Assembly: GCF_001194135.2 (NCBI RefSeq)
Contig: NC_068989.1
Coordinates: 20,397,642-20,458,141 of the forward strand
Length of the DNA stretch: 60,500 nt
Direction: 5' to 3'
Source of the DNA: Octopus bimaculoides
Taxonomy: Eukaryota
Part shown: positions 1 to 60,500 of the stretch, piece after piece
How positions within the stretch are numbered: position 1 is the first letter of the stretch
Layout of the letters: every line of letters begins with the position of its first letter
The notes under the pieces: model-generated
Database searches by the model: none
The model's input: only the letters and a program-made list of their open reading frames with translations
Told to the model about the DNA's origin: nothing
Program-made: the position numbers and the translations under genes

Positions 1-853
1 GCCCTCTGACCGCTAAACAAAAACAACAACAACAACAACAACAACAGAAGCAACTACCAAATACCCCCAACAGAAAAACTTTACTACCAACACCACCAGC
101 AACACAAAAACAACATCAAAACAAACAACCACCCACGCACAACACCGCCAAAACACATTAAAAATTATCATGTATCACTTGCATTGCACCACAAAATAAA
201 ATCCCTCTACCCCAACTCGGTAGGGGGATGTCAAAAATATTTTCATGTCTACTATCTTAATTTTCATTTTGCAAGAAAGTTTCTTGTTAGTTTTGGTTAC
301 ATATATAAAACACCTATTATTTAAATTCAAAAAATATTTAACAAATGTATTTTTCCATCTGAAGAAATAGTTGGTTTGCGTTTCTATCATATAATACAAT
401 TTATATTTGATTTATGTGTTATTATTGGCCATAATGCCTGATGCATCCGCTGAGTCACATATGAATATGTGCACAAGTGTTTTGTCTGTTTGTATGTGTG
501 TGTGTCTGTGTGCGTGTGCATCTGTATAAGTAAAACGAAGAGATACTTGAAAATTTAATCACATGTCATTTTGAAATGAAATGATGTAGTATGTTGAATC
601 AAATGTATACTATAAGGTATCTGAAAATAAAAAAATACATCTAAAAATATATCTAAATTATACTACTGATATAAAACAACACGAAATCACACTGAACAGC
701 AACGAACATGTACATCCGAGAACAAACTACAAGCAACATATTTAGGTTGTTCAGGCATATGATATCGAAACTATGGAGATAGAGAGCTGATGAGAGCTAC
801 ATTTTCGTATGTTCCGTCTGTTTCGATACTGATATCCAATGCCTCATTCTCAT

Positions 854-894
<41 letters not shown>

Positions 895-900
895 CACACA

Positions 901-2168
901 CAAGGTGCATTCCAGAAATTTGAAGACTCTTTCCGCAGGGCCATTTATTAATTTAATTTCAAAGGAGTACGAAACTCTGAGCTCCTTCAAACTAGGATCT
1001 TCTGATTTCAATGCACTTGTAGCTCTCCAGCCATTTCATGAAGGCCCCTTGGAAACTTTCCAAAGTGAAAGTGTCTAGGATCATTGTCACAGCCTGTTTC
1101 ATTTTCTCAAAATCTTAAAAACGACTGCACCCGAGGTTCTCCCTGGGATTGGGGAACAACCCAAAGTCACGGGGAGCAACACCTGGACTGTAAGGAGAGT
1201 AAGAGATAGTTTTGATGTATATCACTGTCAAGTATTTGGTTACCAGGATAGAATTGTGGATTGGCACATTGTTCTGATGCAGGTGTCACCAATCCGAGTG
1301 GAAGAGCTCTGGCCTTTTGTCACAAAATCTCTTCATGAACTGCCTCAAAACCTCCACAAAATACTCTGTCGACCGTCTGGTCAGAAGGAATCCACTAGAC
1401 ATAGATGATACCCTTGCAGTCGAAAAAAAGTGATTATCAAGACCTTCTCGGTGGACTTGCTTTCCTGACATTCTTGAATCTGGGGGGAGCCACGATACTT
1501 CCATTGGGTACTTTGTCCCTTGGTGTCTGGATCATAACTGCCACTAAGAGACTCATGTCTTCTTAGATTGAAGGAAATGAGCTTAAATTTCTATCACCAA
1601 AAAAGTATCTTTCCTTCTGTTCGTCACTGAGTACCCTGGGAACAAATTTTGCACAAATTTGCACAAATTTTGCGCATACTCAGATCTTCATGTATAATTT
1701 TGTGTACATTTGGCACCAACTCCAAACTGTATGCTTATTGTTTTTTATAAATATACAATAGTATTCATCCCAAAAATTGCGAATTTTCTCAATTTGCCCA
1801 GATGTTCTGTCGTCCCTCTCCCCCTGCACTTCTTATCGTCTCTCACTTGCTCTCTAACGTCCTTGAACCTCTTGTGCCAGCAAAAAACTTTCAACTCACA
1901 CAAGTTAATCTATGAGCAGTCTCGATAATTTCATAAATTTCTGTAGCGCTGTAGCGTTTTTGTTCCATTTAACACAAACGTTTATTGCATAATGAGTTTC
2001 CAAATTGTCAACACATCCACACTATGTTCTACAAACTAGTCATCTGTGATACAGCTGTCTCCTCCAATCTGAAAGAAAAATATTGGCAGACCAGTTTATT
2101 AGATATATAAAATTACAATAACCTACTTCACCTAACAAAATATCTCAAACCATCTGGAATGCACCTCT
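901..2168 (-). mobile_element. Full-length decayed mariner DNA transposon
   Basis: Imperfect TIRs (left CAAGGTGCATTCCAGA at 901; right end reverse-complements to AGAGGTGCATTCCAGA) with TA at 2169-2170. Minus-strand translation gives frameshifted mariner motifs: EYFVEVLRQFMKRFCDKRPELF, W*HLHQNNVPIHNSILVTKYLT, SPYSPGVAPRDFGLFP (cf. YSPDLAPCDF). Confidence 0.9.
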
Positions 2169-2182
2169 TACACACTCACCCG

Positions 2183-2198
2183 CACACACACACATATG

Positions 2199-2274
<76 letters not shown>

Positions 2275-2389
2275 CACATACACATACATGCACAAACACA
2301 TGCACACACACATGCGCGCGCGGACGCACACACAGGCACACACACAAACACACACACACACAGACACAACCACCCAGTCACCCACACAT

Positions 2390-2420
<31 letters not shown>
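2183..2420. repeat. Compound (CA)n/(TA)n microsatellite
   Basis: Direct inspection; explains the HT/CV-repeat ORFs in the track. Confidence 0.95.
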
Positions 2421-2424
<4 letters not shown>

Positions 2425-3984
2425 ATTACTGTATTTCACGGCGTCGAAGACGATACTTTTTCCTAAAATAAGTCTTGGAAATCTACCATACGTCCTGAAA
2501 GGTGCATTTTTCATAGGCATATCCTAACTCCAGAGGAAAATTACCTATGCTAGACAGTAACCTGAACCCCTGTATATGACTGCTCAGTGAAGTGTATAAA
2601 TTATACTTTGTTAAAGTAGTAAATAAACAAACGAATCATAACTATTCTTTAAATATACGCAATAATAAATATTCATTTCCGTATGGGTAGTGTAAGTTAG
2701 ACGAGACAACTGACGAGAGATATTTTACATGTGTATCTATATTTCCGGTATGGTCACTCTCTTCTAACAACTTGATTTTAAGGGAACATTATTAAGTGTC
2801 GAAAGAAGTAAAACTGCAATATGTTAAGAGGATTTACAAGCAAATATTAATGACAACACTCTCGTAATCACTTACTCTCTGTGAGCAACATAAGCTTCCT
2901 CCTTGATCTCTGAAAGTCATGGTTTTAGCCAGTTCAAACCTGCGCCTACTGATGTTAGGAGTGATCCGCAATTTTAGATTTTACTTAAAATGTTTAGCAC
3001 AACCGTTATTATGGCAACCTCAAGCAGAAAATAATCTTACGCAATTGGCTCCAGCCTACAAGTGATTGAATATGTTAAACAGCATGGCAATAGGGCTGCA
3101 GAGAGGTATTTTGGAGCACCGCCAACTGAGAAAATGATCCGCTACTGGAAGAATCAAGAAGACCTGTTGAAGCCTGCATCAAGACTTAAACATAACCTGC
3201 ATCAGACTGCAGCCAAGTGGCCAGAACTGGAGCAAGAGATGGAGTGGATAGCTGCGGAGAGAAATTCGGGTCTTGCAGTATTAATACAAATGATTATTAA
3301 TGAATCAAAAATGAGGGCAGTAGCACGAGGTCTGGATGATTTTCGTGGCATATCAAGCTGGTGCTACAAATTTATGAAGAGGCAATGAGAATGAAAACAA
3401 GAATAACACAAAAAATGCCTGAAGATTATGATAACAAAATAATCGAATTTCACAGTTTCATAATCAGAGTGAGAAAAGAGACTGACTACGAACTGGATCA
3501 TATTGGAAACATGGATGAGGTGTCACTAACGTTTGATGTGATATTAAATACAACAGTGGATATTAAAGGGTCCTAAACCGTAAGTGTAAAGACCTCTGGA
3601 CATGAGAAAACCCATTATACTGCGGTACTATCGTGTTGCGGTGATGGAACAAAACTTTCACCACTGCTTATTTTCAAGGGGAAAAGGGGTAGATTAATGA
3701 AAAAGGAGTGAAGTTATGGCTAGATAAGGTGTGGTCAAGGAGTTCCGGTGGCCTCCTTAAAAAACATCCTTCCTGTGCGGGACCAGTTTCGTGCCCACAA
3801 AACAAAGGCAGTGATCCCAGGTGGTTTAACAATCCAATTACAACCACTGGACGTATCAATCAACAAGCCTTTTAAGGCATTTCTGAAAGAAGTGTGGAAT
3901 CAGTAGATGAGAGCCAAGGACAATGACTTAACACCGACCGGTGGTTTAAAAAGGCTAAGAATTGCTTAGGTGTGTGAGAGTGGG

Positions 3985-4026
3985 TTAGGGTTAGGGTTAG
4001 GGTTAGGGTTAGGGTTAGGGTTAGGG
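3985..4026 (+). repeat. Interstitial telomeric repeat (TTAGGG)7
   Basis: Seven perfect TTAGGG units flanked by identical 19-mers TTAGGTGTGTGAGAGTGGG (3966-3984 and 4027-4045). Confidence 0.95.
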
Positions 4027-4115
4027 TTAGGTGTGTGAGAGTGGGTCCAGAAATCATGGAACGTTGTGAAAATTGAATTAGAAGTAAAAGCTTTTAAAAA
4101 TGTGACATCAGTAAT

Positions 4116-4526
4116 ACTCTTTTTTTTTTACTTGTTTCAGCCATTTGACTGTGGCTCTGCAGGAGCACCGCCTTTAGTCGAGCAAATCGACCCCAAGACT
4201 TATTCTTTGTAAGCCTAGAACTTATTCAATCGGTCTCTTTTTGCCGAACCGCTAAGTTACGGGGACGTAAACACACCAGCATCGGTTGTCAAGCGATGGT
4301 GGGGGGACAAACACAGACACACAAACACACATACATAAATATATATATATATACATATATACGACGGGCTTCTTTCAGTTTCCGTCTACCAAATCCACTC
4401 ACAAGGATTTGGTCGGCCCGAGGCTATAGTAGAAGACATTTGCCCAAGGTGCCACGCACTGGGACTGAACCCGGAACCATGTGGTTGGTAAGCAAGCTAC
4501 TTACCACACAGCCACTCCTGCGCCTA
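4116..4526 (-). mobile_element. tRNA-derived SINE, full length, inserted in the pogo ORF
   Basis: Minus-strand head TAGGCGCAGGAGTGGCTGTGTGGTAAG (A box) and GGTTCAGTCCC (B box); internal CA/TA tract; A-rich tail; TAAT duplicated at 4112-4115 and 4527-4530; related copies elsewhere in the window. Confidence 0.92.
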
Positions 4527-5213
4527 TAATGCATTAGATGGCACAGAAAATGACATTCTGTTTGAAGATAGTGACACTTCGGACAGTATCGACGACCCTG
4601 ATGATTTTTCTGGTTTTGGGGCTATGGATGACTGCAGTCAGTTTTCAGGAGTGAAATATTTCCCTTATATTCGTAGGTTTAATAATTACATACTTTTCAA
4701 TCTTTTTCCATTGTAACTTAATTGTAACGCTTGTTTTGCTATGTCCATGTGAAATTTTTACAAATGGTAATAACGTGAAATATTTTCAGGATTTGAAGAT
4801 TAAAATATGTTTTCTTATTTGTAATATTTTAACTGTGCAGATTTTAATCTCTGTTCTGTTTTTATCTTGTGCTATTTGGGATGTTATGTTTGCGTGCTAC
4901 TTCTATAAATGGTAGCAACAAGCTAAATCAGGATTTTATGATTGAAATATTTTTTATTGTGTAGATTTTACTGTAATCTTTATTTTATTTATATTTTGTT
5001 CTATTGGGATGTCATGCTCCTGTGGTAATTTTACAAAGTGTAACTGTGGAATAAAATATTATTCCGTATTTCTCGTAATAATTTTCCTATTGTAGAGTTT
5101 AGTTTTTCCTCTGACTAGGACAAAAAATACCGTATATGTTTACATCCAATACTAACAACATCATAAAATACTGCACCAGCTGTAGCCCCGTCCAATTGCA
5201 TTAACTTAGCGAT

Positions 5214-5243
5214 CAGTCAATCAATCAATCAATCAATCAATCA

Positions 5244-5287
<44 letters not shown>

Positions 5288-5355
5288 GTCTGTCCGCCTG
5301 TCTGTCTGTCCGTCTGTCCGTCTGTCCGTCTGTCCGTCCGTCCGTCCGTCTGTCC

Positions 5356-5407
<52 letters not shown>

Positions 5408-5408
5408 G
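5214..5408. repeat. Compound tetranucleotide microsatellite (TCAA)n(TCTA)n(TCCG/TCTG)n next to an N gap
   Basis: Direct inspection. Confidence 0.95.
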
Positions 5409-6059
5409 NNNNNNNNNNNNNNNNNNNNNNNNNNNNNNNNNNNNNNNNNNNNNNNNNNNNNNNNNNNNNNNNNNNNNNNNNNNNNNNNNNNNNNNNNNNN
5501 NNNNNNNNNNNNNNNNNNNNNNNNNNNNNNNNNNNNNNNNNNNNNNNNNNNNNNNNNNNNNNNNNNNNNNNNNNNNNNNNNNNNNNNNNNNNNNNNNNNN
5601 NNNNNNNNNNNNNNNNNNNNNNNNNNNNNNNNNNNNNNNNNNNNNNNNNNNNNNNNNNNNNNNNNNNNNNNNNNNNNNNNNNNNNNNNNNNNNNNNNNNN
5701 NNNNNNNNNNNNNNNNNNNNNNNNNNNNNNNNNNNNNNNNNNNNNNNNNNNNNNNNNNNNNNNNNNNNNNNNNNNNNNNNNNNNNNNNNNNNNNNNNNNN
5801 NNNNNNNNNNNNNNNNNNNNNNNNNNNNNNNNNNNNNNNNNNNNNNNNNNNNNNNNNNNNNNNNNNNNNNNNNNNNNNNNNNNNNNNNNNNNNNNNNNNN
5901 NNNNNNNNNNNNNNNNNNNNNNNNNNNNNNNNNNNNNNNNNNNNNNNNNNNNNNNNNNNNNNNNNNNNNNNNNNNNNNNNNNNNNNNNNNNNNNNNNNNN
6001 NNNNNNNNNNNNNNNNNNNNNNNNNNNNNNNNNNNNNNNNNNATATATATATATATATA

Positions 6060-6950
6060 ATAATATAAAGAAACCCAAAGAGTAAGATAATTCGAGAGAC
6101 AGTTCTAATAATTCTGATGCGACTCTGTATTCTTCCTATTACTCTTTTGTTTTTCTCTCTTTCTCTTCCTTTTCTTTCTCTAATTCTTTCTACCACTATT
6201 CTATCCTTTTACTCTATCCTTTTACTCTTTCTTTTCTCTCTTCCTTTCTCTTATTCTTTTACCTCCTCTTCTCCCACCATTCTATCCTCTTACTCTTTCG
6301 TTTTCTCCCTTCTTTTCTGCTATTCTTTTAGTTCATCTTTTCCCACTATTCTATCCTTTTACTTCTTCCTTTTCACTCTTCCTTTCTCTTATTCTTTTAC
6401 CTCCCCTTCTCCCTCTATTTTTCCCTCTTATCCTATCTCCAAATCTTTTCCTCTCCCCTTCACAGTTCTCTGTCTGTCACTCTTTCTCCCTCACTCGTCA
6501 TCCTTTGCTCACATGGCTCCCACGTGACCATCGGCCATTTTTCTTTCTTCTCCTAACTTGTGTTTCATTCTTTCTTCCTGTTGCAGCTGTACAAGGAAGA
6601 CGTATTCTTGTCGGTCTCCTGTCCAAGCTTGTTTCTTTGTGTTCGCCACCACAACCTCCTTTAGGCTTAGCAGCCCTTCCTGTTTGTTTTCACTGTCCTG
6701 TTTTGTCACTAATTTTGACCCTCCACAAAATCCCAAATTTAATTTAATTTGCGAGAGCAACTGTTTTATCGACGGCGTATCTTATCGCGAATTGCTCGAA
6801 ATATAGATTAGAAAAACAGCCTGATGAAGGGCCGTTCTTTGTGTTGATTATCTTGTTTTCTTTCGTTGTTCGCAAATAAAACTCATATTCGATGTCCTCA
6901 TAATTCTTATTTTTGTTGTTTACGTTTTGTGACGTCCTGTGCCCACATAT
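6060..6950 (+). mobile_element. Probable Penelope-like element 3' tail/pLTR remnant
   Basis: Long pyrimidine-rich low-complexity tract followed by CCTGATGAAGG (6820), an arrangement similar to 57350-58120; no clear ORF. Confidence 0.4.
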
Positions 6951-7870
6951 GCAAATGTTTATACGTATACATGTAAGTATGTACCAACACGTATGTATAT
7001 ATACATATATATATACTGTGTGCGTTTATGTATATATANNNNNNNNNNNNNNNNNNNNNNNNNNNNNNNNNNNNNNNNNNNNNNNNNNNNNNNNNNNNNN
7101 NNNNNNNNNNNNNNNNNNNNNNNNNNNNNNNNNNNNNNNNNNNNNNNNNNNNNNNNNNNNNNNNNNNNNNNNNNNNNNNNNNNNNNNNNNNNNNNNNNNN
7201 NNNNNNNNNNNNNNNNNNNNNNNNNNNNNNNNNNNNNNNNNNNNNNNNNNNNNNNNNNNNNNNNNNNNNNNNNNNNNNNNNNNNNNNNNNNNNNNNNNNN
7301 NNNNNNNNNNNNNNNNNNNNNNNNNNNNNNNNNNNNNNNNNNNNNNNNNNNNNNNNNNNNNNNNNNNNNNNNNNNNNNNNNNNNNNNNNNNNNNNNNNNN
7401 NNNNNNNNNNNNNNNNNNNNNNNNNNNNNNNNNNNNNNNNNNNNNNNNNNNNNNNNNNNNNNNNNNNNNNNNNNNNNNNNNNNNNNNNNNNNNNNNNNNN
7501 NNNNNNNNNNNNNNNNNNNNNNNNNNNNNNNNNNNNNNNNNNNNNNNNNNNNNNNNNNNNNNNNNNNNNNNNNNNNNNNNNNNNNNNNNNNNNNNNNNNN
7601 NNNNNNNNNNNNNNNNNNNNNNNNNNNNNNNNNNNNNNNNNNNNNNNNNNNNNNNNNNNNNNNNNNNNNNNNNNNNNNNNNNNNNNNNNNNNNNNNNNNN
7701 NNNNNNNNNNNNNNNNNNNNNNNNNNNNNNNNNNNNNNNNNNNNNNNNNNNNNNNNNNNNNNNNNNNNNNNNNNNNNNNNNNNNNNNNNNNNNNNNNNNN
7801 NNNNNNNNNNNNNNNNNNNNNNNNNNNNNNNNNNNNNNNNNNNNNNNNNNNTCTCTCTCTCTCTCTCTCT

Positions 7871-7911
<41 letters not shown>

Positions 7912-8956
7912 TACATAAAACTTGGTGTCCTTTTACGATGTGTCAATCAAATGTGATCCAGTCACTTATGACGTGAATTAGGACGGCATAACCTATATTG
8001 AATTTGGCTCCAAGTTTAGCACTTCCGTTTGTGAGCTTAGTTTTCCTGTTTCCAAATATTATAATTATCAATAATTTCTACCTTCTCACCTCTTCTATTT
8101 TTGTCGCAACATTATTTCTGGAATTTTTATTTACAGACTTAAGCACATTAAACACCAAGAATCAAAACTGCAAGATGATGAGCGTATCCATTCTTAGCGC
8201 GCTTCGGCAGATTTGATCATGTATATCCTAATCGTTGTTCAATATCGCTTTCAGAAAAAAACTTCTCTATTCAGACGGTGTGTTTTGCAAGCATGCCTGA
8301 GCAAATAATTTGTGTTCTGAATTTTCTAAACAAGAACCGTATTTGAAATTTCCAAGTGTAGCTGTAACAGAGGAGTCACAGTGAGATCGAAACACGGGTG
8401 TATCAAAGTGCCCTGCGTTGCTGCATCAAGTGTGCTGTCAACACATCAGCTGAAAGAAGGTGTTCTCCAAAATATAAATACACCACCGATTTGCATATTC
8501 AAGTTGAAATCAGTCGGAAAGTGTTGATAAATGTATATCATTGTTTTAATTCTCGCTGATTTGTGTACTTATGACTATTTGTGAACCAAATTATTATTTT
8601 GGGAATATATAACTATTATATGGTTTCCCAAAGTTACAGAATTCATATACTTAAAACTGTAATATATGTTAAATACAACCATATGTTCATAACTTTGCAT
8701 ATATTTTCTCGGTTTACTGAGTACGTATTAACAGTTAAATCAACTCAGCTTGGCTTTTGTTAATAGAGAATAGGCAGAAATCTTTTGAAAATGTTCAAAA
8801 CAACTTCGAAGTTGATACAATACCGTTTTGAAATATCAGGCTGTGTACAATACTTTGTACATGAATATCTTCATAAATTTCGATATGTTAAGCTTTGTCA
8901 TAGTATCATAGTACCCCATTTGTCACTTTGCTTCGATTATGTTCTCTTGAATGCAC

Positions 8957-8958
<2 letters not shown>

Positions 8959-9030
<72 letters not shown>
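8959..9030. repeat. (TCTA)n microsatellite
   Basis: Direct inspection. Confidence 0.95.
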
Positions 9031-9031
<1 letters not shown>

Positions 9032-9183
9032 ATGCATATATAAGTATGCATATATGTATATAAGGAATATATATAATGCATATGTACTTATATAATGAAT
9101 ATAGACAAACATAGACGTAATGCGCATATATGAATAGATCTATGTATAAATACATATATAGAAGAACCACAGAAGTGGGGTTC

Positions 9184-9270
9184 AATACACATAACATCTA
9201 TTTCGGTAGCATTTTATTGATGCATTCTTAGATTACGTCATCACAAAACTCCGCCATCATCAAGTACATT
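9184..9270 (-). ncRNA. Degenerate hammerhead-like motif with long helix II
   Basis: Minus: AAUGUAC-UUGAUGA-U-GGCGG...UGAUG/CAUCA...CUACC-GAAA-UAGAUGUUAU-GUGUAUU. Helix I pairs over 7 positions (two G-U); C3 and the UH site are non-canonical. Confidence 0.4.
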
Positions 9271-10317
9271 TTAAACACATAAACTAGTAAGATAGGAACA
9301 GAAGGTGACAAGTTAACCAACCGCCCTGGTGAAACAAGTGTTATTTTGAGAAAGTACAATAGAAATTATAGAATAAATGAGGTAAATACACGGAAGGCAA
9401 CTAGATTAAATCCATCCTATGTTTCAAGTTGTTATCTTAATTAGTTTATAGTTTTGACCGTTCAGTAGGAATCATGGTCGTATAAAAGAAAAAAAGCAAC
9501 AACAAAACAAAGAGTATAGGCAAAAGCTTGGTTCAGATAAAACGTCAAACCAAGGAACAGACGCGTACATATAAGACATATTCATTAGATTATAATATTT
9601 TAATATAGGAATTAGCACTGTACATACGCTTACACATCTTCCATCTAGTTTGTATATATACATATATGAGAACTTCAAGACATACTCACATTCGCATGCA
9701 CACGCACTCACGTTCATATATAGCCGTACAGTCATATATACAGATATATAGATATACCTACGCATGTGTGTGCGCGCATATATACATACATACGTATATA
9801 TATATATATATNNNNNNNNNNNNNNNNNNNNNNNNNNNNNNNNNNNNNNNNNNNNNNNNNNNNNNNNNNNNNNNNNNNNNNNNNNNNNNNNNNNNNNNNN
9901 NNNNNNNNNNNNNNNNNNNNNNNNNNNNNNNNNNNNNNNNNNNNNNNNNNNNNNNNNNNNNNNNNNNNNNNNNNNNNNNNNNNNNNNNNNNNNNNNNNNN
10001 NNNNNNNNNNNNNNNNNNNNNNNNNNNNNNNNNNNNNNNNNNNNNNNNNNNNNNNNNNNNNNNNNNNNNNNNNNNNNNNNNNNNNNNNNNNNNNNNNNNN
10101 NNNNNNNNNNNNNNNNNNNNNNNNNNNNNNNNNNNNNNNNNNNNNNNNNNNNNNNNNNNNNNNNNNNNNNNNNNNNNNNNNNNNNNNNNNNNNNNNNNNN
10201 NNNNNNNNNNNNNNNNNNNNNNNNNNNNNNNNNNNNNNNNNNNNNNNNNNNNNNNNNNNNNNNNNNNNNNNNNNNNNNTATATAAGTATATAATTATAAA
10301 AAAATAACTATGATTAA

Positions 10318-10938
10318 GGGCTCTGGAATGCCAGCGCCTATACATCAAAAGTAGATGTCAAATACCCACAATCCACTCTAAATTAGTTCTCTATTTATAA
10401 CCCTAGATCGGATGTGAAGTAATGGACAAAAAGATTTACAAAATTTCGGATAGTCCTATATCTTAAGATTTCAATGCTTTGCATTAGAAATTACTTTGCA
10501 ATCCTCACTAGAAATACACCGATAAACCTATGAACAAGAAATACATATACATACCGATAGATACCAATATATAGATGGATTTCCCGCGTCTCCATTCTAT
10601 CTGCTAGCCAATCTCGACCATGTGGTTAATGTCAGATATCATACGGTGTAAATACAATCCCGCAGCATAATGTAATGACTAGAGAACTTAAATATTATAC
10701 ATACTTATGAATTAAGAATATAATCATTTATATGTTTATCGGTGTATTTCTACTGTGGATTGCAAAGTAATTTCTAATGCAGAACATGAAATCTTATGAT
10801 ATAGGATTATCCGAAATTTTGTAAGTCTTCTTGCCCATTACCTCGTATCCTAGCTAGGGTTATAAAGGGAGAACCTATTTAGAGTGGATTGTATTTCATA
10901 TCTACTTGTAGCGTATAGGCGCTGACATTCCAGAGCCC
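10318..10938. mobile_element. Non-autonomous fold-back DNA transposon (MITE) with ~220-bp TIRs, TTAA-flanked, Kolobok-like termini
   Basis: TTAA|GGGCTCTGGAATG(C/T)CAGCGCCTATAC...; the arms align by eye through ...AGAAATACACCGATAAAC; TTAA at 10314-10317 and 10939-10942. Confidence 0.85.
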
Positions 10939-11081
10939 TTAATTATAATTACGTTTTATTATTATACACTTAAAATTTAATTTTACCGATACTATCACTT
11001 TTTATATGCTAGCCACTGATATAATCAGTTTACTGATTATATCTTTAATTTATAAGTGTATATATATATATATATTTATAA

Positions 11082-11121
<40 letters not shown>

Positions 11122-11221
11122 ATTTGGGGTTGGTCAATTTGCCAGTTTAACCAATGAAAACACACGCACTATATATTTGCTGTTCCTTTGCTTCAGCTAT
11201 ATTTTATATTAATTGCCTTTA

Positions 11222-11265
11222 GGCCAGAGTTCTTTCGTCAAACTTCTGTGACCTCATCAGTGGCC
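11222..11265 (-). ncRNA. Type I hammerhead ribozyme, intact core
   Basis: Minus: GGCCA-CUGAUGA-G-GUCA(cagaaguu)UGAC-GAAA-gaac-UC-UGGCC. Helix I is 5 bp (plus a G-U), helix II 4 bp, CUC cleavage triplet. Confidence 0.8.
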
Positions 11266-11381
11266 CTTTGCTTTCTTCTTTCTTTTTTGCATTAATTTAA
11301 TTTATTTTGTTTATGTATATAGTTATTTAATTCCATTTATTTATCTGTGTATTGTATTATATTCATATTATNNNNNNNNNN

Positions 11382-11458
<77 letters not shown>
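11382..11458. repeat. (TG)n microsatellite
   Basis: Direct inspection. Confidence 0.95.
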
Positions 11459-11464
<6 letters not shown>

Positions 11465-11699
11465 GTGTGCTAGTGTTCCAGTCTAGCTTTCTATTCAGGC
11501 TAGTTTGTCTTCCATTATGTGTGCAGCTTCCGTAATTTGTCTAAGCGTTGCGTCTGTACTGTGTGTGGACAAGATTTTGACTTCTACATAATTTCTACAC
11601 TGCGTGGTACTGCATTAGGGCATATCGACTACATGGTACTGCATCAGGGCATAGCCACTGCCTAATACTGCATCAGAGCATTCATCATTATTATTATTA

Positions 11700-12079
11700 T
11701 TGTTCAGTAGTTTTATTTTTATAACGTGCTTTCACTTCACTACCGAGCGCAGCTCTGTGCACCTTGGGTATGTGCTGTGGTTTGCTGTGGTGCTCTTACG
11801 GTTACTGTATTGAAAGTGTTTTGCGTAGGATGTGTGCAGTGCCCAGTAGTGCAATTTTCTGTATGTTATATATATTTGTAAGTCCTGGTGTTTTTGTTAT
11901 GTATTTGTCTGAATATTATTTTTATTATATCTAAGGCACCTACTATGATAGGAATTGTTTCTGTTTTTAGATTCCACATTCGAGTTACCTCTATTTCCAG
12001 GTCTTTGTATTTTGAAAGTTTTTCCATTTTTTTTTGAGAAACGTTGTCATCTGCTGGTATTGATACATCAATTAGAAAG

Positions 12080-12081
<2 letters not shown>
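11700..12081 (-). mobile_element. 3' end of an R4/Dong-type RLE non-LTR retrotransposon, flanked by (TAA)n
   Basis: Minus translation LIDVSIPADDNVSQKKMEKLSKYKDLEIEVTRMWNLKTETIPIIVGAL (RLE D...K-Y motifs); 3' UTR matches 31985-32078. Confidence 0.9.
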
Positions 12082-12128
<47 letters not shown>

Positions 12129-12399
12129 TATATTTTAGAAGGACTGACGTAACTCTTCACAAAGTTAAACAGACACGACGAAGAGGGCGATGCGATTGCA
12201 ATATTGGTTGAACGATATTTCAACAGCAACCATGTCGTTGTCGAGTTCAAAATAAAAAGTGATAAAAAATCAAAGTTATAGAAATTCAAATCTAAAGTAT
12301 GGAGGAGAGCAACTAACATCCACACGTTGATGGAATACATCATCAGTCTTTAAGTTTCAATTTTACAACAAGCAAAAGGAAAAAGACAGAAAAAAAGAC

Positions 12400-14330
12400 G
12401 CAAAGAAGAGGAAAGAAGAAAGAAAATGAAAAAAGAAAGATATTTAATTAAACAGTTTTGTATAAATTTGATGGCATTCTCCTGTCATTTTATTCATTCC
12501 TCCAGGGCGTGGTGTTAATAACCTGCAAACATATTTCTCCTCATATATGTTATGAATTGAAAGTGAAGCAGATTCAGAATATTTTCTGAGAATATGCACT
12601 TTCAAGTATTTTTCAAATTTGCAGCCGTTTGAAAAAGACTTGAAGGTGCATATTCTCAGAAAATATACAGTTTTCTGGAATAGAACTCTATCCGCCATAT
12701 CTTCTTCAAGAACTCCTCCATTCCTTCGGTCTTAGGTAGCTCCTTTACTTCTATATTGCTTTTTCCAATTTCTCTGTAAAATGATTTTCGTATCTCTCTT
12801 GAATACCTTGTTTTGTCGATAAAATTTGACTCTTTTGTCATACCTTCTGAGCCGTTGAGCTTTCAGTTGTATTCCTTGTTTCACTAGTTCTTTGGTTGCA
12901 GGGCGGTTTATAAAATCTTTAATTTTATATTTTTGCTTGATTTTTCTAGATTGTTTCATCCTAGCTTTTACTTTTCTAGCAAGTTCATCAAGAACTGATA
13001 CATCCCGCAAAAATTCGATCTCTTTTTGTATTGCTACTTTCCACTTAGGAGGTCAAATGACATGGTTGGCCCTTTTCTGTGTCGCTCTGATACCTAATTG
13101 AGCAGTAACAACTTTAATAGTGGAATAGATGAGGTTATTTAGGTTGTTAGGTCATTTCCATTATTTCTTAAGAGCTGTCTAAGAGCAATATTATATATCA
13201 TGATTATGTTATTTTTCATGCTGTTTGAGAGCTTTAGTAGCGGTTCTCTATTGATCATGTCAGTAAACTCAGTTTTGTTGAATTCTCTCATAATATCTTC
13301 TTCTGCTTCTATGATCTTCTCTTTATTATTCATCTCAAATTCTGTGTCATATCTATTCTGGTGTTCTTGAGGTAGGTCTACTTTATCCTCTTTTTCTGCA
13401 TATCCGTTCTTCGCTATTCTTTCTTTAGCTTCCTCGTTGGGATGTACTGCTCGTACACTGGGTTTTGTGCATCTGTTACCTATTTCATTTTCATTATTGC
13501 TGTATTCATTTGGTTTACCATGGGATATTTGTGTCCTGATTTGGTTAATTTCAGCGTCAGTTAACCTTTTATTCTTAATGATGTATCTACGTACACTACT
13601 TAATTTATTTGCGTACTTCGTTGTACAATGAGGTTATTATTTGGATTTGGTTGGGCTGTATAGAAAACTTTCAACACATCTCTATAATCCTCTCTAGTCC
13701 ATTTTATGCATTTTGCTTTGAATTGTCCTTTTGGTGGTATCACTACAGGTCTAGGGTTAGGGTTATCATGGTTCTGGTTACCTGGTAGTTCATGCTTTTG
13801 AGAGTTTGTTCCGACAGCAGACTTTTCGACCCAGTCTGGTTCCCCGCTTGGTAATGCGGCCCTTGTCCCGGGTGATGACCAATCCGGCATGACTTTTGGC
13901 TTGTCATTAGAGTATTGACAGTGACAATAGGAGACAGGTCTGTTTGTTCAAGGTTGACTTTTTGACATGACACTGTTTCCTTGTTCTTCGTATGGATACA
14001 TGCATCGTATCGTAGGCTGATAGATCGAAAATTGCCTCTATTTTTTGGTAGCCATGTTTCCGGGCGTAACTCTTTAGTTATGTTTTAAGCCGAGTGACTC
14101 ATTTGCTCCTTTTAATATTCGTTTGTGGGAAGCCACTTTGTTTTTGTTTGATACGACGTCGCTCGTATTAGCATACGCACGTGGGTGCATGGACAGTTGC
14201 ATGTATAAGTAGTTATTCAATTAACGTATTTATTGTGTAATCAGTGTGCTTTTTTCTGGGTTGCTGGTGCTGGTTTCGAGGTTTTGCGTATGTCAAATTG
14301 AGATATCTTAAGAAAGAAACTACACTGAAT
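12400..14330 (-). mobile_element. 5' half of an R4/Dong-type element (N-terminal, pre-RT region)
   Basis: KWTREDYRDVLKVFY; IQLKAQRLRRYDKRVKFYRQNKVFKRDTK; SFYREIGKSNIEVKELPK...EEFLKKIW; many stops and frameshifts. Confidence 0.85.
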
Positions 14331-14339
14331 GTCGATTTT

Positions 14340-15760
14340 TAGTTCCTTTGTTTTAACAGGACTCTTCCCATAGCTGTATCACGAAGTTTTCCTTCCATTG
14401 CACCGATGTTACTGGATTAAATTTGTTTTGTGGAGAGAGTTTTTTAGAGTATGTCCATGTTGTTATTTAACCCGGAGCTCTTCTTCTTCTTCTTCTTCTT
14501 CTTCTTCTTCTTCTTCTTCTTCTTCTTCTTCTTCTTCTTCTTCTTCTCCTTCTCCTCCCCTCCTCCCTCTTCTTCTCCTCCTCTTCCTTCTTCTTCTTCT
14601 TCTTCTTCTTCTTCTTCTTCTTCTTCTTCTTCTTCTATATTTTTAATCTGCATGTTTGTTACAATTACTTGCCGAGACACACCCAGCGTCCTATGGTGAA
14701 TGAAGAATAAAAGATGTTACAGAATGACTGAAAGCTTGGGGAAGGGAAGTGGCAGGGGCAATAGCATAATATCTTCATGTAATACGTCAAAGACATTTAA
14801 CATGATGGGGTTTTTCTGAGAATTTTTGCAGTACTTATCAGCACAATCTTTTGGATTTCCCTGAGGCATGGTTCTCCTGGGATGTTGTCTACATGTTTCT
14901 GACATCCCTTTTTAACATACCTAGGGTACTGCCTTTAGATTAGTCAGCGTGTATACCCCGACTAGGATGGAGTGGTCAGAATTGCCTAGAGCTGGAGGTT
15001 TTTTTTTCGAGACATCCCTCTGTAACGCCATCTTGGATGCACGTTTGGATTTCAATTGTGTGAAGACAGTTAACAGATGCTATTAAATACTAATTTAAAT
15101 GTCAGGGACTAAAATCTCAAGAATCTTAAAAATTCTTGCTGAATACAGGCTAACACACACTGATGTATCTCAAGACCTGAATCCTTCAGTCTCTTAGCCT
15201 GCAGTTGGGACGATATGCTGATCGCACCAGTTACTGTAGCAGCAATTTTTATCTTTGTTTTCTACAATCTTCATCAATCTGACTTGGATGTGCTTTTTCA
15301 CAACTGTTTTTATCCACCCTACTATGATACAGTTTCGAAACGACTTCAAGCCTTTTCCAGCCTGAGCCGATCTTTTCTTTACTTACTCCAACTTTGCTTA
15401 ATATCACGAATATTTAGCTGAACAAGCCATAATAACGACTCTGTCATTACTTTAGAGAAAAAACATTTTGCTCATTTTTCTGCTTTTATGATTATATTTT
15501 CATTTTTATCGAAAAATATTCATCCTTATCAATATCGTCTGTCATTTCGGATATTGCTTTATTTCACATTGTTCTTTTTGCTTTTTCAGAAGTTTCAGTA
15601 TTTTGCATTTATTCTTTATTACATATCATGCTTTTAAAAGGTTACAATAACCTAATGTATTTCGGAAAATTTTTCTCTTCAGCTTCTTTATTTCTTTTCT
15701 GGTGAAGGAGATTCCAGCTTACGGTGATTTTCATAAATTGCGCTTGTGTTTAAAAGTAAG
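14340..15760 (-). mobile_element. Further R4/Dong-type fragments interrupted by (CTT)n
   Basis: HIL*KTLST-like 3' end at ~14430-14460; a second 3'-end-like segment ending ~14640 at the (GAA)n tract; N-terminal-like coding remnants at 15200-15760. Confidence 0.6.
14480..14636. repeat. (CTT)n microsatellite
   Basis: Direct inspection. Confidence 0.95.
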
Positions 15761-15919
15761 TGGGTCAACATATATTCCACCATCTCTTGTGTGTGAATAT
15801 ATCATATTCAATGTTATGCAAGTAGCAGCTGCACTGTGATAGATGGCTGACAAATTTTCTTTGTTAACATTGACGTTGATATATTAATATTTTGTACGAA
15901 ACGGAATAGTGGCCATATT

Positions 15920-16148
15920 CGTATACCGCTTTGAAGGGTTTCGTCGAAAAAATCGACCCCATCCGACACCAAGTAATTATTTTTGTTTAAGTTTTTTACT
16001 TATTCTACTGGTCTCTTAGGTCAAACCGATAAGTTGCGGGATGTAAACAGTGGTTATCAAGTGATGGGAGAACAAACACAAAGACACATACATGCGCATA
16101 TGCACACACACATACACACACAAATATATATGTATGTATGTATGTATG

Positions 16149-16179
<31 letters not shown>

Positions 16180-16340
16180 ATATGTATGTATGTTATGTAT
16201 GTTTGCATGCATGTATACGGCAAATTTCCACAGATTTCTCACCAATCAGATTCACTAACATGACACTTGTCCGAAGTGCCATGCAGTCGATCTGAACCCG
16301 AAACCATTTGGTTGCAATGGATGCTTCTTAACCACGCACA
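15920..16340 (-). mobile_element. Degenerate tRNA-derived SINE (same family as 4116-4526)
   Basis: Shared segments (TCGACCCC, ACAAACACA, TGAACCCG...TGGTTG) and an internal (TATG)n tract. Confidence 0.8.
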
Positions 16341-16371
16341 TATCACTTTGAATCATTAATTTCCTTTGCAG

Positions 16372-16610
16372 TGCGATGGGGTGGCAGAAACGTTAGCACG
16401 TCGGGCGAAATGCTTCGCGGTATTCCGTCTGCCGTTACGTTCTGAGTTCAAATTCCGCCGAGGTTGACTTTGCCTTTCATCCTTTCAGGGTCGATAAATT
16501 AAGTACCTGTTATGCACTGGGGTCGATGTAATCGACTTAATCTCCTTGTCTGTCCTTGTTTGTCCCCTCTATATTTAGCCCCTTGTGGGTAATAAAGAAA
16601 TAAGAAATAT
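16372..16610 (+). mobile_element. tRNA-derived SINE, second family (possibly Meta-type central domain)
   Basis: GGCAGAAACGTTAGCACG head, GAGTTCAAATTCC B box, central GCCTTTCATCCTTTCAGGGTCGATAAATTAAGTACC; related copies at 32085, 50420 and 55380. Confidence 0.85.
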
Positions 16611-17357
16611 TAGACCACTCTAGTTGAGAGTAGTACACTTCGGTATTTGTTCCATCTCTGTGTTTTGAGTTCAAATTCCGCAAACGTCAAGTTTTCCTTT
16701 TACTCTTCTCATGCCGTTGAAATAAATTAGTTGGGTCGGAATAAAAAACTAACTTCTCTCCTTAAATCTGCGGCTCTTTTTGGTTAGTTAGTAACGATTA
16801 CTAATTACCTGTTTGTAATAACTTGAAAAAAAAGTAATATAAGATAAAGGAATCAATTAATTTATAATTTTTTTATTAAACAATTCGCTAATATACTCTT
16901 TCAACCTGAGATTAGTTCGAAGTGCTTCATAATATTATGTTTCTTGTTTATCTATACTTACATAATTTGTATTAGTTCTTACTGAGTGTATGAATCTTAT
17001 TATCACTGCAAACGCAAAAGAACTGCACCTACTATTTAGTTTTCCTATGGTGCTTCTATTGTTATCTCACGCAATTTTGCCTTTCATACATTTTTCAGTA
17101 TTTAACCTATTCTATTCTAATAATTCCTCAGCGTTTCTCAGTTCACTGTTCGTCTAAGTCCCTTTCCCTTCCCCTCTCTCACTCACTCTCTCTCTCTCTC
17201 TCTTTGGCTAATTGTATGTTGTTGACAATCAGCAGTTTTCTATTATTTGAAGTTAGTCGCAGCACTCTTTTCTACAATAGCTCGTACGCTGAATCAGTTG
17301 AGTCTTTTGCACTGCATAACTTGAGATTATTCCATACAGAGTTGGTATTGTTACCAA

Positions 17358-17361
<4 letters not shown>

Positions 17362-17418
<57 letters not shown>
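17362..17418. repeat. (CTA)n microsatellite
   Basis: Direct inspection. Confidence 0.95.
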
Positions 17419-17564
17419 GGATGACAGAAGAGGTGGAGAAGGAGAAGGCGAAAGGGAGGAATAGAAGAAAGAGTCTATGAAGATGACTTGTTCCTGCTTG
17501 TTGAACCCCACTTTGGCTAACCTCTCATCTCTCTCTGCAACAATTCAACCAAATTAAAAAGTAC

Positions 17565-17850
17565 ATGTGATGTTGATCAAGTGTTGACTGTATATACCAT
17601 AATTACACCAATGCTTTTGACAAAGTTGAAGGTGAATTGACGTTCACAAATTGCAAAGCGTTGGCATAATATAAGTTTAGAAGTTGCTATTTGATTTTCT
17701 GGAACACTGAAGTGTAAGCTCAGCGACAAAAGTATCCCTATCTGAAAAGTCTGTAGTAATAAGGAGAGTATCATAAGGCACCGATCTGAAGTCCATTTTC
17801 TTTTTCTTATCTTGTTGTTATATATAGGCAAACATCCTGTCTACAATACT
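17565..17850 (+). mobile_element. CR1/Jockey-group LINE RT remnant
   Basis: Frameshifted YTNAFDKV (cf. DF.KAFDKV) and a *GTDL..IFFFL segment resembling PQG.VLGP.LF. Confidence 0.45.
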
Positions 17851-19051
17851 GCAAAATAATACATCAAATCATGACAAATCAATATGTGTCCGCCAATTTA
17901 GATATCATATACAGTTCAGTGCTACCAGTTCCCGTATTTTCCCGTACGCAATGGGACGACTGGGTGCATCTGTTTGGGTGCTTGTAATTTGGCACGGCTG
18001 ACCTAGACTTTGAACCTATTTTGGCAGTACATTTTGGCGCTGGAGTCAAACACGCATGCACGCAAGCACGCACTCGCGCGCACAAACAAATATGCACATA
18101 CGGATTGAAAGAGAGATAATGAGAGAGGAAGACACATTACAATTTGTTAATTGAACACGATTGATATAAACACTTCCTCTCTCCTCATACACGTAAGTGA
18201 AATATACTCATACACATAAACAGAGAGAGAAGGAGAGGGAGGGAGAGAACGAGAGAGACATTGAAGCGTCAAATACGCCAGCGTCGAATCAGGACAGACT
18301 TAAAATTCCCAATGAAACCTTCAGATAAGTTGCCTTAGAATATAATCGGTTGCCTTCAATGACACGTTAATCATTTACTTATTGTCATTTACACCAATTT
18401 AAAACTCATACGTTTAAATGAGTGTTATACGTCCAGTTTATATTTTTCTCTACTTATTCGCCCCTCACCTTACAAGCAAGAAACTTACAAACACTTTATG
18501 CAACACGGAATTTGTTACAGAAAAAAATGGGCCTTCCTATCCAAATTTGTGAAATTAAATTCTACTTATTTTGTACATTTATAAAGTTCAATTTGTAACT
18601 TGATTTATTTCAAGTGATATAGTGGACATACCAGAAAGTATAATCTAATTATTTATAGATTTCTGTGGTAATCGAATATAACATCAAACAGACATGCTGG
18701 TGTAAATAACCCAGACAAATCCTGCTGTCTATGGATAGTAGACAGCTATACAATAGCGATGAACATAGCGAGAAAAACAACGATCGAACTTGCCTACAAG
18801 TATTTATTGTAATGTATTTATTGTAATGTAGGAGACTAATGTTTGGACATCAAATATTTGCTGTGCTTAATGCAATGCAATGCTAACAGCTTGTTGAGTG
18901 TTAAAAGAAAACCTCGTCCCCACGATTCGGTATGAGATCACGAAACATTGTGATGACTTTAATTACAACAACGTTAGCAATATTAGTAGCAAAAAATAAT
19001 CTTTATATCTAACTTAATGAGGATGTCTTTAAAACACTGTATATTGCATTA

Positions 19052-19220
19052 TATTAGCCTTGAGAAAATTCCTCATATAGGTACTTGGTGTATAAAAGCA
19101 TACACATAAATCGTAGCAGATGAGAAACGTCTGTTATGGATGTCGATGATTCTAGTCTGCTATGATCTCTGTGCTTTTATGCACCAAGCGCCTATGTGAG
19201 AAATTTTCTCAAGGCTAATA
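19052..19220. mobile_element. Short fold-back element/MITE with ~70-bp imperfect arms
   Basis: TATTAGCCTTGAGAAAATT(C/T)CTCA(T/C)ATAGG..CTTGGTG(T/C)ATAAAAGCA...TAGCAGA matches the reverse complement of the right arm; possible TA flanks at 19055-19056 and 19217-19218. Confidence 0.8.
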
Positions 19221-19517
19221 ACGCAGTATTTGGTGTTCTAAAAAGACTATAATGACTTTTATATTTCTATGATAAAGGTGGCTGATTTTTGTAAATGAGA
19301 TAAATTACAATCAACTCCCCTATTGCCAGCCAGACATAGAACCAGCGACACATGACGTAGTGAGCCAACTGATATTTCCATCAACAACGATAACAAACAA
19401 CAGCTCGTCTAATGATCCAGTTTGTGATATTCTATATATGTATACATATGGCGGTGACCCAGCATGGCCACAGCTCATGAGCTGAAACTAGATAAAACGA
19501 AAAAAAATACATATATG

Positions 19518-19578
<61 letters not shown>

Positions 19579-19588
19579 NNNNNNNNNN

Positions 19589-19653
<65 letters not shown>

Positions 19654-19654
19654 G

Positions 19655-20842
19655 ATGAAATGTCGCATTTTTAATTGTTATTTCAGTCATTTAAAAACTC
19701 AATTATGTATACCTTGCATTTAATCTTGACTCTTTTTCTTTCCCAACAATATTGGTATACAAATTCGTACCCACAGACCTTATTAAAAAGGATACCAACC
19801 GTCCTCTGCCGCAGAAGCTCTACGGAATATCAAGCGGGCCTTTAGTAATGGTTTTCTTAACATCAAAACTATTCAGAGATGGTTCCAAAGCTCTCGTTCA
19901 GGAGATGATAGCCTTGAAAATAAACCAAGGGGCAGGCCAAAATCAGTTATTCGGCACGGTGGTTTAAGTGCTTTGGTTGAACAAAATCCGAGAACAAAGG
20001 TTTGAAAACTTTCATTAGAACTGCAAACATATCGCACAACTGTTTTTGGACACCTGTAAAAAATTGGAAAAGTCAAGAAAACGGATAGGTTTGTTCCACA
20101 CACAAAAAAACAAAACAAAAAGAAACAGACGCCTCGAAGTGTGCTCCTCATTGCTTTCTCGGCTGGAAAAGACCATTTTTGCATCAGATCATTACTTGTG
20201 ATGAGAAATGGATACTCTTTGACAACAGTAGAACTGAACAGTGATTAGATGCAGGAGAGTCATCTAAACACTACCCAAAACCACTATTTCACCCTAAAAA
20301 GTCAGTGATCACTGTATGGTGGTCTACGAAGGGAGTTATTCATTATTCATTTGTGAAACAAGGAAAAACGATAACAGCAACATCGTATTGCCAGGAAATT
20401 GATTGTATGCATGAGAATTTGAAAAAGAAGCAACCCCGACTAGGGAATAAAGATGGACCAATTTTGGTCGACTGCGATGCACGTCCTCACACTCCTCAAG
20501 CTACGGTCCAAAAGTTACAAAGCCTGAATTATGAGATTCTGCAACATCCTCCTTGTTCCCCTAATATCTCTCCTACTGATCACCACTTATTCAAGCATTT
20601 TGAACTTTTCATAAGCAATAAAACATTCTTAAATAGAGAAGAGGTAATTGAAGCATTCGGACAGTTTATCACAGCAAAAGATGAATGTTTTTTAGGAATG
20701 GAATATATGACATAGAGAAACGTTGGGTAAACGTCACAAATGAACATGGATCATACTTTGACTAAATAAATCAGTTCTCTAACACTTCTGAAACATTTTA
20801 TTGTTACCTTTCAAATACGACATTTCATGTGAAACAACTTAA
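19655..20842 (+). mobile_element. Decayed mariner transposon (SETMAR/Hsmar1-like transposase)
   Basis: IITCDEKWILFDN; ITVWWSTKGVIHYSFVKQGKTITATSYCQEI; DARPHT; HPPCSPNISPTDHHLF. Right TIR ...ATACGACATTTCATGTGAAACAACTTAA-TA; inner part of left TIR ATGAAATGTCGCATTT. Confidence 0.92.
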
Positions 20843-20879
20843 TATATATATAGTATGCTGTGATGTACAGCATTTGTTT

Positions 20880-21290
20880 GCTTGTCAGAGTAAATAACCA
20901 CCTATCGGAATCGTTTAGATTCATGCATTTGTTTCGTCAATGGAATCTTCTGTCTCTCCGTTTGTACGTACTGACCTCTAGATCCATTGCTTCAGAAGCT
21001 AGAAGTTTTCCGCAAGAGCTAATTTGCGTGAGATCTGTGTTTGGCTATGTGGATGATGTTACCGTAATATGGGTAATATCAGGCACCGAATACATCGAGG
21101 TGATCGGCGTAACTCTAAAGGAAAACGAGGTGTCGACCAGAGCAAAAATTAACCAGGAAAATGCAGGCAGGCCCATGCCATCCAGTGGCATGATGAGACG
21201 CTGGACGGAAAGGCCAGTTAAGTTGTTTGTACCATATCTTCAGATGGACAAGAACTGAGACAGAGTGACGAGCAGAGTAGCTAGTCTCAC
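20880..21290 (+). mobile_element. L1/Tx1-group LINE reverse-transcriptase fragment
   Basis: VNNHLSESF...RQWNLLSLRLYVL (cf. RQGCPLSP.LY) and GYVDDVTV (YADD), ...TRAKINQE. Confidence 0.8.
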
Positions 21291-22533
21291 CCACAAATGT
21301 ATTAAGAAGGTTTATTATTATTTATTAATTGTTTGCATTTCGGAAAATGATGAAATATAAAAATAAGAACTAAATGAAATTTTGCATTGAATTCTCATAG
21401 CCAATGAATATCATTTTGTAAACACATCCGGGCAGTTATAAATTCTTACTCCATTTGCATCTTACGAGTAGCTTTTTTTATAACAGCGAGGCTGTTAATT
21501 TAAGACAAAAACAAAATAAACTAATTAGTAAACAAGAATGTAAAAACGAACTTCTTGAGATAAGATTGAAACTAGAAAGGGTGTAGCATTAACTTCTCAA
21601 ACATTTATAAAAGAGCTACACTCTCGGGAACGGCTTGAGGAAGAAAACCTCCGGTAGAGAATAATTAGGCGACACACCTTTCAGCACAGTATCTTATAAA
21701 TATGTCGGCAAAGTCAGAGATATGTGGTTAGGAAGTTTCCTACGCAAACAATGTATGGATGATTAATAGCCTATAGTAACTGAGTCTGTTGTAGCCTTAT
21801 ATATGTATATATATATATATAATACAAATAATATGTGAGTATATGCATATATACGTACATGTATGTACATACCAACATTTACATGTATATAAATGCATAT
21901 ATATAAACAGGAATTACACCACAGTTATTTTGTGATCTTTGCTACCCTGGTTTCTATTAACCCATTTATTCTATCCGAATTATTATTAATTAGGATAAAA
22001 TAAATACATATAATTATATATATATANNNNNNNNNNNNNNNNNNNNNNNNNNNNNNNNNNNNNNNNNNNNNNNNNNNNNNNNNNNNNNNNNNNNNNNNNN
22101 NNNNNNNNNNNNNNNNNNNNNNNNNNNNNNNNNNNNNNNNNNNNNNNNNNNNNNNNNNNNNNNNNNNNNNNNNNNNNNNNNNNNNNNNNNNNNNNNNNNN
22201 NNNNNNNNNNNNNNNNNNNNNNNNNNNNNNNNNNNNNNNNNNNNNNNNNNNNNNNNNNNNNNNNNNNNNNNNNNNNNNNNNNNNNNNNNNNNNNNNNNNN
22301 NNNNNNNNNNNNNNNNNNNNNNNNNNNNNNNNNNNNNNNNNNNNNNNNNNNNNNNNNNNNNNNNNNNNNNNNNNNNNNNNNNNNNNNNNNNNNNNNNNNN
22401 NNNNNNNNNNNNNNNNNNNNNNNNNNNNNNNNNNNNNNNNNNNNNNNNNNNNNNNNNNNNNNNNNNNNNNNNNNNNNNNNNNNNNNNNNNNNNNNNNNNN
22501 NNNNNNNNNNNNNNNNNNNNNNNNNNNNNNNNN

Positions 22534-22570
<37 letters not shown>

Positions 22571-23465
22571 TATGTATATACATATATAATCAGAATATTC
22601 ATGGTTCTTCTCCATCAGAGCCGACCAAGAAGTGGAATTCTAGTTCAGGAGTTCCAGCGTTTTGCGAAGTATTGAGTCACTTCTTGACCGTTATTGTTTC
22701 CAGTTCTATTCTGACCTGCATCAGTAGCACTTGTTAGGGTCCTTTTATGGATTAATTAGTACGGTAGGGAAGGAATTTCAAGCGAAAACCCTTACTGTGT
22801 TATGAATGCTTTGGTAAAGGAATAGACTTGGGGAGTCAGCCTCGATAGCAAATGAAGGATCAGAGACCCTCAGGCTGTCCGGCGCCCTCTTTGATACTCT
22901 TTCGGCAACTTCAGGGTAAGTGTATCTCTCAAGCCCTGCAAGACAATTCACTTAAGAAAAAGCTAATGTAAATCCTACAACTTACTGGTCGCTGCTGCCG
23001 TCTTTGCTTGTTGAGCCACTGTGGCCAGACATCCATTTGTAAAGAGTGGGATCAGATTGCGCGGATTGACACTCACCTTAAAACAACTAAGTGTTGACAG
23101 GAAGGAAAACCCTGCAGCGATGGAGGAAAGACGAAAACGACAGGTACTGGATGATACTGCAAATAGCAATCTCTACTCTGCGTGCATGTAGCCAGTCTTT
23201 CATATGATCTTCGGACACGAAGAACTGTCGTCGTTATCATTCGACCATTATTCAATCTACCAGTTCATTTTCCTGTTTAAAAAGACAGTAACAAATTATT
23301 TGAGGAAGATTTGGTTGCTATTTATGCATGTCAAGTGATCGCTTAGAGGCTTCTTTCTTGGCACATGTTTAGTATAGTATTTAGCTGTACATTTCTTCAA
23401 CTCGCATTGTGGCAGCTGCTAATTTTCTTAGTTGTTGTCTCGGCAAGCCGAACTACTGTGGAGAG

Positions 23466-23750
23466 CAGTGCTTTGCAAAATGGGCAGTGGAAAAATTCAG
23501 TGGGGTGCTGAAGAAAAGTGGGGCGATAATGGGGTGGCCAAAAGAAGGTGATTGGTATAAAAAAGACCCCAAAACAATGTGTTAATTAGGTTGGGTTTTA
23601 TATGTGAGATACAATTGTTCTGAATTTGCTGCAGAGTGTGGTCTATGGTAGTGAGAGTGAGTTGGTGGTGGTAGTGGTGATGGTTGGGTCGCTGCGGATG
23701 GGATCTGGGTGCCCAGAGGGCGGCAGCCTAAAAATGTTTGAGAACCACGG
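23466..23750. mobile_element. Possible hAT-type MITE
   Basis: Right end GTTTGAGAACCACGG resembles a Charlie-type TIR; left CAGTGCTTTGCAAA is degenerate; 8-bp flanks GTGGAGAG/GTGTTGAA match only partly. Confidence 0.45.
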
Positions 23751-24544
23751 GTGTTGAAATTCTCTATACAAATTTTTATTTTAAGGAGAAGGGGTGTTTA
23801 CCACAAAACTTTCTGATGGCATTTTCTTTTTCTGGCGTGTAACTAATCCTTAAATGCACAAGTGGTAAAGGTCTGGTTGTTGGACAGGGCCACAGAGTCG
23901 AAAATCTCTTTACTCGAGCCTAACATTACTAATATTTACCTCATTTACTGTGATTCCATTATCTGATCCTCATCCAAGGGAGGTAACGAATGAATATACG
24001 TTCCCATCTGAATTTTCTTTCACGAGTTTCTTTTCGTTCCGGCTTCTCTGCGACACATGCAAACTTGGCGTGATATATTATGACTTCCAGTGGCATATGT
24101 TAGCGTCTTATTTTCTCCACTAGCCTCTCTGATTAGTGCCGAGGTTGATTTACCTAAATCTTCATGCTTGGTAATATCGGATAAANNNNNNNNNNNNNNN
24201 NNNNNNNNNNNNNNNNNNNNNNNNNNNNNNNNNNNNNNNNNNNNNNNNNNNNNNNNNNNNNNNNNNNNNNNNNNNNNNNNNNNNNNNNNNNNNNNNNNNN
24301 NNNNNNNNNNNNNNNNNNNNNNNNNNNNNNNNNNNNNNNNNNNNNNNNNNNNNNNNNNNNNNNNNNNNNNNNNNNNNNNNNNNNNNNNNNNNNNNNNNNN
24401 NNNNNNNNNNNNNNNNNNNNNNNNNNNNNNNNNNNNNTATATATATATATATATATATGTATGTATATCATATGTATGTATGTATAAATATATATGTATA
24501 TTTTATACACACACACACACACACGCACACGCCCAACCACATAT

Positions 24545-25220
24545 ATGGTGCGGTGGGTAAATTATCGCTAGTTTATATCTTTAATTTTGCGCATTGTTTG
24601 TTTTTGATTATGTTAACTACACAGTATGGTAGGGTCAGTTGGGTTCCGTCTGTGAGAAAAACAGCACCATGATACAATTGACTCTGTCAGTAATTTGAAA
24701 ACAACATGCTGCACTGCTTGGCATTCGTGCTAGAAGCTCCAATACTAATATTTCAGAGTGTTTGGGTGTCAATCTGAGGACAGTGCAGAGGCTTCAGAAA
24801 GAGCTGGATGAGTCTAATGGTGATTACGAAGGTACAGCAGCTCGGAAAACTCACTCTGATCTTTCTGGTAAGAAAAGAACTGCGACAGGAATCTGCATCA
24901 TGCCACAAAAGCAGGAGAACGCAGTCATGGCTGTCAGACAATTTTTGCGACCACATCACCCTAACATCTGGCCACCTAACTCCCCAGACTGCAACCCCTT
25001 TGATTATTATGTGAGAGACCAACAAAGATCCTTGTAACACCAAAGATGAACCGAAGGCAAGGATTATGGCAGCATCGACCAACTTAAACAAGGAGACCGT
25101 CCAGAAGAGTTGCAAGAGATTCTGAAGTTATTTGTATTTCAAGATATTCTTATGTAATTTTGGTAAATATAATTTTTAAAATGAGATGTCGGTGTTATTC
25201 TCATTTGTGGATAATTTAGA
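24545..25220 (+). mobile_element. Internally deleted DD37D (maT-like) Tc1/mariner element
   Basis: N-terminal HTH-like LGVNLRTVQRLQKELD fused to C-terminal IWPPNSPDCNPFDYYV; left TIR-like GGTGCGGTGGGTAAATTATCGC. Confidence 0.8.
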
Positions 25221-25829
25221 AAATAATATTATTCAATTGATTTTTTTTTAAAGATTATTTTTAATCGATACCTTATTTAACACTAAATTATTTAGAAGTT
25301 AGAGTATCATTTTAACATAAGACTTCGATTTGATTAGGGTTGAAATATTTTCGATTAATACTATTTAATATTTCATAATATTTCATTCTATTTCATGCGA
25401 TAAATAACTAGTCTTTATTGTTTATATTATCGTTAATGGTTTTTTAATTAAGACTTAAGCTATATAAAGTTTAATCTTTCATTCATAATAATTTTTTCAT
25501 TCATAATTTTTCATTCATAATTTTTTCATTCAAAATTTTTTCATTCATATTTCTATTTCTAATAAACCTTTTGTTCTGATTCTTACGTTTAAGTTTCAGC
25601 TTGAACGGCAACAACATTTACTTTGTTTATATCATCGTTTGAAAAAAATAAGTATTCTTGTATTTTTTTTATTATTCGATTGATTTTTAATGATAATTAA
25701 ATAAACGTTTTTTTGTCTTAAATAGTCTAGCTTTAACTATTGCATCGTTTAAATGTGTGCTAATATTATCTTTATTATTATTTTAACCTTAAACTTCGTT
25801 CAAATTGTATTTAAGACGAAAAAAATTAT

Positions 25830-26286
25830 TTAAGCTGGTTTTTGTATATAATATACCTGTTAGCATATATTATAATGGACGTAGGGTTGATTATGGAATG
25901 TTTAATATTTTTATATTTTTAATAATATATTTCTGTCTTTATACAATAAGTATTTTATATAAATTCATTTGGTATTTATAGTTGGTTGATATATACATTC
26001 ATTTATTATTTTTATTGTTGTATTTTGACCTGAAGATTAGCTATATTTTTGAAAAGAATTGATTTTCGATAGTTTTGATCGATTTTAATCGATTTAAATT
26101 CCCCATCTATTTGAAAATTAGTTATGAAACACGTGTAGTCATTTTATTATCTTTATGTTATGATATTTACTTTGTATTATATTATACTCATTTATTGTGC
26201 TTTTAATTATTAATTTTTCTATACGTGACAGTGGATTTTCATCGATGAGTTCATGAACCTTGATTCTTTTCCCTAAAACTATATAT
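25830..26286 (+). repeat. Dispersed repeat copy 1 (pLTR-like), direct repeat of 55676-56127
   Basis: Shared TATATTATAATGGACGTAGGGTTGATTATGGAATGTTTA ... TTCATCGATGAGTTCATGAACCTTG.TTCTTTTCCCTAAAACTATAT. Confidence 0.92.
26026..26141 (+). ncRNA. Type I hammerhead ribozyme with ~89-nt helix II insert
   Basis: UGAC-CUGAAGA-UUAGCUA...UAGUUAU-GAAA-CACGUG-UA-GUCA; palindromic ACACGUGU helix III; GUA triplet; U-U mismatch at 10.1/11.1. Confidence 0.72.
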
Positions 26287-26834
26287 TGATATATATTTTA
26301 CTCTGTGAAACTTAATCTAATTTTAATTTTTAATAAATTGATTTGAATTGAGGTTTTACCTGTAATTTTGGATTTTATCCTTAATATCATATATATATAT
26401 ATGTATATATATATATGGATATCGGTACCTTGTTGTACCATTCTTATGAATTTATATATATATACCCTTATAGGGCTATTTTTTGCTGGAAATTGATACA
26501 TTTGTATTAATACATTTGTATTGAAATATTTTTCATTGTTGACTTCTTCNNNNNNNNNNNNNNNNNNNNNNNNNNNNNNNNNNNNNNNNNNNNNNNNNNN
26601 NNNNNNNNNNNNNNNNNNNNNNNNNNNNNNNNNNNNNNNNNNNNNNNNNNNNNNNNNNNNNNNNNNNNNNNNNNNNNNNNNNNNNNNNNNNNNNNNNNNN
26701 NNNNNNNNNNNNNNNNNNNNNNNNNNNNNNNNNNNNNNNGTATTAAATCCTACAAAGGTCTAGCAAATTTCTTGAAATTTGTTGAACTTAAACTTCGGCC
26801 TGTGTACGATAATTTCCTTTGCATAAAAGTTATG

Positions 26835-27413
26835 TTCTTTTCATAATATACTCTAAATGGCCTCCCTGGTGCTGGAGGTACACTTGTATACGTCGCGCAA
26901 AATTGACAATCACTCAAATACATTTCGCTTTAGGGATTTCCCTGATTTAGGCTGCGATTGCTGCCTTCAGTTCACCAATCGTTTGAGGGTTGTTCTGGTA
27001 ACCATTATCCTTGACATACCCCGACAGATAAAAATCTGGGTGGGTTGAAGTCCAGTGAATGCGGTGCCCACACACCGTCACACTTCCTGCTCATCAGTCT
27101 CTCCTAAATCGCTCACTCAGCCACGCTAGGGAGTTATTTGATGCGTGGTGGGATGGCCCTGTCTTGTTGGAACCACTGTTCATCTCAATCTATTCCTCTG
27201 CGTCGTCTTAGTAGTGCCCAAAACCTCCTCAGAACTGCCACATAGCGCTCTGTATTTAGCGTTTGAGCACCGTCATTTTCGTCTTTGAACCAATATGGGC
27301 CGATGATGCCACGTTTATCGACTGCTGCCCATGCCGTGCACTTTGTTGAGTGTAACGATCTCTGAAACACTTCTTCCGGTGCGGACGTACCCCAATAAAC
27401 ATTATTTTTGCTG
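26835..27413 (-). mobile_element. Tc1/mariner (DD41D/rosa-like) transposase 3' part
   Basis: YWGTSAPEEVFQRSLHSTKCTAWAAVDKRGIIGPYWF; WFQQD; WAPHSLDFNPP; NNPQTIGELKAAI; QHQGGHLEYI. Confidence 0.88.
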
Positions 27414-28361
27414 NNNNNNNNNNNNNNNNNNNNNNNNNNNNNNNNNNNNNNNNNNNNNNNNNNNNNNNNNNNNNNNNNNNNNNNNNNNNNNNNNNNNNNN
27501 NNNNNNNNNNNNNNNNNNNNNNNNNNNNNNNNNNNNNNNNNNNNNNNNNNNNNNNNNNNNNNNNNNNNNNNNNNNNNNNNNNNNNNNNNNNNNNNNNNNN
27601 NNNNNNNNNNNNNNNNNNNNNNNNNNNNNNNNNNNNNNNNNNNNNNNNNNNNNNNNNNNNNNNNNNNNNNNNNNNNNNNNNNNNNNNNNNNNNNNNNNNN
27701 NNNNNNNNNNNNNNNNNNNNNNNNNNNNNNNNNNNNNNNNNNNNNNNNNNNNNNNNNNNNNNNNNNNNNNNNNNNNNNNNNNNNNNNNNNNNNNNNNNNN
27801 NNNNNNNNNNNNNNNNNNNNNNNNNNNNNNNNNNNNNNNNNNNNNNNNNNNNNNNNNNNNNNNNNNNNNNNNNNNNNNNNNNNNNNNNNNNNNNNNNNNN
27901 NNNNNNNNNNNNNNNNNNNNNNNNNNNNNNNNNNNNNNNNNNNNNNNNNNNNNNNNNNNNNNNNNNNNNNNNNNNNNNNNNNNNNNNNNNNNNNNNNNNN
28001 NNNNNNNNNNNNNNNNNNNNNNNNNNNNNNNNNNNNNNNNNNNNNNNNNNNNNNNNNNNNNNNNNNNNNNNNNNNNNNNNNNNNNNNNNNNNNNNNNNNN
28101 NNNNNNNNNNNNNNNNNNNNNNNNNNNNNNNNNNNNNNNNNNNNNNNNNNNNNNNNNNNNNNNNNNNNNNNNNNNNNNNNNNNNNNNNNNNNNNNNNNNN
28201 NNNNNNNNNNNNNNNNNNNNNNNNNNNNNNNNNNNNNNNNNNNNNNNNNNNNNNNNNNNNNNNNNNNNNNNNNNNNNNNNNNNNNNNNNNNNNNNNNNNN
28301 NNNNNNNNNNNNNNNNNNNNNNNNNNNNNNNNNNNNNNNNNNNNNNNNNNNNNNNNNNNNN

Positions 28362-28401
<40 letters not shown>

Positions 28402-28935
28402 TACATATATGTATACACACAGACACGCTCAGGTATATACAAAAGTGTTATGTGTATTGAATTTTTGTTCGTATGCACGAAGTTGCATATAGTGCTACTA
28501 CTCTGCGGGGACATAAAAGATTGTGTAATCGTTCTATATCTCATAATTTATTAACCTCTCGTTTTATTTCTCGATTTTGATTTTCTATTTTATTTCTTTT
28601 ATGTATAAAAGCACCAACAGGCCTGCTGTTAAAAAAAAACTTATTCTTGTTAGAATATTCATAGATGTTTTAAGAACGATGTGTAACTATTAACTGGTAG
28701 GAGAATGATCGATAAATATAAATGGAAGATGTCTGAATTGATTAATAGATAAAGAGATGCTCGAACTTGTTTATGTATTGTACGGTGTACGAGTGACTGT
28801 CGCTAAGGGTTAAAAAAATATGTGTAGGTGTATGTGCTTGGAAATACATGATTATTTATTAATGACTATCTGTACATTTATATTTGTATTTAAATATCTC
28901 TTTGTAAATGTATGTATGTATGTATGTGTGTATTC

Positions 28936-29005
<70 letters not shown>

Positions 29006-29214
29006 ATGTATATGTATATATAAGGTAATATTTATCCCCACTTAAAAGTGGATGTTGTGTTAGAACACAAAATACTGTGAACTTGTAGTGCATGTAAACA
29101 CTCATGTAAACACTCATGTAAACACTCATGTTTATATTGCTAGCGGGAAATTGCTATTGCTATTGCTATTGCCTGCAATCTGCCAGATGGTGTGATTTCG
29201 GATTTCCTTGGACT

Positions 29215-32078
29215 TCTTAATAACAGACGCCCTTAGTTAGGCATAGTAACGATTCCCCCGTCAGTCATGTACATGGAATCTCTGACTATTCAGGCACAGG
29301 TGTCGCAAGTAGCCATTGGGGATAAATAAGCCAAGCTAAATGAAATAATATAAGCAACAACCTGTGCAACCACAGAAGAAAGTAGATATTCCCACAGATC
29401 CATTCAAATAGGAGGATCAAATCTCAGACAAATTACATGGAAAACAATTATCCAGAAAAACGATAGAAAATAAAATAAAGGATCTATCAATCTTTAATGA
29501 AATTAGAAATAAAACAAAATTAAAGAACAGAAAAGAATGAAAAATACTACAGAAATATAAGATAGCGGAAGAAGATATACCTGAAATAAAAGAAGATTTA
29601 TAACAAGAATTCCTAGTTAAAGCTCGTCTTATAAAAAACGCCAAGGTTTTTTTTTTTGAACAAAACAACGAACTCCAGGCCAAATTGATTCTACGAAAAA
29701 CGTGGTAAAAATAAAATAGAAATCAATACAGTGCCAGCAGCAAGAGAAGCAGAGGAATTCTGGAAAGAATTACGGGCGGCGAAGGGACTATCCCAGAAAA
29801 GATTAATCAAACACAGGTCATGAACAACTCTAAACACCTATAAGAACAGAAGAAGTAACCCAGGTACAGTTAAAATGAAATACCTAGAAGGCTCCAGGGC
29901 ACGATAAGATTCCCAAATTTTGGCTGAAATATTTAACAGGGGCAGGCATATAAGTTGCTGACAGAAGTTCAATGAGGTGTTGGCAAAGCCAGAAACAACG
30001 CATGGTTGGCTCACAACAGAGAAATCATCTTAATCCTCATATATACCGAAACCACAAATCCACAAGGGAACACCCACAAAATGTCTCCCTACAACCTAAA
30101 ACGCCTTAACTACAATAATATCGCAGACAGTGGGCAGACATTTAGATGAATCTGTTTCTCGAAGAATAGAAGAGATGCTGCAAAAATTCATATAACTGTA
30201 AAGATCAGTTATTGATCAACAAAACCATAACTGAAGACTCCCGAAAAAAAGGAGCTAAGCGTGGCTTGGATGGACTATAAAAAGGTTTTTCATAGTATCC
30301 TCCACACATGGATCTAGAAATGCTAAACATGAACCGACAATAATAGAACATGTAAAGCATGTAATGAATAAATGTAAATAGTTCTGCAGCTACAGACAAA
30401 AGTGGGGATTATAAAAAGTAGAAGACGAATATTCCAAGGAGGCTCATTTTCTCTACTCATTTTCTGTCTGGCGATGACGCTTTAAACCTTCAAGCTTAAC
30501 TGAACTGGATGTGGATATAACTGCCCTGGCAAAACAATCAACCATCTCTTGTATGCGAATGATAGCTAGCTGAGTAATGCAAATGATAAACAAGTGGACA
30601 CATTGCTACGAATAGAACACGTATTTGCCAAAGAAATGAGTACGAGATTCGGCTTAAAAAAGGTGCCAAAGCAACTTTGAAGAGAGGAATTATAATATTA
30701 TGCTAGATAAAGACGACAAAATTAGAGAACTAGACGAAACCCAGACATATAAATACTTAGGAACCAATGAACAAGGTAGTGCATAAAATGCACAAACGAC
30801 AGAAAAGATAAGGAAGGAATATTATAGACGAATTAGATTAATACTAAAAATAACTAAATGTAAAATTAAAAAAAAACATAATAACATTAATATTTTAGCT
30901 GTCTCAGTTGTAAGTTACAGATACAATATTTTTAACTGGACGTTAAATGAACTAACCAAGAAAAGTAATGACTGCATTTAGAATACACTACACAAAATGT
31001 GACACAGAAAGGTTATATAAACAACGAAACAAAAGTGGTAGAGGCGTTTTACAACTAGAAAACTACTATAAATTATCCACCTTGGTATTACAGAAATATC
31101 TAACTCAGAAACAAAGAAAACTGGTATAAATAACCACATAGCAAAGATCTGTTTTCTGTCTTCAAGGAAGCTGAAATATAGAAGAGATCATAATATAACA
31201 AATATGAAAAATATAAAGAAAACAGCGAAGACTGTAAAGCAGCTAAAATCTAAGCAAAAGCTGGAACTACGAAAAAGTTCTGATAAAACGATGGCATGAA
31301 AAACCCTTACATGGCAAACGCTGGGAAAAGGAAAACAGTAAATAGACAAAGTTAAATCCTAATACTGTTTTAGAAGCGGAGGAATCAAAGCAGAGACAGA
31401 AAGGTTCTTTACTGCGGCACATGATGAAAGCCTCCCCACCAGAAACCCCTTAAAACATATTACTGAAGCAAGGGTACAATAAGTAACAGCAGAATATGTA
31501 TTGATGGGGAAGAAACAATAAATCTGGCTGCCCAGTCTTGGCTAAGAAGGAATATATCTTAAGACATGAGAGAGTTGGGACTTATATGCACTGGATGTTA
31601 CGCCAGCACCATGGAGCGACAACAGAAAAAGATGGTATACAATGCCTACAGATGAGGAAAACAAGGTTGGTCGCCCGGATATTGCTGTGAAGGATGAACA
31701 AGAAAAGAAGCCTTCTAATTGATAGACTAGTTCAACAGCAGATAGCAATATATGTCTAAAAGAAATACAAAGATCTGGAAATAGAGATAACCTGAATGCA
31801 GAACCTGAAGACAGAAACAATTCCTACTAAAGTAATAGGTTCTTTAAGCAAAGTAAAAAATAAAAAAACATACAAACAAGTACTTAACCAAAACACCAGA
31901 TCTTAGGAATATATATAACACAAAAAATAACACCACTCACATTCTACGTAGAGTACTTTCAATTCGGTAAAAATAACATAACCAAAACAAACCACCGCAT
32001 ATACCCAAGGCGCACAGAACTGCGCTCGATAATGCACTGAAAACACGTACTAAAACTAAGACTACTGAACAATAAGAA
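29215..32078 (+). mobile_element. Near-complete but heavily decayed R4/Dong-type RLE retrotransposon
   Basis: AWMDYKKVFHSILHTW; RIFQGGSFSLLIFCLAMT; INHLLYANDS (YMDD); ETERFFTAAHDESLPTR; RPDIAVKD; 3' UTR shared with 11700-11790. Confidence 0.9.
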
Positions 32079-32084
32079 TAATTC

Positions 32085-32295
32085 TTTCTGCTATAGGTAT
32101 AAGGCCTGAAATTTTGTGGGTAAGGGGATAACCACTTGTACCGGCCCCAATACTCTACTGGTACTTATTTGATCGACCCAAAAAGCTAGAAAGCAAAGTA
32201 GATCTCGACGTAATTTGAACTCTGGATGTTAAACCAGATGAAATACCGTAAAGCATTTTGTCCGGAGTGCTAACGATTCTGCTAGCGCGCCGTTT
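32085..32295 (-). mobile_element. tRNA-derived SINE (family of 16372)
   Basis: AAAGTAGATCTCGACGTAATTTGAACTC and TGCTAACGATTCTGCTAGC are reverse complements of the family head. Confidence 0.75.
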
Positions 32296-32926
32296 TAAGA
32301 AACGAGTAAATAATAGTGTATCAGAATGTGTGTCAAAATACATATGTATTAGAGGTGTGTGCATATAATATATACTGCTAAAAAAAAAAGGCTTTGGAGT
32401 AGCAGTGAAAATTGACGTTTGGATTTTGGTGAATATTATTATTAATTAAGGCTATATTCTCTATGGATTTAATTATTCAGACATAACCTTTGAGCTAACG
32501 CGTGGCTCATGTTAAGTATATAAATACAACATAATGATAATGATATTTGGTATTTTCTAAATTCCGCCAGTTTTTTATGACATATTTTTAGTTGTTCTTG
32601 CTATATTGTCAAATAATTTTGCCATTATTAGAGACATGGCATTTCTGTTACTATCGTTATGCGTTGGACAATCTTTTATTTGTCTGCTTGGGTATCTTTT
32701 TAATGTGGTGACGTTTGTTAGTTGAATGTTTATAATGAAGCATTGAATGTTAAGAAGGGGAAGAAAATGACATATTTAAAAATTTTTGATATAAACGTTT
32801 TCATGTCACTATTTCTCTTTCGCTCTTTCTCTCTCTCACACACACACACACACACATACACACACACACACATATATATATNNNNNNNNNNCTCTTTCTC
32901 TCTCTCACACACACACACACACACAT

Positions 32927-32959
<33 letters not shown>

Positions 32960-35079
32960 CATGGATGCCTCATCTTCCTGTATCTTTAAACACCTGCCAT
33001 CAACCGTTCAACTGTGATGTCAAACCCTCAGTGAGCTATGCTCGCTCTGCTTTATAAAACGACTACAACACGACAAAGAAAACCTTGAATTGGTGTTATC
33101 AATTGAAAATGGCAGTATAATGCTAAACTTCGACAAAAATGCTAAAATGCTGGAAGAAATGCGAGACAAAATAATGCAAGTTACGTTACTTAGAAAAGAA
33201 ATATATAAATGAAATCTTTATTCATAGATTTGAATCAGCATCGAAAAACATCTAAATTGTTGATTCTTTCAATATTTCCAGCTCTGCTACTTTGTTACTG
33301 AGTCAGATATGTGGCCATTGTGGTAATTTTATTTACTGTTACTTCAGGCAAATATTAACATTTGCAACAATTCTCGTGTTGCTTCACACCTTATTTGACA
33401 GAAACCAGCTTCAAATACAAGATATTGCACCTTATTTCTTTATTTTACTGCAACCCGTCCCCCAACACATTTATGCTACTGAATGATTTTTTTTGTCCTT
33501 GACCTTTTTAATTGAATAATATAAATAAAAATGAGATCAAATGCTATAACATCTCTAAAGAATTTTCTTCGGATAGCATCATTATGCTATCCGAAGAAAA
33601 TATTTCTATCCAAGCTTTTCCCGTATTAGTAATGCAGGTCTATTTAAGCAAATGAATAGTATTATAGTATTATACTGTAATCCAACACATACAACCTTAT
33701 CATTTATATGCCTTGATTTCAAAAGAGGAATTGTTCAGATCTTTATACGCCTCAAAATATTTTCTCCCCAAAAAATCCACTTGATGTCCTCGAATATGCT
33801 AAAATGTTTCGTTAATCGTTATTTAAATTGTTTGCAAACGCAGAGAAATTTATTTCTAGATGTTTTCTTTACACCTTTCATTTATTAGTGGCTATGATTT
33901 TTTTCCTGAGTATTATTTTTGTAATATTTTCTCTCAGATCTACATCCCAAATTAGGATTATGACCCGAAAATCCTTTAATATTAGCATTAAAATGAAGAG
34001 AATCTATTATTCTATATGACAGTACTAAGATATTTGCAATCAAATAAAGAAGATATGTAAATTACTTCTTTTGACCTGAAATTTAATTAAAAACGTTTAT
34101 TAATTTCCTGCTTGAAAACTCGATGTAAAAATAACAAAAACAAATCTTAATCGTATAATCCCATTTTCTTTCATCTGTCAATTATGCAGCGGAACACTTA
34201 TCTCTCATACGCCAAAGTTTTAAATGCATTTGCAGTTCAAGCTTTTGGTTCAAAATTCTAACCTCAACAGGTTCGGACGATGGCCAGTTAAAAAAAAAGT
34301 CCTTTTACTTTAGTACTTGTTTTTGCGTTAATGCTACTTCTCTGTAGTTACTTCACCTGGTCAATACCCTCTTCGAGAAGAATACATTGGGTTATGATCA
34401 TCGCTGCAATGCCTTTGATCATTACCGTGGTGTATCAAAGCTGACCTACAGCTAAGAACAGTAAATTCGACAACAAAAACGGTGGCAGCAGCAACAGAAG
34501 CAACATCAGTAACAAGACCAGTACGCGGTCTACCACAGAAGCAAAAGTTCCTTCAACAAATGTTATACTTGCAGTCACTTATCCGGGAACAATTTTCCGT
34601 TAAACATTTTCAAGGGAAATTGCAGCAGAAAAAATACTGAAATAAGTTATAAATGTTTATTAGAAAGATCCAAATTAAAGAAAAATTGTGAAATATCTTA
34701 CATCAAGACACTTACTCAGTACCTGAAATAAATAGTGAAACAGATTTAAATGATGGAAAGTTATGCATAAGTTGCATAAATTGGTGGTGGTGGTGATGGT
34801 GGTGGTAGAGCTTGTTGGTAAATTTCAGATATACGTTTTGTCTGCAAATATCCGTGTAAATACTGAAGAAGTTTGTCTTAAAAATGCTAATAAATGAAAC
34901 GATAAAAATAATAGCGAATTTTAAACTAGAGTTGAAAGTTAACCATTCGTGTTAGAAGAAGTAAACCTATGTATCTTATCTGCCTTATGTCAGTTATTAC
35001 AAATCCAATAATGTCATTATAATGTCACTATGAAGAAAATAGTGTCACTATAATGTCACTATGAAGTAAATTCGTCTTC

Positions 35080-35690
35080 TCCACCTACTATTCCTACGAG
35101 CGTTGTGGGGGTAGAGACCTCAAATTCTTTCTTCGTGGGGTCGTATGAGAAGCAACTGTCATTACACTTTCCGGATGGATTCCCAAGCGTAACCAACTTA
35201 GATTAAGGATACTAACGAATCATCTCATTCTCAGTCTACCAACAGATTTCCCTCCGGTGGCTCAGCTTGAAAGACCCATCTTGCGATTCTTTCCTGAGAC
35301 ATTCTAATCACATGTCATTAGTATCGGAACTGTAACTTCTAAAGGCGGAGGACTAGCAGCTCGACTTTGAGAGACTCCCTGATCTCCAAGCTATGCACTC
35401 TCTCAAATAACGTTACTCCATTCGGCTCTTTATATTTGCGATCGTACCCTTTCGGTCATTACCAAGTATTCATGACCATATATGAAAACTGAATTGAAGA
35501 TAGCAAGTTTGGCTTTTTACCAACATCTCTTCTGAGGGTCGAATGCTGGATTGGCACATTACTGTGCCAGCAGCTGTAATTCAAGCATCTAATCCTGCTT
35601 CCTGCTTTCTATCACTCGAAAAGATTAAAACTTCTGTCTGAGATACAGTGATGATTACCAGTGCACTGGGAAAACTTCTCCAGAGGACCA
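35080..35690 (-). mobile_element. RTE-clade LINE 3' fragment
   Basis: Minus frames give SSDRKQEAGLDA*I, YGHEYLVMTER and RW..GI-like segments typical of RTE ORF C-termini. Confidence 0.6.
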
Positions 35691-35739
35691 AAAAAGCAAA
35701 TCACACACAAAAAAACAAATTTCCGTATGAATATCCACT

Positions 35740-36275
35740 GTAATAAAAATTAATGAAAATATGTTGGCTGTGCCTGTACGGACTCATATGACAGACCAAC
35801 AACATCAGCAATGTCGCTGATTGTCCTCCAATGATCTTCATGCACAAACTGATGAATTTTCTCCACATTTCCGGGCGTGACGCTCGTGGTAAGTCTTTCA
35901 GATCGCCCATCGTCTCTCAGAGAAGTTCCTCCGCGTTTGAAGCACCCGAACCACTCGAAACTTTGCGCACGATCCATTGCCGCATCTTCGAAAGTTTGCC
36001 GAAGCATGCTCAGTGTCTCAGTTGTAGACTTCCTAAGTTTAACGCAAAATTTCACTGGCTTTTTGTTCCAACTTCCTGTTCAAGGTAAAATCGCAGACTA
36101 CAGCATACACGTGATCGCAAAACCATAAGTATCACAACTTGCGAAGTAAACAGCAATGTCACTCGGCATACGGTCTCATGAAGGTCACTGCTAGCTTTCA
36201 CTGCGCAAGCAACCGTGTGCTGCTGTCTGTTGGCGCGCTACAGTACTAATCTGGGAATCTTTTAATACCACCTCG
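35740..36275 (-). mobile_element. 5' half of a mariner element
   Basis: MKFCVKLRKSTTETLSMLRQTFEDAAMDRAQSFEWFGCFKRGGTSLRDDGRSERLTT (HTH_48-like); TIR TA-CGAGGTGGTATTAAAAGATTCCCAGATTAGT. Confidence 0.9.
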
Positions 36276-36788
36276 TATATATACATCATTGACTATTAAC
36301 ATAGACACCAATTTTGCGATACTATAGAGAAGTGTGTCTCTGTAGTCTGTACTGATATTGCTAGCAAATTGCAAAATGATTATGTAATGAATTTTCTTCC
36401 ATCCAACTCAGCAGGTTTGTGGATCTGTTGGAGCCTATTATATACTATAAAGAAAATGATGAATGGATGCGAAATAATAACTTATGAATAATCTACGAAT
36501 TCTCAGCTTCGCATTCCAGTGGAAGATAAAATTGTTTCTGATCTTACTTAGATAGTTTTTACCGTTTAGAATGAAATAAGTTTTAGCTCATCCATATCGT
36601 TGAGAAACTTCAATAACTTTCTAATCTCATTAAGGAATAAACGATATAGACCTCAAGTTGGGAGAAGACAAAAATAATTTACAGAAACTGCTTAATAATT
36701 TCCTAGACAGATCTACTGATTTACAGAAGCAGAAATCCTGCTTCGACTTCCCTATAAATCCGTTCATGTTTACCCATTTATCCGAGTT

Positions 36789-37035
36789 TGTGGAAGCGCG
36801 TGGCTTGGTGATTAGGGCATTGCACTCCTGATCGTAAGACATTGGTTTCAATTCCTGGACCGGGCGACACTTTGTGTCCTTGAGCAAAACACTTCATTTC
36901 ACGTTGTTCCAGTCTAGTCATCTGGCAAAATGAGTAATCTTTTGACGGACCAGCATCCCATCCAGGTTGAGAATTTATACGTCATAGAAACCGCGAAACC
37001 GGCCCTTATGAGTCAGCATGACTGGAAAAGGTAAC
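36789..37035 (+). mobile_element. tRNA-derived SINE, third family (V-domain-like)
   Basis: GGAAGCGCGTGGCTTGGTGATTAGGG head, TTTCAATTCC B box, GTGTCCTTGAGCAAAACACTTCATTTCAC. Confidence 0.75.
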
Positions 37036-37502
37036 ATTGTAAAACAAATGATTTCTCCGAGCTTCTGGTTTCAGATATTCAACTGAAGACCCACAATTCG
37101 TAGTCTCCAACAGAGGTATAGAAACAAATTCCAGAAATAAGGTATTTTCATTGGTGTACGACTCGTCTTAACATTCAGCACAATGTATTGTTGTACATCA
37201 TTGCGCTCTGTACTGGAGTTTGTTAAGGCAAAGCCTCTTGAAATATTTGCGAATAAACACCTGACTGGATAAATTCAAACGGACATGACAATATATATGC
37301 CTAATTTTCCATGACTCCCAACCAAGATGGAGACCCAAAAGGTCTAAACTTGAAGTACATTGTGCCCTAGTGGTATTCGATTAAGATATTTTTAATTATA
37401 TGTGGTTGCTTTCTTTTTCCACATTTCCATTGAGTTTTGACAAGATATAAGAGAACTAAATATCAGTAAATGTAAGTTTTTACTCTTTTTAGTGCCAGTA
37501 TA

Positions 37503-37650
37503 TACGCAGGCGCCGCTATGTGGTTAAGAAGCTTGCTATGTGGTCATAGGTTGAGTCCCACGGCGTTTACTATTATAGTACCGGTTCACCAAAGCCTTTT
37601 GAATGACTTTGGTAGACGGAAACTGAAAGAAGCATATCGTATAAACATGT
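37503..37650 (+). mobile_element. 5' part of a SINE (family of 4116)
   Basis: CGCAGGCGCCGCTATGTGGTTAAGAAGCTTGC...GGTAGACGGAAACTGAAAGAAGC. Confidence 0.8.
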
Positions 37651-37726
37651 ATATATATATANNNNNNNNNNNNNNNNNNNNNNNNNNNNNNNNNNNNNNN
37701 NNNNNNNNNNNNNNNNNNNNNNNNNN

Positions 37727-37823
37727 ATACAATCGACAAACAACAGCCAGTAAACATTCAATCATATCTATTCATTAATTAATTACTGGCTAATGTTTAC
37801 TGGCTGATGTTTGTCGATTGTAT
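37727..37823. repeat. Inverted repeat, 32-bp arms with one mismatch, 33-nt spacer
   Basis: ATACAATCGACAAACAACAGCCAGTAAACATT versus the reverse complement of AATGTTTACTGGCTGATGTTTGTCGATTGTAT. Confidence 0.9.
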
Positions 37824-38911
37824 ATCCTCTCCATTTTTTTATTTGCCTTATAAATCCTGGGTAAATTTCCAATTTACTCCCACCCATACCTAGCATTCAA
37901 TTAAGATATTGCTATGCAATAATAAGCACTTGGTTAAAAATACGTAGGTACACATCCAGTAGTATATTGGATATTTAATATACCTTAGATGGTTTCTTAA
38001 TTGCTAACTTATACACACACACACACACACACACATTACCGTNNNNNNNNNNNNNNNNNNNNNNNNNNNNNNNNNNNNNNNNNNNNNNNNNNNNNNNNNN
38101 NNNNNNNNNNNNNNNNNNNNNNNNNNNNNNNNNNNNNNNNNNNNNNNNNNNNNNNNNNNNNNNNNNNNNNNNNNNNNNNNNNNNNNNNNNNNNNNNNNNN
38201 NNNNNNNNNNNNNNNNNNNNNNNNNNNNNNNNNNNNNNNNNNNNNNNNNNNNNNNNNNNNNNNNNNNNNNNNNNNNNNNNNNNNNNNNNNNNNNNNNNNN
38301 NNNNNNNNNNNNNNNNNNNNNNNNNNNNNNNNNNNNNNNNNNNNNNNNNNNNNNNNNNNNNNNNNNNNNNNNNNNNNNNNNNNNNNNNNNNNNNNNNNNN
38401 NNNNNNNNNNNNNNNNNNNNNNNNNNNNNNNNNNNNNNNNNNNNNNNNNNNNNNNNNNNNNNNNNNNNNNNNNNNNNNNNNNNNNNNNNNNNNNNNNNNN
38501 NNNNNNNNNNNNNNNNNNNNNNNNNNNNNNNNNNNNNNNNNNNNNNNNNNNNNNNNNNNNNNNNNNNNNNNNNNNNNNNNNNNNNNNNNNNNNNNNNNNN
38601 NNNNNNNNNNNNNNNNNNNNNNNNNNNNNNNNNNNNNNNNNNNNNNNNNNNNNNNNNNNNNNNNNNNNNNNNNNNNNNNNNNNNNNNNNNNNNNNNNNNN
38701 NNNNNNNNNNNNNNNNNNNNNNNNNNNNNNNNNNNNNNNNNNNNNNNNNNNNNNNNNNNNNNNNNNNNNNNNNNNNNNNNNNNNNNNNNNNNNNNNNNNN
38801 NNNNNNNNNNNNNNNNNNNNNNNNNNNNNNNNNNNNNNNNNNNNNNNNNNNNNNNNNNNNNNNNNNNNNNNNNNNNNNNNNNNNNNNNNNNNNNNNNNNN
38901 NNNNNNNNNNN

Positions 38912-38947
<36 letters not shown>

Positions 38948-39946
38948 TATGTGTCTGTGTGTCTGTGTTTGCGTTGCGTTTGTCCCCCCCTCACTGCTTG
39001 ACAACAGTGTTAGTTTGTTTACTTCTTCTTAACTGGCCGGTTCAGCAAAAGAGAATTGATAGCATATAATATTATACTTGAAAGTATAAGTAGTGGGGGT
39101 CGACTTATTTGGCTAAACTGTTCGAGCTGGTAACTGAAACACATAATAAAAAATAAAAGATATACCGCATAGCTTCCTTAGATGAGCCTCATAATCCATT
39201 ATCGTATTAAAAATGCTCAACACTCCATCAGTAAAAAATTTTTAAAACGTTTGGCATTTTATGTGCATTTTCTAATTACTGAAACTAACAAAAATTAAGT
39301 ATAGAAGAATAGATATGACATTTCTAAGATACACATATGTAACAGCAGAAAACGTGTGTAAATTTTGTTAATATTTTAAATAACTTAAATATCTAAAGTT
39401 TACTGCAAGTGGTTCGGGAATTCAATAAGTTTGTCGCTCTTGTAAGAATCGTACATATCTTCATAAGATGTATCTTTGTAAAATAAATTTACAATTACTT
39501 GTATCGTTTTACTTGTAGTCGACTTTATATAAATTCAGAGATAGTTTCTCTTCATATTTTTTACAAGCATGTATACAAACGTATAAACACATATTTATAC
39601 AAATATAATTGACACTAACAGTAACACTAAGAAAACATAAATATATTGATTTCTGTTTCTATTATTACAGTTTTGATTCGTTGTTAATTTTATCGCATCT
39701 CATACATTTACGTTCTATATTTGTTTCATTGAGATGCATCTTGTAGAAATAATGTCATTAATGTTTTCTATTAACATGTAAAATTCAGTAGTTTGTTAAC
39801 TAGAAGGAATATTGAATTAAAGTAGTTTCTGAAATAGTTACATTATATCAGAATTCAGCAATCATTAAAAATTAAATAAATATAGGACATCTCCTATTTC
39901 CTCTCGAATATATTATATGTAATGGTAATTGTGTGCGTGCGTATGT

Positions 39947-39983
<37 letters not shown>

Positions 39984-41040
39984 NNNNNNNNNNNNNNNNN
40001 NNNNNNNNNNNNNNNNNNNNNNNNNNNNNNNNNNNNNNNNNNNNNNNNNNNNNNNNNNNNNNNNNNNNNNNNNNNNNNNNNNNNNNNNNNNNNNNNNNNN
40101 NNNNNNNNNNNNNNNNNNNNNNNNNNNNNNNNNNNNNNNNNNNNNNNNNNNNNNNNNNNNNNNNNNNNNNNNNNNNNNNNNNNNNNNNNNNNNNNNNNNN
40201 NNNNNNNNNNNNNNNNNNNNNNNNNNNNNNNNNNNNNNNNNNNNNNNNNNNNNNNNNNNNNNNNNNNNNNNNNNNNNNNNNNNNNNNNNNNNNNNNNNNN
40301 NNNNNNNNNNNNNNNNNNNNNNNNNNNNNNNNNNNNNNNNNNNNNNNNNNNNNNNNNNNNNNNNNNNNNNNNNNNNNNNNNNNNNNNNNNNNNNNNNNNN
40401 NNNNNNNNNNNNNNNNNNNNNNNNNNNNNNNNNNNNNNNNNNNNNNNNNNNNNNNNNNNNNNNNNNNNNNNNNNNNNNNNNNNNNNNNNNNNNNNNNNNN
40501 NNNNNNNNNNNNNNNNNNNNNNNNNNNNNNNNNNNNNNNNNNNNNNNNNNNNNNNNNNNNNNNNNNNNNNNNNNNNNNNCTCTTCCGATCTTATATACAT
40601 ACATACATACATATATACACATACATATATACTCACATAAACACCTACTTTTTCTCTCGCTCATTATATATACTTGTATGTCTGTATGTATGCATTAATG
40701 TGAGTTATTTTATGTATAATCATTCATAAATAGTCAAGCATGAACTGAAATATTTTAACTACAGTGTCAAATCCATTTTGATAAGAAATATATTTTCCTA
40801 GAGACTTAAATTTCAGGCCAATAGCGACTATCTGTCGTGAAACATGAGCTATAAGAAAGCAGTTCTGTATATTCTAGAACTGTTTTCGAGTACTTTGTTC
40901 CTCATTCATACACAAAAAGATAACATCAGTTCGCGTAGATCTAATTACTTTCAACTTTTTCCTGATCTCTTGATATCTGCATATCCCAGATAATCACTGC
41001 ATGTGTATTTTGCATCACAGTTTCTTTGAAATATTAATGC

Positions 41041-41482
41041 TGTAAAAGGTATTCTGGGGATGAAGGATCGGATATAGCGATTAGTATAGGAAAAACGTAA
41101 GTGGACGCACCATAGGTTCCGAGAAGTGAAGAGACGAAAGAAACGGGAGAGGGGGGGGCTCAGTGATGTACCAGGCTAACCGAATTTGGGATAGCAGAAA
41201 CCATTATAGTATCAATAGAAAATAGAGAGAGGAGACAGACGGGAGTGTGTTAACTGGTAATTTGAAGCCAGTAAGCCGAGTGGGGTCTCTCTGGATATGA
41301 TTGGGATGTTTATATACGTAGTAGCAGCAGCGCCGTCCCAGATGCAGGAGCAACACTCGATCAAAGGGTTAGCGTTTGAGACATGCTCCTATCTACGTTG
41401 GGGATATACTTCTATCAGGAGAGATTCTCGGTGATTATGTGGCCCAACTTCTGGAGTGATTGTGTCAGTTCTATCTGTGACG
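41041..41482 (-). mobile_element. Possible solo LTR
   Basis: GC-richer island bounded by TGTAAAA and TGTGAC(G); TATATAAAC on the minus strand; no target-site duplication found. Confidence 0.35.
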
Positions 41483-41612
41483 TTCAATATCATACGCATA
41501 GACACATGTACATATATACGCACATACGTATACACATATATAAGAAAAAGCCAAAGCTAGCCATAAAATCTAAATTCAACCAATCTATCTATCTATCTAT
41601 CTATCTATCTAC

Positions 41613-41656
<44 letters not shown>

Positions 41657-41679
41657 TTTTTTAATTCTTGTATTCGTTT

Positions 41680-41885
41680 GCTTGTTTCAGTCATTAGACT
41701 GCGGCCATTCTGAGGCACCATCTTGAAGAGCTTTAGTCGAATGAATCGACCACAGTACTTCTTTTAAAGCCTGCTCCTTATTTTATTGGTAAATTTGCCG
41801 AACCGCTAAGTTACGAGGACGTAAACACACCGACACTGCTTGTCAAGCGGTGGCGGGGAACAAACACAAACATACACACACAAAT
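41680..41885 (-). mobile_element. 3' half of a SINE (family of 4116)
   Basis: CTTGTTTCAGTCATT.GACTGCGGCCAT; TTTGCCGAACCGCTAAGTTACG.GGACGTAAACACACC. Confidence 0.85.
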
Positions 41886-42174
41886 ATATATATATTTTAA
41901 TTTATGTATATATTAATATTATCTCGGTTGAAAAAACTTCGATAATGTAAATATGTTAATAGTTACCAGGGTAGCAAAAAAACACACAAAAACTGGGAAA
42001 AATATACCCGTTTAATAGGTAGAAATAAATTGTTAAAGTGATATATTTGAGTAGATATGAGGAAAAATAATAAATAGAGCAAAACGCATATAATCAAGGA
42101 ACTTGTTGATTATATGCGTTTTGCTCCATTTCTTATTTTTCTTCATATCTACTCATAATATATATATATATATA

Positions 42175-42830
42175 TATATGTGGAAAAAGGTGAGGATGTA
42201 TTACATGACCTTCATTGCTAACAACACCCGAAACCATGATACTTGCAGGAAATTTTGTGTGCTTTACTCTTGGAACCTCAGAAGGGTCAGCACATAGCCA
42301 TCTGTCATTTCGTCTGTTAGTTTTCTGGTTCTGGTCAAAGTTTTTCTCATTTGATAAAAAGACAAGCCACACCATCTTCTGATGGATGTTTAAGTTTGTT
42401 CAAAAGTCTTTTGGAGCTGATTAAACAGTTTTCTTTTGTTTTTTTTTTTCTAACATGAATTGACCTCTCCTCATCACGTAAGATTTGTATCTGATCTCTT
42501 CATTCACAACATTTATGATTGTTTTTTTTGACACAATTTTTTTTTTTGCAATTGACCTCATTGATTTTCCTGGATTGTCTGCAATGTTTTGCTTAACTTC
42601 CTGAATAAATTCAGGTGTCCTGCTGGAATCAGAGCGCTTGGAATGTTTTTACGTTTTGATACACGTAATATGCTTCCATCTTCTTTCTCAAACTTACATT
42701 GAATATTTTGGACAAAAGATCTTCCAACTTTTAGAAAACGAGATATTTCTAATCACCATGCTGAGTCTCGAAGCCACAATCACAGTATGCCTTTTCATTT
42801 CATTAGTAAGCATTGAGCCTGTTATTGTTA
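42175..42830 (-). mobile_element. DD37D (maT-like) transposase, 5' two-thirds
   Basis: MKRHTVIVA...KHSKRSDSSRTPEFIQEVKQNIADNPGKSMRSIAKK; FLSNEKNFDQNQKTNRRNDRWLCADPSEVPRVKHTKFPASIMVSGVVSNEGHV. Confidence 0.9.
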
Positions 42831-43168
42831 TTTTCTGAAATAGCAGTTCAATAAAAATTTGTCAACTACAATAATGACTAAAAATGCATGTGTGCGCGCG
42901 TGTCTATGTATTAGAATGCGTGTATTCGTTAGTTCCACATTATTTCTTATACTCTATCTTACAATAAACTATCTAGGATTTAAGGGTATATATAGTAGAC
43001 CTATTCTAGACGTTGTTATGAATTTAGCCATTTTATTGGTAAAATTTAGCCATTTTATTAGTCAAAATATTAGGTTGTAATTGAACTGACAGTTTACATT
43101 TTGAGTTTAACTCATGTCAACCCCAATTTCGACTTTCGTCCTCCTGATAACGAAAATATTCAACATTA

Positions 43169-43559
<391 letters not shown>

Positions 43560-44743
43560 GTTTTTTGGGGGGGAGGGGGCAGTCGATTTACAATACTATA
43601 AAGTATATCTATAGATTTTAGTCAATATAATATGAATGGGGTACACAAATATAGACAACTTGTCTTTAAATATAATGGCTTCATGGACAGGTAAAAGTGA
43701 AATCATTCAGAAACTGATGCATTCCAAGAACAGGATTGGAACTAGCCCGGTTGATCGTTCTTTTTTCTGTCCATTATAATATTCTATATAAAGACAAGAT
43801 GTATACATCCGTCTATTACATACATTGGCGAATAAAATGTATAAATATACTCTGTAATACAATATAGCATTTCAAGATCTGTTGTCTCTTTTCATACCAG
43901 CGAATTATTTGAATCTGGGGTTGTTTTTGTCTTTAAACCCTTTTCTTTATTTTACTTCAAGTTATTTTATATTTCTGTAGCATTTTTAATTCAGTGCTTT
44001 CAATAAAGAAATGAAAAATCTTATTTTATATATTTTGCTTTTCATGTTGCTAATTAGGAATTTAATATTCCTACATTTCTGGGCGTGCCCAATTTCCTTT
44101 GTAACTACTCGAGCTGTATTCGTTTTATATTGCTGAATGTTCGTTTGTTCACTATGTCTGATTTTTTTTTGTTGTTGCATTTTAATCGCTGAGGTTATCC
44201 TTAGTAGGTAGTTCCGACATTTAGAATAATGCAATGCTTGTGATATTTGTTTTTAGAACCCTGTGTACATAAAAAATGTCTTATCTTTTATTTATATTTT
44301 GTTTCTATTGTTCTGTTTCTGTTTTGTCGTCCAGTATTTTTCGAAGATGATGGGGGTTGTAAGGATTGAGAAGGAGGTTGACAAATTGTTATGGTTCATA
44401 AAAATAAGGTGGCGTTTTACAGCCATATTTCTGAAAAAATTGGGTCTTGTAGTTTTTAACAATTGAAATTAAGAACTTATTCCCTTTGATATGCAAGCAA
44501 GAAAACCTGCAATCTTAAACTTCAGACTATGCCTAGCCATTATGTTATGTAAAACTACTGGTTACTCAGATACATCTGATCTGTAAGCAAGTTAACCCCG
44601 TTTATTTTCATGTTCTCACTGTCACTACAAGAACGCTTGCTTGTAATTGATATTATATATGTACATAGATAAATGTAATATATTAAAACGCACCGATTCT
44701 GTGTGTAGAGAGGAACATATAACAGCCAATGTTTGACAACATA

Positions 44744-46017
44744 CAGGGTGGGAGTAGAGAGGACGGACGTTTTTGAAATATTCACAAAATCATTAATTTT
44801 AGCTGCAAACAAATTTTATTGACATCAATGTGTTTGTATTGAATCAACGTTTGTCAAAATTAAGTGTGAAAAGCAACATCCATCATGTGGTGTCAATTTT
44901 CATTGATGCATTTCTGAAGGCATTCTTGGAAGTTGGCATCCACTCTCTCCGGCATTTCTCTGTCGATTTGGGAAACTTCCACGCGAATAGCTTCCTTCAA
45001 ATCGTCCAATGTACGGGATTTATGCGCATACACAGGTGCATTGAGGTTTCTCCAGAAAAATAATCACACATGGACAAATCAGGGGACCAAGGGGGCCAAG
45101 GAATATCAGCAAAACTGTAGAATGTTAGCACCGAAAGGAGGGCGAAGAACGTCTATTGATGCTCTGGTTGTGAGGGCCATCGCCCCAACCTGCTGAAACC
45201 ACACATGACGAACAGGCATAGGTTTTCATCGAAATTCAGAAGTTGTTTATCATCTCGATGTAACGCTCAGAGTTTACAGTAACACCACTTCCATTATTGT
45301 CTTCACAAAATGAGGTCTTTTGTATAGTTCCCTTGGATTTTCAAGAGCCCAATAACGACAGTTCTGTTGATTTCCCCATGCCATTGAGACGAAAATGAGC
45401 TTCACCACTCATTAACAAAATGAGATTGTCATTTGTCTCAAACGTTGCTTCCATCTGACGTGCGAAGTTAACGTGCTGTGCATAGTCCCATAGTTTCAAC
45501 TTTTGCCCAATGACCAAGTAGTATGGGTGGGAATGCCGGTCTTCATGTAAAATATGCCTTACCGATCGATTACAGATGCGAAGTTCACTGGAATGTCTAG
45601 GAACAGAACGATACGGACTTCGTATCAAAGCTTATATGACACATTCCACATTTTCCAGGGTCCTTACCGTTCGTGGCGCCCCCACCAGTCTCCTATTCAT
45701 TAGTGTACCTCATGTACGAAGTGCATTCACCCAACGTAAGATTGTATTACGGATGGGAACAGCCTGATTTCGGTGAATGTTGAAATGGCGCTGAAATTCA
45801 CGCTGAACTGCTTTGACAGACTCGTTATTCTTCACGTAACTGTCGTAGGCACACACACACGCGATGCTCTATCGTCCACAGTGCCATGGCTTCACTTGAA
45901 AAGAAAAAATATATGCTAAGGCATCACGAGCTGAATAATACCTGTGGGACATATATCTCTCCGCTGGGGCTGAGTAATAGCCATTTCAAAAACGTCCGTT
46001 CACTCTGCCCTACCCTG
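44744..46017 (-). mobile_element. Full-length decayed DD41D/rosa-like Tc1/mariner element
   Basis: TIRs CAGGGT(G/A)GG..AGAG..ACGGACGTTTTTGAAAT with TA on both sides; MALWTIEHRV..YDSYVKNNESVKAVQREFQRHFNI; LLMSGEAHFRLNG; WFQQVGA. Confidence 0.93.
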
Positions 46018-46219
46018 TATTAATCAACAAAATTTGTATTTTATTCAACATTGTACTTGAACAATAAGTGTTCAATCATCATTTCTTCTTTTTCTAATGA
46101 CATTTTTGTTTTAGAAATATAATATTTTTGTTTAGAGTCACAATATAGAACAAATTCATAAAACAGAAATCTGACACAGAAGATTTTACACCCCACCCTA
46201 ACTAAGAACAAGGATGGAA

Positions 46220-46740
46220 CTAAGTAATATGATGCTTCCAAGCACATGCAGTGGCAATCATGTTGAGCCAAAAGAAAAGTGTATTGTATGTAATGTTGAA
46301 ATATCAAGTAGAAATTTAATGCCATAAAATAATTGGAGAATCGTCTTTTGAATAATCATTTAAAAAATGGAAGAGAAGCCAGCATATTTTTTTCAATAAT
46401 AAGGCAATTGCTGTTCAAACTAAAAAATAACGTTACAGCTCTTCATCTTGCTTAAAGGCATTCTATATTGTGTCAGAGATTGCAAAGCAGATAACACTTG
46501 TGAAACTTTGATTCAGGAAGCTGTTGCACAGCTGTTACATAACAGTGCTACACAATACACCGTTGTGTAATTGAAGAGAATATTGTATTAAATTCGAAAT
46601 AAATAGCACTTTCCAATGACATAGTAAAGTATAAAATTGACGAAATGTCAAATAATTCGATCAGTGAACTTGTTAGATTACAGAATTCAGGCATGCTTGT
46701 GATGTAGTTAGATGAAAAAAACCCATGTTGCAAATCAAGG
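46220..46740 (+). mobile_element. hAT Charlie/ZBED5-like transposase fragment
   Basis: EKCIVCNVEISSRNLMP (BED-finger-like); KAFYIVSEIAK; IALSNDIVKYKIDEMSN; LDEKTHVAN (cf. LDESTDVAN). Confidence 0.7.
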
Positions 46741-46769
46741 GCAAGTTTTATGCTTTATTCGATTTCTTT

Positions 46770-47024
46770 TATTCTTTTTATCTTTTACTTGTTTCAGTCA
46801 TTGCATTGCGGCCACGCTGGGGCACCGCATTGAAAGGTTTAGACGAACAAATCGATGTCAGTACTTCTTTTTAAGTTTGTCACTTATTCTATCGACGACT
46901 ATTGTTTAACTGGTAGGTTACGGAGACGTAAGCAAAGTAACTTCAGTTACTAAGCGATAACAATGGTTAAACAAAATACAAATACAAAGACAGATAGATA
47001 TATACATATAAACATACGTATGTT

Positions 47025-47095
<71 letters not shown>

Positions 47096-47130
47096 AAACA
47101 TACATATATATAATCGATATAGTTGTTGGT
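46770..47130 (-). mobile_element. 3' half of a SINE with expanded (CA)n
   Basis: CTTGTTTCAGTCATTGCATTGCGGCCACGCTGGGGCACCGC etc. Confidence 0.75.
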
Positions 47131-47279
47131 TATAAGTATGAAATGAATGGTAACTCCTTGATCGGCCATAACCAACAACTATATTAATTATTACCGTTTA
47201 AAAAGGTTTTAGAGAGTTCTATTTCGGACTTAAGAATAACGAACGAATTATATATATATATATATATATATACATACAT

Positions 47280-47585
47280 AATGGGCGCTCCCGTCGTTTG
47301 ACGACTTATGAGGGTTCGACAATATCTTACCGAACAACCAAACAGATGGTTTGTTTATAGTGATCAAGTGTTTTTGTAGACGTAAGCGCACTCCTTCCAT
47401 CAAAGCGACATTACCTGTACAGGTGCAACTGGGTTCTATATATCAGATGTTGAAATGATCGCAGAGCAATTTGAAATGATGGCTTTGCTCAAAAACACAA
47501 CGCAACGCCTGGTCTGAGAATCGAACACACGATCTCGCAATCGTGAGTGCAACACCCTAACCACTAAGCCATGCGCCGTCGCTAT
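47280..47585 (-). mobile_element. tRNA-derived SINE (related to 36789)
   Basis: Minus head GCGCATGGCTTAGTGGTTAGGGTGTTGCACTCACGATTGCGAGATCGTGTGTTCGATTCTC. Confidence 0.75.
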
Positions 47586-47629
47586 ATGCGTGTGTGTGTG
47601 TATACATATATACATACATGTCTTTTGTT

Positions 47630-48283
47630 TTACAGAAAAACAAAAGACAAAGACAAGTGTATAAGCAACACAAAAGTGTATTAGTTTAACACCCGGGAAG
47701 GTGAGAAAGTCTTTTACATTTCGAGCCTACGCTCTTCAGCAGAAAGGAACAGGAAAAAATAAACAGAGAGAGAATAAAAAGGTTCAGCGGCTAGCGGTCA
47801 ATCATGGCGGCTGGCAGGACAGGAGTGGTTAGACAAGAGAACTAAGAAGAAGGGGAGATAATAAAGTATTGGTGAACCCAAAATGAAGGTGCACGTGCGT
47901 GTGTAGGTGAGAGCGTGTAAGTGTGATCGTGTGGATAGGGGCTGGTATGATGTGGTGATGTGTGGTGTGACATGATGTGGTGTGGTGGTGTGTGGTGTAT
48001 TGTGGGTGCTGGGAAGTGGTCAGTGCAAGTGTGTGTGGGGTGGTGTGATGTGGTGTGGTGTGTGATGTGTGGTATGTTGTGTTGTGGTGGTGTGGTGTGA
48101 TGTGTGGTGTGTTGTGTTGTGGTATGGTGGTGTTGGGGTGTGAGGATGCGAGGATGGGCGTGAGGATGCGAGGGTGGGGTGTGAGGATGTGAAGATGGGT
48201 TGTAGGGATGTGAGGGTAGGGTGTGGGTTTGGGGTGATGATGTGAAGGTAGGAGTGGGGTATGCGAGAGTAGGATATGTGGGT
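47630..48283 (-). mobile_element. PLE pLTR-like segment with low-complexity C/A-rich tract
   Basis: Contains the HHR at 47711-47746 downstream (minus strand) of a CAC/CCA-rich tract; no ORF seen; truncated by a gap. Confidence 0.5.
47711..47746 (-). ncRNA. Minimal hammerhead ribozyme, C6 core variant
   Basis: CUUU-CUGCUGA-A-GAGC(guag)GCUC-GAAA-UG-UA-AAAG. Confidence 0.65.
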
Positions 48284-49255
48284 NNNNNNNNNNNNNNNNN
48301 NNNNNNNNNNNNNNNNNNNNNNNNNNNNNNNNNNNNNNNNNNNNNNNNNNNNNNNNNNNNNNNNNNNNNNNNNNNNNNNNNNNNNNNNNNNNNNNNNNNN
48401 NNNNNNNNNNNNNNATATATATATATATACAACAGGTTTCATTCAATTTCCGTCAACAAATCCACTCACAAGCCCTTGGTCAGCCCGGAGTGAGAGGAAA
48501 AAACACTTTACCCAAGGTGCCGCGCAGTGGGATTGAACTCAAGAATACATGTCTGGAAAAATAATATAAAACAAAACAAATTCTTGAAGACCTTTTGTTT
48601 TCTTTGGTTTTTCTGTTGCGAGTTGCAAGTAAAATTCTCCAACTTATGCTAACTTTTCTTATTAATTATAAATACGATTATGATTGCTGCAGGTGAGGCT
48701 GTTAACTTCACAGCTAATCACAGTAGAACCTGCGCAGAACTAGATTTAGCCCCAAAGAATGGAAATTGGTAACCCTGATTTTATATACTCAAACTCTATT
48801 TTCTCTTTTCTTTCATAAGAGTGGGTCGAGGGTTGGTGATGGAAAGTTCACTAATTTTGAGGCTGGGCTGGTATTTGTCAAATTTTTTGACTGTTGTTGT
48901 AGGGTATGCTGTTTTTTTTTTACTTTGTCTTCATATATTAACGTCTACCTTTGAGGTTTACGATTTCAATGTATTTTTTTGTTGTTTGTTTTTTGCTTGT
49001 TCCTTTTGTATTCATTATGTAATTTGGTTTTAGAAGTGTCCTGCTTAAATTGCTGACATCATTTTGGCTTTGTGACTGTATAGTCTTCAGTTAGTTTCGT
49101 GTTAGGATCCAAACTTACGTTGGCATCAAAGTCATTTTCACTTAAAATCTGGTACGGATATATTATATTTTCGAACTGGCAGCATGATATGCATGGATGA
49201 GAAAAACGTATTCCTTTCGTATCCACTTATATCTTTTCTACTTTATTCGTAGGAA

Positions 49256-50330
49256 TTAAGGAACCAGGCCCCACTCTTTATTTAGACTGTTACGACTTTT
49301 GTCGGGTAACGGTTTCTCTCGATGACGAATCTCCCTTGCTTCCTTATCGCACTTTTTGCTCATTAGATTTAATAGCTGAGTAAAGGACCGCTGAAAAATA
49401 ACACATATCTTCTTGGAAATGAGTAACATGCATCCATTCTGGTCCAGCAAAGATGAAATTGTGTCACTGTTACCACGCTACACCTCTACCATCCATGCTC
49501 ATCGGACAGCTCTCGTTCTCACCTGTATTAGAACATGTACCTTAGCTCTGACAACGCTGCCATAGCGTTTCATGTTAAAGAAATGGTCGAGGCCAGTCTC
49601 ATCGCTAGCAAATCAGTCACGATGCCTTTCCTAATTAATTCTTGTGACTTACTAATTCTTCATCTAATCTATTTATCTCTATCACCTTTTCGTTTTACTA
49701 AGACCCATTGATTCTTCTCTAATCATCCTCTTCAGAGCACCCAATCACTAGTTGTTGTCAACTGTCCCTGTTAACTGTCGTATAATTCAAATGTTAATCC
49801 AGACTAAATATTCTGCTTTGGAAACGAAACCTTTATTTCCAGTAGCCATATCCTTGTCTACGAGTTTTACTTAAGTCGACCATACAGAGCTGGAACTTGG
49901 AGTCTGTGTAGATGACTTGTTGAAACTATGGACATTTTTCTTACACTATACCTGTTGGTAATGATGCTCTCCTGTGCTACGAAGGTGGTGTCTACTTTGG
50001 TTATTACTGCTGCTGTAACATTTGTGGTTATGTTGTTGTTGCTTGTGTTAATGTTGCTAATGCTGTCGCTTTTGGTGTTACTGTTGTTGATACTGCTGCT
50101 TTTGTTGTTGATGTTGTTGCTGTTGAAGCATTGGTGTCGGTAGCAGTATTGTAGATAGAAAATGGTTTGTTCACCGCATAAGCGACATCTTGGCTTTTTA
50201 ACTTCAAACGCCACCAATAGTTGCAAGCCATCTGATAGGCTGATCAGGTCAGGGGTGACGTCCACACTTCATCTGTTTTGATTAATAGCTCCATCCTGTA
50301 TCCGACCAATTTTTCTTTTGTTGCCTGTGA
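49256..50330 (-). mobile_element. Decayed L1/Tx1-group LINE (ORF1 end / ORF2 linker remnant)
   Basis: PDLISLSDGLQLLVAFEVKKPRCRLCG (zinc-knuckle-like) and LDQNGCMLL..KKICVIFQRSFTQL. Confidence 0.5.
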
Positions 50331-50419
50331 ATTTACAGTATGTTTGTTTTTCTTTATATCTAGCAAAACAGCACCACTAGCAAACAGGTTGTAAAATAAT
50401 ACAGACGACTCATTGACCT

Positions 50420-50596
50420 CCCTTTATAGCTGAAATCTTAGGGTAGAGGGCTAGTCGATTACTTCGACCCTAGTTCTTGACTGGTACTTATTTTATCGAC
50501 ACCGAGAAGATGACAGAAAATTCAAAATGCAATGGCGGACGAAATGCCACTAAACATTTTATCCGACGTTTTAACGACTCAACCAGCTCGACGCCC

Positions 50597-50597
<1 letters not shown>
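50420..50597 (-). mobile_element. tRNA-derived SINE (family of 16372), internally deleted
   Basis: AGTCGATTACTTCGACCC...CTGGTACTTATTTTATCGAC; CGTTTTAACGACTCAACCAGCTCG. Confidence 0.7.
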
Positions 50598-50647
<50 letters not shown>

Positions 50648-50672
50648 TAATAATTATAATAATAATAATAAT

Positions 50673-50750
50673 ACAGAAACAGAGGGGTTTATCATAGCAG
50701 CCCAAGATCAATGCCTACCTACAAAGAACTACCAGGCCAACATATTAAAG
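50673..50750 (+). mobile_element. R4/Dong-type fragment directly after (AAT)n, cut by a gap
   Basis: TETEGFIIAAQDQCLPTKNYQANILK. Confidence 0.85.
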
Positions 50751-51683
50751 NNNNNNNNNNNNNNNNNNNNNNNNNNNNNNNNNNNNNNNNNNNNNNNNNN
50801 NNNNNNNNNNNNNNNNNNNNNNNNNNNNNNNNNNNNNNNNNNNNNNNNNNNNNNNNNNNNNNNNNNNNNNNNNNNNNNNNNNNNNNNNNNNNNNNNNNNN
50901 NNNNNNNNNNNNNNNNNNNNNNNNNNNNNNNNNNNNNNNNNNNNNNNNNNNNNNNNNNNNNNNNNNNNNNNNNNNNNNNNNNNNNNNNNNNNNNNNNNNN
51001 NNNNNNNNNNNNNNNNNNNNNNNNNNNNNNNNNNNNNNNNNNNNNNNNNNNNNNNNNNNNNNNNNNNNNNNNNNNNNNNNNNNNNNNNNNNNNNNNNNNN
51101 NNNNNNNNNNNNNNNNNNNNNNNNNNNNNNNNNNNNNNNNNNNNNNNNNNNNNNNNNNNNNNNNNNNNNNNNNNNNNNNNNNNNNNNNNNNNNNNNNNNN
51201 NNNNNNNNNNNNNNNNNNNNNNNNNNNNNNNNNNNNNNNNNNNNNNNNNNNNNNNNNNNNNNNNNNNNNNNNNNNNNNNNNNNNNNNNNNNNNNNNNNNN
51301 NNNNNNNNNNNNNNNNNNNNNNNNNNNNNNNNNNNNNNNNNNNNNNNNNNNNNNNNNNNNNNNNNNNNNNNNNNNNNNNNNNNNNNNNNNNNNNNNNNNN
51401 NNNNNNNNNNNNNNNNNNNNNNNNNNNNNNNNNNNNNNNNNNNNNNNNNNNNNNNNNNNNNNNNNNNNNNNNNNNNNNNNNNNNNNNNNNNNNNNNNNNN
51501 NNNNNNNNNNNNNNNNNNNNNNNNNNNNNNNNNNNNNNNNNNNNNNNNNNNNNNNNNNNNNNNNNNNNNNNNNNNNNNNNNNNNNNNNNNNNNNNNNNNN
51601 NNNNNNNNNNNNNNNNNNNNNNNNNNNNNNNNNNNNNNNNNNNNNNNNNNNNNNNNNNNNNNNNNNNNNNNNNNNNNNNNNNN

Positions 51684-52237
51684 NTAATAATGTAGTACCA
51701 GGCAGTGGCTCTCATGGCTTCTGATCTTAATTAATTGGAAGTGTTATCGTGTACATTGTTTTGCCTTGGTATAAAAGATGGGCTACAGCAAATATTCTGC
51801 TCAATATCACAGATTTGCCTGTCAGTTGTTTGAACTTAACCAGTTGAGCATGTCCCTTGGTGGCTGACGATATGTGCATCTCTGATCATGAGCAGAAGTA
51901 GTGGGGGAGCATCATAGCCATGTGTTGAGAGGAATTCTTTGGGGGTTGAATAATTCACCTTTGGAAACATGCGTGTTTTGCTGAACATCCTTAAACAAAC
52001 CTTATTCAGGGACCTTTTGAGCGGGATGGGCTACTCGACCCGAAGAAAATTCTAACTGAGCCCCACCTGCGAGGTCATGCGCTGTTTACCTTGATACGAG
52101 ACCACCATGTCACCCACATATGGTTGTAATGCGTGTGCCTAGTGTACCCTTATCAGACGGGTAGTCATGATGGGTATAATGGGCTTCGTATATTTTACCC
52201 CAGTGTCACTTTGATGGCATGCACTGCTTTCTCACTC

Positions 52238-52238
<1 letters not shown>
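51684..52238 (-). mobile_element. Non-coding interspersed element flanked by (TAA)n
   Basis: GC-richer 550-bp unit with no supported ORF; minus 3' end GCCACTGCCTGGTACTACATTATTA matches the motif at 11600-11690. Confidence 0.55.
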
Positions 52239-52296
<58 letters not shown>

Positions 52297-52554
52297 TAAT
52301 AATTGGTACGTGGGTGTTCAGTGTCTCCCACGATAAGTTAACTTCTAAGTACCAAAGCTTAATAACTTGCAGAAAGAGACCCTCTGAGACCGCTGACAAT
52401 AGGTTGCTGTCTGCTCTCATATAACCAAACAGATCAATAAGACCAAAAACTTTGAGAAGTAAAATAATAATAATAATAATAATAATAATGATGATGATGA
52501 TGACGATGATGATGACGATGATGATGTTGATGATGATAATGATGATGATGATGA

Positions 52555-53120
52555 TCTTTGCTGCCCAAGAATAAGCTTTTCGAACCAACTCAATCAAATG
52601 TAGCACCGATAAGACAGCAGTATCGCGTATGTGTAGATTATGTAAAAAATCATTTGTGACATATAATTAGTTCATGATAAGACCTGGCCCAAGTAGAGCA
52701 GAAAACGCTATGACAAAGTGGAATTGCGAATACACTACGAGTTGTGCAGGACGTATGGGCTAGAATGTTCCAACAAATGATAAGAGCACTAACCTTTGCC
52801 AGTAGAAGTGAATGATGATGTGAAACGCAAATGGGACATGTCAACCTATACAGATAAGAAGCTGCAACCTAACTCGTCAGATATCACAATCCTGAAGACG
52901 GAGTCTAAAGAATGGACCTTCATCAACGTATCAAAGCGAGAAGTTCCAAGACGTAGTATTGGAAAAGAAATGCATCCATAGAGCCTCAAAAAAGTTAGTG
53001 TGACACCTGTGATCGGTGCACATGGGGCCATCTCAAAGGAAGCAATATTCTGGCATTAAAAGCTACTTTATAGGAAGTACACAGCTGTCAACGATACTTG
53101 GAACAGCACAATGTGTTGAG
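52555..53120 (+). mobile_element. 5'-truncated R4/Dong-type element (CCHC + RLE)
   Basis: IFAAQE*..RTN...DKT...CRLCKK; VEVNDDVKRKWDMSTYTDKKLQPNSSDITIL; VIGAHGAI. Confidence 0.8.
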
Positions 53121-53236
53121 TAAAGTGTTGGGCTCTAATCTGCGGAAGGAGCCGAAACATCATATACATAATACAAGAGAAGAAAGGAAAAGACAAAAAC
53201 AAAATGAAAGAAAAAAGAAAAGAGGAAATAATAATG

Positions 53237-53354
<118 letters not shown>

Positions 53355-53424
53355 CAAATTTTGGCACAAGGCCAGCAATTTCAGAGGAGGAGGTAAGTCG
53401 AGATATGGGCTGTGTCAGTATTAA

Positions 53425-54510
53425 GATACTCTCTGCTTCTTTTCTGAAATGGACAAATGTCGAGATAGAGAAATTGGTTAGAACTTGAAAAGCTGCTCAA
53501 AATGCACACTCCAAAAGTAATACCGACAGACTCTACCTACAAAGAAAGGAAAGAAGCAGGTGATTAATAAATTCCCAAGAGGCCGTTAGTACAGCGATAA
53601 TAGGGTCGAAAAATTATGCTGTGCGGAGTGACGTATGAATACTATCGACAACTAGATATGCTCAAAAAGTTACTAATAGGAGAGTTCAAGAAGAAAGACC
53701 ACAGAGCATGCAAATAGAAAGAAATGGAATTACATAGTCAATTCATGCATCAGATCAAGAGCGCTGGTAGTACAGAATGCTGGATCTGGCTGACGGATGG
53801 AAAACTGAAACGAGAAACCGAAAAGCTAACTATAGTCTCTCAGTACAAGCTATTAAAACGAATCGGATGAAGGCAAAGATCGACAAAACCCCGTCAGAGA
53901 GCAAATGTATAATCTGCAGGCCTGGAGACGAATGCATCAACCATCTCTTGAGTTGGTGTAGTAAGCTAGTGCTCCCAAAATGTATAAGCGCAGGCATGAC
54001 TGAGTAGGTAAAAGAGTGTATCGGGATATTTACTGAGTGTGTGACTTCGAAATAACAAGAAAATGGTATGAACACTAACCAGAGGCTTTGATTGAGAGCG
54101 AGAAGTATAGAATCTTAAGGGACTCTCACATAAAGACTGACCATATTATCGAAGCAGGAAGAGCAGATATGATTATAAAGGGCAAAAATAATAAGCAGTG
54201 TAAAATCAAAGACTTTGCAATTCTCTATGAAAACAGAGTCGATACCAAAGAAATTGAGAAAAATATCAGAATCCAACCAGAGAGCTGAAGAGACCGTAGA
54301 AGGCTAAGACAACAATTATTCCTGTGGTAATTGATGCGCTTGCGGCAATACCCAAAATGCTTCTTAAAAGAGTGAAAGACATTGAAATTAAGATTCGCAT
54401 TGTCGAAATGTAGAGAAGTTCTATAATTTGCAAGATCCTATAATCTACAAGAATCCAAAGAACGATTATTGAGATTTGAGGAGACTTGTCACCAACACCC
54501 AAGATAATAT
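53425..54510 (+). mobile_element. R4/Dong-type element 3' portion (thumb, CCHC, RLE)
   Basis: KWTNVEIEKL; HSKSNTDRLYLQRKE; QAIKTN...KIDKTPSESKCIICRPGDECINHLLSWCSKL; IKTDHIIEAGRADMII; IIPVVIDAL. Confidence 0.88.
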
Positions 54511-54559
54511 TCCTGTTAATTAAATTAACATGTACTATCTTGGTAATGATAATAATAAA

Positions 54560-55370
54560 TATATCACCAGTTACAGATGATTAAATTCAAACTGTTCACA
54601 AAAATGAAAGTATCTGGATTCTTTGATCCAAACAGGAAGAATATTTAGCACGAATACTAGTATGTAGTTTAAGGCAAATAAGTGTGTAGTTTTATTTATG
54701 AAGCGAAGCTGAATGATTGAATTTGATGGTATAAGATTACCAGAAGATGCGAGTGAGAAGTAATAATGGATACAAAAACCTGAGGAAGCTGCAAGACGAT
54801 AATTTAATGGAAAGGGAAATAAGAGAAAAAGTTTCAAAAGTGTACAAAAGAAAGAATTGAAAGGTGCTAGAAACTAAATAAAAAGGAAGGAATATTATCA
54901 AAGCATGGGTGATAGTAGTATTAAAACATACAACTCTTAAAGATAGAGCTGCAGGAATAAAGCGGAAGAACTATAAAGCTTGTCATAATGCACAACACCC
55001 ACTACTCTAAATGTGATTACGACAGTTTCTACTAAGTAAGGCGTTAAAGGTTTGTTGCACTATTAGGTTTGGAAAACTGTGTGGTACATTGCAAAGAAAC
55101 GATACTGTCTGCGGTTACAAAAATCCCACAAAAACCTAAAATAGTAGGAGAATTAAAGACTAGAAGACCGAATGACAGGACAAATAGATGGAAACAAACC
55201 GAGCATATTTGACGGAAAGGACGTTAGTTGTGATTGACAGATGGAAACCTGAAACGTAAAATGAAATCGATAATTAAAACCTCTCAGTAAAGAGCTAGTA
55301 GAACGAGTTTGATAAAGACAAAGATTGATAAAACTCAGTCAAAGAGCAAAGACATAATCACTGAAAAAGC
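54560..55370 (+). mobile_element. Further R4/Dong-type RT fragment
   Basis: Degenerate H.L.M..FKLFTK, LDSLIQTGRIFS, KCVVLFMKR..MIEFDGIRLP. Confidence 0.65.
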
Positions 55371-55379
55371 GGACAAAAA

Positions 55380-55585
55380 TATTGGTTTCAAATTTTGGCT
55401 CAAGTCCAGCAATTTCGAGGGAGGGGTAATTCGATTACATAAACCCTAGCACTCAACTGGGTCTTATTTTATCAACCTCGATAATATGAAATACAAAGCC
55501 GACCTCGGTGGAATTTGAACTCAGAACGTAAAGACGGACGAAATACCGCTAAGCACTTTGTCAGGTGTGCTTACGATTCAGCTAG
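55380..55585 (-). mobile_element. tRNA-derived SINE (family of 16372)
   Basis: AAAGCCGACCTCGGTGGAATTTGAACTCAGAACGTAAAGACGGACGAAATACCGCTAAGCA. Confidence 0.85.
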
Positions 55586-55675
55586 TGGGGGAGTGGAAGT
55601 GGACAAAGATATTAACCATGTCTTAAATGTAGTAAGCTCATACAAAATGAGTATACGTGCAGACATGTCATATCG

Positions 55676-56127
55676 TTAAGTTGGTTTTTGAATATAATAC
55701 ACCTGTTAGCGTATATTATAATGGACGTAGGGTTGATTATGGAATGTTTATTATGTTTATATTTTTAATAATATTTTTCTATCTTTATATAATAAGTATT
55801 TTATATACATTCATTTGTTATTTATTGTTGGTTGATATATACATTCTTTTATTATTATTGTTGTATTTTGACCTAAATATTAGCTATATTTTTGAATAGA
55901 ATTGATTTTCGATAGTTTTAATTGATTTTAATCGATTTAAATTTTCTTTCTATTTGAAAATTGGTTATGAAACATGTGTATTCGTTTTATTATCTTTATC
56001 TTATGATATTTACTTTGTTTTATATTATATTTATTTATTGTGCTTTTACTTATTAATTTTTCTATATGTGACAGAGTAGTTTCATCGATGAGTTCATGAA
56101 CCTTGGTTCTTTTCCCTAAAACTATAT
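55676..56127 (+). repeat. Dispersed repeat copy 2 (pLTR-like) with decayed HHR at 55869-55984
   Basis: Aligns to 25830-26286; core reads CTAAATA...GAAACATGTGTA. Confidence 0.9.
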
Positions 56128-57349
56128 NNNNNNNNNNNNNNNNNNNNNNNNNNNNNNNNNNNNNNNNNNNNNNNNNNNNNNNNNNNNNNNNNNNNNNNNN
56201 NNNNNNNNNNNNNNNNNNNNNNNNNNNNNNNNNNNNNNNNNNNNNNNNNNNNNNNNNNNNNNNNNNNNNNNNNNNNNNNNNNNNNNNNNNNNNNNNNNNN
56301 NNNNNNNNNNNNNNNNNNNNNNNNNNNNNNNNNNNNNNNNNNNNNNNNNNNNNNNNNNNNNNNNNNNNNNNNNNNNNNNNNNNNNNNNNNNNNNNNNNNN
56401 NNNNNNNNNNNNNNNNNNNNNNNNNNNNNNNNNNNNNNNNNNNCTATATATATATATAGCTACATAATTATATGTATATATATCTATACACTCACAGATA
56501 CACATATACATACATACAAATATGTATGTATGTATATATTTATGTAACCCCAAATAACATGTTTAGTTTTGAGAATTTTTAGAAAATTTTCGTGAATTTG
56601 TATTTTACACACGGGAATTCATTTGATTATGCAAAATCTCCACCAAAGTTTTTGGTCTGTGATTTAAAGCCTATTTAGATGTTATTTTCAGAACATCCCA
56701 CATATAAAAACACAGCTCTTCAATACAACTAAATGAATATAATGAGGCCCTAGGTACATGCAATCACCGCTTTTTCCATACCTTGAAATTTTACCAGAAA
56801 TTTAAATGCATCCTAAATAGCCACACAGCACCTATCCTGAACACCACTTAGGTATTCCCCACTAGTCTAGTTGACTTTCCATTAATTTTTTAAATTTCTA
56901 ATCTTATTTTAATTATTTAATACAACACAAATGGGCGCGCATATGCGTACTTATGCGGATGTATGTGCGTATGTATATGTGTGTGTGTGTGCGTGTATGT
57001 GTGTGTACGTGTGCATGTATGCATGCATATGTGCGCACGTGTATGCGTATATGCATGTATTTATGGGTATTCGTGTGTGTGCATATATACATATGTATCT
57101 TTATGTATTTATATGCATGAATTGTACATGTATGTATATATGTGCATGCGTATGTATGTATATGTATATACATGTATATGTATGTGTGTGTGTATGTGTA
57201 TATATATGCATGCAAGCGTACGGGTTTAAATTCACAAGTACGCAAGCCTATATAAATAATACATACACACGCATATATGTACAAGTATGCGTGTGTATAT
57301 ATCGATATGCACTTCTTTCTTTCTCTCTGATTCCTCTACCCACACTATC

Positions 57350-58120
57350 ACATGACCCAGTAGAATAAACGCATAAGACTATTTATAGACACGTGACCAT
57401 TCTTGGTATTCTTCCTTTCCGTTTTGTAGTTTACTACTTACTTTAAGACCCCCCTCCTATACCTTTTTCTGTACCCATCCCTTAATGCCATTCTAACACA
57501 TCATCCTATCTCACACACCTCACACATTAATTACTTACATTCTTCCTCTTCCCAATCCTCCCCTACTCCTCTCCTCTCCTATTATCATGACCACCAATTA
57601 ACACTCCTTTCATTTTTTTACTTTCTTACACTTTTTCATTTTCTCTTTCCTTTCTTTCCTTGTTTTTTTTTCACCTTTTCCTTTGACCTCTCTCTTCATT
57701 TTAACACACACACATCTCTTCTCCCCTTTCTATCCATTTAATAACACCACTACATTCTCTAATTTTCATTCCCACCACAAAACCACTTTCAATGAACACT
57801 TTCCATTTGTGATGACAAAATATGAACTCCTATTGGAATTTACATACCACGGACATTTCTACCACTTCTACACATCACTTTCTTTGGATAATGGAAATGC
57901 AACTATCCATTTTTATTTTTATTTCTATATTCATCCTCCTATTTCCCTATATACTCCTTATTTGGTTCCTTTTCCAAAATAACTCCTCATATTGAATTCT
58001 AATATTTTCCTCTAATTAACCATATCGCATCGTCTCTGGTGAAGGAATATCCCTAATATCCCAGAAACAGCTGCAAGACTAACCTGAAGATTCCACACAG
58101 CCTTGGCTTTGTTGTCTCAT
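57350..58120 (+). mobile_element. PLE pLTR-like pyrimidine-rich tail with degenerate HHR
   Basis: Pyrimidine-rich tract ending in GTCT-CTGGTGA-A...GAAACAGCTGCA-AGAC. Confidence 0.55.
58032..58079 (+). ncRNA. Degenerate minimal hammerhead ribozyme
   Basis: GUCU-CUGGUGA-AGGAAUAU(cccua)AUAUCCCA-GAAA-CAGCUG-CA-AGAC; A6>G and U16.1>C, probably inactive. Confidence 0.6.
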
Positions 58121-58491
58121 TTTATTTAACACACACACGCATATATATGCATATATATATATATATATATATATATANNNNNNNNNNNNNNNNNNNNNNN
58201 NNNNNNNNNNNNNNNNNNNNNNNNNNNNNNNNNNNNNNNNNNNNNNNNNNNNNNNNNNNNNNNNNNNNNNNNNNNNNNNNNNNNNNNNNNNNNNNNNNNN
58301 NNNNNNNNNNNNNNNNNNNNNNNNNNNNNNNNNNNNNNNNNNNNNNNNNNNNNNNNNNNNNNNNNNNNNNNNNNNNNNNNNNNNNNNNNNNNNNNNNNNN
58401 NNNNNNNNNNNNNNNNNNNNNNNNNNNNNNNNNNNNNNNNNNNNNNNNNNNNNNNNNNNNNNNNNNNNNNNNNNNNNNNNNNNNNNNNNNN

Positions 58492-58541
<50 letters not shown>

Positions 58542-58847
58542 GTGTGGGGGGACATAAATACATACACACACATACACATATATATATATGTATATACACA
58601 TGTATGTATGTATGTATGTATGCATGCATGTACGTATGTATGTATATATGTATGTATGCATGCATGTATGTATGTATGCATGCGTGTGTGTGTATGCATG
58701 TATGTGTATGTGTGCGTATGTATATATGTATGTATGCGTGTACGTTTGCATGTATTTTTCATATTTATGTGTTTTTGTGTTCGTGTTTGTGTGTTGTTAT
58801 GTGTGTGTGTGTGTGTGTGTTTGCATGTGTGTGTATGTGTTTAACTC

Positions 58848-59930
58848 TGTCTGATAGAACTACTCGGGATCTTCGTCTTCAAAACCTCAAACAACGCTTA
58901 CTGAAAGACAATATCCACCCTCACTCATAGACGTGGGAATTAAACGTGCCAAAAAATTAGACATACAAACACTAAGAACAACAAAACGTAACACCACACC
59001 TCATCTCAAAACATTACTATTCATATCAACACACAACCCCAGAAACTGTCAGGCATTCAACACTATTGTGCAAAATCTTCCTTTACTAAATAGAGATCCA
59101 TAAATGAACGACATCCTGAAAACGCACAAAATCATCAAATGCAAAAAGCAACACAAATCGCTAAAGAGACTGCTAACAAATGCAAAGCTTTACAGGACGC
59201 CCAAACCGTGGAACCTGCCCCAACTTACTTGAAGGCTCGGATTTCCTTTTCAAACGAGGACAGAGGTTCACAATTGAAACTAGTTCCACTTGTGCCTCTG
59301 AGAACCCAATTTATGTAATAACCTGCTCGGGTTGCGGACACAACTATATTGGACAGACGAGGATGACCTTGAGACGGAGAACCACTCTACATAAAGAGCA
59401 AATCCGTTTCCCGCAATACAGGCAAATTCTCTTCTGTGAACGTATAGAAAAATGTGCAGATAACATCAACCCAAATTTCACAGTCTTCCCCTTCTACCAG
59501 TGCAAACATACAACCTCTCCACAAGAACGTTTAAATAAAGAAACTTTTTTCATTGAAAAATGCAGAACACGTCTTAATATGCACGCATAGCCATCTTTTA
59601 CATATTTTAATTCACGATTACATCACTGCACATAAATCTCCTCATTAAACAAGTTTTTCGAAACTTTTTTTTTGTGTGTATATATATATATTCCCCTCTC
59701 CTTACCGAAAGCCGAACTGTTACCTCCCTTGCCCAAAACAACAACAGTAATAACGATAACCAATTACGTCCCCTTATTTTTCTACTTGTGAAGTCATTCA
59801 CTCGTAAATATCATCACACACAACATGGACAAAAATTTCTTGTTAAGAAAATACATACTCACATAAGTAAACTTTAATATCATGAATAGCGAACGCGAAA
59901 CCGGTAGATATATTAAAAATGATATTAAAA
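58848..59930 (+). mobile_element. Penelope-like element 3' part: RT thumb/linker, GIY-YIG endonuclease, pLTR
   Basis: SDRTTRDLRLQNLKQRLL; HNPRN; KSLKRLLTNA; ORF 59180-59590 GRPNRGTCP...SSTCASENPIYVITCSGCGHNYIGQTRMTLRRRTTLHKEQIR...ERLNKETFFI...LN. Confidence 0.92.
59877..59911 (+). ncRNA. Minimal hammerhead ribozyme with A3:U8 core variant
   Basis: AUAUC-AUGAAUA-GCG(aa)CGC-GAAA-CCGG-UA-GAUAU; 5-bp helix I, palindromic ACCGGU helix III, GUA triplet. Confidence 0.7.
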
Positions 59931-60029
59931 CTATGTTGAAGTGTGTGTATTTTCCCTTTTTAATTTCTTATGTATATATATTACAACTCACTACGTGGGG
60001 ATAATCGAAATTCTTCCTTTTCTGTTACC

Positions 60030-60031
60030 AC

Positions 60032-60077
<46 letters not shown>

Positions 60078-60143
60078 TGTGTGTTTGTGTGTATGTTATA
60101 CATTCATACATATATATATATGTATATATACATATATAAATAA

Positions 60144-60211
<68 letters not shown>

Positions 60212-60410
60212 GTGGGGGTGTCATGAATTAGAGTCTTGCCTTTTTGTAGTCTCTGTTGGGTTAAGATCATCTTTGGGTGTGCAAGCAACACACACACATA
60301 TATACACACACATACACACACACACGCATGTGCGCTGACTCACACACACACATGCACACAGGCACATGCACCCACCCACCTACACAACCACACACACACA
60401 CACACAAAGA
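60030..60410. repeat. Compound (TG)n/(TA)n/(CA)n microsatellites
   Basis: Direct inspection. Confidence 0.9.
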
Positions 60411-60500
60411 TAATTTTGATTCAAGAAAGACTAACCCTGATGCATTGCACTCCGACGATGACTTAGCTGTCAACAACATTGTTGTATAATAATAATAATA

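What the first reader, a model, noticed from the sequence alone, without database searches (positions are those of the whole stretch)
3966..4045. (TTAGGG)7 inserted with a perfect 19-bp duplication: likely telomerase-healed break inside a transposase
Seen: TTAGGTGTGTGAGAGTGGG-(TTAGGG)7-TTAGGTGTGTGAGAGTGGG. The left copy ends in GGG, in register for addition of TTAGGG; the right copy begins with TTAGG, giving microhomology to the added repeats. Removing one copy and the array largely restores the pogo V-C-E-W-V-Q-K-S-W region, apart from a 2-nt frameshift. Established: TTAGGG is the usual molluscan telomere repeat, and short interstitial telomeres with target duplications are attributed to telomerase action at staggered breaks in vertebrates. 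Inference: a young event of that kind in an invertebrate, datable against the host element.
Basis: partly seen in the sequence, partly recalled or inferred. Interest (0 to 1): 0.7.

Follow-up and report, generated by a model that had tools for sequence, protein, structure and literature searches.

The report
Telomere-repeat insertion in a dead transposon
Seven perfect copies of the telomere repeat TTAGGG, flanked by a perfect 20-bp duplication of the target, were inserted into an already decayed pogo transposon of an octopus-like genome; this matches a kind of break-repair scar well described in mammals, so it is a clean but ordinary example in a new animal group.

Summary
Window 3985-4026 is exactly (TTAGGG)7. 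It lies between two identical copies of TTAGGTGTGTGAGAGTGGGT (3966-3985 and 4027-4046), so the duplication is 20 bp, one more than reported. The host is a degenerate pogo/Tigger transposase copy. Ten related proteins and three related DNA copies, one from Octopus vulgaris, read straight through this site with one copy of the segment and no array. The 61 bp are therefore an insertion. Both copies of the duplicated segment carry this copy's private defects (CAG>TAG stop, TGC>TGT, +2 nt), so the insertion came after the decay. There are no changes in 82 positions, so it is comparatively young. The target ends in GGGT and begins with TTAGG, both in register with the array. This matches the 'duplication' class of short interstitial telomeric sequences in primates and rodents (duplications of 5-187 bp, mostly 11-18 bp), which is attributed to telomerase acting during double-strand-break repair. 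Telomerase is the best-supported agent but was not shown here. Templated copying of telomeric DNA and retroelement-type reverse transcription of telomeric RNA fit the same anatomy. Read support, the orthologous empty site and a genome-wide census could not be obtained. Verdict: a new member of a known kind, of modest interest.

The parts
3966..3985 (+). Left copy of the duplicated target, TTAGGTGTGTGAGAGTGGGT. Its last 4 bases (GGGT) are in register with the array.
   Evidence: It aligns to the single-copy segment CAGGTGTGCGAGTGGGT of the relatives L001, L002 and L003.
3985..4026 (+). Perfect (TTAGGG)7. The first T is shared with the left target copy, so 41 nt are unambiguously new.
   Evidence: Absent from all relatives.
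4027..4046 (+). Right copy of the duplicated target, identical to the left copy. Its first 5 bases (TTAGG) continue the array's phase.
2739..5209 (+). Host: a degenerate pogo/Tigger-family transposon copy. HTH_Tnp_Tc5 and DDE_1 are recognisable across several stops and frameshifts. The coding homology runs from about 3035 to about 4603. The copy is interrupted by the array and by a SINE-like insertion at 4120-4526.
   Evidence: Translation. Pfam DDE_1 at 1.2e-10 and HTH_Tnp_Tc5 at 2.7e-5. 762 homologues with E<=1e-10. DNA homology to L001, L002 and L003.

Best explanation
This is a short interstitial telomeric sequence. A chromosome break inside an already dead pogo transposon copy was repaired with addition of telomere repeats, most likely by telomerase. 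Inferred route: a top-strand 3' end ...GAGAGTGGG(T) paired through its 3-4 terminal bases with the telomerase RNA template and was extended by about seven TTAGGG units. The new tail, ending ...TTAGG-3', then annealed to the complement of the TTAGG that starts the same 20-bp segment. That complement lay either on the other end of a break staggered by 20 nt, or on the sister chromatid or homologue. Fill-in synthesis re-copied the 20 bp, giving target-array-target. What is shown: it is an insertion, it has a 20-bp target duplication, both junctions are in register, and it came after the host copy's private mutations. What is inferred: the enzyme, the geometry of the break, and germ-line fixation. 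The array has no demonstrated function; it is a repair scar.
For: 1. Structure: a perfect 20-bp duplication flanks a perfect (TTAGGG)7, far beyond chance.
2. Empty site: ten related transposases read ...KRPTITQVCEWVKxSW... without interruption. Three related DNA copies have one copy of the segment and no array. These are L001 (76-77% identical), L002 (80-84%) and the O. vulgaris copy L003 (77-86%), which reads GCTCAGGTGAGCGAGTGGGTCCAG. PMC2246262 uses the same repeat-consensus logic for arrays inside repeats (Table 1 footnote).
3. Order of events: CAG>TAG, TGC>TGT and the +2 nt are private to the window copy and present in both copies of the duplication.
4. Register: GGGT at the upstream junction and TTAGG at the downstream junction. 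The chance is about 4^-3 to 4^-4 for the first and 4^-5 for the second.
5. Precedent (PMC2246262): species-specific arrays in mouse, rat, human and chimpanzee were inserted at breaks. A 'duplication' class makes up 4.6% of rodent and 16% of primate events, with duplications of 11, 18, 14, 5, 187, 12, 15 and 15 bp, arrays of 35-127 bp and 0-3 nt in register. [quoted passage not shown] Rodent loci that carry other pieces of telomerase RNA implicate telomerase directly.
6. The review PMC6410037 cites telomerase-dependent insertion of telomeric sequence at drug-induced breaks in human cells.
7. TTAGGG is the octopod telomere motif by FISH.
Against: Nothing in a single locus identifies the polymerase. 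The same two microhomologies are expected for retroelement-type priming on UUAGGG RNA and for template switching to telomeric DNA. No template-adjacent telomerase-RNA bases are present, and those were the strongest telomerase signature in rodents. Telomerase action at internal breaks has not, to my knowledge, been documented at sequence level in molluscs, and my literature searches found nothing. The window is a gapped draft assembly, and reads, a second assembly of the same species and the orthologous locus were all out of reach. The species is inferred only from shared repeat families with Octopus vulgaris.
Confidence: 0.55

Rival explanations
1. Telomeric DNA was copied or captured without telomerase. 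In one version, a broken or stalled 3' end ...GGGT switched template to a telomere or an extrachromosomal telomeric fragment through 4-nt microhomology, copied about 41 nt, and returned through TTAGG microhomology 20 nt behind its exit point (MMBIR/FoSTeS or polymerase-theta-type templated insertion). In the other version, a double-stranded telomeric fragment was ligated into a filled-in staggered break.
For: Microhomology at both junctions is the hallmark of such pathways, and a 'return behind the exit point' yields a duplication without any staggered cut. Capture of telomeric fragments is the alternative named by the authors of the vertebrate work (PMC2246262). Telomerase-independent 'targeted telomere insertion' is described for ALT cells (PMC6410037).
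Against: The seven units are perfectly canonical. [quoted passage not shown] Templated insertions by polymerase theta are usually shorter and copied from nearby sequence (general knowledge, not tested here).
Confidence: 0.18
2. A retroelement reverse transcriptase (LINE or Penelope-like) made the insert by target-primed reverse transcription. An endonuclease nicked the bottom strand at 5'-CCTAA^GCAAT-3'. The CCTAA-3' end primed on an RNA ending in UUAGGG repeats, either telomeric-repeat RNA or a retroposon with such a tail truncated to the tail alone. A second nick 20 nt downstream gave the target-site duplication.
For: A 20-bp duplication is typical of LINE-type insertions. The array abuts a downstream copy that starts with 5 bases complementary to the would-be primer, exactly as A-rich duplications abut poly(A) tails (mechanism from general knowledge of L1). 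The genome has active-looking retroposition: a SINE-like insert with an A10 tail lies 75 bp away, and a GIY-YIG (Penelope-type) endonuclease remnant sits at 59180-59590. Endonuclease-free Penelope-like elements are known to use telomere-complementary 3' ends to prime on G-rich ends (PMC8557442).
Against: There is no non-telomeric element sequence and no A-tail in the insert. The neighbouring SINE-like element uses poly(A), so its partner would be expected to leave an A-tail. I found no report of retroposed pure telomeric RNA. In cephalopods the Naiad group of Penelope-like elements is reported as long inactive. One event gives no target-site consensus.
Confidence: 0.12
3. The structure is an assembly, gap-closing or library artefact, or a somatic or heterozygous allele not representative of the species. 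The true sequence would have one copy of the 20-mer and no array.
For: The window is a draft assembly with 17 N gaps. The structure is suspiciously perfect. Telomeric reads are abundant in any library. No independent copy of this locus could be retrieved.
Against: Both junctions need reads that join unique pogo sequence to telomeric repeats, because the overlap with telomeric reads is only 4-5 nt, too short for an assembler or gap closer. The array lies inside a 5.4-kb N-free stretch. No other short-range duplications occur in the window, and none occur at gaps. The coordinated duplication with in-register ends has a biological precedent.
Confidence: 0.05
4. The array grew in place by replication slippage from a telomere-like seed, or it belongs to the pogo family itself.
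For: The target contains TTAGG and GGGT, which are fragments of the motif.
Against: No relative has even two units here. The two fragments are 11 nt apart in the target. Slippage cannot duplicate the non-repetitive 20-mer on the far side of the array.
Confidence: 0.01

Closest known systems
Short interstitial telomeric sequences inserted at double-strand breaks, 'duplication' class (Nergadze et al. 2004; 2007 = PMC2246262)
   Same: A few dozen bp of perfect species-type telomere repeat at an internal site, absent from the ancestral or consensus sequence. It is flanked by a duplication of the target, which is 5-187 bp (mostly 11-18 bp) in mouse, rat, human and chimpanzee. [quoted passage not shown] Young arrays are free of mismatches.
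   Different: The host is a cephalopod-like mollusc, not a vertebrate. Both junctions are in register, 4 nt and 5 nt. The empty site here comes from paralogous transposon copies, not from an orthologous locus. The 5-nt downstream homology was itself created by a private C>T change in the dead transposon.
Chromosome healing (de novo telomere addition at a broken end)
   Same: Telomerase primes on a non-telomeric 3' end with 1-5 nt of homology to its template (citing the healing literature).
   Different: Healing makes a new chromosome end and loses the distal fragment. Here the same pogo copy continues immediately after the array, and 56 kb of scaffold follow.
LINE-type target-primed reverse transcription (tail-only, 5'-truncated insertions)
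   Same: A target-site duplication of about 20 bp. The repeat tail abuts the downstream copy, whose first bases match the tail. There is microhomology at the upstream junction.
   Different: There is no element body, no poly(A), no known RNA with this tail, and no target-site consensus from a single event.
Endonuclease-deficient Penelope-like elements (Athena, Coprina)
   Same: A reverse transcriptase related to telomerase primes on G-rich 3' ends through telomere-complementary RNA (PMC8557442).
   Different: Those elements sit at chromosome ends and bring their own body sequence. Nothing but telomere repeats is present here.

Membership tests
Short interstitial telomeric sequence inserted at a break (duplication class) | A short head-to-tail array of the species' own telomere repeat at an internal position | tested here: met
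   (TTAGGG)7 at 3985-4026, with 56 kb of scaffold on one side and 4 kb on the other. The motif is that of octopods by FISH according to PMC13218726 and PMC6160780. The species is inferred from repeat families shared with O. vulgaris, not known.
Short interstitial telomeric sequence inserted at a break (duplication class) | Array absent from the ancestral sequence (orthologous empty locus or repeat consensus) | tested here: met
   Tested by the repeat-consensus route. Ten proteins and three DNA copies, L001, L002 and L003, all lack it. The orthologous locus was not obtained; L003 appears paralogous.
Short interstitial telomeric sequence inserted at a break (duplication class) | Target sequence duplicated on both sides of the array | tested here: met
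   Perfect 20-bp direct repeat at 3966-3985 and 4027-4046. The published range is 5-187 bp, mostly 11-18 bp.
Short interstitial telomeric sequence inserted at a break (duplication class) | [quoted passage not shown] | tested here: met
   GGG(T) ends the upstream copy in phase, and TRF places the in-phase run at 3982-4031.
Short interstitial telomeric sequence inserted at a break (duplication class) | Synthesis by telomerase | not testable with these tools
   No telomerase-RNA-derived extra bases are present. Testing needs a census or an experiment.
Chromosome healing / terminal de novo telomere | Array is terminal and the distal sequence is lost | tested here: not met
   The pogo coding sequence resumes at 4047 in the same order as in relatives.
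Non-LTR / Penelope-like retroposon insertion | Target-site duplication with the 3' tail next to the downstream copy | tested here: met
   Formally met if the array is taken as the tail.
Non-LTR / Penelope-like retroposon insertion | Element-derived body sequence, or poly(A) or family-specific 3' end, within the insert | tested here: not met
   The 41-42 inserted bases are telomere repeat only.
Non-LTR / Penelope-like retroposon insertion | Recurrent endonuclease target motif at the upstream edge of the duplication | not testable with these tools
   There is a single event, and no genome-wide access to this species.
pogo/Tigger DNA transposon (the host element) | CENP-B-type HTH plus DDE_1 transposase | tested here: met
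   Pfam hits on the stitched translation: DDE_1 at 41.6 bits and HTH_Tnp_Tc5 at 24.5 bits, both above cut-off. 56-64% identity to named pogo-derived proteins.
pogo/Tigger DNA transposon (the host element) | Terminal inverted repeats and a TA target duplication | tested here: inconclusive
   No convincing terminal inverted repeats were found in 2400-5300. The ends are obscured by microsatellites, a mariner-like insert and an N gap.

The most novel reading that the evidence does not exclude
The insert was not made by telomerase. A retroelement reverse transcriptase would have nicked the target and primed on telomeric-repeat RNA, so that cephalopod genomes would carry 'retroposed telomere repeats' with LINE-like 20-bp target-site duplications. 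That would be a route to interstitial telomeric arrays not described so far.
Probability: 0.12. Interest if true: 0.6.

Novelty: new member of a known kind. Interest (0 to 1): 0.3.

Why it matters
If the telomerase reading holds, this locus extends a break-repair route documented in primates and rodents to a lophotrochozoan. That would suggest that telomere-repeat addition at internal breaks is an old, general property of animals with TTAGGG telomeres. The locus is unusually legible. The dead transposon supplies the pre-insertion sequence, its private mutations give the order of events, and both junction homologies are visible. One of them, TTAGG, exists only because of an earlier C>T change in the decaying copy. 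On its own it is a single scar without function. Its value is as a seed for a genome-wide census that could separate telomerase from retroelement machinery, and as a presence/absence marker for dating among octopus lineages.

Tried and rejected
- Same-locus sequence from other assemblies or read sets. Exact-product look-ups of window ORFs, including the 61-aa minus-strand ORF that spans the array, found nothing. A homology search with the 108-aa pogo ORF found only two proteins, none near-identical. Assemblies built with k=31 would in any case break inside a 42-bp telomeric array, so I ran no further search on this.
- Orthology of the O. vulgaris copy L003. The window and L003 are collinear only across the transposon and a few pieces just upstream of it. 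There are no unique collinear matches in 35 kb against 55 kb downstream. I treat L003 as a paralogue, so it gives no species-level dating.
- Element ends. No convincing inverted terminal repeats were found.
- Other telomeric arrays to compare. There are none in the window. The only other one is a (CCCTAA)3 in L003, inside a hairpin-like inverted repeat and without direct-repeat flanks.
- Rfam and tRNA scans of the window gave no hits.
- The 2004 primate paper (PMC515315) is not held, so I used the 2007 paper and its supplementary tables.
- I prepared a six-frame ORF set to look for a host exon that could lead to the orthologous locus and then dropped it. Everything recognisable was transposon-derived and the chance of success was low.
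- Rejected readings: in-place slippage, a family-borne array, and strict chromosome healing (see the rival explanations and the membership tests).

Full report
**What is there.** The window reads ...AATTGC-[TTAGGTGTGTGAGAGTGGGT]-TAGGG(TTAGGG)6-[TTAGGTGTGTGAGAGTGGGT]-CCAGAAATC.... The identity continues for one more base, so the direct repeat is 20 bp and the net addition is 61 bp.

- TRF sees a single in-phase run at 3982-4031, with 8.3 units, 100% matches and no indels. The array's phase therefore runs 3-4 bases into the left copy (GGG, then T) and 5 bases into the right copy (TTAGG).
- Shuffles give zero expected matches for three telomere units or for the 20-mer with up to 3 mismatches.
- It is the only telomeric array in the window.
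- It is the only perfect short-range duplication of 16 bp or more that is not part of a tandem array, and none of the 17 N gaps is flanked by such a duplication.
- The array lies in an N-free stretch of 5.4 kb.

**The host.** The surrounding 2.5 kb is a decayed pogo/Tigger-type transposon on the + strand. Stitching the three frames gives a protein with HTH_Tnp_Tc5 and DDE_1 above Pfam's cut-offs and 762 homologues at E<=1e-10. The best are 56-64% identical, and several are named pogo-derived proteins. The copy has several stops and frameshifts. It is also split at 4119|4527 by a SINE-like insert with an A10 tail. It is the only copy of this family in the window.

**Is it an insertion?** Yes.

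- In an alignment with eleven relatives, the ten that cover this part of the protein read ...KRP(T/S)I(T/A)QVCEWV(K/L)xSW... without interruption across the site; the eleventh, P0072, ends upstream of it.
- Three DNA relatives were retrieved. Two are read-set contigs, L001 and L002. The third is a copy on Octopus vulgaris chromosome record OX597821.1, L003.
- All three have one copy of the segment and no array:

| Copy | Sequence at the site |
|---|---|
| L001 | ATTACTCAGGTGTGCGAGTGGGTTC |
| L002 | ATTTCTCAGGTGTGCAAGGGGGTCA |
| L003 | GTTGCTCAGGTGAGCGAGTGGGTCC |

- Against these, the window's segment has three private changes: CAG>TAG (a stop), TGC>TGT, and two extra bases (GAG>GAGAG).
- All three changes are present in both copies of the duplication. 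They therefore arose in the dead transposon before the array arrived.
- The C>T that made the stop also created the TTAGG at the start of the target.

**Age.** There are no differences between the two 20-mers and none within the 42-bp array. Zero changes in 82 positions gives a 95% upper bound of about 3.7% per-site divergence. The host copy has at least 26 private substitutions in 660 comparable columns (3.9%), counted only where the three relatives agree. The insertion is therefore younger than most of the host's decay, but 'very young' is not proven.

**Organism.** The source is hidden. Three observations place it near Octopus:

- The closest named relative of the pogo ORF is an Octopus vulgaris protein, 80% identical over the part covered.
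- The O. vulgaris locus holds a copy 77-86% identical at DNA level.
- The window's SINE-like repeat has an 89% identical copy there, and another short repeat a 94% identical copy.

The window is therefore from an octopod or a close relative. TTAGGG is the only experimentally determined cephalopod telomere motif. It was found by FISH in Amphioctopus areolatus (Adachi et al. 2014), as cited in PMC13218726 and PMC6160780.

**How it most likely arose.** The anatomy matches a class described in mammals. PMC2246262 shows the following:

- Species-specific short interstitial telomeric arrays in mouse, rat, human and chimpanzee were inserted at break sites.
- The flank was left unchanged, or carried a deletion, an addition or a duplication. 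Duplications are 4.6% of rodent and 16% of primate events.
- The listed duplications are 11, 18, 14, 5, 187, 12, 15 and 15 bp, next to arrays of 35-127 bp, with 0-3 bases in register.
- Some rodent loci also carry other parts of the telomerase RNA.
- For arrays inside repeats, the authors used the repeat consensus as the empty site, as I did here.

The review PMC6410037 adds that telomerase-dependent insertion at induced breaks has been seen in human cells. On that basis telomerase extension of the ...GGG(T) 3' end is the best-supported reading, with a probability of about 0.55. In this reading the new ...TTAGG tail then annealed to the complement of the target's own TTAGG, and the 20 bp were re-copied.

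A 20-nt staggered break is one way to obtain the duplication. Priming on the sister chromatid or homologue after extension is another. The sequence does not tell them apart.

**Rivals.** Both junction homologies are symmetrical in what they allow.

- *Retroelement reverse transcription (about 0.12).* The bottom-strand end ...CCTAA-3' could equally have primed reverse transcription of an RNA ending in UUAGGG repeats after an endonuclease nick, and a 20-bp duplication is LINE-like. Against this: the insert has no element body and no A-tail, the neighbouring SINE-like element uses poly(A), and I found no report of such retroposition.
- *Template switching to, or capture of, telomeric DNA (about 0.18).* This also uses microhomology at both ends.
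- *An assembly artefact (about 0.05).* This is unlikely because both junctions need reads that join unique sequence to telomere repeats over only 4-5 shared bases. It could not be excluded without reads.
- *In-place slippage or a family-borne array.* The relatives refute both.
- *Strict 'chromosome healing'.* This does not apply, because the transposon continues on the far side.

**Comparison and novelty.** This works like, and meets the testable criteria of, the duplication class of short interstitial telomeric sequences. The one defining claim I could not test is the enzyme. It is a new member of a known kind, in a phylum where my searches found no sequence-level description. A specialist would find it neat rather than surprising.

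**What was not possible.** I could not obtain read support, the orthologous locus in other octopods, or a census of similar arrays. The look-ups found no other record of this locus, and the O. vulgaris copy is apparently a paralogue.

Noticed in passing
window 4120-4526 (minus strand): A SINE-like repeat with an A10 tail (T10 at 4121-4130 on the + strand) splits the pogo copy 75 bp downstream of the array. The flanks 4119|4527 are contiguous in L002 and L003. Fragments of the same repeat lie at 16262-16314, 37588-37661, 38964-39054, 41677-41895, 46769-47010 and 48415-48538. An 89% identical copy is in O. vulgaris at L003 32472-32856. Its target duplication is not clear, and ARAGORN calls no tRNA.
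   Followed up: partly
window 59180-59590 (+): A 136-aa ORF with a GIY-YIG catalytic domain just above Pfam's cut-off (23.1 bits). This is the endonuclease type of Penelope-like retroelements, whose reverse transcriptases are the closest relatives of telomerase. No reverse-transcriptase part was looked for.
   Followed up: no
window 20305-20715 (+); also 1115-1504 (-) and 27185-27413 (-): Mariner-type transposase remnants. Pfam Transposase_1 scores 1.5e-15 for the first. The other two are judged by eye from the ORF translations. The one at about 1100-2050 lies between blocks that are adjacent in the O. vulgaris copy.
   Followed up: partly
L003 16071-16151 (Octopus vulgaris OX597821.1): (CCCTAA)3 at 16108-16125 sits in the loop of a 20-nt, 95% complementary inverted repeat (16071-16090 and 16132-16151), about 500 bp beyond the O. 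vulgaris pogo copy. It has no direct-repeat flanks, and its origin is unexplained.
   Followed up: partly
L003 9491-14271: The O. vulgaris pogo copy is rearranged. A 220-bp block is inverted relative to window 2511-2729, with a perfect 21-nt palindrome at the breakpoint (9710-9730 and 9733-9753). There are two extra tandem copies of a 185-bp pogo segment (10443-10627 and 10693-10877). About 3.9 kb of foreign sequence separates the two halves.
   Followed up: no
window 47943-48225: G/T-rich minisatellites (units of 5, 8, 21, 35 and 40-41 bp, for example TGGGGTGTGAGGATGCGAGGA) next to an N gap. They are not telomeric in sequence.
   Followed up: no
window, 17 N runs (for example 5409-6042, 7039-7851, 27414-28361): This is a gapped draft assembly. 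Most gaps are bordered by (TA)n, (AC)n or (ATCT)n microsatellites, so array lengths near gaps are unreliable.
   Followed up: no
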